Shown piece by piece: positions 1 to 5,412 of a DNA stretch of 5,412 bases. This DNA is from a virus. Every line of letters starts with the position of its first letter. The first letter of the stretch is position 1. The translations under genes and the position numbers were made by a program. Under the pieces are notes generated by a model. The model was not told the origin of the DNA, did no database searches, and was given only the letters and a program-made list of their open reading frames with translations. Location of the stretch: IMG/VR virus record IMGVR_UViG_3300045988_140583, positions 1 to 5,412 of that record; one strand, given 5' to 3'.

Positions 1-80
1 ATGCGCTTATTGTCGTTGGCGCTACGTATGACCTCGACTTTGACCGCAACGGTTATCTTCTCGGAATTGAGGAAGCCTAA
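1..80 (+). CDS. 3' end (duplicate copy) of the 80-aa ssDNA-binding-like gene annotated at 5131-5373; partial at the window edge
   Basis: Reading from base 3 gives ALIVVGATYDLDFDRNGYLLGIEEA followed by TAA at 78-80. This is identical to the C-terminus of ORF 5131-5373. The 1-183 ORF in the track is in a different frame. Confidence 0.85.
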   Translation, partial: ALIVVGATYDLDFDRNGYLLGIEEA

Positions 81-119
81 CTTCCTTTGTTTAAACCCAA
101 ATTTCATTTCCTATGGGAG
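1..119. repeat. Terminal redundancy: exact copy of 5294-5412, marking a circular genome of about 5,293 nt
   Basis: Base-by-base comparison shows that 1-119 (atgcgcttattgtcg...ttcctatgggag) is identical to 5294-5412. The offset is 5293. The repeat cuts through a CDS, which fits an assembly wrap-around better than a biological terminal repeat. Confidence 0.93.
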
Positions 120-136
120 AGCGGTTCGCCGCTCTC
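117..136 (+). promoter_or_regulatory. Perfect 8-bp GC-rich hairpin with a TTCG (UUCG-type) tetraloop, ending 4 nt upstream of the tRNA 5' end; possible RNA processing or stability element
   Basis: GAGAGCGG (117-124), TTCG (125-128), CCGCTCTC (129-136). No T-tract follows, so it is not a classical intrinsic terminator. The structure is seen directly; the function is inferred. Confidence 0.45.
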
Positions 137-140
137 ACAT

Positions 141-214
141 GGCGGGTTGGTGTAATGGTAACACGCAAGGTTCTGAGCCTTGATTTGGTAGTTCAAATCT
201 ATCGCCCGCAACCA
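141..214 (+). tRNA. tRNA-Gln (anticodon CUG), 74 nt including a genomically encoded CCA
   Basis: Hand-folded cloverleaf. Acceptor stem is 141-147 with 204-210: six pairs including a T147-G204 wobble, plus a G141/A210 (1-72) mismatch. U8 is T148. D stem is GTGT 150-153 with ACAC 161-164, and the D loop is AATGGTA with G18 G19. Anticodon stem is CAAGG 166-170 with CCTTG 178-182. The anticodon loop is TTCTGAG, giving U33, anticodon CTG at 173-175 and A37. The variable loop is 4 nt (183-186). T stem is GGTAG 187-191 with CTATC 199-203, and the T loop is TTCAAAT. Discriminator is A211 and CCA is 212-214. Confidence 0.85.
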
Positions 215-262
215 ATACGGATTTGACCTCCGTTATTCGATGTCGCGAAAGGTGGTGGCGAA

Positions 263-1444
263 TTGAAAAAAAAGCATCGGTTTTTTTATAAGCGCTTCGT
301 CGCCCTTCTCGCGGCTCTTGTTTCTTCTTTTTGTTTTTGTCTGCCTTGTTTTGCTTCGAATAATGCTTCAACTTTTCAATGGGTTGTTACTGATAAAGTA
401 GAGAAATATGGCGAAAATGGACAATTAACTCCTTACTTGCAACTTTCTCCATTTGTTGATGGAAATTTTTATGCTGCTACGTTTGAGACACGCTTTGTTT
501 CTTATAATGGTTCGTATTATATCGGCTCACATACTGATAGTTCTAGTTATTCTACCCATGCTCAACTTTGGGGTTGTCCTGTAAATTATCCTGACTGGTG
601 GCGTGCTGATTTGCCTTTGGGTCGTACTTCTTATGTGCAGTTTGATAGACTTACTTTTATCTCCACTGGTTCTTCGCCTATTTTTTCTGATTTGACAGAG
701 GTTAGTTTTCTTCCTCAAAATAAGGCTTATTCTTTTGATATTTCTATAGATAATGCTGTTGATAAGCCGACGTATCCTGACCACGATGTTTATTTGTCTA
801 GTAGCTTTCCATTTTATTTAATTTACACTTACTCTCAGGGCACTAATAATGATGTTAATGATAGTTTTGTTGGTGCTGACTTGCTCCGTCTTACTGGTAT
901 GCCTGTGTCTTATGGTGCTTCCGCTCCTGTTACTTATTCGATGTCGGAAGACCAATGTGTGTTGACTTTAAACCAGAATAATCTTCATTATTCTTATTTT
1001 TGGATAGATTCTATGGCTAATGCCTCTTTAAGCCAAATCGAGTGGCTTGTAATGCCTAATATTACTGATTGGACGGAGGAACAGCTTCTTCAACTTAATG
1101 GTACAGTATTGAAAGTCTCGGCCGAGATTTCATTCTTGATTGATGCTAATAAACTTCCTGCTGGCCTTGAAGTTGGTGATTCTTTCCCCTCTGTTGACCC
1201 GTTTGATTCTTTGCGGGATTCTCTCTTGGATGAATTTGATGTTGAAAATAAGATTGATGACACTCGCATGTATTTAGATGCTGCTGTTAATTCTTTTTCT
1301 TCTGTTGATTCTGATGTTGCTTCTGGTGCTTCTGGTCTTCTCGGCGGTCTTTTCCAGCATTTAGGCACGTTTCTCTTTTCTGTTTCTCTCCTTTGCCTTG
1401 GTGCTGTTTTTCTCCGCATTGTCCTTAGAAAGGCGGTTGACTGA
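263..1444 (+). CDS. 393-aa secreted protein with a C-terminal membrane anchor; candidate pIII-like adsorption or minor virion protein (function inferred from architecture only)
   Basis: This is the longest ORF. It has a TTG start at 263, about 7 nt downstream of the SD-like GAAAGGTGGTGG (247-258). The N-terminus MKKKHRFFYKRFVALLAALVSSFCFCLPCFA-SNN looks like a signal peptide with a strongly basic n-region. The C-terminus GLLGGLFQHLGTFLFSVSLLCLGAVFLRIVLRKAVD is a hydrophobic anchor with a basic tail. The stop TGA overlaps the next ATG (TGATG at 1442-1446). Confidence 0.85.
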   Translation: MKKKHRFFYKRFVALLAALVSSFCFCLPCFASNNASTFQWVVTDKVEKYGENGQLTPYLQLSPFVDGNFYAATFETRFVSYNGSYYIGSHTDSSSYSTHAQLWGCPVNYPDWWRADLPLGRTSYVQFDRLTFISTGSSPIFSDLTEVSFLPQNKAYSFDISIDNAVDKPTYPDHDVYLSSSFPFYLIYTYSQGTNNDVNDSFVGADLLRLTGMPVSYGASAPVTYSMSEDQCVLTLNQNNLHYSYFWIDSMANASLSQIEWLVMPNITDWTEEQLLQLNGTVLKVSAEISFLIDANKLPAGLEVGDSFPSVDPFDSLRDSLLDEFDVENKIDDTRMYLDAAVNSFSSVDSDVASGASGLLGGLFQHLGTFLFSVSLLCLGAVFLRIVLRKAVD

Positions 1445-1575
1445 TGACTTTTCTTGAATTCTTCAAATCAGTTTTTAAACTTTTCGGTGATGCTGGTTCT
1501 GTTCTTATTGGTGTTGTTGTTTTCCTTGTCGGCTTCGGTATTTATAAGTTCGTTAAGGATTGGTTGCCATGGTAG
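1444..1575 (+). CDS. 43-aa single-pass hydrophobic protein; candidate minor or alternative coat protein
   Basis: It is not in the ORF track because it is under the length cutoff. The ATG at 1444 overlaps the upstream TGA. Translation is MTFLEFFKSVFKLFGDAGSVLIGVVVFLVGFGIYKFVKDWLPW, ending at TAG 1573-1575. It has a central hydrophobic span of about 20 aa with charged flanks. Overlapping start and stop codons on both sides suggest translational coupling. Confidence 0.6.
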   Translation: MTFLEFFKSVFKLFGDAGSVLIGVVVFLVGFGIYKFVKDWLPW

Positions 1576-1733
1576 ATTTTGTTGCAACTCTCGGTGTAGT
1601 TACTTCGTTTGTCTATGAAGTACTGAATATGCCTTTTTTACACTTCGGTACTTATGGGGGCTTAGTTCTTATGCTTTTTCTGCTTTCTCTTGTTGGTTTC
1701 GTTCTTCGTAGTCTATGGAAAGAGGGTGATTAA
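1569..1733 (+). CDS. 54-aa hydrophobic membrane protein; candidate minor virion or assembly protein
   Basis: The ATG at 1569 lies inside ATGGTAG, overlapping the upstream TAG. Translation is MVDFVATLGVVTSFVYEVLNMPFLHFGTYGGLVLMLFLLSLVGFVLRSLWKEGD, ending at TAA 1731-1733. It has a strong hydrophobic segment near the C-terminus. Confidence 0.55.
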   Translation: MVDFVATLGVVTSFVYEVLNMPFLHFGTYGGLVLMLFLLSLVGFVLRSLWKEGD

Positions 1734-1795
1734 TAATCGAAGTTCCTGCTATTATCAAAACTTGGGTTGATTCTGACGGCGTCACCGTCTACACA

Positions 1796-2347
1796 GTGCA
1801 ATATAAAGATGGCAGCACTTGTGATATGACCGTTCAGCAGTATGATTATCTCAAGGCGTCTGCGCAGGCTGTCGCCGATATGGATTTTAAAGCCTCCGCT
1901 GATTCTCAGCCGGCTGAAACTCCTGTTCCCGCTGAGCCTGCACAGAACATCACCGAAAGTCCAGACCTCCGCGACGGCTATGTACCGGAGGAAGGCGAAT
2001 TGCCTTTTGAGGGGAGCTTGACCGCTTATGATGACCGCGCCGCAGATACTCCGGCTTTGTATGCTAATCTCCCTAACGTCTCTAATAGTTTCACTGCTAT
2101 TATGGATTGGTTCGGAGATACGTTTTTTGTCGAACGTACTGAGACGGTGCACAAGTCCGGTTATACGTCCGAAAGGTACTCCTATAATAGTTCGACTCAA
2201 CTTATTCAGCTTCCTTATGAGGAAGATTCCACAACTACGTCTCAAGTTCTCAACCCGCAAGCTTGCGTTTCTGCTTTGCTTGTTGTCCTTGTCTTCGTTA
2301 CTACTGTTACTTGGATTAAAAACGCGATTTGGGGGCGCATGAGCTGA
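1796..2347 (+). CDS. 183-aa acidic, Pro/Ala/Glu-rich protein with a C-terminal transmembrane anchor; start codon uncertain
   Basis: The ORF is open from 1730. The first canonical start is GTG 1796, which has no SD. The C-terminus ACVSALLVVLVFVTTVTWIKNAIWGRMS is a tail anchor. A linker-like stretch SQPAETPVPAEPAQ is present. The stop TGA overlaps the next ATG (2345-2349). Confidence 0.75.
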   Translation: MQYKDGSTCDMTVQQYDYLKASAQAVADMDFKASADSQPAETPVPAEPAQNITESPDLRDGYVPEEGELPFEGSLTAYDDRAADTPALYANLPNVSNSFTAIMDWFGDTFFVERTETVHKSGYTSERYSYNSSTQLIQLPYEEDSTTTSQVLNPQACVSALLVVLVFVTTVTWIKNAIWGRMS

Positions 2348-2460
2348 TGGAAATTCTTCCTTTGCAGTATTGTTTCGGTATCTTTTCTGTTCCCGAAATT
2401 GGCTATTTCATTATTTTCGTTGCTGTTCTCTCTATGTTGGTTCTCCTGCTCCGTCCGTGA
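2347..2460 (+). CDS. 37-aa hydrophobic protein; candidate minor virion or assembly protein
   Basis: The ATG at 2347 overlaps the upstream TGA. Translation is MEILPLQYCFGIFSVPEIGYFIIFVAVLSMLVLLLRP, ending at TGA 2458-2460. It has a single hydrophobic span. It is below the ORF track cutoff. Confidence 0.5.
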   Translation: MEILPLQYCFGIFSVPEIGYFIIFVAVLSMLVLLLRP

Positions 2461-2558
2461 CAGGTGCCATAAATATTTTTAAGAAAGGATGATGACTTCA
2501 GGCTGCTACCTCTACTATTGCTACGCTGCTTTCTCAGGTCGGTGAATTTTTCACTCAG

Positions 2559-2687
2559 ATGATTACTTGGATGGGTCAGCTTTTGGACTTCTATGAAGCT
2601 CAGCCGATTCTCCTTGTTTTCGTCCTCCTCGCTATCGGTGGTATTGTCCTCCGTATCCTTCGCCGCTGGATTCCCGGTCGCTCCTAA
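2559..2687 (+). CDS. Candidate major coat protein, Pf3-like (no leader peptide), 42 aa from ATG 2559; the same frame is open back to 2496
   Basis: Translation is MITWMGQLLDFYEAQPILLVFVLLAIGGIVLRILRRWIPGRS. It has an acidic N-terminus, a hydrophobic core of about 20 aa and a C-terminus with four Arg, the classic inovirus coat layout. A strong intrinsic terminator follows immediately, as after gene VIII in Ff phages. The start is uncertain (see finding). Confidence 0.6.
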   Translation: MITWMGQLLDFYEAQPILLVFVLLAIGGIVLRILRRWIPGRS

Positions 2688-2697
2688 CGATTGAGAG

Positions 2698-2743
2698 AAA
2701 ACGCCGCCGACCATTTTAAATGGTCGGCGACGTTTTCTCGTTT
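2698..2743 (+). terminator. Rho-independent terminator downstream of the coat gene
   Basis: The stem pairs 2698-2714 (aaaacgccgccgaccat) with 2720-2736 (atggtcggcgacgtttt), with one C/A mismatch at 2704/2730. The loop is about 5 nt. It is followed by the T-rich ttttctcgttt. Confidence 0.8.
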
Positions 2744-2760
2744 AGAAAGGATTATATGTT

Positions 2761-3384
2761 ATGCTTTATGGTATTCTTATCTTTTGCGTTTGCTGGCTTT
2801 TTGTTTATATCGATAACTATTGCAAAAACCCCTACAAACTTGAGGCTGTTGTTGGTTCAAAAGGCTCTGGCAAGTCTCTGTATATGTCTCGTGTTGCTGA
2901 TAAGTGGCTACATGCTAATAAGGGGCTTATCTATAGCAATATGGGTATTGGTTATGAGTTAGAGCCGGAATACTGGAAACAGCTCTTTGTCCCTGATTCC
3001 CTTATACTCATTGACGAAATTGGTGTTCTGCACTCTAACCGCGATTTTAAAGCTATGCCCCGTGATGCTATTGAGTTTTTCAAAATGCAGCGCAAGTATC
3101 GCTTGACGATTATTGTATCGTCTCAGACCATGGACTTTGATAAAAAGATACGTGACCTTTGTGACCGTATTTACCTTTGCAATCGTATTGGCTGGTTCTG
3201 CCGCCTTACTCCCTACCGCTCTTGTATCGCTATGGAACATCGTCCCGAGGGAGGACAAGAGCTGGTCAACACGGTGCGCAAGGCGGGTCGGGCAAGGTGG
3301 TATACCATCCCTAAGTCCGTGAAGCAGGTAAGTGCCTTAGAATACGATACAGAGCAGGTTATCAGCAAGACCCCCTCGAAGTAA
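2761..3384 (+). CDS. Zot / pI-like P-loop assembly ATPase, compact 207-aa form with an N-terminal hydrophobic segment
   Basis: Walker A is VVGSKGSGKS and Walker B is SLILIDEIG. The downstream stretch FFKMQRKYRLTIIVSSQTMDFDKKIRDL resembles the conserved Zot-family region as I recall it. The N-terminus MLYGILIFCVCWLFVYI is hydrophobic. The SD AGAAAGGA lies at 2743-2750. Confidence 0.88.
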   Translation: MLYGILIFCVCWLFVYIDNYCKNPYKLEAVVGSKGSGKSLYMSRVADKWLHANKGLIYSNMGIGYELEPEYWKQLFVPDSLILIDEIGVLHSNRDFKAMPRDAIEFFKMQRKYRLTIIVSSQTMDFDKKIRDLCDRIYLCNRIGWFCRLTPYRSCIAMEHRPEGGQELVNTVRKAGRARWYTIPKSVKQVSALEYDTEQVISKTPSK

Positions 3385-3437
3385 AAAAAAAGAACTCCCC
3401 GTGCCCCCGTAGGGGGTCAGGGGAGTTCTTTTTTTTT
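3383..3437. terminator. Long bidirectional-type intrinsic terminator hairpin; also a candidate packaging-signal hairpin
   Basis: A perfect 18-bp outer stem pairs A9-GAACTCCCC (3383-3400) with GGGGAGTTC-T9 (3420-3437). An inner stem pairs CCCCC (3404-3408) with GGGGG (3412-3416) around a GTA loop, offset by a 3x3 internal loop. It begins inside the ATPase stop codon. Confidence 0.85.
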
Positions 3438-3496
3438 ACCGGATCACTCCCGCCGTCTTGTCACGCGATAGCGTCTCTACCGCGTCCCCCGTCCCC

Positions 3497-3515
3497 GCAA
3501 GGGCGAAGCCCTTGC
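3497..3515. other. Perfect 8-bp GC-rich hairpin with a GAA loop inside the GC-rich intergenic block
   Basis: GCAAGGGC (3497-3504), GAA, GCCCTTGC (3508-3515). Read directly. Confidence 0.6.
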
Positions 3516-3648
3516 CCTTCCTAAACAGACTGGTAGGGAGTTTCATTGCGCTGCTGGTGGCGTGCGGTCGGGTAAGCTGGGAAAAGAAATCTTGCGTCCT
3601 GCTGCGGCAGTTCGTGCGCGTGCTGGCCGGTGCTCGCTTCGTGAGCAT

Positions 3649-3672
3649 GAATCAAAAACTTGTTTTTGATTC
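3649..3672. repeat. Palindrome with 11-bp arms: GAATCAAAAAC tt GTTTTTGATTC
   Basis: Arm 3649-3659 is the reverse complement of arm 3662-3672. It sits at the junction between the GC-rich and AT-rich parts of the intergenic region. Confidence 0.8.
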
Positions 3673-3730
3673 AAGGCCATAGGGGCGCCAATTAAGGAAA
3701 GTAGGAAATGGGGAGTAATTTTTTTGTCTT

Positions 3731-3770
3731 GAATCAAAATTTTTTTGACCGCGAAAAAAATTTTAGATTC
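3731..3770. repeat. Second GAATC...GATTC palindrome: A/T-tract arms around a GACCGCG loop
   Basis: The sequence is gaatcaaaatttttttgaccgcgaaaaaaattttagattc. AAAATTTTTTT (3736-3746) is the reverse complement of AAAAAAATTTT (3754-3764). The outer GAATC/GATTC ends pair if one A is bulged. An A10 run follows at 3771-3780. Confidence 0.75.
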
Positions 3771-3829
3771 AAAAAAAAAATTGATCCACATTTGCTACTT
3801 TCGGCGCCCCGTCCATCGTTATTTCGTTT

Positions 3830-3860
3830 CCCCGTCCCCTCGTCCCCTCCCGTTTCCCGT
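3830..3860. repeat. C-run iterated motif (CCCCGT / CGTCCCCT x2 / CCCGT), which is G-run-rich on the minus strand
   Basis: CGTCCCCT occurs in tandem at 3833-3840 and 3841-3848. C-runs of 3 or more lie at 3830-3833, 3836-3839, 3844-3847, 3849-3851 and 3856-3858. Related CCCCGT copies lie at 3405-3410, 3486-3491 and 3807-3812. Confidence 0.75.
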
Positions 3861-3872
3861 CTTACGGGAGTC

Positions 3873-3904
3873 GGTGGGCGTTCGTGTAATACGCCCACCT
3901 TTTT
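3873..3904 (+). terminator. Terminator-like hairpin (9-bp stem plus T5) immediately upstream of the rep promoter
   Basis: GGTGGGCGT (3873-3881) pairs with ACGCCCACC (3891-3899) around a 9-nt loop, followed by TTTTT (3900-3904). It could insulate the rep promoter from read-through or form part of an origin structure. Confidence 0.6.
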
Positions 3905-3915
3905 GAAATTTCCTC

Positions 3916-3944
3916 TTGACAACTCCTTCATATTGTGGTAACAT
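3916..3944 (+). promoter_or_regulatory. Sigma70-type promoter for the rep operon
   Basis: The -35 is a consensus TTGACA (3916-3921). A 17-nt spacer follows, then an extended -10, TGgTAACAT (3936-3944). It lies about 30 nt upstream of the rep start. Confidence 0.7.
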
Positions 3945-3975
3945 TTAGCCATGGAAATGAAAGGTGGTTTCTCAC

Positions 3976-5112
3976 ATGAAAACGGTTGTTAAACTTGATT
4001 ATGCTACTTTCGCTTTTGAACAGGGTTCAATTTCTATCTCCAAAATCGAAGATGCTCTTGCTCAGTGTGATTTGCACTTTGCGCAGATTTCTAACGCAAG
4101 TGAGAATTCCCCCTACAATTCCCCTGCGGGCCTTTTCTTTAAGCCGAACAACGGCGCGAAACAGTCTCCGCACTCCTTGCAAGTGTCCGGTCATGGTTGT
4201 GAGCTTTTCCGTCCCACATTGCCGCGGCTCGCGTCACTGATGCAGGATGGCCACGAATTCGGTCACTTTTCCCGTCTCGATTTTTGCTTTGATGTTGTTA
4301 TGACAAAGCAGCGGTGGCGCGAGTTCTATTTGGGTGTTATTTCTGCTTCTGTTGATGAAATGAATTACCCTGAAAAAGCCCGTAAGGTTCGTAAGTTCAT
4401 GTATCAGGGCTATGGCGATTCCACTACTGTCTATATCGGTCGTAGAACGTCTTCTGCGGTCTTTTGCCGTATCTATAATAAGTCTCTGCAAGACCCTGAG
4501 AAAAAGCTCTGTGCGGCTTCTGGAGAGCTTCTGGACTGCCCTGATGATTCCTATATCATTCGTTACGAGATTGAATTTAAATTTACTTCTCGTGTGCGTT
4601 CTGGTTCTCGTTCTGTCTATGACCCGTCTCCGCTTTTTTGGTTTTATTATGAAGACCCTGAGAAGCTTTTCTCCTATCTTCGTAAAGTCTGGAATCGTTA
4701 CGGAAACGAAACTCTTCTTCCCGTTGGCTGGGAAGATATGCAGTTTGTGACCGATATTGAAGCCCGTAATATTCATTTCACTAAGGACTTATTGCATCCT
4801 CTTAGTGATGACCTTGCTAAGAAATTTTCCGTTTCTATCCATACCGAAGAACAAAAGATGTCTTATCTCGCAAATATTTTTGGTCATCGTATCATTGATA
4901 TTTTGCTTTATCGTCCTGAGCTGCTTTTCCTTGCTTGTTGTAAGTGGGAGCAGTATTATAATGAGCGTCTTCCGTTTTCCCCTCTGGCGCTTACACAGGA
5001 AGTTGCACAATTCTCTGAGTCTTCGCGCATTGCTGTTGAGGAGTTTCGCGAAGTTGCTGAAGACCCCTCTCCCTTTATTGAAGATGGGTTTGATGATATA
5101 TCTTTATTCTGA
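3976..5112 (+). CDS. Rolling-circle replication initiation protein (378 aa), resembling the RstA / Rep_trans-type phage and plasmid initiator family
   Basis: I prefer ATG 3976 over the track's GTG 3964, because GTG lies inside the SD AAAGGTGG (3960-3967) and ATG is 8 nt downstream of it. Motifs read from the translation are KLDYATFAF, FSRLDFCFDV, TVYIGRRTSSAVFCRIYNKS and YIIRYEIEFK. As I recall, they match the DW-x-x-F / R-x-D-x-x-x-D / Y-x-G-S-R-x-S...R-x-Y-x-K / R-x-E-x-E pattern of that family. Confidence 0.88.
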   Translation: MKTVVKLDYATFAFEQGSISISKIEDALAQCDLHFAQISNASENSPYNSPAGLFFKPNNGAKQSPHSLQVSGHGCELFRPTLPRLASLMQDGHEFGHFSRLDFCFDVVMTKQRWREFYLGVISASVDEMNYPEKARKVRKFMYQGYGDSTTVYIGRRTSSAVFCRIYNKSLQDPEKKLCAASGELLDCPDDSYIIRYEIEFKFTSRVRSGSRSVYDPSPLFWFYYEDPEKLFSYLRKVWNRYGNETLLPVGWEDMQFVTDIEARNIHFTKDLLHPLSDDLAKKFSVSIHTEEQKMSYLANIFGHRIIDILLYRPELLFLACCKWEQYYNERLPFSPLALTQEVAQFSESSRIAVEEFREVAEDPSPFIEDGFDDISLF

Positions 5113-5130
5113 TGAAAGGATGGTTGCTCT

Positions 5131-5373
5131 ATGAAAGTTACTGTAGTTGGTAAGTCCCGCCGCGCTGGTACTTCTAAGCAGGGTAAAGACTATGATTTTA
5201 CCACTCTCATGGCCGAATATTCGATGTGTGCAAACGATGACAATGACGGCGTGCAGGTTGATAGAATCAATGTCGACGCTCGCATGATGCCGTATGCGCT
5301 TATTGTCGTTGGCGCTACGTATGACCTCGACTTTGACCGCAACGGTTATCTTCTCGGAATTGAGGAAGCCTAA
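5131..5373 (+). CDS. 80-aa ssDNA-binding protein, Ff gene V protein-like
   Basis: Its size and its position directly after rep match inovirus gene V. MKVTVVGKSRRAGTSKQGKDYDF resembles the f1 gVp segment IKVEIKP...TTRSGVSRQGKPYSL as I recall it. The C-terminal GATYDLDFDRNGYLLGI resembles PGLYTVHLSSFKVGQFGSLMI. The SD GAAAGGATGG lies at 5114-5123. Confidence 0.8.
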   Translation: MKVTVVGKSRRAGTSKQGKDYDFTTLMAEYSMCANDDNDGVQVDRINVDARMMPYALIVVGATYDLDFDRNGYLLGIEEA

Positions 5374-5412
5374 CTTCCTTTGTTTAAACCCAAATTTCAT
5401 TTCCTATGGGAG
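5294..5412. repeat. Second copy of the terminal redundancy (identical to 1-119)
   Basis: Exact 119-nt identity with the window start. It covers the last 80 nt of the ssDNA-binding gene plus 39 nt downstream. Confidence 0.93.

What the first reader, a model, noticed from the sequence alone, without database searches (positions are those of the whole stretch)
141..214. Canonical tRNA-Gln(CUG) gene inside a genome of about 5.3 kb
tRNA genes are normally a feature of large dsDNA phages, and I know of none established in a small filamentous-phage genome, so it would spend about 1.4% of this genome on one tRNA. The fold is not marginal. All universal positions I can check by hand are present: U8, A14, G18 G19, A21, U33, purine 37, TTC in the T loop, G53-C61, an A15/T48 Levitt pair and an encoded CCA. 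It sits in the sense orientation between the ssDNA-binding gene and the virion-protein block, so the rep promoter could transcribe it and processing could release it. The first acceptor pair is a G1/A72 mismatch with an A73 discriminator. A weak or open 1-72 pair with A72 is a known identity feature of bacterial tRNA-Gln, both for GlnRS and for the GatCAB transamidation route, so a functional Gln tRNA is plausible. By my reading, 10 of 14 Gln codons in rep are CAG, against 5 of 13 in the 393-aa gene. It could therefore supplement a host that is poor in CAG decoding. Two other explanations are possible. It may be a captured host tRNA that serves as a recombination or integration target. Or the cloverleaf in the packaged ssDNA may act as a structured complementary-strand priming site.
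Basis: partly seen in the sequence, partly recalled or inferred. Interest (0 to 1): 0.8.

Follow-up and report, generated by a model that had tools for sequence, protein, structure and literature searches.

The report
Phage tRNA reading private start codon
A tiny filamentous gut phage carries a real tRNA with an initiator-type acceptor end and a CUG anticodon, and it most likely starts translation of the phage's coat-protein gene at a CAG codon, which would be a natural "private start codon" not described before.

Summary
The tRNA at 141-214 is real (ARAGORN; Rfam 48 bits against a cut-off of 29). A homologous tRNA is present in about 50 related gut inovirus genomes, with strong stem covariation.

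It is not an ordinary tRNA-Gln. Pair 1:72 is unpaired in 39 of 39 distinct sequences. G2-G6/C67-C71, A73 and CCA match the bacterial initiator tRNA acceptor end, and its best E. coli match is metY.

It is internal to integrated prophages, so it is not an att site. The host flanks already use CAG for 87% of Gln codons, so codon supplementation is unlikely.

The coat-like gene (2499-2687) has no canonical start. The phage's standard ribosome-binding motif GAAAGG lies 10 nt upstream of CAG 2499, just after two in-frame stops.

First codon and anticodon co-vary across genomes: CUG/CAG (45 genomes), UUG/CAA (L048), CGU/ACG (L003) and CUA/UAG (L270, predicted in advance). The mRNA base at -1 also co-varies with tRNA base 37. 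Relatives without the tRNA use ATG, GTG or TTG at the same site.

Best reading: a phage-encoded initiator-type tRNA that decodes a private start codon of virion genes. All evidence is comparative. Charging, formylation and the protein N-terminus are untested.

The parts
141..214 (+). tRNA gene of 74 nt with encoded CCA (212-214). Anticodon CUG is at 173-175 and A37 at 176. G1 (141) and A72 (210) are unpaired. G2-G6/C67-C71 and A73 match the bacterial initiator tRNA.
   Evidence: ARAGORN; Rfam 48.1 bits; covariation; comparison with E. coli metY
113..140 (+). GC-rich hairpin (GGGAGAGCGG-TTCG-CCGCTCTC) ending just before tRNA position +1. Hairpins of unrelated sequence occupy this place in most relatives. 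It may stabilise the 3' end of the upstream rep/80-aa mRNA after RNase P cleavage, or act as an attenuator (inference).
   Evidence: Fold of -16 kcal/mol, with analogous hairpins in relatives
2483..2488 (+). Shine-Dalgarno motif GAAAGG, 10 nt upstream of CAG 2499. The same motif and spacing precede TTG 263, ATG 1444, ATG 2761, ATG 3976 and ATG 5131.
2490..2498 (+). Two in-frame stop codons TGA TGA (2490-2495), then CTT. U2498 (position -1) is complementary to tRNA A37.
2499..2501 (+). CAG, the proposed private start codon, complementary to the phage tRNA anticodon CUG.
   Evidence: Invariant CAG in 38 of 38 clade genomes. It co-varies with the anticodon in L048 (CAA), L003 (ACG) and L270 (TAG).
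2499..2687 (+). 62-codon coat-like protein gene (QAATSTIATLLSQVGEFFTQMITWMGQLLDFYEAQPILLVFVLLAIGGIVLRILRRWIPGRS). ORF callers see only the last 42 codons, from ATG 2559.
   Evidence: The 20-codon extension evolves as coding sequence, with synonymous variation and whole-codon indels. The homologue in a tRNA-less prophage starts with ATG at the same place.
2705..2729 (+). Intrinsic terminator (11-bp stem plus T tract) directly after the coat-like gene, as after the major coat gene VIII of Ff phages.
3916..3944 (+). Best promoter-like site on the + strand (TTGACA-17-TAACAT with an extended-10 TG), upstream of rep. It could drive the unit rep - 80-aa gene - tRNA - virion genes (consensus match only).
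3976..5112 (+). Rolling-circle replication initiator (Rep_trans; phrog_27843). The likely start is ATG 3976, 11 nt after GAAAGG.
5131..5373 (+). 80-aa RstB-like, putative ssDNA-binding protein gene immediately upstream of the hairpin and tRNA (the circle closes at 5293 = 0).
263..1444 (+). 393-aa signal-peptide virion protein directly downstream of the tRNA, with a TTG start here. Its homologues in L046, L050 and L052 start with SD + CAG.
2761..3384 (+). Stand-alone Zot-type assembly ATPase.
5294..5412 (.). 119-nt repeat of window 1-119, the assembly overlap of the circular genome.

Best explanation
The tRNA is a phage-encoded initiator-type tRNA dedicated to a non-canonical start codon.

Inferred steps:
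- It is co-transcribed with rep and the virion genes and cut out of the transcript.
- It is aminoacylated, probably with Gln (or Glu) because of its tRNA-Gln-like body and CUG anticodon.
- Its unpaired 1x72 end with G2-C71/C3-G70/G4-C69/A73 is the feature that, in bacterial initiators, directs formylation and keeps the tRNA out of elongation.
- It enters the ribosomal P site at a Shine-Dalgarno-positioned CAG (2499-2501) and opens the 62-codon coat-like gene.
- Pairing uses four bases: tRNA 34-37 with mRNA +3 to -1.

Synthesis of the virion protein would therefore depend on the phage's own tRNA. In some relatives a second virion gene depends on it too.

Shown here:
- The tRNA, its conservation and its acceptor-end features.
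- The coding status of the upstream extension of the coat-like gene.
- The lack of any canonical start in that extension.
- The SD geometry.
- The anticodon/first-codon and 37/-1 covariation.
- Canonical starts in relatives that lack the tRNA.

Inferred, not shown:
- Expression and charging of the tRNA.
- Formylation and P-site entry.
- The biological reason. Plausible reasons are a translational gate that restricts coat synthesis to productive infection, or a defined N-terminal Gln.
For: (1) Acceptor end. Pair 1:72 is unpaired in 39 of 39 distinct sequences (N1 = G, C or A; never U with A72). L270 has U1 with C72, so it is also unpaired. G2-G6/C67-C71 and CCA are invariant, and position 73 is A in 36 of 39. 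The best match in all 5426 E. coli genomes is a tRNA-Met gene present about 4 times per genome. One hit lies between argG and rimP, which is metY. L027 and L017 are identical to metY over the first 10 and last 11 nt.

(2) Genuine tRNA-Gln(UUG) genes with the same body have U1-A72 paired, and G73 in 112 of 117. The phage tRNA differs exactly at the initiator-defining positions.

(3) In the window, GAAAGG + 10-11 nt precedes every gene start. The only such site without ATG/GTG/TTG is CAG 2499, which follows TGA TGA CTT.

(4) In 38 of 38 clade genomes (all with distinct sequences) the pattern is the same. No ATG, GTG, TTG, CTG, ATT, ATC or ATA lies between the stop and the conserved coding block. 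The extension shows synonymous variation (one Thr codon uses all four synonyms) and whole-codon indels.

(5) Covariation of anticodon and first codon: CUG/CAG in 45 genomes spanning at least five deep clades, including L001, L002/L046 and L050-52; UUG/CAA in L048; CGU/ACG in L003, whose 62-aa paralogue is colinear with the L050 coat; CUA/UAG in L270, predicted before it was examined.

(6) mRNA -1 pairs with tRNA 37: U:A in 45 genomes, A:U in L003, G:C in L270. This quadruplet contact is an experimentally shown property of initiator tRNA in the P site (PMC10018350).

(7) Relatives without a tRNA use canonical starts at the homologous site. The second L050 prophage reads GAAAGGATGATGAATT|ATG, encoding MEAGATVTIATLLSS, against GAAAGGATGATGACTT|CAG, encoding QAATSTIATLLSQ, in the window. 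L049, L054, L251-L271 and the first L270 paralogue also use canonical starts.

(8) A second virion gene opens with SD + CAG in L046, L050 and L052. In L052 there is no canonical start anywhere in the signal peptide.

(9) Engineered initiator tRNAs with changed anticodons do initiate at complementary non-AUG codons in E. coli (10.1101/2021.05.25.445580).
Against: There is no experimental evidence; everything is comparative.

By E. coli rules the body is not initiator-like:
- The D stem has U11:A24 rather than A11:U24.
- The three consecutive G:C pairs of the anticodon stem are not conserved. Pair 29:41 is A-U in 35 of 39. Pair 30:40 is C-G in 21 and G-C in 16. Pair 31:39 is G-C in 25.
- The window's own tRNA has A-U/G-C/G-C, a natural initiator variant. 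A middle C-G, as in many relatives, does not sustain E. coli (PMC5389676).

An in-frame ATG (36 genomes) or GTG (2 genomes) at window 2559 is conserved, so a shorter 42-aa product independent of the tRNA is possible.

In some deep clades another start-like codon lies in frame near the SD:
- GTG or CTG at -9, inside the SD.
- TTG at -3 in L270.
The argument that excludes other starts is therefore airtight only in the 38-genome window clade.

Each variant state (UUG, CGU, CUA) rests on a single genome.

The charged amino acid is unknown. Many Firmicutes make Gln-tRNA through GatCAB, which (from memory of the literature) reads U1-A72.
Confidence: 0.75

Rival explanations
1. It is an ordinary elongator tRNA-Gln(CUG) that supplements decoding of CAG codons in phage genes.
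For: The anticodon is CUG and the body resembles tRNA-Gln genes. CAG is the majority Gln codon in the phage, 31 against 17 CAA. Codon compensation is the classical explanation for phage tRNAs (PMC10264068 abstract).
Against: The host flanks of integrated relatives use CAG for 87% of Gln codons, more than the prophages do, so CAG decoding should be plentiful. An unpaired 1:72 is maintained in 39 of 39 sequences and never reverts to U1-A72. Sister phages have CGU, CUA and UUG anticodons, each matching the first codon of the coat ORF. This idea does not explain a coding extension with no start codon, or the canonical starts in tRNA-less relatives.
Confidence: 0.08
2. It is an elongator or suppressor-type tRNA that reads the second codon of the coat gene. 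Initiation occurs at the codon just upstream (for example TTG in L270) or at a GTG inside the SD. The phage tRNA then decodes an otherwise poorly read or stop codon immediately afterwards.
For: In L270 a TTG directly precedes the TAG. In L002, L046, L050-52 and L003 an in-frame GTG lies 9 nt upstream. Phage suppressor tRNAs are known.
Against: In the 38-genome window clade the upstream in-frame codons are TGA TGA followed by CTT, TTT or CAT, none of which can start translation. L001 and L048 have no GTG there. The GTG would sit 0-1 nt from the SD. Pairing of -1 with nt 37 cannot form if a P-site tRNA occupies the preceding codon. An unpaired 1:72 is characteristic of initiators, not elongators.
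Confidence: 0.07
3. The cloverleaf acts as a DNA or RNA structure rather than in decoding. It could be a complementary-strand priming site or packaging signal in the ssDNA, an mRNA processing or stability element, or an attachment site for integration.
For: It lies on the packaged strand next to a conserved hairpin. Inoviruses need structured minus-strand origins and packaging signals (established knowledge of Ff phages).
Against: Prophage junctions lie after zot, with repeat ATTTTGTTGCGTTCG, and the tRNA is internal, so attP is rejected. A structural element needs neither the invariant tRNA tertiary nucleotides and CCA nor an anticodon that tracks a codon 2.3 kb away. The large AT-rich palindrome in the 3385-3963 non-coding region is a better origin candidate. 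A secondary structural role cannot be excluded.
Confidence: 0.05
4. It is an anti-defence decoy or replacement tRNA that withstands host anticodon nucleases, as proposed for other phage tRNAs.
For: This is a published general hypothesis for phage tRNAs (PMC10264068). The anticodon loops of L003 and L270 are unusual.
Against: It does not explain the start-less coat ORF, the codon/anticodon and -1/37 covariation, the initiator-type acceptor end, or the canonical starts in tRNA-less relatives.
Confidence: 0.03

Closest known systems
Bacterial initiator tRNA (tRNA-fMet; E. coli metY, metZWV)
   Same: Unpaired 1x72. G2-C71, C3-G70, G4-C69, G5-C68, G6-C67, A73 and CCA are identical. It is positioned on a codon at SD distance. 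It shows the -1:37 quadruplet pairing described for the initiator tRNA.
   Different: The anticodon is CUG (UUG, CGU or CUA in relatives), not CAU. The D stem has U11:A24, not A11:U24. The three G:C pairs of the anticodon stem are not conserved. It is encoded by a 5.3-kb ssDNA phage and apparently serves only one or two genes.
Engineered orthogonal initiator tRNAs with mutated anticodons (amber initiator tRNA(CUA) from the RajBhandary laboratory; i-tRNA(AAC), 10.1101/2021.05.25.445580)
   Same: The logic is the same: an initiator-type tRNA whose changed anticodon makes a complementary non-AUG codon, even UAG, work as a start codon, and the N-terminal amino acid follows the new anticodon. L270 (CUA/UAG) is the natural counterpart of the amber initiator.
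   Different: Those are laboratory constructs built on the full tRNA-fMet body, including the 3 G:C pairs. The phage tRNA is natural, has a tRNA-Gln-like body and lacks the conserved 3 G:C pairs.
Cellular tRNA-Gln(UUG) genes with the GCGGG acceptor core (environmental contigs L127-L246)
   Same: They share the body: G2-G6/C67-C71, A72, the D arm GGUGYARYGG..RCA and the T arm. The anticodon YUG is shared.
   Different: They have a paired U1-A72, and G73 in 112 of 117. The phage tRNAs have an unpaired N1 and A73.
tRNA genes of large tailed phages (codon compensation or anti-defence) and suppressor tRNAs of stop-codon-recoded gut phages
   Same: These are virus-encoded tRNAs. The suppressor case also couples a phage tRNA to expression of late or structural genes.
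   Different: They act in elongation at internal codons and occur in large dsDNA genomes. Here the tRNA sits in a 5.3-kb ssDNA genome and matches the first codon of a gene that has no other start.

Membership tests
tRNA (Rfam RF00005) | Cloverleaf scoring above the family's gathering score | tested here: met
   48.1 bits against 29 over the full model. ARAGORN agrees. Relatives score 38.5-61.6 bits.
tRNA (Rfam RF00005) | Stems maintained by compensatory changes; conserved tertiary nucleotides (U8, A14, G18 G19, T-loop GTTC.A..C) | tested here: met
   92% of cells paired. 11 pairs show changes on both sides. The covariation score is 0.453 against at most 0.10 in slid controls. Invariant columns are listed.
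Bacterial elongator tRNA-Gln | Anticodon CUG or UUG | tested here: met
   CUG in the window and 44 relatives; UUG in L048. L003 has CGU and L270 has CUA.
Bacterial elongator tRNA-Gln | Weak but paired U1-A72 first acceptor pair | tested here: not met
   0 of 39 distinct phage sequences pair at 1:72. All 117 tRNA-Gln(UUG) genes that share the body have U1-A72.
Bacterial elongator tRNA-Gln | Charged with Gln and delivered by EF-Tu to internal CAG codons | not testable with these tools
   Needs biochemistry or tRNA-seq.
Bacterial initiator tRNA | Unpaired 1x72 (the formyltransferase determinant, which also excludes the tRNA from elongation) | tested here: met
   G.A, C.A or A.A in 39 of 39, and U.C in L270. 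The role of the mismatch is described in 10.1101/2021.05.25.445580.
Bacterial initiator tRNA | G2-C71, C3-G70, G4-C69 and A73 | tested here: met
   Pairs 2:71 to 6:67 are invariant and A73 is present in 36 of 39. They are identical to E. coli metY. That these are formylation determinants is from my memory of the RajBhandary-laboratory literature; I did not check it here.
Bacterial initiator tRNA | Three consecutive G:C pairs (29:41, 30:40, 31:39) in the anticodon stem | tested here: not met
   The pairs co-vary freely. 29:41 is A-U in 35 of 39, and 30:40 is C-G in 21 and G-C in 16. The window copy has A-U/G-C/G-C, a variant found in natural initiators of alpha-proteobacteria and mycoplasmas (PMC5389676).
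Bacterial initiator tRNA | A11:U24 in the D stem and a CAU anticodon | tested here: not met
   U11:A24 is invariant and the anticodon is CUG.
Bacterial initiator tRNA | Decodes the SD-positioned first codon of an ORF, with pairing of nt 37 to mRNA position -1 | tested here: met
   This is comparative evidence only. Four anticodon/first-codon states and three 37/-1 states are all complementary, in 47 genomes. The quadruplet pairing is described in PMC10018350.
Bacterial initiator tRNA | Formylation of the attached amino acid and IF2-dependent P-site binding | not testable with these tools
   Requires biochemistry.
tRNA-derived phage attachment site (attP) | The prophage is flanked by a duplicated tRNA 3' part, and the recombination junction lies inside the tRNA | tested here: not met
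   The circular form L051 compared with prophages L052 and L050 places the junction at L051 ~3497-3524, after zot. The flanking repeat is ATTTTGTTGCGTTCG and the tRNA is internal.
Stop-codon-recoding suppressor tRNA of phages | Anticodon complementary to a stop codon, with in-frame stops inside many phage genes | tested here: not met
   The window tRNA reads CAG, and all window genes are open in the standard code. L270 has CUA, but the only SD-linked TAG found is at the coat start. Internal TAGs in L270 were not surveyed systematically.
Inovirus (Tubulavirales) genome | Small circular genome with a rolling-circle Rep, a Zot/pI-type ATPase and small hydrophobic coat proteins on one strand | tested here: met
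   119-nt terminal overlap. Rep_trans and Zot hits. 84-85% nucleotide identity to GenBank 'Inovirus sp.' over 27-42% of the genome.

The most novel reading that the evidence does not exclude
Gut filamentous phages, and possibly some tailed phages, run a natural orthogonal translation-initiation channel. A virus-encoded tRNA with an initiator acceptor end and a non-CAU anticodon makes CAG, CAA, ACG or even the stop codon UAG act as a private start codon for virion genes. Structural-protein synthesis would then be invisible to the host's own initiator tRNA (and to gene callers) and gated by expression of the phage tRNA.
Probability: 0.7. Interest if true: 0.95.

Novelty: categorically new. Interest (0 to 1): 0.93.

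Why it matters
If this is right, it is the first natural case in which a dedicated tRNA reassigns a start codon rather than a sense or stop codon. It would show that the "universal" AUG/GUG/UUG start set can be extended by a mobile element.

Consequences:
- A 5-kb virus would have a translational AND-gate on its most abundant and potentially toxic membrane protein.
- It would explain why the major coat genes of these common gut inoviruses are truncated or missing in annotations.
- It would be a natural precedent and parts source (tRNA scaffold, SD-N10-CAG, nt 37/-1 tuning) for orthogonal initiation systems now being engineered in E. coli.
- It would offer a new reason for phages to carry a single tRNA.
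- Because the initiator 3 G:C rule is not obeyed, it would also test how strictly ribosomes of Firmicutes enforce that rule.

Tried and rejected
- attP or integration target: rejected by comparing the circular form L051 with prophages L052 and L050.
- Assembly chimera with host DNA: rejected because the tRNA is syntenic in about 50 independent assemblies.
- Recently captured host tRNA-Gln: not supported. The nearest E. coli relative is the initiator tRNA, and genuine tRNA-Gln genes with this body differ at positions 1 and 73.
- T-box or another known RNA family around the coat start: the window-wide Rfam search at E <= 1 gave no cis-regulatory family hit above its gathering score. The microRNA hits at 3680-3812 are spurious matches to an AT-rich palindrome.
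- Programmed frameshift from the ATG ATG inside the SD in the window clade: rejected. Those ATGs sit 0-3 nt from the SD, the deep clades have a different frame relation, and it would not explain the anticodon covariation.
- Testing anticodon against start codon on the other scaffold members (CAU, CCU, CAG anticodons): those contigs are fragments of tailed phages, not inoviruses. Only L093 gave candidates.
- Pfam and PHROG identification of the window's 62-aa protein: no significant family. Only L001's homologue hits a virion-protein PHROG.
It yielded only one new variant, L234 (anticodon AGU), on a fragment lacking the coat gene.
- Literature searches for tRNAs in inoviruses, CAG start codons or natural non-CAU initiators found nothing.
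Full report
**1.

ARAGORN reports a single tRNA at 141-214 (+) with anticodon CTG. Rfam's tRNA model matches 141-211 at 48.1 bits against a gathering score of 29.

The window is a circular genome of 5293 nt with a 119-nt terminal overlap and 44% G+C. All genes are on the + strand: a Rep_trans replication protein, an 80-aa RstB-like protein, the tRNA, a 393-aa signal-peptide protein, several small hydrophobic proteins and a stand-alone Zot ATPase.

**2. It is a conserved feature of a phage lineage, not an accident**

- The window shares 84-85% nucleotide identity over 27-42% of its length with four unverified "Inovirus sp." genomes from pigs.
- All seven related GenBank genomes carry one tRNA at gathering-level scores. 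None of the records annotates it.
- A Zot-based scan of IMG/VR and of bacterial genomes gave 47 more loci. 33 of 37 close relatives have the tRNA on the zot strand, and the four without it are truncated contigs.
- Deep relatives with Zot only 27-37% identical (L001, L002, L046, L050-52) have it too.
- Across 39 distinct sequences the cloverleaf is supported by compensatory changes in 5 of 5 anticodon-stem and 4 of 5 T-stem pairs. 92% of cells are paired against 34-52% in slid controls, and the covariation score is 0.453 against at most 0.10.

**3.

*Integration target.* L051 is a 5.2-kb circle with a 55-nt terminal repeat. It is the free form of prophages in two Oscillospiraceae contigs, L052 and L050. 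The circle-to-prophage junction lies in the non-coding region after zot. Both prophage ends carry ATTTTGTTGCGTTCG, and the tRNA is internal.

*Codon supplementation.* Long ORFs in the host flanks use CAG against CAA at 72:11 and 292:43 (87% CAG). That is more than in the prophages, so CAG is the host's preferred codon.

**4. The acceptor end is that of an initiator tRNA**

- Pair 1:72 is unpaired in 39 of 39 sequences. N1 is G, C or A and never U, although a single C-to-U transition would restore a pair.
- G2-G6/C67-C71, A72 and CCA are invariant, and position 73 is A in 36 of 39.
- BLAST of one copy against 5426 E. coli genomes gives, in every genome, full-length matches to a tRNA-Met gene present about four times per genome. 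One hit lies between argG and rimP, which is metY.
- metY reads CGCGGGGTGG...CCCCGCAACCA, and L027 and L017 are identical to it at both ends.
- The body is not initiator-like. It has U11:A24, no fixed run of three G:C pairs in the anticodon stem, and anticodon CUG.
- A metagenome scan showed that the same body occurs in ordinary tRNA-Gln(UUG) genes. Those have U1-A72 paired, and G73 in 112 of 117 cases.

So the phage tRNA looks like a tRNA-Gln body whose two acceptor-end differences from real tRNA-Gln genes, an opened 1:72 pair and A73, are the initiator-type states. The 1x72 mismatch is the recognition element for the formyltransferase. The 3 G:C motif serves P-site binding (10.1101/2021.05.25.445580; PMC5389676).

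**5. A gene without a start codon**

In the window the motif GAAAGG precedes TTG 263, ATG 1444, ATG 2761, ATG 3976 and ATG 5131 by 10-11 nt. The only other such site precedes CAG 2499 by 10 nt. Upstream of that CAG the frame reads TGA TGA CTT.

The CAG opens a 62-codon frame ending at 2687. This frame contains the 42-codon ORF that mechanical ORF calling starts at ATG 2559. The product has a polar N-terminus, a hydrophobic core and a basic C-terminus. An 11-bp-stem intrinsic terminator follows at 2705-2729, as after gene VIII of Ff phages.

In 38 of 38 genomes of the window clade, all with different nucleotide sequences, the arrangement is the same. Between the stop and the conserved block there is no ATG, GTG, TTG, CTG, ATT, ATC or ATA.

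The 20-codon extension is coding:
- Ser, Gly, Glu, Phe and Ala codons vary synonymously.
- One Thr codon uses all four synonyms.
- Indels are whole codons.
- The other two frames carry stops in 11 and 32 of the 38 genomes.

**6. The anticodon tracks that first codon**

| Genome(s) | tRNA anticodon | First codon after the SD |
|---|---|---|
| 45 genomes in at least five deep clades | CUG | CAG |
| L048 | UUG | CAA (GAAAGG-N11-CAA) |
| L003 | CGU | ACG (GAGGTG-N6-ACG) |
| L270 | CUA | TAG (GGAGGTGAATTTG\|TAG) |

- L001's 68-aa coat ORF lies 44 nt after the tRNA and is unannotated in GenBank.
- L003's 62-aa coat paralogue is colinear, residue for residue, with the L050 protein.
- A second Zot scan found 23 tRNA-less relatives and L270. 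The hypothesis predicted a TAG start in L270, and its coat-like ORF does read that way. L270's tRNA has a different body but again an unpaired 1x72 (U.C), the same G2-G6 core, A73 and CCA.
- The base before the codon pairs with tRNA position 37: U:A in 45 genomes, A:U in L003 and G:C in L270. This explains the unusual pyrimidines at position 37 in L003 and L270.
- Such quadruplet pairing between mRNA -1 and nucleotide 37 has been demonstrated for the E. coli initiator tRNA by compensatory mutation (PMC10018350). It cannot form when a tRNA occupies the preceding codon.

**7. Natural controls**

Relatives that lack the tRNA (checked with ARAGORN and Rfam) have canonical starts at the homologous site.

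- The second prophage in L050 reads GAAAGGATGATGAATT|ATG GAA GCT..., encoding MEAGATVTIATLLSS. The window reads GAAAGGATGATGACTT|CAG GCT GCT..., encoding QAATSTIATLLSQ.
- L049, L054, L251-L271 and the first coat paralogue of L270 use ATG or GTG.
- Contigs that show CAG but no tRNA (L047, L053, L248, L249) are all cut before the tRNA region.

In L046, L050 and L052 the large signal-peptide virion protein next to the tRNA also opens with SD + CAG. In L052 no canonical start exists anywhere in the signal peptide.

**8. Interpretation and limits**

The simplest account of points 4-7 is that the tRNA enters the P site at the SD-positioned cognate codon and initiates the coat-like protein. In some phages it also initiates a second virion protein.

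Engineered initiator tRNAs with altered anticodons do exactly this in E. coli. I found no report of a natural case, of tRNAs in inoviruses, or of CAG start codons.

Against the idea:
- The anticodon stem does not keep the three G:C pairs. The window copy has A-U/G-C/G-C, and many relatives have C30-G40.
- The D stem has the elongator-type 11:24 pair.
- The internal ATG/GTG at 2559 is conserved, so a shorter product is possible.
- Some deep clades have another start-like codon close to the SD.
- Each variant anticodon state rests on one genome.
- Expression, aminoacylation (Gln, or Glu if the host uses the GatCAB route), formylation and the actual protein N-terminus are all untested.

Why the phage would do this is speculation. 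One option is a translational gate that ties coat synthesis to expression of the phage's own operon. Another is a defined N-terminal Gln.

**9. Possible generality**

The same mismatched acceptor scaffold occurs in tailed-phage contigs, mostly with CAU but also with CCU and CAG anticodons.

In L093 the tRNA has anticodon CCU, U37 and G1xA72. A Terminase_4 small-subunit ORF and a portal-like ORF each open right after a stop, with strong SD-N7/9-A|AGG and no canonical start. This was not pursued further.

Noticed in passing
L093 (IMGVR_UViG_3300045988_053116), reverse strand of the locus: tRNA at 5180, ORFs at 6321-6782 and from 11700 to the locus end: A tailed-phage contig carries a tRNA with anticodon CCU, U37, unpaired G1xA72 and C73-CCA. 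On the same strand a terminase small subunit (Pfam Terminase_4, 24.9 bits against a cut-off of 24.7) and a portal-like ORF open directly after a stop. They read GAAAGGAGG-N7-A|AGG and AAAGGAGG-N9-A|AGG, with no ATG/GTG/TTG nearby. Private start codons may therefore not be limited to inoviruses.
   Followed up: partly
L055-L125 (IMG/VR pattern scan): Many tailed-phage contigs carry tRNAs with the same unpaired-1x72 / GCGGG acceptor scaffold. Most have a CAU anticodon, and some of those have a GGG/CCC anticodon stem typical of initiators. Four contigs have Leu-type CAG (L060, L061, L100, L123) and three have Arg-type CCU (L079, L093, L098). No SD + CTG start-less ORFs were found for the CAG group.
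   Followed up: partly
L234, a 2319-nt metagenome fragment (tRNA at 2150-2223 on the reverse strand of the locus): An inovirus-like fragment with the same synteny (rep, ssb-like gene, hairpin, tRNA, SD-ATG signal-peptide protein). Its tRNA has C1xA72, C73 and a Thr-type anticodon AGU. The contig ends before any coat gene, so the predicted ACU start could not be checked.
   Followed up: partly
L052 4755-4770 and 10228-10243; L050 ~5440-5455 and ~10968-10982: The prophage ends share the direct repeat ATTTTGTTGCGTTCG. The left copy lies in a perfect palindrome AACGCAACAAAAT-CTTT-ATTTTGTTGCGTT. The phage encodes no integrase, so a host recombinase (Xer-like?) is implied. L050 carries a second, inverted, tRNA-less inovirus prophage immediately next to the first (~10980-19276).
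   Followed up: partly
L050 18643-18688 (-): An Rfam ssNA-helicase RNA motif (RF03070, 53 bits against a gathering score of 41.5) lies in the second, tRNA-less prophage next to its ssb-like gene.
   Followed up: no
window 3680-3812: A long AT-rich palindrome lies in the 579-nt non-coding region between zot and rep. It produces spurious plant-microRNA hits on both strands. It is probably the replication origin or packaging region.
   Followed up: no
window 113-140, and the equivalent place in most relatives: A GC-rich hairpin ends 0-5 nt before tRNA position +1. At least five unrelated hairpin sequences occupy this place in different clades, so it is conserved as a structure, not a sequence, and it has no T tract. 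It may be a protective 3' end for the upstream mRNA after RNase P cleavage.
   Followed up: partly
window 1730-1795, upstream of the 183-aa ORF (1796-2347): The frame is open for 66 nt upstream of the GTG start without any canonical start (TTA ATA ATC GAA...). The PHROG profile for this family has 21 more N-terminal positions. The true start of this gene is unclear and may be ATA or ATC.
   Followed up: no
GenBank records MT135287-MT135305 and PQ006175 (L001-L007): None of the public records annotates the tRNA. Several label genes with microvirus-style names (protein A/C/F/H). L001's 68-aa coat ORF (4504-4710) is missing, and an overlapping CDS (4641-4901), probably mis-started, is annotated instead.
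   Followed up: yes
L047 (contig CAVDWO010000002.1, labelled Alistipes onderdonkii): A 96-kb contig binned as Alistipes ends inside a phage of this clade (the region from the 57-aa gene through zot, with a CAG-start coat) and diverges right after zot. The strong SD usage of the phage fits Firmicutes better than Bacteroidota, so the host label or the join may be wrong.
   Followed up: no
tRNA alignment A2, columns 47:63 (tRNA pair 49:65); L033 1577-1650: The outermost T-stem pair is a C.A mismatch in 21 of 39 sequences. L033's copy has an 8-nt anticodon loop (CTACTGAA) and a shortened D loop, and may be a damaged copy or a sequencing error.
   Followed up: no
L003 844-1032 and from 1046; L270 ~3982-4155 and 4207-4392; L049; L054: Several deep-clade genomes have two tandem coat paralogues. 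In L003 and L270 one paralogue uses the private start codon (ACG or TAG) and the other a canonical one (TTG or ATG). This suggests differential control of two coat species.
   Followed up: partly
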